DNA from: Vitrella brassicaformis CCMP3155
Lineage: Eukaryota; Protista; Chromerida
Assembly (NCBI GenBank): GCA_001179505.1
Contig: CDMY01000368.1
Location: 1 to 64,000 of the forward strand
Direction of reading: 5' to 3'
Length of the DNA: 64,000 nt
Below, in pieces: positions 1 through 64,000 of this stretch. Position 1 is the first letter of the stretch. Each line of letters opens with the position of its first letter. The notes beneath the pieces were generated by a model. It did not search any database. It had not been told where the DNA came from and saw only the letters and a list, made by a program, of their open reading frames with translations. The position numbers and the translations under genes are program-made.

Positions 1-1080
1 GCCCTCGAGAGATGAGGTCCTCAGGAAACAGACCCGCCCGCTGCTGTGTCCGAGCATCGGCCGCATGATGAGCGTGGGACGACACTTGAAAAGCATTCCA
101 GCGCATCAGCGCGACCGAAAACACTGCCCCCAATGGTTCATGACACCCTCATGAAAAAATGCACGGTCTTCTGTAGAGCTGGCGGGTGGGGGGACGCGCC
201 GCTGCGCCAGACGGCGAAGCAGGGTGAGGGTCTCGCCACCCCAACGGCCGAACGTCTCCGCTGCTAGGGGCACGAAGGTGTAGCCTTTCTGCCGACAGTT
301 GGCACCGTACTTGCGATCTTTGTCGCGCTCCGCCCCTGCAGCTGCAAAACCGCCCGGCCGACGTGCGTTGCTGCGGTTGACCTGGGTGTGGTGGGCCGTT
401 GAGTTCTCGGGCCGACACGGATGGACCACCGTGACGTCGCACAAGACACCTTCGCCGTTGATGGAGAAGAAGAGGTCCATGCGCTGACTGTTGGGCTGGG
501 CGTTTGGGGGGGTGATGTCGAGAGACCGCAGGGGCACTTCGGTGACAGCCGTGATGCCCACCTCCGCAAGGATTGCCTTAAAGACGTCCAGCAGGGTGTT
601 GTGCTTGAACACGCGCTCCGCCGTCGCGCGGCTGCAGAGGAAGAAGTGGTCGCCCAGGGTGTCGATGCTTGCTCCACACGTGCATGACGGTGCGAGGCTG
701 GCGAGAGGGAAAGTGATTCCGAGGGTGAGGGCCGTAGCGAGGCGGTAGGCGTAGTCGTTCAAGCACTTGCGCTTGTCACCTCGGGTATATGCGGGGATGG
801 CCGACAACCAGCCAGACGACAGAGGCCCCAGGCAGGAGAGAAGGCGGCATCGATCACGGCTGCCAGCCGGGAACGACTCAAAGAGGGTGTCGAAGTCTTT
901 CTGCGCAAGAGCGGCAGAGATCTTCTGCTGCAGCCGGGCCTGCGGGCGTGCGATGAGCTGCGCGAGAGGGGGGATGGCGACAGAGGGGAGGGATGCGGAG
1001 AAATCGATGCAGGCGGATGCCGCCGAGACGAGCCATTCCAGCTGGAGAAGAGAGGCTTCTCGAAGCTTAACCCCGAAACC
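1..1080 (-). mobile_element. 5'-truncated non-LTR retrotransposon, CRE/SLACS-like clade (post-RT region, Zn knuckle, restriction-like endonuclease); no RT core upstream in the window
   Basis: Intron-free minus frame open from ~1080 to 106: RLLSCLGPLSSGWLSAIP...YRLATALTLG, CTCG-x6-DHFFLC-x9-KHN Zn knuckle, RMD..DVTVVHP..ERDKDRKY..FVPLAAETFGRWG RLE motifs. After a 1-nt shift at the A-run 118-121 it continues SVALMRWNA (CRE-like SVALQRGNA terminus) and runs off the window start. Confidence 0.85.
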
Positions 1081-1085
1081 CTAAA
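1069..1085 (+). repeat. Short telomere-like motif AACCCCGAAACCCTAAA at the 5' truncation point of the retroelement
   Basis: One perfect CCCTAAA unit plus one degenerate unit, located where retroelement coding similarity stops; may be coincidental coding sequence (GFGV). Confidence 0.35.
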
Positions 1086-1163
1086 TGACCGTAACTGTCG
1101 ACGTTAACTGAGGACGCCTCCCTTCACTCAGCCTGCCTTCCCTGAGGCCCTCGCATTCGGAAC

Positions 1164-4100
1164 ATGGCCCTGCGCGTGGTTGTTTGCGGCCTCCTACTGC
1201 TGTCGTTCCTTCTCGTGAGTGGTGGCGCTCCCGCCGACAGCGATAACTCAACCATTGGTACGCACAGCTCATAAGCGAATTGGCACGCATGTGCTTCTCT
1301 GCACTGCTGCATGCCATGTGTGCGATCATGCATCTGTCTGTCTGCCTGTCTGTCTGCCTGTGCACCATCTGTCTGCGGTGGCAGCTGAGCAAGGGGATGA
1401 GTTCACCACCACCTCCAGGTTGAAAGGCGGCTTGGCGGATATCGCTGCACTTGCACTCAAGTTGGGCGAAGAACTCACCGAGCATCCGCTCTGGCAATTG
1501 TAAGCTGCAACACACGAAGAGGGGGGAAGGATGTGTATGCCCGTCATGTTCAGGTATGAAGATAATGGCTTCATTGTTGACGAAGACAAGTGAGTCATCG
1601 TGCACGAAGCGGTGCAGACCCTCAGATACTTGATCCTTCCTGCCTGCCGTGTGCACTCAGGGTCTCCATCTTAGCGACGCCCATCCCCGGTGCGTCGGCG
1701 TCGACGCTCCTGGCTGAGCTCGTGCCCCTGGGCTTCGAAGGTCCGTTCACATCGCGATGGACTACCTGTGTTTCTGTATATAGGCGTCTATTGTGTCTGA
1801 ACACGTGCAGGTGTAGCGAGCGCCGCTGGGGGACTGGTAGGAGGTGCGATGCCCGCTGCGAACCTATACAAGCTTGACGATCCCACGGTGGTCCCTTCCC
1901 TCTTCTACGCGAGCCCAGCCGGCAGCGATTCCGACACTACGAGTTCGCGGAGGCGTCGGAACCTACAAAAGGATAATGCTGAGAGCGGCGGCAATGCGAC
2001 CTCGGAGCAACGTGATGCCGCCTGTCTATCGACGTGCTGCCGGGCTAGTGACACCACGGTATTGCGGCTGAAAGCACTCGATACCGCGCACATCCATAGA
2101 TGCATGCATGGCGACGCTGTTGGTGTACGTGTGTCTCATGTGTGTAGCCTGGCGGTGGCGGTCCGGCGCTGCCTGCTCGCGGCGGTGCTGCGCTCACGCA
2201 AGGCGACGTAAGCAGGGAACAGGAAAAGGCAGGGATGTATTCACAGTGTTTCGCTAAGCGTCGCATAAACATCCACAGATCGCGATGGGCGGAGACGTCG
2301 TGCGAGAGTGCCTGGCGGTAGATGGAACCGGTGAGGTGGTCGGCGTCATATCTGATTCCTTCAATCGGGTTACATGACACTAACACACACCCGCGCATAC
2401 GCAAGGGAAAAGACCTACACACATGCGTCTCTGTGTGTGTATATGTATGTGTTTATAGGTGCCCCTCGTCACGACCTACGCTGCCGACATAGCAAGCAAT
2501 GATCTCCCTGCGGGCATCGATCTCACGCTCGAGGGTGCTGCGGGAGCCGTCGATGAGGGACGCGCGATGGCCCGTACGTTGCTGCATTACATATGGACGT
2601 ACATATTGGATATGTATCGTCTCTCTCTCTCTCTGTGTATGTGTGTGTCGATGGGATGTCAACCCCCAGAAATTGTCGCGTAAGTGGGTTTGGCCGACTC
2701 ATCCCCTGCTTGCCTGCGGACACCCTGTGTGTCCGCTGTACATGTCTTTGCTCTTCTTCTGTCGCTCTGCGCATGGAACAGAGATATAGCGCCGGGCGCT
2801 ACTATAACATTCGCCACCGCTGGAAATAATCCGACCACCTTTGAGGAGAACATCCGCACTTTCGCCGCGTTGCCTGGAGGTCGGTGAAAACACACACCGA
2901 GTAGATGCCTGATTACCCATATCTATATCCTGCTTGTATGCCTGTGTTCAGGCGACGCATCGCTAGGCAATGTGATCCCGCCTGCGACCGTCATGGTTCA
3001 TGACATATGGGGTAGACCGGAGCCTGCGTAAGTCTGACTCATAGACACACAGAGAGGGAGGGTAGGGAAGGCCAATGCTCGGCCAATGCTCACATACGGC
3101 CAATGCTCACATACCTCTCACTCGTGTTGTGTGTAGGTTTCAAGTAAAGTCTACTCTTCGGACGCACACATCCTGCAACCCTGCGCGTGTGTATGTGTGT
3201 ATGTGTGTCCACACGGACGATACGTTAGGATGGCCTAGTCAGCCGGGCGATTAATGAAGCGGTGGCAGCGGGCATCCCCTTTTTCACGAGGTGGCCACAG
3301 CATGAGAGACTGAACACGTCAGAACGATACGCGAGATGGAGTGTTGTCTGTTGCAGCTCTGGCAACATGGGCGAGATAGCGTACACCGCCCCCGGTTTCC
3401 GACCGGCGCCTTCTGGAGCCGGTGCTGGAGGTATGCATAAATGCACAGAGGTAGATGTGTATGCCCATTCGTGCCTTTGTCTCGTACAAAATGTATGTCA
3501 GCTAACTCGGTCTTCCACGACTTTGCCACCGCCGGTCCCGAGGACATTGATCTTGATTTTGTGGTTCGGCCTGGGCTACCTGATGCGATGGGCAATTGTC
3601 GACGCAGATATATCTTCTACCTATAGTAGGCGGTGCTTCGACAGTAATGGATTTGAACTCTTTCGCTTGTGTGTGTGTGTATTTTTGTGTGTATGTAGTT
3701 GGGTATAGGAGTGGATTACCAGTCAATCAATCTCTGCATGCTTTATTTGACTGCCTGTATGACAGAATGAGCCGTGGATCGTGCATGGCAACACTCCCCC
3801 TGCTGTCGGCAGTCGCGTGGACATGAATCTACTGATCTTCCGGTAGGAAGACAGGGACGTGCTCGTGCACACACGAGTAAGGCATGCATGTGCGTGGACT
3901 AATGGGTGCAGGCGCAATGCGGCTGGCAACTATGCGCAGGCGGAAACAATTGCGGGCACAATTACTGTCCAACAGGGCAACACTATGAGTGGAGGCGACA
4001 ATCCTCTTGATCAAGAGGACCCTTACGGTATTGTGCCCATATTTTCTTAAAAGTTCAGGTACACAACTAAGTAGCCCTTGTTGCATTCTTCTGATTGTCT

Positions 4101-7100
4101 GCAGAGTTTGCCTCTGTGATCAACACAGCATGTGTCGGCAACCTCGACCTCAGGTATGACAACAATCTAAAGTGACTGACTGTCTGATTTATTCAGCCAC
4201 TGATGGATTGTCTTTCAGTTTGCGCATTGAGTGGAGGACGAACACAGGTCCCCAAGATGCTGCCGGCAACCGCCTTCCTCCGACTTACGTCAGCACAGCA
4301 CTCTCACACACACACAAACACAAACGCAAACATACAATGTCATGCATCCTGTCAATGTTGAACGCAGATGAAGATCGTAGGTCACAACAATAATGGCGAC
4401 TACGAACGAAACCCTTTGAATGCTGGCGTTGCGGAGGTTGAGTTGTCCTCCGCCAGCGCTACAGGTGTGTTTGCATGCTGCGGATCTGGCTTGAGACAAG
4501 AGAGTGTGTATGTGTAGGCTCGAGACATAGCCGCTTGGGCGCCAGCATTGCTTCCATGAACTACGTATGTATAGCACACGACACACCGCACACGAGCGAC
4601 GGACATCCTTAAGTGCTGCTTTCCGTCACCCTTCTGTTCCTTTGCAGGACAATTTCGATGTGGTGGGCCCTCTTTGCTTGACTTGGCTGTACACGGTCGA
4701 CTTCGAGTCAACCGTGTACATCTGTCTCTCTGTCTGTGTGTCTCTGTGCAGTGCATAGGAGCCACTCCGGGCAGCAATAATCCTCGTCAGCCTGCATGGG
4801 ATACGGGAATGCACGGGACGCCGATCATCTTTCTGGAGAACGGGAATTGTGTCGCAACTGGCGCACCCAGGTATGTGCATCTTATTTTAACACACATACC
4901 ATAATCGCATGTCTGACTCCGCATATGCTGTTGAGCAGGCCAAATGACGGGTATTGTCCAGACCCGATGGATCCGCGCCTGCAGCCTCTTGTGACTGCTC
5001 CCCATGGAGTTGACACAACACACTTCGCAACTCGGGACCGTGACAATACGGGCGCTCTGCCTGTTGACATTCCCCCCTTTACGCCCAATCGAAACTTCTT
5101 CGGAACTTCGTAGGTGCGGGAGGAGGGCGATGTGTGCATGTATGTGGTCGGCGTCTGTCTCTGTGCGTGTAGTGCGGCGGGTCCACATGTTGCTGGCTTG
5201 GCTGCTTTGCTGCGCCAACACGATCCAACGCTCACTCCTGCTCAGTATGATCGCCGTACACAATGCATATATCCATGGATACCACACAGGAATGTCATTG
5301 CTATGCGTGCAGGATCTACGAGCGCATAGCATCGAGCGCCGTGGACATAATTGACATCGACTTGCCGGCGAATTTCCGCCGAGCGCCCGACAACGTCAAC
5401 GGCCCACAGCCCGGCTCTGCAAATGCCAATGCATTCGATTTTGTCACCGGAGCGGTCACTCACCTCACGATCGATGATGTGGATGTTGATTCTTGGTTGA
5501 TTGCTTTCTCAGGGTTTCGTGACGTCTCGTGTTGGAGGTCTTCCTCTGGAGCTTGTCGACGTGACTCCGACGGGAGTGGTGGGCACACCAGTCCTCACCG
5601 TCGAGCTCACCTTCAACCAAATTAATGTCGTGCCGATCGGGGCCAATCCTACGTTGCAATGTACGAATCAATGAATGGATGGGATGAGATGGGTGTATGG
5701 CGGGGTGGTGCATGTAGCACATAAGGGTATGGTTTCTTGTGTGTTGCATCCATGCAGTGCGGGGCGACTTCCAAGAAATCGACCCCTGCGAGGTATGGCT
5801 ACAGGCGTGTTCATGTGTCCATGCATATTGTCAGCTAGTCAGGCTACACAATGACTGTGTCTCCATGCTGTAGGCACGAGACCCGGATATCGTTGAGATC
5901 GACATCGATATCAATGCCAACGTACGCACGCAGCACGATTATTTGCGCCTCTTCTGTCCGACCGTGTTGGTTCTCATGAATTGCGTGTGTTCAGTGCACC
6001 AGCGCCAACGTAGCGGGCCAGACGGTCTTTACGTGCACCATTCCGGGCGGAGGCATCACAGACACGCGTGGTCTGCGCTGGGATATACTGGCAGTGGGCG
6101 ACACCAACTTCGAGGGCTGTGTCGGCGACGCTGCCACCCTGCCCACGCCGATTGGCGAGTTCTGGACTCGAGGTGAGGGTACGGGAGGCCGAGTGGGTGC
6201 ACACGAATCGAACGAGCACACGCAAGTCTTAATCTTGTGCTACCCGCAGACACGCGTCCGCCTGAGGTGGTGTTGACCAGTCCGGCGAACGGTGATGTGA
6301 GAGTGCCCCTCGATACCGGCGTTGAGGTGGTATTCGATGAGGTCGTCGTTCTGGATCAGCCCGCCACCGTCACGTATGCGCACACATGCATGCATCCACT
6401 GATAGGTACATCCGTGCATTCATTTTGTGTGCACAATTAGGTTGACGGCGACATGGGTGGAGGAGGACCCCTGCGAGGTGTTCAAGTTGCCTTCCCCGCC
6501 GATCGAGATTCCGCTGACTGCCAGTATGTTCACCGCATGCACGCTGACCATCCCCATCCCTCCCCCCGGCCTGCAAGGAGACGGCTTCAGATACGAGGTC
6601 AATATTCCCAGGTACGTATCTACACAAACCACTTGCTGCGCGTCCTCATTGTTGTCTGTGTGCAGAGAGGGCATTCGCGATGACCGTGACGTCGGCCCGC
6701 CCCCAACCATCAACGGCCGCAACAACCCTGCGTCAGACGTCCAGATATCCTTCACAGCGGTCGACGTCGTCCCTCCTCGCGTCGGCCACTTCAATCCCAT
6801 CCAATCAGCAGTGGGTATCCCCCCTGACACGCAGATTGTCATGACGTTCGACGAACTCATTGCTCTCGGCAACGTCCCGCTGGGCAGCGGCATCTTTCTG
6901 CACCCCGACGCATATTTGGACAGTGGCGGGCGCAGCCTGCCGCCACTCGAAATCAGCGCTGAGGATGTGGTGGTCGATCGGTGCACGCTGACCATCAACC
7001 CACCCGTGGATCTGCTCAACGGTCGTGTCTACACTGTCATTGTCGATGAAGGTGGGTGGATTCTATGAATGCACAGCTAAGGACGGGCTCTTGTACTGGG

Positions 7101-10092
7101 GCTCTCTTTCTGTTTGCTTCTCTCGGAAGGTGTGGTGGAGGATGCTCCAAGTCAGGTGGGCAAGTACTCGATTGTGTCTTGATTCCTTACCCAAGGATCC
7201 TTGCCTGGCTTGTCAATCGTGGCTTGTTGATGCAGGCGCCCACGCCATTGAAGGTCCCGAATGGTTTCGCAGGGCTGGTGCTTCCAGGCACAGATGAACC
7301 TGGACAGGTCAGCGAGCACCTCTGGAATCACTCAGCTGATTTGCGCGTCAACGGCTTTATCTTTTATCTGCGCAGGCTGACTCGTACCAGTTCATGACGG
7401 CCGGCTGCCCCGGTGCTGTCCCGACATCGGACTACATTCCCACGCTACTCAACACTAAGGTATATACATGTGCTGCGGCGCACCTTCGCTCACTGCCTTT
7501 GTGTTGTGTGCAAATAATTGTGCACCCATGCAGTGCTTCGGCAGCATGGACTTCAAGCGCGGAGTGAAGACAAAGGCTGAAGGCGAGCATGCGTCGAATG
7601 AGGGCATCACTCTTATTGTCGGCGACCAGACTGTGCTGCGCCACGATGCCAATGCCGATGCGTAATTAGCAGCCTTCCACCCACAACACACACAGGGATG
7701 AGAGGTCTTTGCGGTGTGCCTGCCTTCTACAGATACAGCGCGCAGCGCGCCGCAGAGAGTGTGTCCCCGTTGGGTCTCATCGCAACACTTGCGTCCGTCG
7801 ACAATGCCGAGGAGCAGGTAGCTCACTGCACACGCGCGCACGCGCACGCACCCAGCCGTGTACGAACTTGTTTACGACGTCAGGCGATCATCCAGCGCCT
7901 CCTGACGGCGCTGTCAGCGGCCAAGACGGAGACCAATGCGTTTGCGAAGGCGGTCCTACCCTCGGGCGTCGACGATGCGTTGGCACGCCTTCCATTTGGA
8001 GACATCAGAGAGGCCCTCAGAGGGCTCGATCTCGCTGACCTTGTGCCCACGGACGTCCAGGCGCTGCTCGATCTTTTGCCAGACATCGCGATCCCAGGCT
8101 TCGATGACAAGCTGGCCTGCTGGATTGGCCTCAGACGGGCGGCCAAGAACGGAGATGGTCAGCCATGCATTCATATGATCAAGGTTGGCGAGGCGGCTGG
8201 TTATTGTGTCTCTGTCGCTCCCAGGTGAGTTTGACTGGATGGACTCGACGCCTTTCGACTTCAGCGACTGGAAGGACACCATACTGCCCGACACCCTGGA
8301 GGAGGCCATCCGTGACATGAAGGATTGCGTCAAGGTATGCCTCCTGCAGTCTCTCGCGCATCCTGCCACGTACACACATGAATGAATACTCACTTGTGCA
8401 GGCAAGTCTGGACGATGGCTGGTATGGTGACCACTGCTTCAACAAGCTGCCCTGCAGGTACAAATGCATGTACGTAAAGGTCCACCGGCTCCGTGGACAG
8501 CCCCCCCCCCCCCCCCNNNNNNNNNNNNNNNNNNNNNNNNNNNNNNNNNNNNNNNNNNNNNNNNNNNNNNNNNNNNNNNNNNNNNNNNNNNNNNNNNNNN
8601 NNNNNNNNNNNNNNNNNNNNNNNNNNNNNNNNNNNNNNNNNNNNNNNNNNNNNNNNNNNNNNNNNNNNNNNNNNNNNNNNNNNNNNNNNNNNNNNNNNNN
8701 NNNNNNNNNNNNNNNNNNNNNNNNNNNNNNNNNNNNNNNNNNNNNNNNNNNNNNNNNNNNNNNNNNNNNNNNNNNNNNNNNNNNNNNNNNNNNNNNNNNN
8801 NNNNNNNNNNNNNNNNCCCCCCCCCCCCCCCCCCCTCCCCCACACACACACCTTTCTTCTTCGTGTCCGTGCGATTGTATGCAGTCTCGTGTCCATCAAG
8901 CTGCGTCAGCCCGTGCTGTGCAATGTCATGCGCACGAAAGGCTTCCTGCCTGACGCCGCCACACCCTATGTCGACAATCCCTTCAATACGCAGTGGCAGT
9001 GGTATGTTTGTTGGCCGTGTGCAGGCGCACTTTGCTGGCTTCGCTCATGCATGTGCGCTGTGTGTGCTCGTGATCGTACAGGACCGGTGAATTCCTGACT
9101 GGCAGCAGCTTGGATGTGAAGCAGACGTATGGTGGCATGGTGTTTCGCAACAATGTTCTGAATCTCAACCTCTACTTCTCAACCGCAGGCATCCCGACAC
9201 TCGTGAGCGTCCGCTTCACGCATAGACCAAACACATACACCAAAAAACAGAGACACGAGTGTGCTATGCAGGCCTCTGGCTCGTGGTTCATCGACGACAA
9301 TAAAGACCCTGATGACGGCTTCCTCCTACGCGGCGACCTGACCACTGCGAGCGGTGCGCCCGTGGTGTGGGTGGACCCCGGCAACAATGTGGCGCAGGAG
9401 AGTGGCGCGGTGTTCTGCGACATGAGCTGCTATGAGGCGGGCCGCGAGTTGGTGACGGCGACCATCGCCACTGTCGCGGCGCCTCACGCGGTGGCGTGCC
9501 AGGAGGCCTGCCAGGCCAACGCCGCTTGCACCCACTTCACCTTCACGGGCGAAGAGTGCTTGCTCAAGGTGGATCCGCACGTACATTGATGCGGAATTAT
9601 GTGCATGCTCTTCCTGTCTTCCTCTGTCTTTCCCATGCATGTGTACAGGCTGCCGGCGACAAGTTCCGTCTTCAGGGCTTCCCCTACGTCAGCGGGCCGC
9701 GCACATGCCCTGACATACTATGCACTGCGTCGCCTGCCGCTGGGTGCCCTGACGACACCGCTGAGCTGCCCGTTGCTGCCATCATATCCCCGCCAGAGAC
9801 GTGCTGCGGCATCCCACGGCCCGATGAAGAAGCCAATCGGTGCTCGCTGCCGCCCGCACAGGTACATTAGAAGACCCGTACACATACGTGTACACATCCG
9901 GTTGTGTGTGTGCAGTCGCTGGAACAGTGTGACGTGGGTTTCACTGCGTATTCCTTTGACAGTGGTGAGTGTGTGGAGCGCCCGTACGGCGGGTGCGGCG
10001 GCAACCGCAATCTCTTCGTCAGCTCTCATGAGTGCCGCGCCGTGTGTGAGAAGAAACGCTTCCTGGCTGCGGCCAAGGAGGGCACTGCCTAG
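1164..10092 (+). CDS. Secreted multidomain subtilase (S8/S53-like 'DEGRAM' family) + ~3 SbsA/Big_5 Ig-like domains + C-type lectin + PAN/Apple + C-terminal Kunitz/BPTI domain; >30 exons, spans N-gap 8517-8816
   Basis: Signal peptide MALRVVVCGLLLLSFLLVSGG (ATG 1164). Spliced motifs DGTGEVVGVISDSF (Asp ~2354), DEGRAM (2552), DIAPGATITFATA, SSGN (~3360), FFGTS|AAGPHVAGLAALL (Ser codon split by intron 5110-5171), FDFVTGAG. DTRPPEVVLTSPANG..VVFDE and PPRVGHFNP..MTFDE (Big_5). LASVDNAEE..WIGL..FDWMDSTPFDFSDW..DCV..WYGDHC (CTLD). CQEACQANAACTHFTFTGEECLLK (PAN). RCSLPP..CDV..GECVERPYGGCGGNRNLFVSSHECRAVC (Kunitz), stop 10092. Confidence 0.85.
3070..3114 (+). repeat. Intronic short tandem repeat, 3 copies of GGCCAATGCTC(ACATAC)
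   Basis: Copies start at 3070, 3081 and 3098. Confidence 0.8.
8517..8816. other. Assembly gap (300 N) flanked by poly-C on both sides
   Basis: Run of N with C homopolymers at both edges. Confidence 0.98.
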
Positions 10093-12105
10093 ACAGACCG
10101 TCTGTGAAAGGGCAGCCCGTATGTGGGACTGACCTTCAGAGGTGGATTTTGTAGGTCTTTTTTATAAATGGCGTACATTTGTAGCGGCCACTTCGTGCAC
10201 ACGAAGTAGGCACCTCATCCATACGTACTGATGACGAGTAGATAGGTGTACGTATGGATAGGATGTCTCAGTGTCTGATTTGTGGCGAATGTTTCTCACT
10301 GCACTTTCTATGTGGAAGGCAGGATACGCAATCTCCCACAGCGAAAGCACATACGCGTACAGCCTGTGGGATTTTTCGGTGCCTGTGTGTGAGCAAGGAG
10401 GCCCCGCGGATATATCCGGGTATGCATGTCCTTCTGTGTCCTGACATATGTGTTGGCTCTCTGCGCAATTGTTGGCTGTGTTGGATGTCATCTTGCCCCA
10501 TTGCGCGGACACCTGATGAATTGCATATATGACTGCTACGAATGTCTCGCCCGCTACACTTCAGGTGCGTTGCTTGCTGATGTTCGTGCATTGAATATCG
10601 TGACCGTCCGCAGCTGTATAGCTCTTGTCTGCGGATATTGTCTCATGCTGCGCTTCGCCGGGCTGTCTGGCGCCCGCGTCTTTTTCACCCTGTCTGTGTC
10701 CCATGTCTTTGTCTCTTGCTGCTGTCATCGATTCCACCCGTGAGATGTCCGCACTTGCCTCATACGATGTGTCATACTGAGGTGGGTTTTGTCCCCGCTA
10801 CGTTCCTTTCACTCATGTCACTTTACTATAATGCCAAGCGTGTTGCGTCGCTGCCTATCCCTGACGTGTCGTGTCTGTGTACGCTGCATGTGTATGATGA
10901 GTGGAATAAGGTTGCGTGACTGCTGCTGAGTGATCCGTTCATGCGTGCAATGCAGTGTCCTTTCCTTTTCGATGTCGGTATGTATGAGCAGATAGCCGCG
11001 CCAGAGCAATACCTGCGTATGGATATTGAGGCGCTTCTGGCGTCTCTGTTGCTCCTTTGGCGTGTGCACCAGTGGATGAAAGTAAGGGGTGTCTTGCGTG
11101 GATGTTTCCGCCTAAGTATATGGAAGCCAATTGGCGTCTGCACTTAGGGAAGCAATCGTATGTCATCCCTGCACAAAATGATTTGATTCATGCTGATTTT
11201 GCCAATGTGTCGTCATTTTTAGACGGCCCGTGCACAACGCTCAGCAGCGGGGTACGGCTGTGCTGTGGCCGAAGATGAAGCAGCTTCGTGCTTGTGTAAG
11301 TGAATGGTCTGCAATGAAATGGCGTTCTCTGAAATGAACCCGATGTGGGACATCGATTGCTTGCAAGAATTGGACAGCGTGTGTCTTCGTCGTTTGATGC
11401 ATTGTCTCTGATATATTCATGGCCATGCCGTTCCATCGCCACCTGCTGTATACATCCATGGTATACGTAATCTTTATCCCAGCTGCTGGATGCACGGTGC
11501 ACTCCTGATGCCCTTCGTTCATTACATACACTCTCACTCCGCTATGTCTCACTCTGCTATGATGGGAAACAACACACCGGGGTCACGTCCGGGGTCCACA
11601 CTGCATGTCTCATGGCTTGTGAACACACGTAATATGCATCAGAAGTGAAAGAGCTGTTATCCGCATATCGCGAGACTAATCCTGCTCACCATCTGCGGTC
11701 TGCTGCGTGCCGATCCGCGCACATGCAGTGCACGTGCCGATCTGCGCACCTAGGGGGAGAGTGCGGCGAAAGGCTGCTGCTTCGGCCGGCAAGCTGGCCC
11801 TCCACTCAGAAAGCTGAACAGACGCTCAAAGCCAGCCAGCGAGAGAAAATAAAAGTCGGTTGTGCCTCAATGAACGAGAGACCTTAATCACTGAATCCAA
11901 GCACTCAATTGCCGTGCGCGGCGCCTTCTCTGGCGCCCTGAATGGGAGGTGTGTAGCGACACGCGTATGTCCGTCGAGAATCAAGATAATTTGCGTCTCA
12001 TTTGTTATTTCTTGCTGCGCTTTGGCAAAGGCACTAGGGGCTGAAGGCAGGAGGGGATTCTGTCTGATTTCCTGACTTCTCTTCATTCTACTTCGCCTTT
12101 TTCAG

Positions 12106-14042
12106 GGGCCAGCAGGGACGCGGCGGACGTGGCCCGTGCGCAGGCCGCCCGAAAGAGGTATGACGATGTCACGAAGCGGGTCGATATCGTCCGCGCCATC
12201 GCAGCCGCCATTAACGAGGACGGCTTCGCGACGAGAGCGCAGGGAGAGGTGATCGACCTCCTCACAAAGGAACTCCGCATGGTGATGGGAGGCCCCGAAG
12301 ACTACCCCGACCTCGACAGAATTATCTGGGACGCGTACAGCGGTAGGCATTTTGGCACACACACGCACACATTTCTCCGCATCCTTTCCACACACAGTTT
12401 TCCCCGAGAAGTCACCGGACCGCCACCAGCGCCTCGAGCCCGTCAGGGCCGCTCAAGTGCAAGGCAAGTCGCACGCACAGACCACATCATCTGGTTGCAT
12501 GGATGTGCGTCTTCTCTGCAGGAGTCAAGGCGGAGCTGCAAAAAAGAAGGGCCGCCGCAGAGCCAGCCGCGAAGGCTGACCCCATGATGTGCAGGCTGAG
12601 CAGTAGGCGCATATGAATGGATACTTGTGCGATAGGCAATCTGGTGATAGGCTGGCCCCTGAGCGAGAACACGTGTGTGTGTGTCTGTATGTGTGTGTGC
12701 GTAGGACTCAGCTGGCTACATCAACGGATGGGATCTTGCGGCTGAAGCCGGTGTGTGCCACGACAACATCATAAAGGCGCCCCACATCCTCGCGGTGCGC
12801 TCCCCACACGCCGCCGTCAAGCTGGCTGTTATGTGCAACGGTCAGTTGAAATTGGTGAATGTACGTCAGCAGGGATTGACGCCTTGCATTTGTTTTCTTC
12901 TCAGGTTGGACTATGGCCGACCCTGCCTTTACTGGCGGGATCGGAGATGACCGCGAGTTCGTGCTTATGCCTCTTATGCAGCAGGCGCTCTCCGGACTGC
13001 GGCACTTGCACAAAAGGGGCCTCATCCACACCGACATAGAGGTCCGGCAAAGAGCACTTACGACTTTTTCCTCTTGATTTATTCACTCTTTCCTTCGTGT
13101 TTGGAACGAAACGGCAGGGAAACCTTGCGGTTGACCTTGATCCTGCCACCAAAGAAGCTCGCCTTCTTATCATCGATCTGGATCGAATGGAGAAGCACAA
13201 CAACTCAGGAACAAAGGACTTCGTAAGCCACCCACCTGTTCACAAAGTGGATGAAGACACGGAAGCGTCCATGTGTCTGAACAGATGGAGGAGCCCATGG
13301 TGGACACGTGGGATATCGGTAAGGCATTGACCGTCCTTGGAGCTGGGCCTGGTTTTTGTTTCTTTCCTTTTCACGGTATCTAGGCAAAGTTTTTGACAAA
13401 CTGATGGGCGAGAACAAGGTACACACACATACTTTTGTGTATTGGTGACATGTGCACACATGATGTTGTTGCCAGACTTTGGAAGGACGTGGCATCGTGA
13501 ACAACCTCAAAAACTTCATCTACGACTCCTCACAGGCGAGCTGGGCTGTGGGCTGTACGCGACCACAGATTTATCTTTGTGTGTGTCTCCATTCTTATCG
13601 TGTCTCCTTTCCCGCAGGCCCTGCAGCAAATCGAGGACGAGTGGCTACTAAGCTTCAAAAGCACGCCCACGACCCAGCTAAGCTTTCTTGGAGTCCATTC
13701 CCGCCTTACCAAAGGAAGGCGACCTGGCGCCCCTGGACTGCACCCCTTCCCCCCCGGCCTCATCGCGACAAACCAGAATGGGTGAAGTACCTCGGCAAGA
13801 CAAACATCCCCTCTTATCAAGACACGAAGCGCCAAGAGGACAAGAGCTGAAGAGCAAGGTGGACATGAGGGCTAGTGACGAATGCAAAGCCGAAAATCGA
13901 CACAGGTGACGAACTCTACTCTCAATTGACCGACTGCATATCTCGTGTGTGCTTCTCGTGTGGGCTTTGACACAGGACTCTGCCGGTCGCTGCCAAGGAG
14001 GCGTCTAGCGGCTCTTCACAAGGAGGATCTAAGGAGGCTTGA
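12106..14042 (+). CDS. Divergent protein kinase-like protein, probable pseudokinase (5' and 3' ends uncertain)
   Basis: Spliced exons give AEAGVCHDNIIK (HxNI), QQALSGLRHLHKRGLIHTDIE|GNLAV (catalytic-loop region), LLIIDLD (DFG position), GTKDF, and ALQQIEDEWL. No recognisable Gly-loop. Confidence 0.7.
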
Positions 14043-15219
14043 GAAAGGGTGGAAGATCTGATCAAGATACGACGGCCCAAGCGGTCTTGCTGCAATGTCA
14101 AAGACGTCCTTCTGTGTCTCTTTCTTCGGCTTCAGCTCACACAGACGCAGCACATCCATGTGTGGCTCTCTTTGTGAATGCAGGTGTGAGTCTTTTGATC
14201 GTTGTCTACATTTTATATTTTGCTGCGCCTCTTAATCACTCGCAAGCCTCAGCAGGCGACTCGTTGCTGGCCCCACAAAGGGGCAGTCTTCTGCTGTGAC
14301 GTATTGGTAGCCAGCTTTGACGGGCCGAGCGTCGCTCTTTTCTTTAGCACATCGGGAATGGGCTCAGACATGACTCATCTGTCGGCCGGAGACTCGACTC
14401 AAGTCAATCAGATTTGATGGACGCTCGGGTCGACGGATGGAGGATTATATATCCAGGGCAGTGTCCCTCTGATCTCGTGTTTTGTTAATTTTGTCATGTT
14501 TCTGTGGCGACGGCGCTGTTAATGGCGATGAATGTGATGACAGCGGGGTTACACTGTATTGAATTGGTCAAGAAATGTGCAAATCCAGCTGCATGTTTTG
14601 ACAAGAGAGACTACTCCTTGCGTGGGTGTGTCTCATGCACCACAGTCAACGCCATTCAGCCTCGGTCACAGGGGCACACGCAATCTGTGATAAATTCGCC
14701 CTCAGCTAGCGCATTCACCATTGAGACACAAAAGGTCCCACTAAGACGACTGCCGAGTTAGCCATGCACGTGTCGTGGCCATGAGATCATGAGAGAGGCC
14801 GCCACGCACATGTGCACACCTCATGTATGTGTGTATGAAGTGAGCGACACGCACCTCAGTGGATGGCGTGTTGGTATCAAGGACGGGCAGCGCGCGGCGT
14901 GCATGCGTCTACGTGTGTATGCGTGTGTGTGTGTATGTATGTGTGCATGGACGAGTGAGTGTCTTGTCTCAGCTCTCAGCAAGCAAACAGGCAAGAGCAC
15001 AAGTACGTACGATGTCATGTCCTTACTGTCTGTCTCTGCAAGCAACCACATACAGTGTCATGCACGACGCGTCCATACCACTGCCTCTCACTCTCTCCCT
15101 CTCCAGAAAGACACATCTGCCTCGACTGTGAGTCTCTCTCTGTATACATACATGTACATAAATGAAGCCTTACAACTCCCCACCCATCCATCCAGCCAGC
15201 CACCCATCCCCCCACTCAT

Positions 15220-18073
15220 TCACTCACCGCCCATTGTCCCGCGTGGCCGCCTCCTGCCGGGCGGCCGTCTCTGCTGGAAGGCCAAAGCCCATCTCGCCCC
15301 ACCTTCCCCAGCCAACCCCCTCTCATGCGATATATACCAAGCAATGGGCACGTCGGAAGAGGCCGCCTGGTGCCTGTGGTGCTGGCTCATCTGCACCGAT
15401 GAACCGGCCTTCCTCCGCTCCTTGTCGTCCAGCTGCTGCGTGCTTGTGGATGCGTCGGTCTGCTGGCCCGTCATTCTCGCCCTGATTGTCTTGGTGATGT
15501 AGGATCGAGCCTGTCTGAGCAGTGATGTGGAGGGGGGCGGCGCCCAGGCGGTCTGCTGTGAGGTTGAGAGGGTGAGGGGCGTGACCAGGGGCGGGGAGGG
15601 AGGGGGCGGCACTTGGATGCTTTCGGCGCCTTGCCTCTTTTGCTCTCTCAGGAAGCGCTTGGCGTGAGGGGCCCAGCGGTCGCATAGGGCCAGGTCGATG
15701 GAGAGGCCGGTGGAGAGGCCTCTCAGGAGCTGACAGGACCGCAGCACGAAGAAGAGGTCCTGCGGGAAGCCCAGCACCGCGTTGCTCTTCAGCGTGTAGT
15801 CGGGTGAGAAGATGTTGAAGCAGACACTGGCCGATCACACACAGGACAGAAATGCGCTCATGTCAGCATGAGGGGGATTGCGCCGCGCCTTCTGTCCGTG
15901 TCTGCGTACCCCGGCATCTTCCTTGTGTCGAACATGGAGACGGCCATCCGCTCGAGCGTGGCGTTGTTGGAGGGATCCTCCACATGGATGCCTTCACACA
16001 CACACACACAGTTGAATTGCCTGTACATGCATTCTCCTCGCTGCGTGTGGATAGTACCCAGGTCGAGGAGGCCTTGTGCGATGCGGTCCCGTTGCCTGGA
16101 CTTGAGGTCCAGCACGAAACTCGCCAGCCGCCTTTGCAAAGGCTGGTCCAGAGCCTGAATGAACGAATGGACAGAAAGGCACACAACACAACAAAGGCCC
16201 ACAGGTACATGTTGTATCTGTTGGTTTTCTCGCTTCGCTCACCTTGACTTGGCCCCAGTCGAGCAGCCCCAGATGACCTCGCGGCATGATGAGGAAATTG
16301 CCAGGGTGTGGGTCGGCGTGGTGCAGCCCATCCTGGCTGAAAATCATGACGCCCCACGCGTCAGCGATCCGCATGGTGATCCGTCTGAGCAGCCGCTGCT
16401 GCATCCGGGGGGACAGCCGACGGACAGCGTTGTTATTGGACTCAGCCACCTCACGCAGACGGGTGATCTGCACCCTGCAGGCAATAAGATAAAACAGACA
16501 CCAACACAGGTATGTTGTCTGCGATTGGCAGTGGGTTGTGTGTACCCATCGAGGAAGCTCATGATGAGGAGTTTCTTGGTGGCGAGTCTTGGCTGTGGGA
16601 CCTTGACGCCCCTCACTCGTCGGTGCAGCAGCGGCCCCAAGGCCTGCATGTGACTGGCCTCCTGGGTGAAGTCGAACTCGCGGAGCAGCTGACTTTTCAG
16701 CTCCTTCAAGGGGTTCACTGCATCATGATGAACACACATACGTGTGAGCGCAGAAAGGCACACACGTGTGTGTGGATGGGGTACTCACCTAGGTCGAATT
16801 TGAGCTCGAATCGCTGCAGGTACCTCGCCAGAATCTGCCCACACCAAACGAAACAAGCCAACAAGAAGGGATGGGACTTTGCCCTCCCCTCCCTCCCTCC
16901 CTCCCTCCTCTCGCCATGTCCGTGCCGACCGATAGGTTGGTGATGTCGGCTGCCATCAGCCGCCGTGCCCCGGGGTACTGAACCTTCACAGCTACTTTCT
17001 CGCCAGTCTTCCTGAGCTTGGCCTCGTGCACCTGCGACAGACTGGCGCTGCCGATGGGCTTGGTGAGGTCGAAGGAGGCGAACAGCTGGTCGAAGTCCAG
17101 CTGCAGCTTCTTGAGCTCCTGCTCAACCACCTTGCGGGCCCTCTTGGCCGACATGGGCGGCACACGGTCGTGGAGGGTCGAGAGCTTCCGGATGTAGGGG
17201 GGCGGGCAGATGTCGTGACTGCAGTCAATGCAACCATGATAGCATGTGACGCGCAGAGAGTGGAGTGTTTGTGTGTGTCTGGTGGTGCTTTACCTACCGA
17301 GTGCCAAGGAACTGTCCCGACTTGAGGTAGAAGCCTCTCAATGAAAGACAGAGGTCCAGCAGACGGTCGCTGTTCTTCTCGTGCTGAGCCGACCACCTGA
17401 TATGATAGGTCACATCGCATCGATCGCATCACACGAAGCCAGCAGCAAAACACAACGGATCAGCGCCGCTATCAGATATGGGCTGGCTGGGCTGCAGTGC
17501 AAGCCGGTGAGGTCACCAGGTGTCTCGGGTGTGCTGTCGATTAGCTTCATCAGGAGACCACAGGGGCAACAGTGCACTCTGGGCCTGGCAAGACCAAACA
17601 AGAAGTGGAACCTTGGCAGGATCTCTGTGGGTGGAGAGTGAAGGGCTGGGTTAGTACCTGTAGTATTTTGTAGGACCCGTAAATGACTCCCACCCTCATC
17701 CAGAACTGCAGCAGCCGCAGCAAGTTCGACTGCTGGTCATAGTCGAACTGTTCGACAGCTGCAGCGTCACGAGACAACCTGCACACGCAGACACACACAC
17801 ATCACACGCACGCGCAGGCATATGACATGCGTGGCGCTTGCTGCTCCGTCCAAGGCCGTCTTTCTGCCCAGCTCACTTGGCGTCTTGAGCACCCGTGTCG
17901 GCCACATTCGGGCGCTTCTTCCTCTGGCTCACGTATCTGGCCCTGGCAGTCTTCAGGCTGTCCACTGGCTTCTGAGAGCGGGCGACGAACGACAGGCACA
18001 CAACGGGCTGATGGCAGCCCAGAAAAATACAGCAGAGCAGGGCAGCAGAGCCGCAGACGATGACCAGTCTCAT
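15220..18073 (-). CDS. ABC1/ADCK (UbiB-family) atypical kinase, probably plastid-targeted
   Basis: PIGSASLSQVHEAKLRKTGEKVAVKVQYPG, LLREFDFTQEA, IMSFLDG, HADPHPGNFLIM..LGLLDWGQVK, FPQDLFFVLR. N-terminus MRLVIVCGSAALLCCIFLGCHQPVVCLSF = signal peptide followed by Phe and a transit-like stretch. Confidence 0.92.
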
Positions 18074-18282
18074 GCTTGAGTCAGCCAGAGACTCGTAAGT
18101 CGAGAGTCAGCAGCAAGATGAAAGGAAAGATGCTGCTATGAGAAGCTGCCAGGGAGCCTCGCAAAGCATCGTCTCAGCAAGAAGATTCGCAGATCTACCG
18201 CCATCGGTTTCGAGAACAATACTAGTACCCTTAACAGCCGGAACAGACGACAAGTTGTTCCGAGCAGCAGCTCGGCACGAAG

Positions 18283-20346
18283 ATGCAGGAGAATGCCGCC
18301 GCCTCGTCAAGTGCCAAGATTTGCCTCTTCACGCGGTGGCTTGCCCTGTCCAGCAGTATTCACTCTGTGGTGCTTTTGTCGCTGCTGAACCGCCTCAGCG
18401 CCGCCCTGTCGACGACTGACGGCTGTTTATTCATCGCCCTCTTCTTTGGAGGCGCCCTCAACGTGTGTGCGGTCGTGCTTCTCAGCTGGGCTGACCCAGT
18501 GGCAATGAAGGTTGATTCCATGAGTGTGTACTACGCCAAGGCTATTGAGGGCGGTGGTTCTCGTCCAGAAGAGGCACCCACCGCAAAGACGGCCGACAAC
18601 AACACGACAAGCAGGACCCATCACAGGCAGGCAAGGCGTCGCAGCAGCCCGTCGCCCTCCCCACCGCCCTCCCCTCCCTCCCCGTCAGCCCGGTCCCTCC
18701 CCCCTCCCTCACAGTGGCCAACCAGGCCACTCTTCTTCCGCTTCGCCCCACACACGGCCAATCACACGAGGTCTCTGATGATCAACCCCCCGGTCAAGCG
18801 AAGGAAGGCCGACTTGTTTCGTACCAGGGGCTCGGGGGGTTCTCTGAGGTCGGGCTCGATGATTCTGATGGACACAGCGAGGAGTCTGCGGCGGTCAGTG
18901 ACGGCCATGCTCATGGGAGAGCGGCCCAGAGATGAGGAGGGAGCTGGACAGACGGCATGTGACGAGCGACGGGAGCCGCATGACGAAAGGTGAGCGGACA
19001 GCACACACCACACAGAGAGGCCTGCAGCGGCCGCATACAGACGACATTCATTCACATGGCCGCGTGTCTTTGGTGAATCAATCAGCTCCCACCATGAGCG
19101 AAACAGTCGCGGCATCGAGAGCTTCTCCAACAATTTGTTCTCTGGGAGGTGCGTCATCCGGGTGGTCAATGCCCCGTCGCTCGATATGGGTGAGTGCGAG
19201 GAGGGGTACGTTTACGTCGACAGTGAGGACTACTTCAAGGGGAAGAGGAGGACCATGCAAGTCATCATGCAGGTAACTGATATGCACACACACGGAGACA
19301 ATGTCGCCTCTGCTCGTCATGACCGTGTGTTTTGTGTTCGTCATTCAGGGTCAGTTTCGCCATAGGACGCCGTTTAGTGAGGTGTTGACAGGTCAGGCGT
19401 TCGACCGGCCGCCGGCGCTGCCCCCTCAATGGGCCCTCAACCTCGGCCTCTCGATCGTCAGGTCACTCAACCCATCTATACAGGTACCTCCCTTAAGGCG
19501 CCAAACCACCTGCATCGCACCTGATGCATTGTGTGTGTATGTGAGCAGGAGAACCTAACTCAGCAGGACGCCTGTGTTGGGGGTCGGTACATCCTGAGCC
19601 CACTCATCGCGACGGCGCAGACGGTGCACATCGCTCACGGCCCGTCTGCATCAGACTCACCCACCAGCGGAGAGAGGATCATGCCGCCTCGGCTGCTGGG
19701 CGCATGCGATGTGCCCGAACAAACCACGCTTCTAGGTGGGTAACCCACTGGACCAGATTGCATACCGAACATACCTCTTTCTGTCGCGTTGCCTTGTGTG
19801 TACAGGTGGGATGTTTGCGAGCGGGCAGGTGCCCCAGGGCCGCCGCAAGAAGCACTTCCAGCGACCTGAGAACCTCAGCGGCCACTTCTTCGAGCCTGAC
19901 CTCATCTACACATTCGACTTCTACCAGGCAAGCAGGCCAAACAAGCAAGGGCCAGTGAGTGAGGCGGGCAGGCGGTGATACTGCCGTCTCCTCTGTGCTG
20001 CGTGCAGCATTTGTTTCTGCCGTCGACCTGTGAGTTCGATTTGGGGTTCTACAAGTGAGTGAATCAATGCAATAAGCTGCCTGACCGGCACAGAGAGGAT
20101 CCCACACAGTCCCCTCCCCCTGGCTGGCTGGCTGATGTCATCAGGCTGGATGTGAGTCGGTATCTCAACCGTCAGCCCATCGAGTCTATGGCCATCTGGG
20201 GGTTGCCGAAACAGCTGCAAGGCAATACCAGCCAGGACCACGGGAACGGCCACACGGCCAGGAGGCGTCGTGACTCTCAGCACCAGCAGCATGAGCAGCA
20301 ATACTTTTGGCGAATTCAGATTTGGCATGAGAAGCTGCTGCTGTGA
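18283..20346 (+). CDS. DUF1769 (Duc1-like) domain protein
   Basis: WPTRPLFFRF, LFSGRCVIRV, DYFKGKRRTMQVIMQ|GQFR, VLTGQAFDRPPALPPQW, YILSPLIATAQTV, RRKKHF, FEPDLIYTFDFYQ|HLF, LDVSRYLNRQPI; start could also be the Met near 18504. Confidence 0.8.
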
Positions 20347-20739
20347 CTTATTGATTGCAATGTGCATGTTGGAAGTCGATTCAGTCAGTCTTGGTCTGTC
20401 TGTCTGCCTGTCTGCCTGTCTGTCCACCTGGGCGTTTATGTGTACGTCGGTGTCTTTGGGGCCTTTGTCGGTCGGTCATATCCGTCAGAGACGCATTTGC
20501 GTACGTGTAGTGTATTCTGTGGGTGTCAACGAGACGGCCCGCCGATATGGCGCGGCACGGAAGGGAAAGGACACATGATCTGTGGATGCAGCCGTCTGTG
20601 TGGGGGAGATCTGCATGCATACATTCATCCACTGACCACGCTGCAGTTTTTCTCCACCCTCCCCCCTTCTCCGCCCTTCTCCGCGAGCTCATTTCCGATC
20701 GCTTCTCCTCGCGGCCCTTGCGAACGCTCGAAGAGCAAT

Positions 20740-23271
20740 ATGCCGTCAACAGAGAAGCGCGACGGGCAGCCGGCGATGGGTGGATTCATGTCACGCTTCG
20801 CTTCTCCCGCCGCACTCGTCGTGGGGCTCCTCATCTCCATTCCTCTCGTCGTCCTCACCCTCCATGCCACCACCTACGGGCTCATCTCACTCCTGACGGC
20901 CGAGGACCTCCCCGACCACCGGGACCTCAGCCTGGCCTACGCCAATGAGACGGTTGAGCTGACCGAGGAGGAGCATGCAGACCTTCGTCGGCTGCAGCAG
21001 GATCCTGACATCCAGTACATCAAGAAGCTGTACAATAATCCCATCTCTGAGGGCACCACGTCCTTCTACTGGAACCTCACCGACAGTATAAGGATGGGGT
21101 ACATGGCTGCTTGGGATGACTCCATGGATGAGCTCATGGAAGGATGCATTGTCTTTGCTTGCTGTCTGTCTGTCTGTCTGTGATGTCAGATCTGCGTGGT
21201 TTGTGTCACCTGTGGCCGAGCCCGCCGGTGGGAAAGAACAACATCTACCGCACAGCCGCCCTGCCCAACCACAATTTGCGAAACGGACGGGGATGCGGCA
21301 TGTGCATCGAGGTGAGGTGACCGCACAACAGAGCAACATGCAGACGGATAATAATGCCTGTCTGCCTGCCTGACTTGTGTCGTGTTGTTCACACACACGC
21401 AGGTCATTTCTAATGGTGGTGGCGGTGGCCACACGATGAGTCACCGGCTGCCAGTGGGCCAGCGGCTGTATGGCTACGTCAACAACGCATGTGGCACATG
21501 CGAGCCGGACCAGATAGATATGGAAGACGAGAAACGCGCCGGCAGGTGGCAGGTGCGATGCATACATATACACATACACATACACACACACGGATGGCTG
21601 TCGGATGATTGGTCTATGTCTGCAGTCGACGTGGCGGGCGGTGGACTGCTTCACCCGCGGCACCCCAGTAGAATTCACAACCGAGCCAAACAGCGGCAAA
21701 AACTTCCTCGGGGTACCGACACAAGAAAAAAGCAGCCGTGTTTGTGCGGCACCTGGTTGTGTATGCATCTTTTTACACCAGGTCCAGCCGCGCAACGCTC
21801 CGATCCCGTTCATCAAGGTGGAGTACTTCCACCCCTTCAACAAGAAGTGGTACAACATGAAGTTCCAACCCAAGAGAAACTATTGGACGGTACATCACCT
21901 TAGTACACAGATGCACACACATGCATCGCATCCAGCAAGCAGTGTAGGAGGAGGTCCCTGTAGTGTCTGCCTGTGTGGGGTGGGCTTGGTTGATGATTGA
22001 TTCAGCTGCAGGCAGATGACCTGAAGCTCAAGTATCCGAACGACCGCTTCAAGGCGCCGCTTCAAGTGCGACTGACATCCCTAAAGGTACTTGGGTGGCT
22101 GGCTGGCTGAGCACCTTCAGATATACACAAATGGACAAGTGTGTTCCTGGCTGTGTCCATTGGCAAACAGGGCGAGGTGAAGGTCACGAACATCAAGCGG
22201 TTCGGCAAGGGCATATACGACTCCTTCGTCAGCGACCCACCTGTCAGATTCTCGGTAGGTACTGTACACATAACATGTAGCTACCTACCGAAAGGCGCCA
22301 CACGCATAGGTGCTGTGTGTGTCTTTCCCCGTGTGCAATAAATAAATGCAGGGCATCAAGAAGTCAACCGTCAAGAAGGGTCAGTTAGTGAACGCCAGAT
22401 GCTCGCGTGACGTATCTCTCTTTTCCGGCGTGTGCTTTGCCTCACTCATTATAGGTAGCTGCGACATCCCCAAGAACCAGCGCCAGAAGTGCTCACCCTT
22501 TGCCAACATGTGCCAGCCATGCAAGGTACATCCATCAACAGAAAGATCACACACGGCAATAGGACGCCCCCGTACCCTTTCGCATAGATGGCATGCTCTT
22601 TGGTATCTCTGTGCAGATGAACGGCTGCTGCTGGGACCCCCAAGTCGGCCAGGGCATTCCCAAGTGCTACAAGCGAAGTAACCGACACCCACACACGCTG
22701 ACACACACGCCATTCGTTCCAATTTTATGTTTTACTGTCTGGCGTCTCACTGATGGATGGATCGATCAGAGAATTCTGGTAGTGAGAAGGTGCCGGGGAA
22801 CCCCAAGTCGTCCAACCCCGATCTGCGTGAGTGCCTGATGCGGTTCAACTGCCCCAGCAAAGAGCCCAAGATAGTGATCAACAGCCTCAAGCAGACCGAG
22901 AAGAGGGTGCCCGTCAAGAACATCTACCCTGCCAAGCACCCAGACTGGCCGTCCTCTCAAGTACACCACACAGATGCCCTCAATCAGGCGATCGAACACA
23001 GCACACACATGGACTCTCTCCCTGTCCCTCTGTGCAGCTGTTGTACAAGGTGAAGCCTGTGGACGCCAAGAAGCTGCCGTCGACAGTGAAGGTGTTCTTC
23101 AACTACGGCGGGCAGCAGGTGGTGGTGCAGTGCTGGGGCAAGGTCAAGCACTGGGCAAAGGTCAAGCTCGAGTTCTCACTCCAGACCACCAAGGGCGACT
23201 ACTTCCAGAAACGCAAACACGAAGGCGAGCCCACCATCTGCAACCTCGTCATCCACTGTCTCCCCTCCTAG
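20740..23271 (+). CDS. Signal-anchored expansin-like protein (DPBB + CBM63-like) with a trefoil/P-type domain and C-terminal extension
   Basis: N-terminal hydrophobic helix AALVVGLLISIPLVVLTL; GTTSFYW..RGLC..RTAALPNHNLRNGRGCGMCIE; NNACGTCEPDQID; GRWQ|STWRAVDC; VQPRNAPIPFIKVEY..NYW; trefoil CDIPKNQRQKC..C..GCCWD..PKCY (22460-22670). Confidence 0.75.
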
Positions 23272-23920
23272 CCGCTACGCTCCCCGCGTCAGTGCACCCA
23301 GACTGACTCAGCCGGGCAGGGAGGCGGTGGGAGGTCAGGGATGATTTGTTGATGGGAGGGGGTGCTTCTGCGTTTTTCTGTTGTGAGGATATGCTGTGCT
23401 TGCACATATACGATACGTACACACATGCACATTTGGGGGGCTGTGTGTGCGGGGGGACTGTGTGTGGGTACATGTCTGCCTGCTGTTATCGATAGGGGCT
23501 TGGCTTGAGTCGGGGGGCGACGTCTGGCTGGATACACACACACACACACACACACACTCTCTTTCACACGGGGACGATCAACGATGTTTTTGCCAGCCAA
23601 ACATACACAGGCACAATCCTGTGTATGTGGGTAGTTTTGCGGCCGGCCTGTCAGTCTTGTATAATTTGCCACCATGGTGTCTGTGGTTAATGAGACGGAC
23701 AGACACACAGGGAGACACAGAGAGAGACAGCTGTTCTGAATAGCGAGCGGGGAGGGAGACAAGGATACCGACTAAATGACACACTTGACCGATCCTTTTG
23801 TCAATGCACTCTCACGTACATACGAATTTGTGTATGCCTACCTGTGCGTGTACGGATATGTACGTGAATGTTTGGATGAAAGTAGGTCAGTCAGTCAGTC
23901 GCGTGTGTGTATGCAACCGA

Positions 23921-23947
23921 TAGGTAGGTAGGTAGGTAGGTAGGTAG
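23921..23947 (+). repeat. (TAGG)n tetranucleotide microsatellite; representative of many intronic/intergenic SSRs (GT, CAGA, CCAT, CCGT)
   Basis: Perfect TAGG run; similar runs e.g. (CCGT)n ~54028-54051 and (GT)n ~62776-62801. Confidence 0.9.
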
Positions 23948-24381
23948 ACGGCATGACTATAACTTGACTGCCTGCCCTCCGCAGAGGCACATTTGCCGTG
24001 TTTGCTTGTCCTCCTTTTGGGCCGCTGCCCACTGCACGTGCATTGCGTGGGTGTGAACTTGTGTGAGTGCAAATGAAGGAGTGCAATGAGTGCTTTTCAG
24101 TCAGGCAACTGGCAGCTGAGAAGATGGGCATGTACATATGTACCTGAATGAGATGAGGCAGCACATAAGATGCGAGCGTATCTAAGAGCAAGGTCAATTG
24201 CGGTTCAGACACAAAGATAAAACAGTGCCACAAGGCACAGAAAAAGGAGAATAACCGATCCAAAAATAATGCAGCAGGGCCACACGAGCCACAGAATCTC
24301 TCCACAGACCGCATCTCTGCGGCTCTCCCTTATCATCACTCCTGCCTGCCTGCCTGCATCGAAATACACGGGGACATGACC

Positions 24382-27134
24382 TCACTCCCTCCTGTGTAGT
24401 ACACGTCGGACACTCGATAGCAGGTAGTCCACATCAAGATTTGCCAGCCCCAGTCGACCCAGCTGCTCCCTTTTCATCGCCACCCGAGTTGCATGCCGTG
24501 GACACAATAAAACGCCTTGACGGTAAGTGTGGGGCGGCAAGAAGACTTCATCCACATAAGAGGCAGAGGGCACTTGCGCCACACGAATGTCCCACGGTAA
24601 GAAATAGGGATATTGCTCGGTGGCCTCTACTGTTTTTCTCGTGTCTGTTGTTCTCGTGTCTCCTTCTCTTTGTCGGCTATATGTCTCCATTCCCTCCACT
24701 CTTTGCAGCCACTCCGCCTCCCTGACCTCCATACTCCTGCCCTCCTCTGTCGCTGTCCTTGCCCAGCCCCGCCACCCATCACCCCCCAGCATCAGTACGC
24801 GATGGTCGCTCTCATCGAGGCTGTCCTGCCTGTTCACCGCGCCAGCAGAGGCAGAGGCCATCAGCTCATCAGCTTCCTGGAGCGCCGGGATGGCCTCAGA
24901 TGCGATCGACGGCTGAGGTGATGGACGGCCGAATCGGGGCAGAGATGAACTGTCGTGTGAGGTGAAGCTCTGCTCGGGGTGCGGTCTCGCAGCTGTCCTG
25001 CTGGCTGGTGGCTGGGTGGGGGGTGAAGAAGGCGTCGACGATGCGAGCTGCTCGCATTTGTTCGCGTGGTACATGTACCGAGACATGATCTTGTTTCTGA
25101 GAGTGCACAATCGATGAATGGCCTGACACACACATACGCAGGAGGGGGAGTCAAATTCGCCGTTCGTCGAAATGCCATCGTCTGCTGACGGACCTCTTTG
25201 AGTGCATGCAGTCTGTCCCGTTCCCTCGCGCTGCTGCGATAGAGGTCCGCTTCAGCCTCCCTCTCAAGCCTTGCGATCCGTTCCTTGAGTCCAAGAAGCT
25301 GCCGCCTCATCGCAGGGCTATCCCGGTGGGTCTCAGGGGTGAGAGGGTGCGGCAGTGTATCGATGTCGATGAGCTGCTTGGTGTAGACCATCAGAGGGTG
25401 GGCGTATGGGGGGCTGAGGGGGTCCCGCGACAGCTTGCGGAGGCCGCTGACATAGGAGGTATTGGCCTGACATCAGTGAGCGACACCGAAGGTGCATGTT
25501 TGTGCCTATGTCGTGCCTCTAGCCTCTTGTCACCTGCATGAGCCTGTCGAAGAGGTGATGGCATTTGTTCTTGTGGACTTCCCACTCCTCAGCCAGCCGC
25601 CTTCTCTCGGCCAGATCCCCATCGTCGGCCCTGGCATCGGAAGGGACATCTGCCGCGGTCTGGGTCTCCACACTTTGAGTCACATTCGGTACATCGACGT
25701 GCTCAACTCTGTCAGCAGACAGACCACCAAGGCATGCATAATGTCCTGGTATTGTGAGATCTTTGTTCATACCGTTGATGCTCACAAAACGAGGGGCCTC
25801 TGGACATGGGTGATGACACGGTGATAGTGGCGGCGTCGCAGCACACTGGGGGAGGGGGGCTGTTGACGGCCGTGTGGATCAACACGGGGGACGGGGGCTG
25901 GTCGGTTGCAGCGTCGACGCATACAGAGGGGCTAAAAGGGAACCAAAAAGAGAGATAACGACATGAGGAGTCTCTACTCAACAATCGCATGCGGTGTCTC
26001 GGCCCACCTGCCAGCGCTTTGGAACTGTGTGGTGGGTGACTCGCTCGGACGAGCGGTCAGCTGCCATGTGCTGTCGTCATGAGTGACATCCGCCAGCTGT
26101 GCCACGCGATTGGACGTGGGACTGCCGGTCGAAAATGTCAGCGATGATCGCGTGCCTAGGGCACGATCGATTTTGAGAAACTCCAACTCTTGCTCGAGAC
26201 GAGCCAGCTTCGCCTTCGCAGCCGTCAGCGCTTCACGCTTCTCCTGATTCGTAGATACAGGAGGGAGACAGAGAAAAAGATATATATGCGTTCTTCGTGG
26301 ATCGATGTCCGCTTACATCCATGAGATGTCGCATTTCCTCAACATCGCCTTCTAGCTTCTGGTTGGCCTCCTTCAGCAGTACATTCTCCCTCAATATCCC
26401 ACTGTCGCCTTCGTGAGAAAGCGAGGCGCTCTTCTGCCGCTGAAGCATGTCTCTTGGGGGCTGCGGCGCCGAATTCCTCCGGTATGCGGCCCGCCTCTCG
26501 CCGATGGAGATGGACTGTCGGTCAAGCATAGTCAGGGAGGGTACCAGCTGTATCACCCTGGGCCTGAAAAACACTACAGTGGGGCCTGGATGTTCGTCTC
26601 GGTTGTGCGTTGTGCGCACCTGTAGTTATCCCTGGCCACCACGGGGTTGAGAGTGAAGTCCAGCTCCCTCAGTCTCGGCGATCTCCCCAAATGCCGTACT
26701 CCGCCACCACTGAGGTCGCTGATTTTATTGTAGCTCATGTCCAAATGCCTCAATTGCTCCAGTGAGACAATCGATTCCGGGATCGCCTCAATCATATTCC
26801 TCGATACATCCAGTGTCTCCACTTTTGTCAGCGAGCAATCGAGCCACTCCAGCGACTTGAGGTTGCAGCGCCGTAGTTTGACCGTCGTGAGCGTCGACGA
26901 GAGCAGCTGCAACCCAGCGGCCAGCAGCCCCTCATCGAGAACCACAGCATTCTGAAACTCTATCTTCTGCAGAGAGGAGAGCCGCGATAGCGTCGGCGGG
27001 GACGACAGCAGGGTAACCAGCTCCACGTCCTTATCCGTCAGAGCGCGGATGTCCTCAAGTGAGCCGCCGCATGCGTCTTCTAGCGCCTCCTCAACGGTGG
27101 AGCCGGTATGCCGAGCCGAAGCGGGCGGAACCAT
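24382..27134 (-). CDS. Leucine-rich repeat (SDS22-like) + coiled-coil protein
   Basis: First exon 27134-~26622: LTTVKLRRCNLKSL, VETLDVSRNMIEAIP, LRHLDMSYNKISDL, LRELDFTLNPV..DNYR (LRR cap). Later exons are coiled coil (ENVLLKEANQKLEGDVEEMR; MRRQLLGLKERIARLEREAE). Last exon ends ..RRVLHRRE* at 24382. Confidence 0.78.
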
Positions 27135-27321
27135 TTGGCTTTTGGCACACGGGGGGGCTGTTCTTGGTTTTTTCTCCCGAAAGACCTGCGAGCTGAAAAG
27201 AGAGAGTTTCACGGAATGACCAAAGCCGCGCCCTACGGCTGATACAGCTTCTACCTTCAATGCGACGTGTGGAGCCTGTGGGAGTCCGACGCCGATGTCC
27301 CCACAGCCACAAGAGGACCTC

Positions 27322-30122
27322 ATGTGCCAGGGAATAGGCACACCTGCCGACAGCTCCCTCGGCCACCACCCACAGCTTCTGATGTACAGCTTCAATGCCG
27401 CTGTCTCGAACCTCACACGGTCCCTCTCCCAACCTGTGCCGCCTACCGGTGCCAAGACGACCGCTCGGGACATTTTTCGCTTCACCGCTGGCGACCAAGG
27501 TGGCGACGCAGCAAGCGCCACGGGAGCGAGAGGGCTGGCGGGGAGTCAAGCGTCGAGCGCCGCCCTCCCACCCACCCCCATCGGTCCCTTTGTCGGTGTC
27601 CCCCCGTCCTTCACCGAGGCGCTGAGTTCGTCCATCGATGTCCGCGACCTCGCCCACCACCACCCCTCCCCTCCCCCATCATCAGCCAACGGCACCAAGC
27701 GGCCTCTCCAACACGGCGCGAGGCCCCTCCTCTCGGTCGACACATCATCCACAGCAGCCGACGGGCTGGTCTATCGGCACGGCAAGCGGACGCGCAAAGG
27801 CACTGGGAGCTCACAGGGGTCCCAGATGTCCGATCGGAGCGTGCAGCGTGACTTCGGCCAGATGTCGCTGGCCTCAGGCAATGAGCAGGAGGAGGACCTC
27901 TTCAAGGACTGCATCGAGGAGGAACGAGATGACGACACAAGCCCCGTCAATGACGAACTGTTCGTGAGGCGGCGGCCGCCGCCGCCCAACGAGCGGCTAT
28001 ACCCGCGCCCAGCCTTTTCCCTCTCTCCGTCCCCTTCCCCACCCCCTCCCCCTCCCCGCAACTATACTCGCGAGAGCAAGGACAGCTCGATGGACGTGGA
28101 CGAGTCGGCGTGGATGGAGATGGACGGCGGCCATGTGAGTGAGAATGATAACAACAACAGGGAGGGAGGGGTGTCGTCGGGTGAGGATGTGCAGATGCGG
28201 GCCCCCTTTGAGGGATATGAAGACACCTGTGCTATTGTGGCGCATTTAAAGAAGGTATGTATAGGGGCGGAGTTGGGGGGGGGGGGGGGNNNNNNNNNNN
28301 NNNNNNNNNNNNNNNNNNNNNNNNNNNNNNNNNNNNNNNNNNNNNNNNNNNNNNNNNNNNNNNNNNNNNNNNNNNNNNNNNNNNNNNNNNNNNNNNNNNN
28401 NNNNNNNNNNNNNNNNNNNNNNNNNNNNNNNNNNNNNNNNNNNNNNNNNNNNNNNNNNNNNNNNNNNNNNNNNNNNNNNNNNNNNNNNNNNNNNNNNNNN
28501 NNNNNNNNNNNNNNNNNNNNNNNNNNNNNNNNNNNNNNNNNNNNNNNNNNNNNNNNNNNNNNNNNNNNNNNNNNNNNNNNNNNNNNNNNGGGGGGGGGGG
28601 GGCACTGTGTCATTTCTGTTGTGTGTGTCGTGCGTTGTCGTTGGTTCGTTCATGTGTCAGGTTGTGAAGGTTAGTGTGTGTGGTCAGCAGGCGCTGACAT
28701 TTTGTGCCGCACTCGCAGACCCGACGCTTGACGACTGGTGGGTGACTACACCACACACACATACGCACACAAGGGCCACAATGTGAGAACGTGCCTCTGC
28801 TGCGTCTCTGTCTCTGTGTGTGTGTGTGTCCGTGTGTGTGTGTGTGCGTCAGTCCGCTGGTGGTTGTGTCATCGAGTTTCTGCCGGCTGACGGGTTACAG
28901 CCCGTGGGAGCTGCTAACAGACCAGCTGGGGCTGCTCGAGGCACTCGAACACCAGGACACCGACGTAGACGCACAACTCGCTGTCTACACATACGTACGT
29001 GGCACACACACGGACGGCACAACAGGAACGAGGGAGGCACTCACAAGTGTCTCTGTATGTGTGTGTTGATTTGTTCGTTCATCAGGTTGACAGTTTGCTT
29101 CAGTCCAACCGCCGTCATGGCCTCAAGGACAAGAAAGACTTCGTCACCACACTGCTGTCACGACGGAAAGACGGTCCGTACTGACACCACACCGACCAGA
29201 CAGACAGACAGACAGACAGGCGCATGAATGGCTGACGTGCATCCTCTCTGTCTTCTTGCGTACAGGCAGCAGCTTCGAGAACTTGCTGGTGCTCCGTCCC
29301 GCGTCGATGCGCGGCCGTCTGTTCCTCGTGGCACTGTGCGCAGACGTCACGTCGAAACGCTTCTCACTGGTATGTATGCCTCAACCCAAACAGATATGTA
29401 CAGACACGTTGATGAGTGCACTCCCTCCCTAACTCCCTATCTCCATACCTCTCTCTGTTTGACAGCAACCGGCCGATTTGCGGCATGCGATTCAGAGTGC
29501 CGTTCACGAGTTGCTGGTGGAAGGCGAGGTCGACGCGCAGCTGGCGGTGCCCATCCCCGTGTCGCCCCTGGACTCCTACCCCTCCCCGCCGTCCATCCCC
29601 CCACCGCCCATCCCAGCAGCACACCTCAAAATGGACACCGACACGAGCGGCATGGCGGCCATGGACACCGAGCATCTGCCGGCCAGCAGCAGTGGGGGTC
29701 ACTGCCATGCGCCGGACAGCCCCCTGTCGGCCTCGGCGTTGTGGAAGCGACAGGACAGCTCGTCTCATCTCGGCTGTGTGTCCACCTGCTCCCCCATGTC
29801 TGGGGCGGCCAGCACGCCCACCCCCATGCACCGGCTGCACGGGCAAGACGACCACCGGTGCCAGCAGCCGCTGTCGCCCGCCACGGCCATGATCGGCACC
29901 TCCACGCCGCCGGTTTTCGCGAGCGAGAGCGCGGGGAGCGGCGGCATGATGCATGGGCAGCAGGGGTACTACCCGTCGATCCACCTGACGAGCAGCAGCA
30001 CGAGCACCGAGTTCTGCCTGCCGGCGCTGGCGTACGCGACCCAGAGCGCCGCGCCTGACCGAGGACACCCATTCGTGCAGATGCCGCCGGGGGCGCCCAA
30101 GAGGAGCGCCTCGGACATGTGA
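27322..30122 (+). CDS. Hypothetical protein, low-complexity termini with a central helical region; spans N-gap
   Basis: Long GC3-biased first exon (27322-28255, donor GTATGT) and last exon (~29464-30122), with small internal exons (PWELLTDQLGLLEALEHQ; VDSLLQSNRRHGLKDKKDF). No family recognised. Confidence 0.65.
28290..28589. other. Assembly gap (300 N) flanked by poly-G
   Basis: Run of N with G homopolymers at both edges. Confidence 0.98.
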
Positions 30123-31808
30123 AGTGACTGACGGGTGAGTGACCCTCACTAATGTGTGGATGGATCTGATCGATGGAAGGATTGGGGAGAGAGTGTTGGG
30201 GAGGGGCGGGGAGGTTGGATATTTGTCTGCTTTTATGGCTTTGGGGGAGAAGAGACAAATGGGGGAGAGAGAGGGTATGGGGAACATGACGTCCATACGT
30301 ACGTACGTACCTACATACACTCCCTGGGTGGTTTACATCACTGCATGAATGTGTGGGCTGGTGGGTGGAGAGGGCTCTTTTGTCTGTATGGAGCAGCCTG
30401 TCTGTCTGTCTGTCTGTCCCTGTGTGTCTTTCTGCTGAGAGAGGAATTCATCTGTTGCGTCGCACTTTCTATTGAGAGATGGATTGATTGATTGATTGAG
30501 TGGTTCTTTGCGAATGCCCCACCCGTGGATGGATGCACCTGTACATACATACGTTCTTTTTCTGCATGTCTTCCTGTCTGTCGCTCAAGACCTGGCTAGG
30601 TAGGGCGCCATACGTCATCCGCTCATGCGTCCATATATGGACGCACCTGACGTCCGTGATAGGCTCTACTGCATGGTGGGGGCTCTTGGCGCCTACGTAT
30701 GTACGTACCTCCACTTTTGCCGCCCCCCACTTGTCAGTCTGCCCGTTTTCCATCACGAGTACGCCCTCTGCCATACGCCTTTTCTCCCCCTCCCTCCGTG
30801 CGATCCGATCCATACACACGCATACCCATCCGTGCGTCCACTTGCCTTGCCTGCCCTGCTTGGCCCGCTCATGCCCTTACTTACCTCTATTTTTATGCGC
30901 ACGCTCGAGTAAGGAACGGCTGACACACCAACAGCCGTGCAGGCCGCCCCACCCACACCACACAACACGCGATGTGATGTGGTGTGAGAGGCCGGGCCTA
31001 TCCTATTTTTACGGGCACTTACGCACTCGATGCGGCGGGCAATCAGGGAGGCAATCAGGTAGGGATGGCACTGATGGAGGAGAGGGACAGGCCTCGGGGC
31101 GGGGGAGAAGCAGGCAGGCGGCGAATGGGGGCGGTGCCCTGGTACATTGTGTGTCGTCGTGTGTGTCGTCGGTGGGGTGTGTGTTTTTCAGGGGCGGGGC
31201 AGCACGGACGGAGGGCCTTTTATGTCCACTCGGCGGTGAACCAAACCAAATACAGACAGACAGACAGACACCTGTATGTATGCATCAAACAAAGTGCATC
31301 CGTGCACACTAAAGTGGGTGGGGATATTTTTGGCCAAGTAAGAACAGCCAGGCAGGCAGGCGGGCAGGCCGGGCACGTGAGCAAAGAGGTAAGTAGTTGG
31401 CCCGCAGCGTTGCGGGCAGCCCAGCTGACATGACAGTGAGAGTTTTTCCTTTTTGGTTTGTCGGTCGCATGCAGCCTGCAGCGCACATGGATGGATGAAT
31501 GAGAGACGGGGGAATCTTTTTCCACGCCTGGAGATGGACCGATGTAGACCGACACACATGTGCTGTGCTGTGCGCTGGCTCTTTTTAAGGAATGGTAACT
31601 AAACAGGCCATCACATCACTTGACTAATTGCCATCACCCACCCACACACCCATTCGCTCACCCGTCCGTGCGTCTTATCATCTCGTAGAGGTGTGTATAC
31701 CCGATGAATTGTCTGTAGCTTCTTGTCGAAGGATACGGCGTGCATTGGGGTGCGCTGCGTCGCGCTGCATGCGTCTGTCTCGGGGCAGGGGGGTGGGGGG
31801 GGGGGGGC

Positions 31809-32108
31809 NNNNNNNNNNNNNNNNNNNNNNNNNNNNNNNNNNNNNNNNNNNNNNNNNNNNNNNNNNNNNNNNNNNNNNNNNNNNNNNNNNNNNNNNNNNN
31901 NNNNNNNNNNNNNNNNNNNNNNNNNNNNNNNNNNNNNNNNNNNNNNNNNNNNNNNNNNNNNNNNNNNNNNNNNNNNNNNNNNNNNNNNNNNNNNNNNNNN
32001 NNNNNNNNNNNNNNNNNNNNNNNNNNNNNNNNNNNNNNNNNNNNNNNNNNNNNNNNNNNNNNNNNNNNNNNNNNNNNNNNNNNNNNNNNNNNNNNNNNNN
32101 NNNNNNNN
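31809..32108. other. Assembly gap (300 N) flanked by poly-G
   Basis: Run of N with G homopolymers at both edges. Confidence 0.98.
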
Positions 32109-33110
32109 GGGGGGGGCTATTTATCGGCAGCAATCGCTGGATATGCGGCCGACTTCTGACTCTTGACTTGCATGCATGGATACAGCCTACCCCATGGATG
32201 AGTGCAGTGGAGACGTGAGAGGGAGGAGAGGGGAAAGCAACAGCTGGGTTTGTTCAGTGAGTGAGCGACAGATTGTATGTATCTATCTATCTATTTATCT
32301 GCGTGAGTGTGCGTCAGCGGGATGCCGTCCAGCCAGCTGGTCTGGCGATTGGTGAGGCCATCCGATCCATTCGAACTGAAGAGCACGGAAGCAGCAAGAC
32401 AGCAAGACACTTAAGTCAGTCAGTCAGTCGCTTTGTGTGTATGGGAGAAGCGCATTCGTCCATTCGCCATGAGTCCATCTTGTGTGTGGATGAATGCATG
32501 AATCAAGTGCGTGGGTGGTCGGGCTGGCTATTTCTCTGTCTGGGTTTTGCTCGCTCTCTGTCTCTGTGTGTGTGTCCCCACACATGGATGCATGGCACCG
32601 ATGGATGGACGGATGTGATGTCTGTCTGCACGTATGTCGTGTGGAATGAATGCAGCAGGTCGGTGGGGGAGGGCCGGGATGCATTGCATGTGTGTATGCC
32701 CCAATACATGCATGCATGTGCGCCTCAGTTCGTGGGTGGATGGATGGATGGCCGCGTCGCCAAATAGGACAGCAGAATCAACCCATGGGAATCAACCTGA
32801 TTGCTTGCATTCGTTACTCTACCCACAATGTGTCACACGCCAGCTTCTCAACCGCCTATATTTGTCACGTCGATTTAGACGGCAGCTTCTTGGAGGCGAT
32901 CGTGGCGAGCTTAGAAGATGTCATTCCCAGAGGCTCCACCACGATCGCCAGAGGCTGATCATTGCCAGATCTGTTCACAGCAGCGAAGCCCCACTGAGAC
33001 CCGCTGAGCCTCACCGCGAAAACACGGCCCCTCAGGTCAGTCAAGAGGTCAAAGTACTTGATGAATCATCCTCAGGCCGTCCTTGTGTCGCGTGTGAATG
33101 CGCATGCAGG

Positions 33111-36100
33111 ATGAAGGGTGACGTGAGGTTTCACCTGAAGCTCCTCTTTGCTTCCCTCGTCACGCTGGGCTTCGTCGCATATGCAGCCGTCCTCGCCGGC
33201 TTCTTCTTTGTCATACAAAACGAGGTACAGTACGTCAGATGCATCAGCACTTGCACTAAGGAACACATGACTGAACCATTTGGTTGTCTGTGGTTGTCTG
33301 TTGTGTCTGTCTGTGCAGGTGATCAGGGAGTCCGAGACGGCCCTGGAGAAGCAGATGGAATCGTCGAGTGACTGGGTCCTGGGCGAGGCACTGCTCAGCT
33401 TCTCCAGCGAGATTGAGCAGGGCGTGAGAGGGCTGCTGCAGCCATCTATGAGGGCGATACAGGAGAATTTCCGGGCGGGCAGCCTCTCATTTGGGCCTAC
33501 GCAGCCATATGCTGACCACTTGTCTACGAAGATAGAAGGATTGACAGAGTACTCTCTGCCGCGTTGTCATTCCCTTCTCTCAGGGTTGCTGATCTGCGGC
33601 CGCCTCTGTCAGGTGTCAACGACTTCGACGACCCCTGGCTGCCTCCCAGAAGGCACCAGGATGCCACCATCTCGCTCGGTGTGTGAATCACAAACGAATG
33701 GATATGCATATCCGCATCAGTAGGTGACGGCGTGTGCCACTGCAGGTGCCGCGAGCATATATTTCCACGGCTATCGGAAGGACGGGAGCAACGTATACAG
33801 CATCCTGTCGGGCAACAGCTTCATCGTGAGCCGCACCTGGGCCATCGACCTGCTGGCCCGGGTGCCCTGGGAGGCACACCCTCTCTTCCTCGACGCATAC
33901 GTCGCCACAGATCAGGACATGATCAGGTAGGTGCAGGCCAGTATTACACACAGGCACAGCGCTGTGGTTTCTTGATGGCTGACTGACTCACTCTCTTTCT
34001 CTTTCTCTTTTTCCACGACCGGTCAGGAAATATCCCGGTCGATACGACACATGGACGGGTTGATTGCCTCCTGTCAAGTACATCTGGTTGTGTGTACAGG
34101 CATCTCGACGTTGGCGGACGACAAGTGTCGGTCGGGGTGTGAGTGCGATTGGGAGCGGTGCTATATCCCCACCAGCCGCCCATGGTATGTATACATGCAT
34201 GCGTCTGTCTGCCTGCGGTCTCTCTGTGTGTACTGGCCTGTGACAGAGGAAGCAGTGTATGTGTGCTGGCTGGGGCAGGTATACTACGGCCAGGAGCGGC
34301 CAAGGGACGGTGCAGCACACTAATCCCTACAACGAAACCTTTTCGAAGACCTGGATGATCACGTTAAACCAAGGCATGCGCTAACTAACTCACGGACCCG
34401 GCATATCGACACATGGTATGAGTGCAGGCTTCTATCAGCTCGGCTCCTTTCCGTCGCTCTATCCAGAGTTCATAGGCGTGGCCGCCAGCCACATGTACAT
34501 CGCCTCGCTCAAGTCGCTCGTCGAGAAGATCAAAGCCCGCGGAGGTGAAGCCCATCTGTACAACCTCCCCCTCTACAATATAGGTATGTCTCCGTCTCCG
34601 TCTCCGCCTCTGTCTCAGCCCACATGTGCATACACCCCTCAGCCTTTCTCCCTGCTCCCCAGGTAATTCTGGCGCCTATGTGGAAGGCGGCTACGTGATC
34701 GCGTCGCCACAATTCGCTCTCGACCGCCCAACGCCTCTGCGCGTCACCGATCTCTCCTTCGAAGGCAGCTCGTTCCAGATCCAGCCTTCGTCTGACCTGC
34801 TGCAGGCCGAGCACTGGGAAAGCAGCACCAGGGGCACATCTGGACTGATCAAGGACAGCAACAAGGAGGTGTTCATCTTCTACAAGAAACCTGGGAGAGA
34901 GTCGATGGGGTACGGCGAGACGAGCGACGGAACTTCGTGGAGCGGTGTGAACGGACGTTACGGCATGATGCTGGCCATCCCTGCCAACGCCCTCTATGAC
35001 CCCATCGACGGGCAGAAAGAAGACATCCTCAGCTCTGTCTTGATTATCTACTTCGTGTCGCTCATCGTGGCGATTGTGTTCTGTGTTGGGATCGTGTTGC
35101 TGTACATCCCACTGGCCAAGCGGATTGCTGTGCCGCTGGAGTACGTGGCCAATGAGGCAGAGAAGATCACCAACAACCTGGGCGGAGACCTCTTCAGGCA
35201 AGAAAGAAGAATAGAGACATGCAGAGGAACACACACATAAGGTCGGCCACATTGTGACCAAATGGTGTGCAGGGGTGTGAATTTGTCTGAGGCCGTAGAT
35301 GCGTCCTTTACGGTTCTGGAGGTCACAGTGCTCAGGGGCCGCTTCAGACACATGCTCATGCTGATCAAACAGAAAAGACAACAGGTGGGTGCGAAGAGAC
35401 GCGCCAACGGAACACATGTGAACGTGTCTCTCTCTGTTTTGTTTAGGCGCAGCACGGCCCCACGACCCTGCCAAATGCCTTCATCTATCATGGCGGCAAG
35501 TACCCATGGATGGCGGCCTCTAGTGCTGGCGACAGCGCAGAGACAGCGGCCGACAAATACTACCCCGACCAACTTCTCGTAAGTAAGCACATGACCTCCA
35601 TTGACACGCTGTCTTTCTCATTTCCACACACTCGAGTGTGTGTGAGTGCAGCGTCTGGAGCATCTCATGTCTGAAGCCCAGCAGAAGTCCGCTCCCCCAC
35701 CGTATGCGGCGGCTGGTGGGCCGACGGTCATCACGATCCAGGAGGGCGGCGGGCAGACATCCATCGCCGTCACACAACAGCAACATGCACAACCACCAGC
35801 CACAGCACCACCACCGCCCTCAGCACAGCAGCAGCCAGCTGTCCAACAGGGCAAGGCCCAGGCAACGGGATTCGTGACTGACGCCGGGCAAAGCTCTTTG
35901 TGTGTGCAGGTGTGCCCCAGGGCAATGTGGTGGCGCCTTCAGCGCCCGATGCTCCTGCTGCTGACGTCCAATCACCATCGGTCCCCTTTTATGCAGGCAT
36001 CAGGCGCCACTGGTGGAAAAGGATGTGGGTGCAGGTCTGCAGACACACGGAGAGGGACACGGCTGGCATGTTGCGGTCGGCTTTGCTTGATCGGATTCCT

Positions 36101-39100
36101 TTAGTTGGTGTTATTCTTGGCGCTCCCACTGCTGGTAGTCGGCGTGTGCATCGCGGTAATAGGCTTCCTCTGGTATCAGACTACTGCTCTCTCGTGGATC
36201 GACCCGCTCAAGTAACCAACCCTACACACCTGCGAGGCGTCTGGTGAGTACGAAGGCATTGTTATCTTGGTGTGTGTGTGTCAGGTCGGTGATGATAGAC
36301 GAGACGGTCAAGACGCTGGAGGGAATCACGGAGGACAGGGCCCAGTCCACCGCCAACATGATCAACGTGGCCGTTGGCGCCCTCCTGCAGACAAAACTGT
36401 CCAGTAAGCCCACTCACACCAACACAAACATACAAGTTTGTCTGTCTCCCTTTCTACCTGTCTGTCTATGTGCCCGTCTGCCCTATATATAGGTGAGAGG
36501 TTTTTGTCGGAAAACACAATCAACGAAACCGACTTCAGTGTGACGCTGGGCACCGACCTTATGGTAAGCTACCTGTCAGGTGTGACGTCCTACATCGAAC
36601 CCAAGGCCTACTACCCAACCCCATACACTGGCAACACCAGGCTGCGCATACTGTCAGGCACGTTCCAAGAATGGATAGAATCGACATCCCCATGGATACA
36701 TATCTGTCTCTGTCTCTCTGTCCCTTCGTGCATGTATCATCAGCCGGCAGCATGAGCACGTCCGGTTCCAGGTTGACCAACTCTGCCGGTGGTACAGTGC
36801 CCGCCTACACCGACAGCAGTGTGGTCTTCTTCCGGTCGCAGCCGTTCCCCCTCCATCCCATCATCGACTGGCGGATCGACATTACCTCACACATGGACAC
36901 CATCTTCAAGAGCATCTACCACTCCGCGCCTATCAATGCTGTCTTCCTGGCGCTACAGGCCACCACGGCCGCCCCCCTCCAGCTGTTCCGATATTACCCG
37001 TATTACGACACTTTTCAAGGATTGGCTGATCGGTCAATGACGTGTTATGATGGGTCGCAAGAGAACGGCTACCGGCCGGAGTGTTTCTCCTGGTACAGAC
37101 GGGCGGTTGCATCCTCCGGGCAGGTGGTGTTCAATCCGGCTGAATACGACCAAATACAGCAACAGCAAAGCGTAAGCTCAACGACCAGACCGCACACACC
37201 CACGACGAGAGGGAGGACAACACCGTCTGTCGTGTCAGGTGATATTGTCGGCGAGCATCCATCATTGAGACACAGCAGAGCTGCTGGGTGTGGTGGGCGT
37301 GTCCCTCGACATCGCCGAGCTCGAGGACCGCTGGAGCAAAGAGGACATGAAGTACTTTGACAGCACCAAGAGGTACCCCTTCCTCCTCGACGACAGCAAC
37401 AACGCCCTCATCCACCCTGACTCACAATTCACCCGCAAGATCGCAAACACATCCTCCCTCAGCCAGCTAGAGCCCTCTGTGCCATCCTCTGTGCTGACAT
37501 CGCTATCTAATGCCGAGATGCGCACCACCAAAGTCACCAAAGGCGGCGAGAGATGGTATGTGAGCTATCTCCGACTGGAGATGACCGTGGCCAGCAGTGT
37601 GGTGGGGACGGCCAGCAGGTGGGCGTGCTGCTGTACGTATCAGATCTATCTGGCATGAGAGTTGAGGCTATCTATATGCTGTCTGTATGCGACGCAGGAT
37701 CGACGTGAGCACCAACACGGGCAAGAGGCGGAGCTACACGCCGTATAGGATCGGGTGGATGGTGAAGGAGCAGCTGATGAGCCAGGAGGCCGACGACCTC
37801 TCTGACAGCCTGTTGGCTCTCCTGCGGCGGATGCTGACGATGGCCATGATTGTGTGCATTGTGGTGGCGCTGCTGATCGGCGTCATCGCCACACTCGCCG
37901 CCCTCCTCTTCGTCGCCCCGATTGTTCGGCTGGGCGACTACATGCACACGGCAGAGGACAATAACTACACGCAAGACCTCGCCCCATACCAACAAAACAG
38001 CCTTTTCATGGTCGGTCAATGAGTCGATTCCCCGATGGAATGAGCTCCCCTCCCGATGATTCCCTCTCTGCGTGTGTATGATGTCTCTCAGGTGCATGAA
38101 TTTGCCCGCCTGTTGTCGACCGTCGAGGATCTGATAGTGGCGCTGCGGTTCGGCAACCAGCAGTGGTCCAAGGGGTCTGCGAGCAAGGATTTGGCCAACT
38201 ACCAGAGGGCTATGAGGATCGTGCAGCGGACCGGCAACATGAGGGGCCAGGGGGTGTGCCACGACAACCTGGCCCTGACACTGATACGGACGCAGGACCA
38301 CAAAGACCCCCAGAGCGGCAAGACGGCCCTCGAGCTCATGAATGAGGCGCTGCAGTTCGCGTACCAGCACATCATTGTAAGTAACCACAGACACAGAGGT
38401 CGCCAGGCATCTATCTGCGTGTGGGGGGGTTTTCGTTCAATGAGCAGCACACCCAGCAGGAGGGTGACCACAGCAGCCACATCGACGCGCTTGACAGTCA
38501 GGGCAAGCGGCTGCTGGGCAAAGCCAGGATACTGATGTCCACGGGCAAACAAGACAGCATCAAGGAGGCCATGCAATGCGCCGAGCAGGCCATCGACAAA
38601 TTCGTGGAGACGGGACATATCCACCACGTCGTAAGCCACGCAGCCCCACCAACCAGCGGACAAGAGAGAGGTTTTCATGACAGGGTGTACGTGTTTGATC
38701 AGTCAGATGCGTTAGACCTCTTTCGGTCGGACATTGAGAGTCTGGCTGCGGTCACTGTAAGCGGCGATTGGCATCCGCTGCGTTCGCTGCAGCCGCTGCT
38801 GCAGCGAGTCATGCTCCTAATCGACACACACCTACAAGTAGGAGCAAGACTGAAGAGAGACACACATGAATGGTGTTTTCCTTTGCTTTCTGTGCGTGTG
38901 TGCAGAAAGCCGCCCCCGGGTGTGTGTCTCCGACAAATGTGTCGGGCCTGTGGGAGCTGGTCGCTGACGCCGCCCTCACGTACCGTACTGCACGCACACA
39001 GCCAGCCACGCCGACGTGCAACAAATGTGTGTGTTGACGTGGGTGCAGGCTGTGTGCGGTGGAGTGGTTTCTGTATCTGAATGGCATGGCGGCTGAGGAG

Positions 39101-40771
39101 GGACAGACACCGGAATGCCTCAAATACGTATGCTGGTCAGTCCGTCGACACAGATAAAGGGAGGGGAAGGAGAGAGACATCCCTGCCCATCTCCCTCTCT
39201 CTCTCTCCCTCTCTCTCTGTGTGTCAGGATTGTTGCCCGCTGTCCTGTGCTGAAGCTGACGACTTTGCTAGAGACCTCTGCTGCTCTCAAGGCACTATAC
39301 CAACCACTCTGTATGCAATGGGCGGAAGCAGCCCAGCCCATTTGCAGTCACATGGATACGGACATGCCTTTCTGTCACCTGACCTGCCAGGCCCCACTGA
39401 CGGTTCGTGGCACCGGACAAGTGAGGACATCGACACATTCGTCGACTCGGGCATCGCACTGGTCAAACAAAGGTAAGCAGGGGGGTACGTAGCTCCCTCC
39501 CTCCCTCCCTCTTCCTCTCCCTCTCCTCTCTGCGCAGACAGACACATGCTTACATACACACACAGACATTCATGGATATATGTCGCAATTGGTATGCCGT
39601 GTGCAGGGGTGGGGCTTTCGTCGAGCAAGCAGGCGTCAGGGAGCAGGCGAGGAAAGACCTCTCCACCTGGAAGTATGGGCCGTACACACTGCAGATCACC
39701 AAGCACCGGCCGCCACCCAGCATCGACACCAGCAGCGGGGGGGATCTCAGGGGCGCCCTCAGTCGCCTCTCGGCTGCCGATCGCACGAGGTGCATCGAGT
39801 GGGTTTGGGGATTCTACCGCGAGAGCGTCCGGGGGCCGGCAAAGGACATCATCTTTGTGCTGGACAAGAGCGGAAGTATGGCTGGCGCACGGGTAAGTCA
39901 GCCGTGTGGGAGTACAGACGGAGAAGCCGTCTCGTGTGCTTGGGGTGTGTGTGTGTGTGATAGGTGCGTGTGTGTCTGGAGTCCATGTGCAAGATCCTGA
40001 GGGACTTCCTACAGCCCTCAGATCGATTTGCTTTCTACTGGTTTAACACAAGGTGGGCAGAAGAGACACAGCATGAAGGACGGCCCGGCCCCTGCATGTC
40101 TCGGTCAACCAATGTGCTATAATAACATACCTCCACCCACCAGGGTGCAGCAGCTGAGGGCCCTCAGCTCCCGTGGGGATTCCACTGCCTGTGCCGCCGA
40201 GTGTGAGCGCATCACAAACGAAAACAGATGTGGAGGCGGCACCGCTTTCTTCGACGCCATCCTCCAGTCAGTCACACACACGAAGGGAAAGAGCCGCTAT
40301 GGAATGAATGCATGTTGTTCATGTGTGTCTTGGCCGTGTGTGTGGTGCAGGGGTTTGCATGAGGCCAGCAGCAGTGAGGAGGCGGCGAGGCGTGATCAGT
40401 GGGTGATAGCTCTGACAGATGGGGGCGACAACAGCAGCCGTAGCAGCAGTGTGGGCGAGGCGTGTAGCTTGTTGCGGACACACAAGGGGCTGCACCTTAT
40501 TATCATTACTGTCGGCAAGGAGTACAGCAAAGACAAAGTAAGAGCGGGAGGAGGGAGGACACACACCACACCACACACACATAAGAAAGAGCCAGCTGGA
40601 CGGTGTTGTCTGTCTGTGTGTCTCACGAGACAGAACGAGATGGTGCTCAAGGCAGCGAGGGACAACGGCTCTCACGGGGTGCATGTGAGTGCTGATGACA
40701 CAGGGCAGCTGCACGACGCCTTCAAGCGGGTGGAGCAGCTCATCGAACAGGCCAACATTGAGTATCTGTGA
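33111..40771 (+). CDS. Receptor-like 4-TM protein: TM-dCache-TM-HAMP-like, P/Q/A linker, TM-dCache-TM-HAMP-like, TPR-like helices, C-terminal VWA; apparent in-frame TGA at 37266-37268
   Basis: TM1 LKLLFASLVTLGFVAYAAVLAGFFFVI; Cache1 YIPTSRPW|YTTARSGQGTVQHTNPY..MITL..FIGVAASHM; TM2 VLIIYFVSLIVAIVFCVGIVLLYIPLAKRIAVPLEYVANEAEKI..EVTVLRGRFRHML; TM3 LVLFLALPLLVVGVCIAVIGFLWY; Cache2 LFRYYP..YRPECFSWYRRA..LLGVVGVSLDI..YPFLLDDSNNALIHP; TM4 MAMIVCIVVALLIGVIATLAALLFVAPIVRLGDYM..EFARLLSTVEDL; NYQRAMRIV..GQGVCHDNLAL; VWA IIFVLDKSGSM..GGTAFFDAI..VIALTDGGDN..LIIITVG. Confidence 0.8.
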
Positions 40772-41010
40772 TTCACTGATGGGCTGTTGTTGCATGCATA
40801 CCCGGAGGCACACATGCATTGATTGCATTTGTCATCATCAACGAGTCAGTCCATTAATCATAGGATCAAAAATCAATCCACACGTACGGACACTCTATCC
40901 TCACACACACACACACAGACAGACACAAACTGCCGGCCCCGGACTGACTGTACAGAAGGCCGGCAAACAGACCATCTCTCCACCCACATCGACACACCAC
41001 ACCCACCCCC

Positions 41011-43281
41011 TCACGCCCTCAGCTCTTTCTCCCTCTCTTTCAACACTGTCGGCAGCACGTCAAACCCATTGGGCTTGTCAATGCCAAGCACCTCCAGTGG
41101 CTGACCACCATACTGCTCCGAGCGGAGCGCTTCATTCGCAGACGCCTCTCTGTCGATGGCTTCGTCGTCATACGGCACCACACCATCGGGTGTGAGTGCC
41201 CTCAGCAAATCCACCCCGCCCCCAAAGACAGCCGACTTGACCAGCGCCGCCCGCACAGCGTTGTTGAGCTTGGTGAAGAAGCTCAGCGAGAAGGCGATGC
41301 GCCGTGTCCAGGTCTCGTGCTGGTCGTTATGCGGAAGGCCGGGCCATCCGGCCAGGAACCCCGCCCACATTGGCAGCTCGAGGTTGAAGAAGCCCCGGAA
41401 GAATGCCCGCAGGTTGTGCACGTTCTGCTGCATCAGGAACTCCCCACCGAACACAGTGAACTCCCGCTGACGCCTGAACTGCGCGGGCCACAGAGCGGCG
41501 TAGGCTGTGCGGGCGGCACGGTCGGGGGCAAACACGCCGTCGATCGGCTGACGGATCTGCACACACACACACGCACACACGGACAGAGGGATTGACCTCT
41601 GTTTTCGTCTGGCTGCAACCAAACACACACACACACACATACAAACGCACCTCTTTGGCGATAGCCTCGGCTGTTGGCGCCACTCCCGACATCATTCGGC
41701 AGATCATGTAGCCTGTGGCCGCATGCACCACCCCTGCCGCACCACCAAATGCTATCACCTGAGTGAGCCCAGCCCAACCACACGCGAACACCCCCCACAC
41801 GACCACATGGGCAGTTCGTGTCTGTGGGTCAGGCCTGTAAGTCATCTAGATACCCACCCGTTGGTTTCGTTTGGGTATGGCGCCCCCCATGGGAATGTAG
41901 CAAAACTCCTCCTCCTCAATCTTCTGCGGCTCGACACCTGAGTGAGCCACAGGCACCCGTCACGAGCCTGTGCTTGTCTGTCGGCCATGGGTACAGGTGC
42001 CTATCCCGGCTCACCGAGGTATGCGAGTCTCTTCTTGAATCTCTCTTTGCATTCGTCAAAGGACATGGGCGGCCGCGCCACGAGTGAGGTCTCCTCCAGA
42101 AAAATGCGGCGCAGACCGCTGGCCGACTCGCCGAACGGCATCACATCTGGCAGACACGCAAGCCATGTCGGTGTGAGCTGAAGCTCCGTGTGCCTGTAGT
42201 GACTGCATTATCTGCTCACAGAGGAAAGTGGGTTCCCTGACGGCCTTGTCAAGGTCGGTCTGCATGGTGGGCTCTCCCTTCTGCGCCTCAGTGATGTAGT
42301 CGGTCCGGTAGTCCATGAAGAGCATCGCCCCCTCGTCAAATGGGTGCCGCTCACACTCACACATGATGCCATAGGCGATCTGGAAACCAGGGTCGTGCCT
42401 CCCGTCCCGCTCAATCAGCTTCGACTCGTGGCCAGTGCAGTCCACAATCAGCTTGGTCCGCAGTTCGGTGCTTCTGCCGTCCTGGAGCCGCACAGAGCTG
42501 CCAGTGTCGTCGTGCCGCACAGATGAGGGGTCGATAGCAGTGTCAAGCATGACCACTCCGGCTTGCTGTGCGTGTGCGCGGAGTCGCTGCTGCAGCTTGA
42601 TGCGATTGACGCGGGCGTATGGCCTGTGGATGCGGAGGGGTGTGGTGCCGCCAGGGTCGAGAAAGAGGTCAGTCTTCTCCCACCGATGGTCCAGACACTC
42701 ATCCACACCCAACTGAGTCAAACATGCCAGGCAGGACACACACGGAGAACGGAAGATGTACGGGGGCCACCGCGAAATGTCGTGGTCAGTCACTACGTGA
42801 CACACACCTGCAGCTGTCTTTCCACGGCTTCCCACTCGGCCACCCACACGCCGTAGTTGTTGGGCCACCTCTCGTGTATCCTCGGGTCAATCATCACCAC
42901 ACGCAGGCCGTACCTCTTGGCCAGCACGGCACCCATGGCAGTCCCAGCCGGACCAGCACCCACAATCAGCACGTCCGTGTCCATCGACAGAGGAGTTGCG
43001 TCGACAGACGCATCGGCCTCGTTCGCTGTGGCCGAGAGAGCGGACAAAGGCGACGATGTGGGACTCAGTGAGTGCCTCCTGATGCCATCCAGCCGCCTCC
43101 GGAACCGGTGATCTGGTGATGGTGTGGCACGCTGAACATCCTTGCGGCTGGCAGAGGGAAGGCGAAGGGATGCGGCATAGTGGGAAGGCGCGATGAAGAG
43201 AGATGTTGCAGATGCGACAGCCATTCTTATGCACGCCATGAACGCTGCAAAACGCCAGATCTGCCGGCCCTCTGCCGCCAT
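41011..43281 (-). CDS. lcyB: Lycopene cyclase (CrtL/LCY family, most likely beta-cyclase), plastid-targeted
   Basis: DVLIVGAGPAGTAM (FAD-binding), WPNNYGVW, HRPYARVNR, LIVDCTGH, FQIAYGI, MLFMDYR, PTFLYAMP, IFLEETSLVARP, EEEEFCYIPMGG, GGAAGVVHAATGYM. Presequence ..MAVASATSLFIAP followed by a Ser/Arg-rich transit peptide. Confidence 0.93.
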
Positions 43282-43473
43282 CGGCTCGACTCGCTCCCCA
43301 TGGGGTGTTAGGGCAGCTCCCGTTCACACGAAATCCAACGTTCAACGTTCAGCTTGAATCACGGCATCAGGCTCTTGGGAGCCGCAGGGGCTTCGTTGTT
43401 TTGACCCCATTCCACCGTGAGGGCCACGTGCCAAGTAATGGAATGCGCCATTCAATGACATTCACTCTGTCTG

Positions 43474-46400
43474 ATGCAGACGGAGATGTTCCCAGGCCAT
43501 TCGACGCTGTTTGCCCTCCTCATCTGTGCTGTGCTGATTCCACATACAAGGGGTATATCCCACTCACAGTGCACCATAACAAACAGCACCAGAAATGTTT
43601 GCTTTTCGCCTGTGTGCATTTCATTGGCAGCTGTGTGTGGCGACGGCGTTCGGGGTGGGGACGACTGTGATGACGGGAATGAGGTTGACGGGGATGGCTG
43701 CTCGGGGGCGTGCACCATCGAGACCGGCTATGAGTGCGACCCCAACAGCAATCCATCCATGTGTGCCTCAACATGCGTTGGGGAGAGCGCCCTCATAGTC
43801 TGGAGCCCTCCCAATAGACGTTACAGCGGCAGCAATGTTCTCGACCCCGGAAAGCAGTACAAGGTGCCGAATAAGGAAGAATGTGCCCGTCTGTGCCTGT
43901 CGAGACACGACTGTGCTGTTTTCGAGTGGAAGAGCCCGACCGACCTGTGCGCCATGGCTGGAACAAGCAACCTAGCGGACAACCCAGAGACGGCAACGTT
44001 CTCCGGTCGTAAGGTTTGTGTGGAGCAGTGCAGCGCTATCGATCGGCCTGAAGAGGAATGCTATAGTGAGCAAACACAACCGCCACAACCAGAGAGACAC
44101 AGGTGTGTTGGGTGTGCCATTTGGTTGGTTTGTTGTGTGTGTAGGTTTTCCCTGCCGCATCGAGTGGGAGTGGCATATGGTGCCCAACTTTACCGGCTTT
44201 CACCAGCACCCCTTCAGCTGCCAAGACGACGCCCTGGTGGGAGCCAAACTAATCCACGTTGGTACGTTTGTGTGGACTTACAGTGGCATCAAAGTGCCTG
44301 TATGTACATGTATATATGAACGCATGTGCAGGCAGCGATGCCGCCTGGCAATATGAATGCTGCCCCCAGCCCAATCGGACGACTTTAAGCGATGAGACAG
44401 AGGCGTGGACAGACGAAATCGGAGCATCAAGCTGGAAGGTGTATGTCCAAATGTTCAACCCGGACTCGCCCATCTCATGCCCCGACAACAGCGTACTCAC
44501 AGGGATGCACTTGAAGAAGCTTGACGGGCCAACCAGGACGCAGTGGGAGTAGGTGGGGGGCAGAGATGGTTCTTGAACTTCTTGCAACCCATTGACGTGC
44601 TGCGTGGGACAAATGTGTTGATTCTCAGGTACAACTGCACGGATCTCACGGCCTACACCCAGACTCAGCGGGACAACATCTTCTGCCAGTGGCACTCCGT
44701 GGCCACCGGTGCTGGTCATGGCTCCATTTTTACGCGTAAGGCATTTGACGATTTACCCTCCCATTCAGCACGTTCTTGTTCCCTTTGTGCTGGTGGGTGG
44801 CTGAATGCAGCCGATTCCTGGCGTGAACTGGAACACGCGCCACTTTCGTGTGAAACTCATGAAGCCTTGAATTTTGTGAATATGACAGTCGATTGGCAAT
44901 CAGGACCTGAATGTAAGTCAGTGAGAGAGCGGGCCGCGTGAGCTCTCCTTCCTTTTCTCTTTCTTTGATCTTTTTGTTTCTTTCTGCTTGTTCAGCCTCG
45001 TTTGATGTGACGTTTGACTACCGATGCTGCTCTGTCACCTTGTGTGGCGACGGATGGGTAGGACATGAAGAGATATGCGACGATGGGAATGTCGTCAATG
45101 ATGACGGATGCCGTGACAACTGCACTGTCGAGCCGGGATGGCTATGCCTTGTGCCAGGCAGCCCCTGCTGTAAGTCTGGGAAGAGAGACAGATCGATATC
45201 ATTACAATGGCTTGCATTCTTTGTATTTTTCTGAAGTTTCCGTGACGACAACGTCTTCCCCCACGCCGACACCCTCCCCCACCCCGACACCGTCCCCCAC
45301 CCCGACACCCCTTCCAACGGCGCCGCCAGTGGACGACTGCTACTGCTCGGAGGGATCCGGATGCGGTAAGCGCACCCGAAGGGGACAAAATTATGCTTCA
45401 CTCGGGCTATGACTGCTCTACTCTATAGACAACTCCGTCTGCAGTAACTGCAGGATTCGATTCGGTGACGTTCTCGAACGTTGCACGAGACTCGCGCTTA
45501 CTTTGTTTTGTATTCAGACACTCCGGTTCGGTACGCCTGCTACGCCAATTGGACCTCCGACCAGTGTATGGAAGCCGGCGACAACTACACTTGGTGCGGC
45601 GGAGGTGAGCCATTCACCACGTGCCTATACCATCCATCCGCCTGATGTGTCAGGGACAGCTTCCCCTCCGGTTGTCACCACACCGCCCACCGAGGTCACG
45701 TCCCCGCCCACAAGCCCTCCCTCCTTCATCGACAATATCACAGACGACGACGTCGGCAAAATCAAGGTGACCACGGGTATACAATGCACAAGCCCTTCGA
45801 CACTCACTCTCTCCATTGACGTCGCTTCTGACAACAGGAAGGGGATTCGCTCAATGACACGGAAGTGGGGAAGGCGATCGATGAGCTGCTGGAGGAGGAG
45901 GAGGACGCACCGCCAATTGACTCTGTGGACGCCTTCGCCGATCGGCTGGTGCGTGCGATCCAAGTGGCCGCTGCGCTCAAGAACGCAAGCAGAGACAGCA
46001 GCCTTCCCAACGGCACCGAGGGAGACACCAAGGCGCAAAAGCGAGTGATAATGAGGGCACTACTCAAAGACCTCAACAAGGCACGACGACCAACATCCTC
46101 TTGCCAGAGCGTCTCTGTGCCACTCATCGTTCCACGTCGTGTATGGTGTCTCTCATTCAGGTGGCCACCGAGCGAGGACGTCTGGGTGACGTGTCGAGCA
46201 GCGGAAGTGAGGTGCTGCTGTCCGCCGCTACACTCGCCACAACCATCGAGGCCGCTGACGAGGCCGAGACCGACGAGATCGACGACACCGCAATGGCCGT
46301 CAACACATTCGCCTCACTCGTCACTGTCTCGAGGCGCGCCATCGCACAGACCGACAACGCGACACCACAAGAGAAAGCCAAAGCCCTCAGTGGCGTCGGC

Positions 46401-49400
46401 CATTATCTTGATGCGGCCGCGGGCCTCTTCAGGCAGCTCAACCGCACGGCCAAGTCGCTACGGGCACCGAATCGACGGCTCAGTGGAGACGGAGCCACAC
46501 CGACATATAACGATATGGCGTGGGACATTCGCAACACGACGAGTCAACTGGGCGACAGCTTGGTGTCTCGCGTGGCTTTGCTCGAGGAGGGCAAGCGCAG
46601 CGTCGAAGTGGCGAGTGCCGAGGGCGGGACAAGCATGCGGGTGGCAACAAGGGACCAAGCTGACGAGGCCATGCTCTCGATGGGGACGGCCGAGCAGAGT
46701 GTGGCCGTCGGATTCCCATCAGCAGTAGACTCGTCGACCACCAACTGCGGCGGGCAAATGAACACCGCTGAGAGTGTGCAGCTGGTGTGGTGGTCCGACG
46801 ACCCATTCCAATATGCCTCCAGTGATGAGCAGCAAGACCCCGCCAACGTGACGACCAACAACACACTCACACGTGCCGCTGCACAAGGCACATTCACCAT
46901 CTCGGTACGCAAGTGAGACGCATCCATCCGTGCCTCCATTCAAGGCCCTTGTCTGCCTCTGCCTCCATTTGTGTGTGCGTGTTCGTACCATTAGGGCCGT
47001 CGGTGCGGTAGCGACATGCAGCTGAGGGCGTCGGCGGGCGGCGAGCCATTTCGCATTTTCCTGCCCCGGCCGCCTTCCCATCAGCTGAGGAGGTCTCTGC
47101 AGCAGACGGCCAACGGCAACATGACAGTGGTCGTCGAGGACGCCTGTGGATTCTGGAACGACACAACAACGCAATGGGACACACAGGGTGGGTGGGTGGG
47201 TCGATGAGCGAGCCAGCAACTTACAGCAGTGGCCGTCTTGTGCTGACAGGCTGTCGTGTGAATGAGGTGCTGTCCAACAGCAGCACGCTGTGCTGCGAGT
47301 GTGACCATCTCACTGACTTCGGCAGCGTCTTCAGGTGACACACCCTCAATGAGTCACTCACCGCACATATATACAGAGATATGTGCGTGCATACTGCAGG
47401 AGTGTGATAGTTGACAGCAGCATAGCGGATGTCTTGGGTGGTGCCGATGAATCGCTCAAGAGGATTGGCGACATCACCGCAATTGTGCAGAACGTCGCCG
47501 GCATCTTCGTTTTCATCATGATTGCCATCCATCTCGTCTGCCTCGCCGTCTCCATCTACTTCGACTGCAAACACCCGTACCAATGCATTCAAGCAGACAG
47601 ACAGACAGACAGACAGACAATGACAGCAGTACTTACAGGGCTCGCTAACACACCCTGCTGTGGTGTGTGCAGCATCACCAATGAAATCCTCTTGGACATC
47701 TGGATGACGGACCCACTTCTGGTGAGTGTACGGAAGACATTCGCCTCATGGCATAGATTCGCATCCTTCTATGCGGCTCACAGGATGCTCGACACACTGC
47801 GGTCAGCACTGGAGGATTCCATCAACCGGGTCAATCTTGTGTTGCCCCTGTTTGTCCTCCTTCGTTGCTTGCGTGCCCATGCCCGTGCGCAGCGTACGCG
47901 TCTGCAGAAGGTCAGCAGGGACTGTTGGAAGGTTGGCCGTCTGTATGTGTGTGTGCATGTGCAGGGGATACATCAATGCAGCCGGAGGGCGTACCACCCC
48001 TTCTGGTGCGACTTCCTGGTGTGCCGCATCGTCGGCGGCTGCTGGCTCTTCTGCAAGCGAAGGGAGCCGACTGTCCACCTCCAGGAGCTCCGGACACTCA
48101 GACAAGTCAGACAAGAGCTTTTGCACGAGCCGCCGAAGCAGCGACCCCGCGAGGACAGTCTCGTCGCCATCGAGCAGGCAAAGCCTCCAGTGGTGAGCAA
48201 CATGCCGAGTTCTACTGACAAGAAGCCATGGTAAAAATGGGGGAGGCAGAGAACGATGTACATCCATTGCGTACTCTCGCTCTTGCATCAGGTCGGATGG
48301 AGCAAGAGTGCGCCGCTTCTCTCTGTCGACTGCCTTGACGGGACATCAAGCGGACACGGCGCAAACAGACAGCAAGAGCCTACGATACCGAGTGCAGGAA
48401 GCCTTACCCAGCTTGACCGATTTCATCAAGTATGCATTCGTCAAGAAACAGCAAGAAAACAGCCCGAGTTCCCGCTTTGAGGTCAAGAAAACGGCGACGG
48501 ACCTCAGTGTCTCGGGCCCTTTACCCAAGCAGGACCCCAATTGGAGCGTCATGCCTCAGTCGCCGCTCTCTCTAGCCGGCGACGAACCATCAGGCACATA
48601 CGGTGCGTCGTCGCCGGCGCGTAGGCGGGCGAGTGTTCAGAGTGTAGATTCACAGGTCAGCGAAGACCACAAGTCTGAGAACGAAGAGCGGGGACCACAG
48701 CAAGGGCCCAGAGGTCTATCGTTTGCGCCGTCCGTGGGCGCCCAAGTACACAGCCCACGCACAGGGTCAATCTCAGTCTGTCTATGTGCACACCCCCTCT
48801 GTTCTGCACCATCAGATGGACGCCAGAGGGATGCAGATATTTCAGCAGCTGATGAGAGAAGAGAAGAGAAATACTGTCAACCTCGTCAAGTGAGGGCCCT
48901 GCCTTTGTCAGTCGCAATGTGCCTGCTACCAATTGCCTGTCCTCGCAGGAGTGGTGTGTTGAAAGAGGCATTGAGGCAGAGACTTCTCCTCGAACTCCAG
49001 CGGCAGCAGGCGGGAGCCGTCTTGATTCAACGGCACTGGCGTGCCCTTCTTACCCGCAAGAAAGGACAGAAGGCCTCGACGCAGTTGAAGGAAGGGGAGC
49101 AGGTTCCTGATATTGAAGACACGCCCTCGGCAAAGCTGTTCGGCCGTCCTCAGAAGAAGGGCACCATCGAAATGGAGGACGAGAGGCAGGGCCAGATGCA
49201 GCCGGAGGAAGGGGAAGAGGAAGTACCGCAAGACGAACGCAAGCACCGGAAGGGATTTGAGGATGTTGCTGCTCCGGCCTCCGACTCTGCCCAGTCACCT
49301 GCCAGCCTGACGAGCCGCTTTCAGACAATGGTCGACTCGGAGGGCTCACCTACCCACACAAACACACAGGAAGAGGAGGATGAGGAGGACGATAACGCCG

Positions 49401-51031
49401 ATGACCTGTCACCCAAGCTGCAGAAGGGCCAGACTATTCCGATTGCTGACGCCTTGGGCCACCAGCAGCAGAGGGAGGTGAAGCTTATGGTCGATGACGG
49501 AAAGAAGAGGCCCGCTCACAAGGTGATGCAGGGGAAGGCTGCCGCTCCGCGTCGCAAGAGCGTGACGGAGTTGTGGGGCGATCTGAACATTGAGGTGGAC
49601 ATGATGGTGACGCGGACGATGAGGAGGGTCGAGTATATCGAATGGGGGCCGACCAAGATGTTCAAAGAGGTCGTCAGGCGAGACCATCCGATAATGAAGC
49701 TCTTCATCCTCAATCCAGCGTACGCACCAGACTCCTTGGGGCACACAATTGCACACGAAGATGAGTGGATGACACACGTGTCTCCTCCCGTCTCAATGCA
49801 GGTATACTGCCGTTCAGCGCGTTTTCTTCTTCGGCAGCATCAGTCTGGGGATACTGACAATGTGCGCCGTCTTCTTCGACCGCACACGCATGACTGGCGA
49901 GGGTACCGAGAACGTGCTGCTGTCCTTCCAGACTTCGGACATCGCCTGGAAGCTCACCCTGCGGCAGATCGCCGTGCTCATCTGGTCTATCATCCTCGCC
50001 AAACCGGTGGGCCACTTCAGTGCAGCCTTGCCCATACACGCCCCTTCTGTCCTGTCTGTTGTATGATGTCCGTCGCAGGTACCCATCGTGCTCATCCTCC
50101 TCTTCAGGAAGACTGTGCCTCACATCAGACCCTCACCCACACGAATCGGTGAGCGTCTCGCAGGAGGCATACATTTGAGACAGTTTTGCCTGCTCTCCAC
50201 ATGCGTCTGCAGCAGACTACGACGTGCCCGCGGGTAAGAGTTTCTTCCTTGCCAAACGTACTAGTACAAGCTTCGCCAAGAGTGGGCGCCGCATTGCAGA
50301 AATCACTGGCCGCCACTCAGGTGGGTGGGCAATATCCTGCCCTGCTCGGCGTGATGCATGGTGTACTCTTTGTGTCTTCAGGCCACTTCCCGCTTGAAAA
50401 GAAGACGGCCGTGCTAACACGATGGCGGGTGAAAGCGAGGATCGGCGTGGCCATTGCCCTTATCTACTGGTTTGTGTGCGCCTCCTTCCTGGTGTTATTC
50501 GCCTTCTCTGAGCGGCTGGAGCAGCACGACAATCGACCCTCGTACATCATATATCAAGACTTCGTGTTGGCATGCTCAGGTAGGTTGCATGGCACAGCCA
50601 CTGAGGGAGAGAGAAAGACATCTATCACCGTGGTGGCATTTTTTGTCGCAGTCGAAACCCTCAATACCTTCATCCTGCAGCCGATCATCAACTTCATCCT
50701 GTTGTCTCTGCTGCTCATGGCAATCCTGCGCATCGGCTTCTGCGACTGGATCGTTTGGATGATGCCCCACTGGTAAGCGAGCGACACAAGGCAGACGGCG
50801 ATTGCCCGCCTACGCCATCCGTGCGCATGAGGGATGCTATCTATCTATCATATCTATCTATATGATTCGGTCAGGTTCGACTTCACCCACGTGCATGCGG
50901 TGTCTCTGCATGAGCTGACCATCCAACTGCAGGCCATCACTGACACACAGGAGCTCACGCGGGGCATCCTGGGGTTTGCTGGATTAAACATTGACAGCAT
51001 TGGATTCGTCCAGGACGTTTTCTCATTCTGA
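43474..51031 (+). CDS. Polycystin-1/REJ-like GPS (GAIN) multi-pass membrane protein: Myxococcus-type Cys-rich repeats, PAN, 3 dermatopontin-like repeats, Pro/Thr stalk, GPS, TM, cytoplasmic IQ motif, further TMs
   Basis: Signal MFPGHSTLFALLICAVLIPHTRG; CGDGVRGGDDCDDGNEVDGDGCSGAC and CGDGWVGHEEICDDGNVVNDDGC; CARLCLSRHDCAVFEW; CGFWNDTTTQWDTQ|GC..CECDHLTDF (47145-47320); TM AGIFVFIMIAIHLVCLAVSIYF; AVLIQRHWRALLTRK; DHPIMKLFILNP..AVQRVFFF and 4-5 further hydrophobic segments; stop 51029-51031. Confidence 0.82.
45255..45315 (+). repeat. Coding tandem repeat, (SPTPTP)x3 mucin-like stalk
   Basis: Three ~18-nt units TCCCCCAC(G/C)CCGACACC encoding SPTPTPSPTPTPSPTPTP. Confidence 0.85.
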
Positions 51032-51437
51032 CTATGGTGCTGTCTGTGGTTCTGTGCACTTTCTCTCTCTGTGGAGCGTAATTCTGTGTGTCTTAAGTGC
51101 TTTGGGTGATGAAGAGTTTGTTGCGGAATCAACAGTAAGGACATGTCCTGGACAGTGTTTTTTGGGTTTTCTAGGATCGACCGGGATGGCTTATCGCTCT
51201 TGGTTTGACACGTGTGCAAGGGCTTGTCCCAATGCCGTCCCCGGTTGGTACATTGTACTGTATATGCGTGTCATTTTGGAAAGATAGTGTGTCTTCTTCC
51301 TATGATGCACCGGAATGAATGCAGGCAGTGTAAGTCGGCATTTGCGCAGGCGTGTGGCCATGCGACGCGGAGAAGTGAAAAATTGACAACTAGCGGCCTT
51401 CCGCCGAATGTGCACCGACAAATGACACCATCAACTC

Positions 51438-54400
51438 ATGCATTGCAAGTCGCCGCTTCAGCAACACGTTCTACAGTATCTGATGTGCCGTCTGTCAAGT
51501 CCATCAAGCCCTCGCCGTCCGTATTTCCCCCTGCCTTCGGATCGTCGACAGACTTTTGAGCTCGCAAGTTTCCTCCCCAACTCACTTAGGAAGAAAAGTG
51601 GGCCTCATTCATCATTGAAGCGTTCCCAGCGTTTCCTCGACTGGATCTTTCCACTGGATCTCCCATTGACGAGCGTCACGAGAAGATCTCTGCAGCCCAG
51701 CCCTGCCACACCTGCCAGCAAGCAGGCCCGTGCCGAGCGCGTGAACAAGGTCGCCCAGCAACGTGGTGGGACGATGACGAGACTGCAGCACGTTGCGACG
51801 TACCGTTTCTCATTGTATCCATTGTTTTCTGTGCTGCAGAATCGGCTGTGTGTGGCTGTGCTGTGTGAGGTGTGTGGGTATCGATGTCGGTGCGTCGGGT
51901 GGTCCGTTTCGTCCTCTGGTGCAGCAACCAGCCGCGCCAGAAACTGATCCGTATGGGACTGCAAGGCTCTGGAGGTGAGCACAGATGTGGTGTGGTGTCC
52001 TGTCATCCTCTCGTGGCTGGCTTGATTCTCCCGTTCAGTCGCACTGGCGGCGTACATGGGTATGGATTTCCTTTATGCGACTGACGTCCGCCCCATGGCC
52101 CCGCAGGCAATCGCTGAGCACCTGAAGGCGGGGTCCGTGCAGGCGTGCACGCCCGAAGGAGTGAGGGGCTACTTCACCACCTTCAGAGCGGCGCCCAAGG
52201 GCGAGCCGACGGACCAGGTGGCGATTGATGCTGAGAACGGGATCTTCACGATCTTCGACGGCACCAATGGGTCGCTGTGCGCCAAGTTCCTCAAGGACAA
52301 CTTCCTGGACATTCTGCGCTTCGATCTCTACCGCATGTTCTCGCCCGTATTCAACAAGAGGAGACGACGGAACACAGAGGAAGCAGAGGGAGATAACGGC
52401 TCCACCATCCCCCGGTCGACGGCGGCTTCCCACGTCAACAAGGGGTGGCTCAACTTCTCGGGCAGCGAGCTCATCTTCGAGGTGCCCTTTGGCCTCCAGG
52501 CCAAGTGGATCGACGCCATCAGCAACAGCTTCTACGTCGCTGAGCGGATGTTCTTCCTCAGGAACGAACACCGCGGCTCGTCCGTCGACGACCACCTGTC
52601 GGGCGCCAGCGTCGCCTCGGCCATCGTCACGCCCATCGGCCTCGTTGTTGCAAACATTGGCGAGACCGTCAGTGTCCTTGGGGCCGTCAGAAAGACAGCA
52701 AACAATGCCGGTACGCAACCAAACGGATAGCAAAGGAGTGCGGGTGGACGGCTGGGTAGCTGCGTGTTTGTGCCGGTGAGTGTGTGTGTGCTGCAGTGCA
52801 ACCCCCTGAATCGATGCGCGGAATCCCCGTGGGCGACCATGAGAGGCTTGATTCGTTCCAGATGACAGCTCGGCACACGTGCGACAGTGTCAGCGAGAGG
52901 AAGCGCATCGCGGGCAGCCACCAGCACCGGCAGATTTACAGAGACATGTTCTACAACAGGGGGCTACTCAAAGGACAGCTGCGCATCACCAGGGCCATCG
53001 GCTCGTACCACCTGAAGGTCTGTCGAGCAGTGGCAGAGAGCACTGTCCATGGATGTGTGGGCCTGACCTGATTGGTGCATCCTGCCGTCAATTGTACCTT
53101 GTGTGTCGACCATCAGGACACGAACATTTGGGAGCGTCTGCCTGAAAAGCACCCAAAGCTTTACAAGTTCCCTCCCGTCCAGCCATATGTCATCTGCATG
53201 CCGGTAAGTAGCGCCTGACACACACACAACAGGGAGGGGACACAGAGGACGATCAATCATCCATGCGTCTGTCCTGTGTGTGTGTGTTTCCTCAGGAATA
53301 CTGCCTACAGGTAAAGGGACATCGGGAAGGTACAACAAAAAACAGTGCAACCACAGGTAGACGAGATGCCGTCCTTGCTTTGGTTCAGCAATACTTTCCC
53401 GAAGTCAAGTTCATGCTCATGGGTAAGTGGGCAGCCAACGCCCCGCCCCATCCATGTGATGTTGGCGCTAGCTGAATGTTTGTTTCCTCGTTAACCGTTC
53501 ACTCATTCAGGCTCGAGTGGGTTTTGGCAGCTGGTGGACAAGGACGAGGCAGTCAAGGCGACGTACCAGTTCCTGGAGGCCGAAAAGCAGGCCAGACAGG
53601 ACCTCATCAACCAACAAACACAAACCATACCACAACCCGCCGTGGTAACAAACACCACACATCCATCCGCGCACACATATCATGGATCTTCGTATGGCAC
53701 TGCTCGTCTCGTCTCGTGTGTGTCGTGTCAGGTCACCACCCCGGCAGCAGCACCAGATGTGTCCCCTGAGCCGCCTTCACAGCAAGAGAAGGAGGCCGAC
53801 GACACAGTGGGTGTGGTGCCCTCGCCCCTCGCCGGATCGCTGGTGGCCCGCCTGCAGCACATGCTCTTCTCACGCACCACAGCCACACCGGCATACGCAC
53901 AGGAAAGCAGCGGCGCGGCCAGCGAGCCTGGGCCGAAGAAACACAATGAAGAGGCCAAGGCGAGCGACGTCTTGCAGCCGACGATTGAGCAACCAATGGT
54001 AAGCCAGAGGGAGGGAACAAAGGCTGGTCCGTCCGTCCGTCCGTCCGTCCGTCGATGATGGACGCCAATGAGTGTGGGTGGATGCGGGGCATGCATGTTG
54101 ATGGGTGAATGAATGGTCAGGGTATGGATGTGTCGACCTACCTGATGCGCAAGGCCCTCTCCGTAGCCGCCAAACGAAACCAGTAAGTGAGACAGCCACC
54201 CACCCACCAATCAGCTCCTGTTGTCTTGTATGTGTCATCTATCTGTTGCTTGGTCCATCCATCGATCCATCGATGGATCGATGTGTCAGGATGATGCATC
54301 TGAACGCCCAGGTGTTTGAGGACTGCCTCCCCACGGTGGCCACCCGGGGTCTGCAGAAACACTTCAACAAATACGGACTGCCATACCCCGCTTGCGAAGA

Positions 54401-55106
54401 ACGACTGCTCTCAAAGTGGGTGGATAGGATAGGCTATGTATCTTCCGCCGTACTACTATGTGTCCGCTCCTCTCTCTCTCCGTACGTGTGATTGTGTGTA
54501 TAGCCTGATCAAGACGCACCGCAGGCGGACCAATCGGGACCTCCACCCACTGCCGTCCACTACAGAAGTCCTCAACGACGGTATGTACGTCTATCTATCA
54601 GACAGACAGACAGACAGGCAGCCACACAGACCGATGGATGGATGGCTGTGGTGTGGTGTGGATTGGTTCAGATGTGACAGTGGGTGTGCTGGTGCTGCCC
54701 AGCAAACTCAGCCGCACCCCTCCCAAAAACAGGTCAGTGGGCTACCCTTGACACGGACTGACTGGCAGAGCAGAGGACCCATCCCATCCCATTCATCAGC
54801 TGGCTCTCCCCCTTGTCTGTGTGCAGGTTTGCCGATCCCTCTATGGGTCCGCCTGCGATCGCGCCTGCCGTCAAGGAGTTGGAGGCCGACATTCCCAAGT
54901 CCATGCCAGCGCCCGCCAATGAAGGCAGATGGAACATACCCATGGCGTACGCCAAAACACAGACAGATAGACAGAAACGGTTTCTGCTCTCTCCATACAC
55001 ACAACAAACATGTTGTGTGCATGTGTGTGTGTGTGTGTATGTGTATCTCAGTGACAGGCAGTGGTGGGATATCTCGCCCATCCACAACTACAGCCCCGGT
55101 AGCTAA
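51438..55106 (+). CDS. PP2C/PPM-fold protein, probable pseudophosphatase; N-terminus possibly mitochondrial-targeting (start 51438 or 51483)
   Basis: IFTIFDGTNGSLCAKFLKDN, SGASVASAIV..LVVANIGET, HTCDSVSERKRI, LKGQLRITRAIGSYHLK, FMLMG|SSGFWQLV; several conserved Asp positions substituted. Last exon ends HNYSPGS* at 55106. Confidence 0.8.
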
Positions 55107-55540
55107 GTGGGTGTGTGTGGATGGGATGGGTGTGTTCGGAGTTAGTGAGGCTGAGTGGCGTCAGTGACAGTCAGTCATTGGTCGGCGTCCAAGTCCGGCA
55201 GTTTGGTGAGGGTGTTGGTTTGTAGTCTATGTAATGCTCCTGCCCCTCCACAGACAGGCAGGCAGGTTTCCCTTCGTGGAGGGGGTGGATTTAATGATAA
55301 CCATGATCTGACTATCGACATTCTCGGCACGGAGGATTCCATCCATCCATCCGTCCACTTGATCATCCAATCCACTCACTGCAGCACTGCAGTGCACACA
55401 TTCGTTCGTCGGTCAACCGCAACAATCACATGCCTCCCTGCCTGCCTCCCTGGCTGGCTAGGCCGGCCTCTCCTTCTCTCCGCTGGCTGTGTGCATGCAC
55501 GTATGTACGCGTGTGTGAGTCGGTCCATGCATCCCATCTA

Positions 55541-58003
55541 TCAGGCGGGTCGCATTTGTGAGTTTATGGCCTCAGGCATCCCATCCACCATCAAAGGGAT
55601 TGTCGACTGACCCTGGTGGAGATCGGCCCTGATGTGATTGATGTACAGTCACACACAGAGACAGACACACAGACGTGCGCATCGATCGCATCATGCCCAG
55701 CGTTGGTTGATCCCTTGTCATGTCACCCAACCTCCCTCCCTTTTTTTATTCATATATGCGGGCCGACCTGAAGACTCTGAATTTGTCCTGCATTGTGTTG
55801 CGGGACGCCACAAGCACCTGCAGTGCACCCACACACATTCATCCACACACGACACCCTCACACAAGTGTATGTATGTCTTTTCCAGCCGGCCTCTTGTGT
55901 CCGTCGATTGCATTGCCCACCCACCACTTTGCCTCCGGCATTTTTGCCCTCAATGGTGTAGGTGGCGTTGACAAAGAGAGTCCGCTGCGGACCAACTACA
56001 TATGCCCACACACACACACACACACACACACAGGAATGGATGAAGCAGCCAGCCAACCAGCCAGCCGTTGGGGCACGTCGCGTCTCGCATACCCGCCGAG
56101 AGGATGCTGCAGAGGCAGCGGGGCGACCAAAGCGGGCGACAGACGAGATGCAGATAGACAAGGAGACAGATCATTATTATAGATCCATCCCCCGTGACTA
56201 GTGACCGACGCTCACCTTGGTCTTCCGCCGATAACGGCCCGTATTTGTGGATGGTTCTGAGCACACAGCAGAGTGGCCAGCCAATGAAGGGGCCAGGCCA
56301 CACTCCAGCAGTGTACCAATACGAATCTGCGACCGAACCCCGCCCCCATGGCGTCTTTGATCTTGTTGTACAAGTGCAGCCCACCAAATCCAGCAACCAA
56401 CAACTGCAGTGCACCCAGCCAACAATACATTCATCAATTGATCCATTCATCCATCCATCCACATCCATCCATGGAAGCCTGCCTGCATCATGTATGTGTC
56501 GTGTCTGTCCCTGGGTGCGTGCTCGTCCCACCTACCGTCGCAACAATCATGGCGTACATGACAAAATACTTCGGCCGCTCTCGCATGTGCGCCGAATCGT
56601 GGGAGAAGAACGCCTCTGAAACACAAATCCATACATCCATCCATCCACGAATGACGTCGGGACACCGGCAGGCACTTTGCTGCCCATCCATGCCATCCAC
56701 CGTGCCGATCAACAGGTGTCCCTACCGATGTCAGGGTGGCTGTAAGGGTGTCCGTGCAGTATGACAGTCTGGTTGTAGTCGCCCTGTGGACACAGCACCA
56801 CACTCTCAAGTATCCACCTCGACGGCACACCCGACCGGTAGTCAACACCACCACCAGACCGACGAGCCACAGACACAGAACCACTCTTATGTTTGGCCTC
56901 TGATCGATCGATCGATGGACGAAGCGCACACACACAGCCAGACACATGAGTGAGTGCCGCTGCCAAGTCGTCCATTGGTCTCACTTGTGGGTGGTTCGTC
57001 CGCAGGCTCGTCGGGCTGGCTGCTCGGCAGCTGGCAGGCAGGCACAGACAGACACGGAAGGAAGGAACACAGACAGACAGACAAACAGACAAACAGACAG
57101 ACAGGCAGCCATAGGCGTGCGTGTCACGATTAGCTGCATGGGGCTGCTGCGCCCCATATGCCTTGCCTACCTTCTTGTACACCATGTTGACAAGCTTGGT
57201 AATTTTCTCCACGATAAGGTTTTTGATCTCCCAGGGGTGCTCGTAGTAGTGTATGAGAAAGGACCTTGCCGGCAAAGAGGGGTCGTCCTCAAACATGTCG
57301 TCGTCCTGGTCCTTACTGCCACTCCCGTCCTTGGTCTTGTTCTTCTTGTAGGCGCCTTTGCCGCCGCCCTCCTGCAGGGCCAGCAGGGGACTCAAACTAC
57401 GCCGACGGGCACCTATCAACACCTACACGCACACACACGGGGACGGACGGACGGTGTGTCTGGTCTGTAACCGATTGGCTGAGTGACAGAGAGACCGACT
57501 GAGTGACCTGTGCAGTGCCATTTGGCCCAGTGAGTTTGACCTCTGATCGTGCGTAGAACTTCATTGAGTCGAGAGTGCACCGCCGGAAGGGCGACACTGA
57601 CACAGGCGCACCCACGTGACGCTCCACCGAGCTGTCGTGCTGCACCCACCACCACAGACACACAGCACAGACAGAGAGAAAAGAATGAACGACATAAGGC
57701 GGCCCACGTGTGGTGAAGAGTATATATGTGTGTATGTGTGGGTCGCATGATGATTGTCTGTCTTGCCTTGAGCCCGTCGAGCACAGGCGTCAGGTAGGAG
57801 TGGTTCTTGTCCTGGTTGATGTATCCCTGGACCGCTGATGACACCGCAGCAGCCACTGCCACGCCCCACGCTCCTGCTATCGTGTAAGGCACGTTCTCGG
57901 GAACCCACAATGAGCGCAACTGCAAACACACAGCCAAGCGCGGGACAACAAATGGAAGGATCTGATAGCGCAGTGTGTCATGCATGGGCTGACTTCTTAC
58001 CAT
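55541..58003 (-). CDS. Membrane protein with two tandem TM + Tim21/Coa1-like modules (tentative)
   Basis: Consistent 9-exon splice model from ATG|GTAAG (58003-58001) to TGA 55543-55541. Module 1: AGAWGVAVAAAVSSAV..VERHVGAPVSV..ARSEVKLTGPNGTAQVLIGA..WILESVVL. Module 2: YFVMYAMIVATLLVAGFGGLHLY..NHPQIRAVIGGRP..VNATYTIEGKNAGGKVLVAS..FRVFRADL. Confidence 0.5.
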
Positions 58004-58035
58004 TCTGCATCAGATCTCCGATCCTGCGCGACCTG

Positions 58036-58113
58036 GGTTTTCAGGGTTTCACCTGTAGGGTTCAAAAACCTAAACCCTAAACCCTTAGAACCCAAACCCT
58101 GCACCTTGAACCC
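58036..58113. repeat. Degenerate interstitial telomere-like repeats in inverted arrangement (G-rich units then C-rich units)
   Basis: gggtttt-cagggttt-cacct-gtagggtt then aaaaacct-aaaccct-aaaccct-tagaaccc-aaaccct-gcacct-tgaaccct; a further AAAACCCTAAA at ~58366. Confidence 0.7.
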
Positions 58114-58622
58114 TGGTGCTGGAACTCTACACTTGGGCGCATCCAGGTTCATCAATCCATTAGTGTAGGTGTGCACATGGAGCAAACATGTTGCACTGTT
58201 CTGTCCTGTGTTGCATTGTGTGTCGGTCTGAGCCAGTCGAAGAGACTGAAATAACAATCCCTAGTCAGCTCAGACAAGCTCAGATAAGAAGAGCAATCAA
58301 TGTGTATACCACACCCGCAGCCCAGTGAGATCCCTCCACTGCAGCTGCTCTCGCTCACACTTCGCAAAACCCTAAACAATGCCCTATTTTCCGAACGACA
58401 AGACTCAAGTTGATGAATGAATAGCCAAACAAAGAGGGCAGCAAAACACACAGGCGCAGGACAGAAGCTGGCTCTTTGACCGACCGACAAAACGGCATGC
58501 TGTGAATGACGGCATGCCTGCCTCTTTTCTCTCCCGCCAGCCCAGCACTCCCTCCCAGCCCTTCCTTCCTCCAACCCCTCTTGACTTTATACACGTATGT
58601 ATCATCGATGGCCACACTCCCA

Positions 58623-60920
58623 TCACGGACGCACCAGGCGGCCCCCATCCTGCACCCGCCAAACCCCACCCGCGTGCTGGAAGTGTTGTTGCTGAAAGGG
58701 CAGGGGGCGAGCGTACGGCTGGTTGATGGGCGGCTGGTGGTGGTAGACAGGAAGCAGCTGGCGCACTGCGTTGATCCGAGGATGCATCGGCCGGACGGGG
58801 GGGTGAGAAGGCTGCTGGTGAGAAGGCTGAGCAGCCTTTATCTCCTTGGGTATGCCGCATACTGCACGCCGCACGCCTCGCACGATTGACCTCATCGATA
58901 GACAGCACCCGCACGTTTCAGCCCCAGTTGCCGGCACAGTCGGCCTTGTGTGCGGCTGGCAAGGAGGGACTCGATGATGAGAGGGGGGAGCCTCACGCAC
59001 GACGGTGCGTCTGATGGCCTCTACGCGCTGCTTCACATGCCGTAGACTCGGACGATGATCCGGATGCACCTGCGTGCACTCCTTCATGAGGGTCACCAGC
59101 TGGTGTGTGGCGGTGTTGGTGTCGTAGCCGGCAGGAAGGACGTCTCTGACTGGTAGCCCGTTGTTGACATCCAACATGCAGGCCCCAGTCGCGCCGAGAC
59201 AGAGGAGATAGCCCGTGAGGTAGGTCATCGTCTTCTCGGTCACCCATCCCCAAGTCTCCGAGTAGCCAGGCTGATATATGACAGCAGGGAGCAAAAGCAC
59301 AATGCATCAAGACAGTCAATGAGTAAGGATTCCTTCCCATAAGGCCGGACACGTACGTATGTTGCATGGGGCGTCAGCACAAAGGGGAGGCCGGCGTCTC
59401 TGTTGTGAGCAGCCCATCTCCCCCCAGCTGCCTGCCATTCTTCCGGCGTTGGGTTGGAAGAGAGCAAAGAGCTGTTCGCACCGTGATACGCCCACCCGCC
59501 CATGGTTGGCGACTCAGGTGCCCAGGTGAAAGCCGACCAGGTGACGGGCGGCTCACCCTCACAAGGGCCAGAATCACGGACTAGACATGCCCGATCTACC
59601 GATGAAAGGGCGGGGGCGACCGAGATGATGTCCCCCACAGGATGCGTCGCTGCCGCGGCTCTGGTCCAGCCTCCTCCTGGCCCTCTCTTGATGGCCCCAG
59701 ACGTGCGAAACGACACCAGACCACCCAGGTCGAACATGAACACACGCTGCCGCCCATCCCGGCCCGCTGAGGGGTTGATGAACAGGTTGTTGAGCACTCC
59801 GTCGAGGTGCAAAAAGTCGTATCCCTCGTACAGCTGCAGGTGGGCGTCAACGGCGGCTGTGAGGACGTCTAGAACCATCGCCACTCTCTCCCGTGACACT
59901 GTCTCGCCGCTGTCACGCTCATATCGATCCGTGCAGCATTGCGTCGTCCACTCCGCCAGGGGCCGATAGTCTGCGGGGATCTTCTCGAGACAGAGGAACA
60001 GCACTCGGGCGTCACTTTGCCAGCGCCACGCCCCGTCTGCCCTCGTTTGATGCACGCCGGCGGTGCCATAATGGCCGCCAACAAACAAGTCCCGTTCCGT
60101 CACACCACAGAGTGTGCCGTCGAGGTAGAGGGATGGAACAGGCACCGACACATGCTGCCGCCTCTTGCCGTCCTCCAGCAGCCGATAAGCGGCCCCCTCA
60201 TAGTACAGCATCTGCGTCGTCGCCAGCCGCTGAGGGTCCCCGACAGAGGGCGGCACACTGCCATCGGGGAGTTTGGCCCATTTCACGGCACACGGCTGGC
60301 GCTTGATGCACTCGACAGGCAGGGAACGATGACGAAAGGCAAAGGTGAGGGCCAAACCGTTTCTCACCCCTTCAGCCCCCTGGCCCCTGCCAAGCTCCTC
60401 GAACAGGTAGATCTACGCACACACAGAGAGAGAAAGAGAGAGAAACAAACAGATAAGTGAGTGATGTGCGTTTGTTTTGTATGGGAGTGCACTGCACGCC
60501 TTTGTTTGAGACCTCGTGGCAAAGCAGCCCATCGTGGAAGAGGATGCGCTCTTTGGCGTGCGAGATGCCAAATTGGGCGACGTGAGGCGGTCGGGTGGGA
60601 GGTGGTGGGGATGCCGCAGGAGGGGGGTGATGCGCAGCAGCAGCCTGGTCCTGCTGAACGAGTGGGTGTGGCACATGGCCCATGCATGTTCTCCAACCCG
60701 GTCGTGGAGTCGCAATGTGCTCCCCGCCTTCCGGTGCGCCTGCAAGTAAGGCAAGTAAGGCAAGACAGCCACAAACGAACCGAGCGATGGATGCTATGGC
60801 GTGTTGGCTCATCTATCCATTTCATTCATTCATTCTCACCGCTTTGCGAGGAGAAAGATATCGATATCGTCAGTCCACCCTCCCCTCCATTCTCACCGAG
60901 GGCTCCTTCCTCTTGTAGCA
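58623..60920 (-). CDS. Divergent ePK-fold protein kinase with long insertions (5' end uncertain)
   Basis: IYLFEELGRGQGAEG (Gly loop, ~60370-60410), CAVK, EGAAYRLL, LFLCLEKI, FLHLDGVLNNLFI, VFMFDLG, TWAPE, TMTYLTG, LVTLMKECTQVHPDHRPSLRHV; Pro/Gln-rich tail to stop at 58623. Confidence 0.8.
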
Positions 60921-61155
60921 TGATTCGTCAACAGAGAGAGGGGAGTCTGTGAGGACAAGGAGGCTTGGTTGGTTATGTGTAACGATGAAGTTGCCACGAA
61001 CGGGGTTGCTTGGATCTTGGGCGACCCTGGGCTGGCGCCAGCCGTCCGAATTGCGGGCAAGTTGGCTGAGCTCGCAGATGGAATGAAGGCGGGGCCCCCA
61101 AACTGATGTTTCACCACTGATGATTGTGCTTATGGTCTGTGTTTCGGCAGCAGTG

Positions 61156-64000
61156 ATGGAGCTGTGCATGATCACCAGGTGGCTGCTCTTGACGCTCTTC
61201 GGCTGGTCCTGGCGGGTCACAGGCAGCATCCCACGACCATTGGCCTTCATAGGTGGCGCCTCTGGAGGAGCAGCAGCTGTGCGGCGTGGATCTATCAGCG
61301 GCACACACAAGCGGCCGCGACCATGCAGCAGAACAAGGCACGGCACTCCGCTCACCTTGACGACAGTGATGCAAGCAGGGAAGCCATCTGTTTCAGCTGT
61401 GGCCACTAAGCCGCCCAGCCGGGTTCAACCGACCAAGGAGCGTCGACTACTTAATGGCGAGGAGGCGTTATCCGCTGCCGCTCCTGCACCGGTTTCCGAC
61501 TCCACGTCGCCGACCAGCGAGAGTAGCAATTATCGTCCGCCCTCATGGTTGGGTCGTCGGCACACAGCGGAGACCCGCCGGAAGATGTCTGAGGTGCACA
61601 AGAAGAGGAAACCGGTGCCATGGAACAAGGGCAAAAACCTCGACCCAGCACTCAGGGAAAAGATACGAGCTGGTACGGACGTACGTATGGATGCACAGAG
61701 GGACGGACGGACGTAGAGAGGGCGGGAGAGAGTGGTGGGAGGCTGGCTGGCTGGCTGGGTGGGTGGGACAGACACAGCAAGCCACGTACGCACGCTTGAT
61801 GAAGGGATGTCTGTCTGTCTGTCCGTCCATCTGCTTGTGTTGTGTGTTGTATTCTGCCTTGTCTGTCTGCATTCATTCATTTATTGCAATCAGGCGTTGT
61901 GCGGCGGAATGAGATAGAGCTTCAGAAGAAACTCAAGGTGGGTCAAGACTTGAGTTTCTTCTCAGTTTGGGTTGTCTTGAATGACTGGCATCGATGAATT
62001 AATGAATGACTGGCTATAGAAGTTGGGTTTGAGGACACGTGAGGAGTACGACCAGTGGAGGCGACAACAGCGGGTAAGGTGACAACACCTCGACGTGACG
62101 TGCAGCCACCCACCCTGATCTCCTAACTTCTATTAATGCCGTTCTGTGATTCATGTCTGCCTGCCGGCCCCGTGTGTGTGTGTGTGTGTGTGCAGTATTC
62201 GCCTCCCCGTACGAATCGTACGGTGTCAGCTGAGTCGCGCCAAAAGATCTCCGCAACCATGAGACGACACTGGGCCAAACCGGAATTCAGACAAAGGGTC
62301 GGTCAGCCACCAAGACATCCACACGCAAACAAACCTGTTTGTTTCTCTCCTCATTTCCGCTGCCTTTGTTGGCATCGCATCCATCGCTCAGAATTCCGGT
62401 CGTCCTTGTTCCAACAGCACTCGCGCCAAGCTGTCTCGGATCCTCACCAATAAATGGGCACTCGACGATGACTTCAGAAACAAGGTAAGGTACCACACTC
62501 CTGCAGCACTGCACACACTACCCTACCAGCAAACAGACACATCGGCTTAGCGGTCTGTTGTGTGTGCTGTTTGTTGGTGGGCATGGCATGTTCGTTCAGA
62601 CGATCATGGCCCGTTCGCGGGCCCCCTTTCATGGCAACAAGGGCTATCGGCACCCCGAACACGTCAGGCGGAAGTAAGCAAGGAAGGACGTCAGTCAACA
62701 CATCAAGATTGACGGCCGGCCACACCAGACACACACACCTGCGCACCCATCCGTCCATCCGTCCATCAATCTCTCGTGTGTGTGTGTGTGTGTGTGTGTG
62801 TGAGTGCAGGATATCTGCGAGTTTGAAGGCCAAGTGGCAGGAGCCCGAATACCGAGAGGCCATGCAAAAGGCGGTAAGGTCGACTGACTGACTCCCAAAC
62901 AGACAGACAGACAGACACACAGACAGATGCTGTCGCTTGACTGTCTCTGTCTGTCTGTCTGTGTTGGATGTTTGGTTCATTTGTGCAGATTCAGAGTGCG
63001 CTGAGTGACGGTGTCCGTCAGCAGATCGCCGACACGGTGCGGAAGAGGTGGCAGGACCCCCACTACAGGGACAAAATGAAAAGGGCATTCGCCGTTAGGA
63101 CCACACAACACAGACAACGAATCAGCAACTCACTCAAGTAACTAAACCACACACACACACACACTGCAGCCACTCGGCTACCCTCCCTCCCTCCTTGCTT
63201 GTTTACTCACTTGTTCAGGGAGCGTTGGAAGGATGACGATTTCCGCAAGAGGATGGATCTGGCATACGCAGCCTACGCAAGGTGGGCAGGCAAACCGCAT
63301 ACAGTACATGCCTTCCTATCTATAGATAATATAGCTTGCCGGCAACTCAGTTGGTTTCTTGCTGTGTGTGTGTGAATTCATTCGCCCTCACCGTACGTAC
63401 GCTACGTGTCTGTCCCCCACCCCCAATCAGACGGGTAGGCAACACAGCACAGCACAGCACAGCATAGCCCACCCACCATCCACCACCCACCCAACGGCCA
63501 TCAACCCGTCGATGGCGGGGCTGTCGGTTCGCTTCATGTGTTGACTGACGCGTGTGTGTGTGTGTGTGTGCTGTCTGTGCAGAGGACTCAGACGGGTCCG
63601 TTGAGCGATGAGGTGCGGACCAAGATATCCGAGACACTCAAACGCAGATGGGCCGACCCTGAATTCAGAAGACAGGTGCGTATCCATCGTAACTATCGAG
63701 TGGATGGGATATACTACACAGCACGCCTAACCTCTAACCATGCCATATATGCTGTGGTCGCATTCATTCATTCATTCATTTATCGTGTGTGTGTGTGTGT
63801 GTGTACTGCACGTCTGCCTGGTGGTCCATCCATCCATCCATGCTGCATGGATCGATCAGCGCGGCGTGTCTCAGTCTCACAGCAGGGTGGACCAGCAGCG
63901 AGTCTGGAATGAAATATACCAGGAGATACTTCGGTAAATACGCCAGTGAGGGAGTCAGTGAGGGACAGACACGGAACCCTCCTGCCTGCCTGCCGACGGA
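61156..64000 (+). CDS. Probable plastid-targeted NUMOD3/IENR2-repeat nucleic-acid-binding protein (truncated by window end)
   Basis: Signal + LAF transit (MELCMITRWLLLTLFGWSWRVTGSIPRPLAF); RRHTAETRRKMSEVHK..PWNKGK; then at least 6 copies of x-S/H-x2-R-x-K(I/L)S-x2-(L/M)-x3-W-x-(D/K/E)(P/D)x(F/Y)R spread over short exons 62216-63675. Confidence 0.8.

What the first reader, a model, noticed from the sequence alone, without database searches (positions are those of the whole stretch)
33111..40771. Eukaryotic receptor built from two bacterial-style Cache-HAMP sensor modules with a TPR-VWA output
Predicted topology is two extracellular dCache domains, each between TM pairs and each followed by a HAMP-like helix pair, which is the chemoreceptor/histidine-kinase input architecture. 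There is no kinase, cyclase or MCP output. Instead the cytoplasmic tail has TPR-like helices and a VWA with an intact MIDAS (DKSGS, T of GGTA, D of TDG). In alpha2delta/CACHD1 the VWA is extracellular, inside the Cache, so this is a different arrangement. The modules join in phase 0 (DQLL|RLEHLM, 35579/35651), supporting one gene. This is the best candidate in the window for an uncharacterised signalling system: a dual-ligand sensor signalling through protein-protein interaction. Similar single-module proteins may exist in ciliates (recollection, unverified).
Basis: partly seen in the sequence, partly recalled or inferred. Interest (0 to 1): 0.75.

Follow-up and report, generated by a model that had tools for sequence, protein, structure and literature searches.

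The report
Fused two-sensor receptor gene, interrupted
The alga Vitrella brassicaformis carries a gene that joins two bacterial-style outside sensors to an inside protein-docking tail; it belongs to an undescribed receptor family found in protists and giant viruses, usually as two neighbouring genes, but this copy has a stop codon in the middle and an unspliced intron in its assembled transcripts.

Summary
Window 33111-40771 (+) is a 30-exon gene of Vitrella brassicaformis CCMP3155. Read conceptually, it encodes 1,780 residues: TM-dCache-TM-HAMP, a linker, then TM-dCache-TM-HAMP-TPR-VWA with an intact MIDAS. The 35579-35651 intron is real and phase 0.

The reading frame is not intact.
- An in-frame TGA (37266-37268) sits in a loop of the second Cache. 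It is present in the spliced RNA contigs of two runs.
- Joining the two halves needs a 70-nt intron (36035-36104, containing a TAG). Both RNA contigs retain it.
- The public annotation is a 931-aa protein that ends at the TGA.

The two modules are different subunit types.
- A is TM-dCache-TM-HAMP. B is TM-dCache-TM-HAMP-TPR-VWA.
- A and B are adjacent separate genes in 13 of 17 metagenome or giant-virus loci with enough flank.
- They are fused A-B in Durusdinium and in an uninterrupted 1,719-aa metagenomic ORF collinear with Vitrella.
- In a tree, first modules group with A and second modules with B.

Most likely this is an A/B heterodimer-type receptor fused into one chain, signalling through the cytoplasmic TPR-VWA. 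The Vitrella copy is probably recently disabled, or would need splicing plus readthrough. I found no paper describing the family.

The parts
33111..40771 (+). Conceptual CDS of 30 exons (1,780 codons plus stop, with one internal TGA). Exons: 33111-33224, 33319-33521, 33584-33678, 33746-33900, 34027-34184, 34279-34373, 34428-34583, 34663-35197, 35273-35384, 35447-35578, 35652-35850, 35910-36034, 36105-36211, 36285-36403, 36493-36657, 36744-37171, 37239-37618, 37698-38010, 38092-38376, 38448-38630, 38703-38837, 38906-38979, 39049-39135, 39228-39310, 39391-39472, 39607-39892, 39964-40052, 40144-40266, 40351-40537, 40634-40771
   Evidence: Introns from 36212 onward come from spliced RNA contigs of runs X6 and X7. 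Those at 35198-35909, 39136-39227 and 39893-39963 are deduced from contig record lengths. With the exon 4/5 variant of the annotation, these exons reproduce the annotated protein P0001 exactly. Exons upstream of 34790 have no read evidence here.
33144..33218 (+). TM1
   Evidence: Hydropathy peak of 2.34; N-terminal flank is basic.
33219..35027 (+). Ectodomain 1, A-type dCache (genomic span including introns)
   Evidence: Family HMM 34.1 bits against at most 2.4 for shuffles. AF2 plus Foldseek: top hits are PctA, CtaA and PctD ligand-binding domains. Falls in the A clade of the tree.
34027..34184 (+). Exon missing from the public annotation; it encodes the Cache core motif YIPTSRPW(Y)
   Evidence: Including it raises the local HMM domain score from 8.6 to 22.4 bits. 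It also fills a gap opposite a conserved segment in the A-type alignment. Its 5' boundary (intron 33901-34026) is inferred from frame and splice signals only.
35028..35105 (+). TM2
   Evidence: Hydropathy peak of 3.08. Aligns with TM2 of Durusdinium module 1.
35106..35366 (+). HAMP 1 (includes intron 35198-35272)
   Evidence: hhalign of the A-type juxtamembrane alignment against 30 bacterial HAMPs: 94.4%, P 8.9e-8, 58 columns. Vitrella alone: 52%, score 23.8 against at most 14 for shuffles.
35367..36031 (+). Cytoplasmic Q/P/A-rich linker between HAMP 1 and TM3
   Evidence: Translation. Collinear with the linker of the fused ORF in L124.
35579..35651 (+).
   Evidence: Sequence. Fits the 445-nt record constraint. 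Used in the annotated protein.
36035..36104 (+). Predicted 70-nt intron that must be removed to join A to B in frame. It contains the TAG at 36102-36104 and is retained in both RNA contigs.
   Evidence: X6 record 3 and X7 record 4 are contiguous over 35909-36211 and 35909-36184. Frames. The annotated protein P0001 splices it.
36032..36173 (+). TM3 (spans the predicted intron)
   Evidence: Hydropathy peak of 3.14; four basic residues just before it.
36174..37836 (+). Ectodomain 2, B-type dCache
   Evidence: Exon-level Pfam dCache_1 E 0.0069. Family HMM 66.7 bits. End-to-end match to the B-type HMM, 242.5 bits. Falls in the B clade.
37266..37268 (+). In-frame TGA in a loop of Cache 2
   Evidence: Sequence. 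It lies inside exon 37239-37618, which both RNA contigs cover with no differing letters. Homology continues on both sides. The annotated protein ends here.
37837..37917 (+). TM4
   Evidence: Hydropathy peak of 3.08.
37918..38175 (+). HAMP 2, running into the conserved RFGN motif (38143-38157)
   Evidence: hhalign of the B-type juxtamembrane alignment (including Vitrella) against bacterial HAMPs: 96.8%, P 2.6e-10; controls at most 6.5%. Weak Pfam HAMP hits on relatives.
38176..39811 (+). TPR / helical repeat region
   Evidence: Exon-level TPR_12 E 0.035. Aligns to the family TPR region. Relatives score TPR_12 down to 1e-18.
39824..40753 (+). VWA domain with MIDAS: DKSGS 39863-39877, T in GGTAF 40235-40249, D in LTDGGDN 40412-40432
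   Evidence: HMM domain 104.9 bits. 18 of the 20 family-invariant residues from D804 onward are kept. The family VWA matches alpha2delta, ITIH and integrin I domains in the PDB.
40772..41633 (+). 3' UTR, about 862 nt
   Evidence: Remaining length of X6 record 3. No SECIS or other Rfam match of note.

Best explanation
The locus is one gene of the 'A-B fusion' form of a two-subunit transmembrane receptor family.

Architecture:
- Subunit type A is TM-dCache-TM-HAMP.
- Subunit type B is TM-dCache-TM-HAMP-TPR-VWA.
- In Vitrella they are joined head to tail by a cytoplasmic linker. Both Cache domains face outward and both HAMPs and the TPR-VWA tail lie in the cytoplasm.

Inferred mechanism:
- The A and B halves pair as bacterial dCache-HAMP receptors do in dimers. 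In the fusion this pairing is within one chain.
- Ligand binding at a Cache pocket is passed through the TM helices to a mixed HAMP bundle.
- The second HAMP helix runs directly into the first TPR helix (RFGN motif). The signal would therefore change how the TPR-VWA tail, through its metal-ion site (MIDAS), holds or releases a cytosolic partner.

State of this copy: the frame is broken by a TGA in Cache 2, and the assembled transcripts keep the A-B joining intron. Most likely the full-length protein is not made, or is made only from a minor isoform. This looks like a recently disabled allele, because the tail downstream of the TGA still has nearly all family-invariant residues.

Shown: domains, topology logic, homology, A/B adjacency and fusions, TGA and intron retention in RNA contigs.
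Inferred: heterodimer pairing, signal path, partner binding, pseudogene status.
For: Identity:
- The annotated 931-aa protein of V. brassicaformis CCMP3155 matches the window at 100%.

Domains:
- Relatives pass Pfam thresholds for dCache_1 (to 4e-20), TPR_12 (to 1e-18) and VWA (to 6e-18).
- The family profile hits PctA, Mlp37 and alpha2delta Cache domains and alpha2delta/integrin VWA domains in the PDB.

One gene:
- X6 contig record 3 (6,476 nt) spans 34790 to beyond 40785.
- There is collinear similarity to Durusdinium P0005, module 1 to module 1 and module 2 to module 2.
- There is collinear similarity to the uninterrupted 1,719-aa ORF of L124, which has four TMs in the same places.

A/B pairing:
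- Separate A and B genes are adjacent in two giant-virus MAGs.
- They are adjacent in 13 of 17 metagenomic loci with at least 1.6 kb of flank. Gaps are 3-1160 nt, in both orders and orientations.
- The tree puts all A genes plus the three first modules in one clade (97/86) and all B genes plus the three second modules in another (97/94). The sub-topologies of the two clades mirror each other.

Recent event:
- 804 codons remain open after the TGA, across 13 introns.
- 31 of 50 family invariants are kept, including the whole MIDAS.

No other copy was found in the genome.
Against: - Logan contigs show presence, not absence, so a spliced isoform for 36035-36104 may exist. The annotators chose that intron.
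- The TGA could be read through.
- The heterodimer idea rests on gene neighbourhood, fusions and analogy with bacterial receptors. No interaction was tested.
- Neither Vitrella Cache pocket has the complete amino-acid-binding motif. Module 1 has 4 of 5 positions and module 2 has 2 of 5, by my alignment, using the motif defined in PMC8915833. The ligand is therefore unknown.
- The fusion-protein modules sit on long branches in the tree.
- Exons upstream of 34790 and the added exon 34027-34184 lack read support.
- The module-1 AF2 model has mean pLDDT 62. It was built with bacterial dCache rows in the alignment, which favours that fold.
Confidence: 0.6

Rival explanations
1. The gene is functional as one full-length receptor. 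The 70-nt intron is spliced in a share of the transcripts, and the UGA is read through or recoded, giving the 1,780-residue protein.
For: - The intron has ordinary signals and size, and removing it restores the frame and removes the TAG.
- The public annotation uses it.
- The region after the TGA is fully open and conserved.
- The transcript is well represented in two RNA runs.
Against: - Both assembled RNA contigs retain the intron.
- No SECIS-like element was found in the 3' UTR.
- I know of no evidence for UGA recoding in chromerid nuclear genes (my own knowledge).
- The TGA sits in a variable Cache loop, not at a site where selenocysteine would make sense.
Confidence: 0.17
2. The locus yields separate products that still work, as in the unfused A + B gene pairs. 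An A-type protein would come from the intron-retaining mRNA (792-aa ORF). A B-part would come from another start: an internal promoter with the ATG at 36023 just before TM3, or the 778-aa ORF after the TGA.
For: - A and B are separate genes in most relatives.
- ORFs of 792, 244 and 778 aa exist in the observed transcript.
- In run X7 the contig upstream of 36184 has depth 5.5 and the one from 36156 onward has 68.8.
Against: - The 792-aa ORF ends in about 99 out-of-frame residues.
- Any B product upstream of the TGA still stops at the TGA.
- The 778-aa ORF lacks TM3 and about 60% of the Cache, so its topology would be wrong.
- A contig's depth is one mean figure and 3' bias could explain the difference. 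The tool itself warns against ranking parts of a gene by it.
Confidence: 0.13
3. The stop codon and frame problem are errors of the assembly, and the gene is simply intact.
For: Draft assembly of 1,064 contigs.
Against: RNA contigs from two runs of two studies agree with the window letter for letter over the laid stretch, including the TGA exon and the retained intron (tables 3, 4 and 8).
Confidence: 0.03

Closest known systems
Bacterial dCache_1-HAMP transmembrane receptors (chemoreceptors PctA, CtaA, Mlp24/37; sensor kinases)
   Same: TM - long stalk helix - double PDC ectodomain - TM - HAMP. The family profile hits PctA at 1.7e-16. The module-1 model superposes on PctA and CtaA. HAMP is supported by hhalign. 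The Y-x4-R-x-W-Y core is present.
   Different: No MCP signalling, kinase or cyclase domain; the output is TPR-VWA. There are two non-identical sensor units, as paired genes or fused. The hosts are eukaryotes and giant viruses. The name 'methyl-accepting chemotaxis protein TlpB' on the Durusdinium relative is an automatic label; no MCPsignal domain was found.
Animal alpha2delta calcium-channel subunits and CACHD1
   Same: The building blocks are the same: dCache_1 plus a MIDAS VWA. They are the best PDB sequence matches for both the Cache (8.6e-17) and the VWA (7e-13) of the family.
   Different: In alpha2delta and CACHD1 the VWA is inserted inside a Cache and everything is extracellular (PMC8915833). 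Here the Caches are uninterrupted between TM pairs, and the VWA is C-terminal after TM4, HAMP and TPR, so it is predicted to be cytoplasmic. PMC8915833 states that in all eukaryotic dCache_1 proteins it found, the VWA is inserted in a Cache. This family does not fit that statement.
Cache_heme-HAMP (CHH) receptors without enzymatic output (bioRxiv 10.64898/2026.05.25.727664, abstract seen)
   Same: A periplasmic Cache, TM region and cytoplasmic HAMP with no catalytic domain, signalling by HAMP-mediated contact with a partner protein. This resembles the A-type subunit.
   Different: They are bacterial, heme-binding, and their partner is a Ser/Thr kinase. Here the presumed partner is the B subunit with its TPR-VWA tail. 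I read only the abstract.
Uncharacterised database relatives: Durusdinium trenchii 1,634-aa 'MCP TlpB' (P0005), Mimivirus LCMiAC02 VWFA protein A0A481Z1U7 (P0004), giant-virus MAG genes (L006, L007), TARA protein P0003
   Same: Same family. The B-type architecture aligns end to end. P0005 is the same A-B fusion, with four TMs at matching positions.
   Different: Identity is only about 20-30%. The Vitrella copy has longer ectodomain insertions, altered pocket residues in Cache 2 and a premature stop.

Membership tests
dCache_1 (Pfam PF02743) | Match to the Pfam model above its gathering score (45 bits) | tested here: inconclusive
   Only single exons and the annotated P0001 could be scanned. 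The best result is 16.4 bits, E 0.0069, on exon 37269-37655. P0001 gives nothing. Relatives pass: 65.2, 72.7 and 53.1 bits. The joined model was not scanned because it has no reference.
dCache_1 (Pfam PF02743) | Homology of both ectodomains to bona fide dCache_1 proteins, and a double-PDC fold between two TM helices | tested here: met
   Family HMM: 66.7 bits (module 2) and 34.1 bits (module 1), against at most 2.4 for shuffles. The family profile hits PctA, Mlp37 and alpha2delta. Foldseek on the module-1 model returns dCache ligand-binding domains only (pLDDT 62, and the alignment contained bacterial dCache rows). TM pairs.
dCache_1AA (amino-acid-binding subclass, PMC8915833) | Motif Y121, R126, W128, Y144, D173 (PctA numbering) | tested here: not met
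   Module 1 has Y, R, W, Y but H at the D position. Module 2 has F for R, E for Y144 and S for D (motif). Most unfused B-type relatives keep Y, R, W, Y (invariant) and mostly D.
HAMP (Pfam PF00672) | Pfam model above its gathering score (25 bits) | tested here: not met
   No hit on the Vitrella pieces. Relatives score 16.5 bits (E 0.011) and 14 bits (E 0.065), at the right place and covering nearly the full model. A profile search of the PDB found nothing.
HAMP (Pfam PF00672) | About 50-residue helix-connector-helix directly after TM2, homologous to bacterial HAMP by profile-profile comparison | tested here: met
   hhalign against 30 bacterial HAMPs cut from dCache chemoreceptors. B-type (with Vitrella module 2): 96.8%, P 2.6e-10, 56 columns. 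A-type (with Vitrella module 1): 94.4%, P 8.9e-8, 58 columns. Other helical stretches and 20 column shuffles score at most 6.5%.
VWA with MIDAS | DxSxS, a downstream T and a downstream D in a Rossmann-like alpha/beta domain | tested here: met
   DKSGS, T of GGTAF and D of LTDGGDN align to the family invariants D804, S806, S808, T871 and D901. HMM domain 104.9 bits. Relatives score VWA down to 5.9e-18. The AF2 model of relative P0003 shows the alternating strand/helix domain.
alpha2delta / CACHD1 | VWA inserted within a dCache_1; whole protein extracellular with one C-terminal anchor | tested here: not met
   The Cache domains are uninterrupted. The VWA follows TM4, HAMP and TPR.
Methyl-accepting chemotaxis proteins | Cytoplasmic MCPsignal domain (PF00015) | tested here: not met
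   Absent from all exon pieces and from relatives P0003, P0004 and P0005. Present in the bacterial comparator P0008.
A/B Cache-HAMP / TPR-VWA receptor family (defined here) | First module groups with A-type genes, second with B-type genes; four TMs; collinear with uninterrupted fusion ORFs | tested here: met
   Tree clades at 97/86 and 97/94. Collinear BLASTP to L124 and Durusdinium. TMs.
A/B Cache-HAMP / TPR-VWA receptor family (defined here) | Physical A-B association and signalling through the TPR-VWA | not testable with these tools
   Inferred from conserved adjacency (13 of 17 loci), three fusion ORFs and mirrored A and B trees.

The most novel reading that the evidence does not exclude
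Protists and giant viruses share an undescribed class of receptor built from two different bacterial-type Cache-HAMP subunits. The subunits would pair through their HAMP domains. Only one of them carries the output, a cytoplasmic TPR-VWA (MIDAS) docking module rather than an enzyme. Myzozoan algae have fused the pair into one chain. In Vitrella, retention or removal of the 70-nt joining intron could switch between an A-only product and the A-B fusion.
Probability: 0.4. Interest if true: 0.75.

Novelty: new variant of a known kind. Interest (0 to 1): 0.62.

Why it matters
Cache-HAMP receptors are the main way bacteria sense the outside world. In eukaryotes, Cache domains are known mainly from alpha2delta and CACHD1, where a VWA sits inside the Cache, outside the cell.

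Here the bacterial layout (TM-Cache-TM-HAMP) is kept whole in eukaryotes and giant viruses. It is wired to a non-enzymatic TPR-VWA tail inside the cell. It comes as a conserved pair of unlike subunits, or as their fusion.

That offers three things:
- a testable case of HAMP signalling between two different chains;
- a possible evolutionary link between bacterial dCache receptors and the alpha2delta Cache+VWA combination;
- a sensing system that giant viruses carry.

The Vitrella copy itself is a warning. Its public annotation is truncated at a stop codon and lacks a conserved exon.

Tried and rejected
- **Pfam on raw open frames** of the region gave almost nothing. Exon fragmentation hides the domains.
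- **A codon-usage dynamic-programming gene model** produced implausible micro-exons in 33927-34278. I replaced it with a frame and splice-site argument plus homology.
- **Selenocysteine at the TGA:** no SECIS or other Rfam match of note in 40700-41900.
- **Skipping the TGA by an alternative acceptor before 37281:** it keeps the frame but has a poor acceptor, would delete a conserved Cache strand, and is not in the contigs.
- **Two independent genes split near 35580:** rejected. One spliced contig spans the site and the intron is phase 0.
- **A promoter or trans-splice site at 36156**, to explain the X7 contig break: no AG, no supporting sequence. Left unexplained.
- **Paralogues in the genome:** exon searches and the B-type profile find only this locus. 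The A-type profile does too, but it contains P0001, so its self-match is by construction. The Durusdinium protein alone finds nothing.
- **Word-index protein searches** with P0001 and with the family alignment added few relatives.
- **A PDB profile search for HAMP** was negative.
With one A-type protein it found only itself.
- **Literature:** four searches found no description of the family. The library is partial.
- It was built only inside scripts from window.fa, for hydropathy, local HMM, hhalign, BLAST and tree work. The database protein P0001 and single exons were used for Pfam and AF2 instead.
- **Read laying** was given 5,996 letters (34790-40785).

Full report
**Source.** The window is contig C368 of a 72.7-Mb, 1,064-contig assembly. 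An exon query returned a 931-aa protein, 100% identical, named 'unnamed protein product [Vitrella brassicaformis CCMP3155]'. The organism is therefore the chromerid alga Vitrella, a free-living relative of apicomplexans.

**Gene model.**
- The single read-laying run covered 34790-40785 (5,996 letters).
- Runs X6 and X7 turned out to hold spliced contigs. X6 record 3 is 6,476 nt. X7 record 5 is 5,308 nt. X7 also has a separate 693-nt contig.
- Fifteen GT/GC..AG introns are listed directly.
- Six more follow from the contigs' record coordinates: 35198-35272, 35385-35446, 35579-35651, 35851-35909, 39136-39227 and 39893-39963.
- With these exons, a script reproduces the annotated protein P0001 exactly. 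That is independent support for the deduced introns.
It lies inside a cytoplasmic linker, not at the critical junction.
- Upstream of 34790 there is no read evidence here. I followed the annotation, with one change.
- The change: the annotated model skips 34027-34184. That exon encodes the Cache core motif YIPTSRPW(Y).
- Including it raises the local family-HMM domain score from 8.6 to 22.4 bits. It also fills a gap opposite a conserved block in A-type relatives.

**The frame is not intact.**
- First, both RNA contigs are contiguous over 35909-36211 (X6) and 35909-36184 (X7).
  - The exonic length between 35195 and 35908 is fixed at 445 nt. The module-1 frame therefore enters this exon in a frame different from that of TM3 and Cache 2. 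The latter frame has a TAG at 36102-36104 immediately before TM3 and no ATG in between.
  - The annotation solves this with a 70-nt intron, 36035-36104, with donor CAG|GTCTGC and acceptor TTTAG|. Removing it shifts the frame correctly and removes the TAG. Neither contig shows it spliced.
  - As observed, the transcript holds ORFs of 792, 244 and 778 aa.
- Second, an in-frame TGA at 37266-37268 lies 27 nt into exon 37239-37618.
  - Both RNA contigs cover it without any differing letter.
  - Homology to the family continues on both sides, so the codon sits in a loop of Cache 2.
  - P0001 ends exactly there.
- No SECIS-like element was found in the roughly 862-nt 3' UTR.
- After the TGA, 804 codons stay open across 13 introns. 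31 of 50 family-invariant residues are kept, including the whole MIDAS. Any inactivation is therefore recent.

**Domains.**
- Four strong hydrophobic segments, with basic residues on the predicted cytoplasmic sides, give this order: N-terminus in, Cache 1 out, TM2, HAMP 1 and a roughly 160-aa linker in, TM3, Cache 2 out, TM4, then HAMP 2, TPR and VWA in.
- Pfam on single exons is weak: dCache_1 E 0.0069 and TPR_12 E 0.035.
- Relatives are clear. P0003 is 985 aa, from TARA and other marine metagenomes. P0004 is 891 aa, from Mimivirus LCMiAC02. P0005 is 1,634 aa, from Durusdinium trenchii. Two giant-virus MAG genes complete the set. All pass Pfam for dCache_1, TPR and VWA.
- An HMM of relatives, built without Vitrella, scores module 2 at 66.7 bits and module 1 at 34.1 bits. 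300 shuffles reach at most 2.4.
- The part from TM3 to the end aligns to the B-type HMM over positions 2-949 of 957, at 242.5 bits.
- The family profile hits PctA, Mlp37, CtaA and alpha2delta-1 for the Cache. It hits alpha2delta, ITIH and integrin I domains for the VWA, and LGN/Pins and consensus TPRs for the repeats.
- An AF2 model of P0001:1-480 has pLDDT 62; the alignment included bacterial dCache rows. It retrieves only dCache ligand-binding domains.
- An AF2 model of relative P0003 has pLDDT 66. It shows the expected order of stalk helix, two alpha/beta modules, TM helix, helical hairpin, TPR helices and an alpha/beta VWA.

**HAMP.**
- Pfam HAMP is below threshold on relatives (E 0.011 and 0.065, at the right place and nearly full length). 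It is absent on Vitrella pieces. A PDB profile search was negative.
- I cut 30 HAMP segments from bacterial dCache chemoreceptors fetched with P0008 and ran hhalign in a script.
- The B-type juxtamembrane alignment, including Vitrella module 2, gives 96.8%, P 2.6e-10, over 56 columns. Five other helical stretches and 20 column shuffles give at most 6.5%.
- The A-type alignment (Vitrella module 1, the L007 A gene, Durusdinium module 1) gives 94.4%, P 8.9e-8. Vitrella module 1 alone gives 52%.
- Both HAMPs are therefore supported.

**The two modules are different subunit types.**
- In giant-virus MAG locus L007, a 503-aa gene (TM-dCache-TM-HAMP) lies 205 nt upstream of the 883-aa Cache-TPR-VWA gene. 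In L006 a 579-aa relative lies divergently, about 170 nt away.
- These 'A-type' proteins resemble Vitrella and Durusdinium module 1 more than module 2. They share a HAMP signature, roughly VPL ... KITNN-G-GDLF-GV.
- A metagenome scan with the B-type alignment was followed by local HMMs for Cache, TPR, VWA and A-type.
  - 26 loci hold a complete B ORF.
  - 17 of these have at least 1.6 kb of flank.
  - 13 have an adjacent A ORF, with gaps of 3-1160 nt, in either order and either orientation. Three of the 13 rows are duplicates: L094 is the L007 contig, L112 is the L006 contig, and L110 repeats L108.
  - Three loci hold uninterrupted A-B fusion ORFs: L124 (1,719 aa), L136 (1,584 aa, runs off the contig) and L103 (1,322 aa).
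- L124 has dCache_1, TPR_12 and VWA by Pfam, and four TMs. It is collinear with the Vitrella conceptual protein through Cache 1, TM2-HAMP1-linker-TM3, TM4-HAMP2-TPR and VWA. Durusdinium P0005 has the same layout.
- In an IQ-TREE analysis of 41 sensor-plus-HAMP regions, all A genes and the three first modules form one clade (97/86). All B genes and the three second modules form another (97/94). The internal topologies of the two clades mirror each other. The fusion modules are long branches, so their exact placement is unsure.

**Reading.**
- The locus is an A-B fusion of a two-subunit receptor.
- By analogy with bacterial dCache-HAMP receptors, which work as dimers with a four-helix HAMP bundle (established knowledge), the conserved adjacency, repeated fusion and co-inherited trees suggest that A and B pair with each other. 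In the fusion the pairing would be within one chain.
- Only B has an output. Its second HAMP helix runs straight into the conserved RFGN motif and the first TPR helix. The tail ends in a VWA with a complete MIDAS. The output is therefore most likely regulated protein docking, not catalysis. This step is inference.
- Most unfused B-types keep the amino-acid-binding motif of PMC8915833: Y, R, W and Y are invariant, and D is mostly kept. Vitrella module 1 keeps 4 of 5 positions and module 2 keeps 2 of 5. The Vitrella ligands are open.

**State of the Vitrella copy.**
- No other A or B locus was found in the genome with these profiles.
- My estimates:
  - about 0.6 that the full-length protein is not made, or barely made (recent nonsense allele or young pseudogene, still transcribed);
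  - about 0.17 that splicing plus readthrough gives a working receptor;
  - about 0.13 that separate products are used;
  - about 0.03 that this is assembly error.
I did not check it.

**Comparison with what is known.**
- The family works like bacterial Cache-HAMP receptors but lacks their outputs.
- It shares its parts with alpha2delta/CACHD1 but not their arrangement.
- PMC8915833 states that in all eukaryotic dCache_1 proteins it found, the VWA is inserted in a Cache. This family is an exception.
- Relatives exist in public databases only under automatic names ('VWFA domain-containing protein', 'Methyl-accepting chemotaxis protein TlpB').
- ESM Atlas clusters of 52-330 members resemble them.
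- Four literature searches found no description.

**Limits.**
- It was used only inside scripts.
- Contigs cannot show absence of a minor isoform.
- The hosts of most metagenomic loci were not determined.

Noticed in passing
window 36156-36184: In run X7 the assembly breaks here. A 693-nt contig of depth 5.5 ends at 36184, and the 5,308-nt contig of depth 68.8 starts at 36156, inside the TM3 codons. The two overlap by 29 nt, as at a graph branch. No AG precedes 36156, and no other contig covers 36105-36155. Cause unknown: 3' bias plus an error tip, or another 5' end.
   Followed up: partly
window 36023-36025: An ATG in the exon just before the predicted intron would give a B-only protein starting four residues before TM3 (M-W-V-Q, then TM3), if an internal transcription start existed and the intron were spliced. 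Unfused B-type proteins also have very short N-termini.
   Followed up: no
window 35198, 35851, 36658: Three of the 21 RNA-supported introns of this gene use GC..AG. One is seen directly in contigs; two are deduced from record lengths and match the annotation. That is a high share for one gene.
   Followed up: no
L007 2398-3909, L006 792-2528, P0005 about residue 585, window about 35480: After the HAMP, A-type units share a short motif, (I/V)NPF(Y). In Vitrella it reads PNAF. NPF motifs are known to bind EH domains of the endocytic machinery (my recollection). This may be a trafficking signal on the A subunit.
   Followed up: no
loci L095-L112: The A and B gene trees have matching sub-topologies. 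For example, L096 groups with (L095,(L097,L102)) in both, and L098 pairs with L099 in both. The pairs are therefore inherited together.
   Followed up: partly
ESM Atlas: One 52-member cluster of 953-aa Cache/TPR/VWA proteins is labelled Archaea, Candidatus Thorarchaeota. This could be mis-binned viral or eukaryotic contigs, or real archaeal members. Not checked.
   Followed up: no
L003-L005 (contigs of P0003): The single-module relative P0003 lies on intron-free marine contigs, next to a eukaryote-type PheRS beta subunit and a phage-type RNA polymerase N-terminal domain. No A-type gene is adjacent. The host is unknown (compact picoeukaryote or giant virus).
   Followed up: no
window 35178-35195 and 37887-37912: Other contigs of X6, X7 and X8 touch these short stretches and run on into unrelated sequence (loose ends). 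They look like chance matches of low-complexity sequence, not alternative joints.
   Followed up: no
window 41115-41175 (-): Weak match to the C/D-box snoRNA family sR14: 15.7 bits against a gathering score of 38, E 0.2. Most likely chance.
   Followed up: no
L100 and P0004: The metagenome contig SDBT01108295.1 encodes a B-type protein whose sensor part (first ~445 residues) is identical to the Mimivirus LCMiAC02 protein P0004 (zero branch lengths). It is probably the same record.
   Followed up: no
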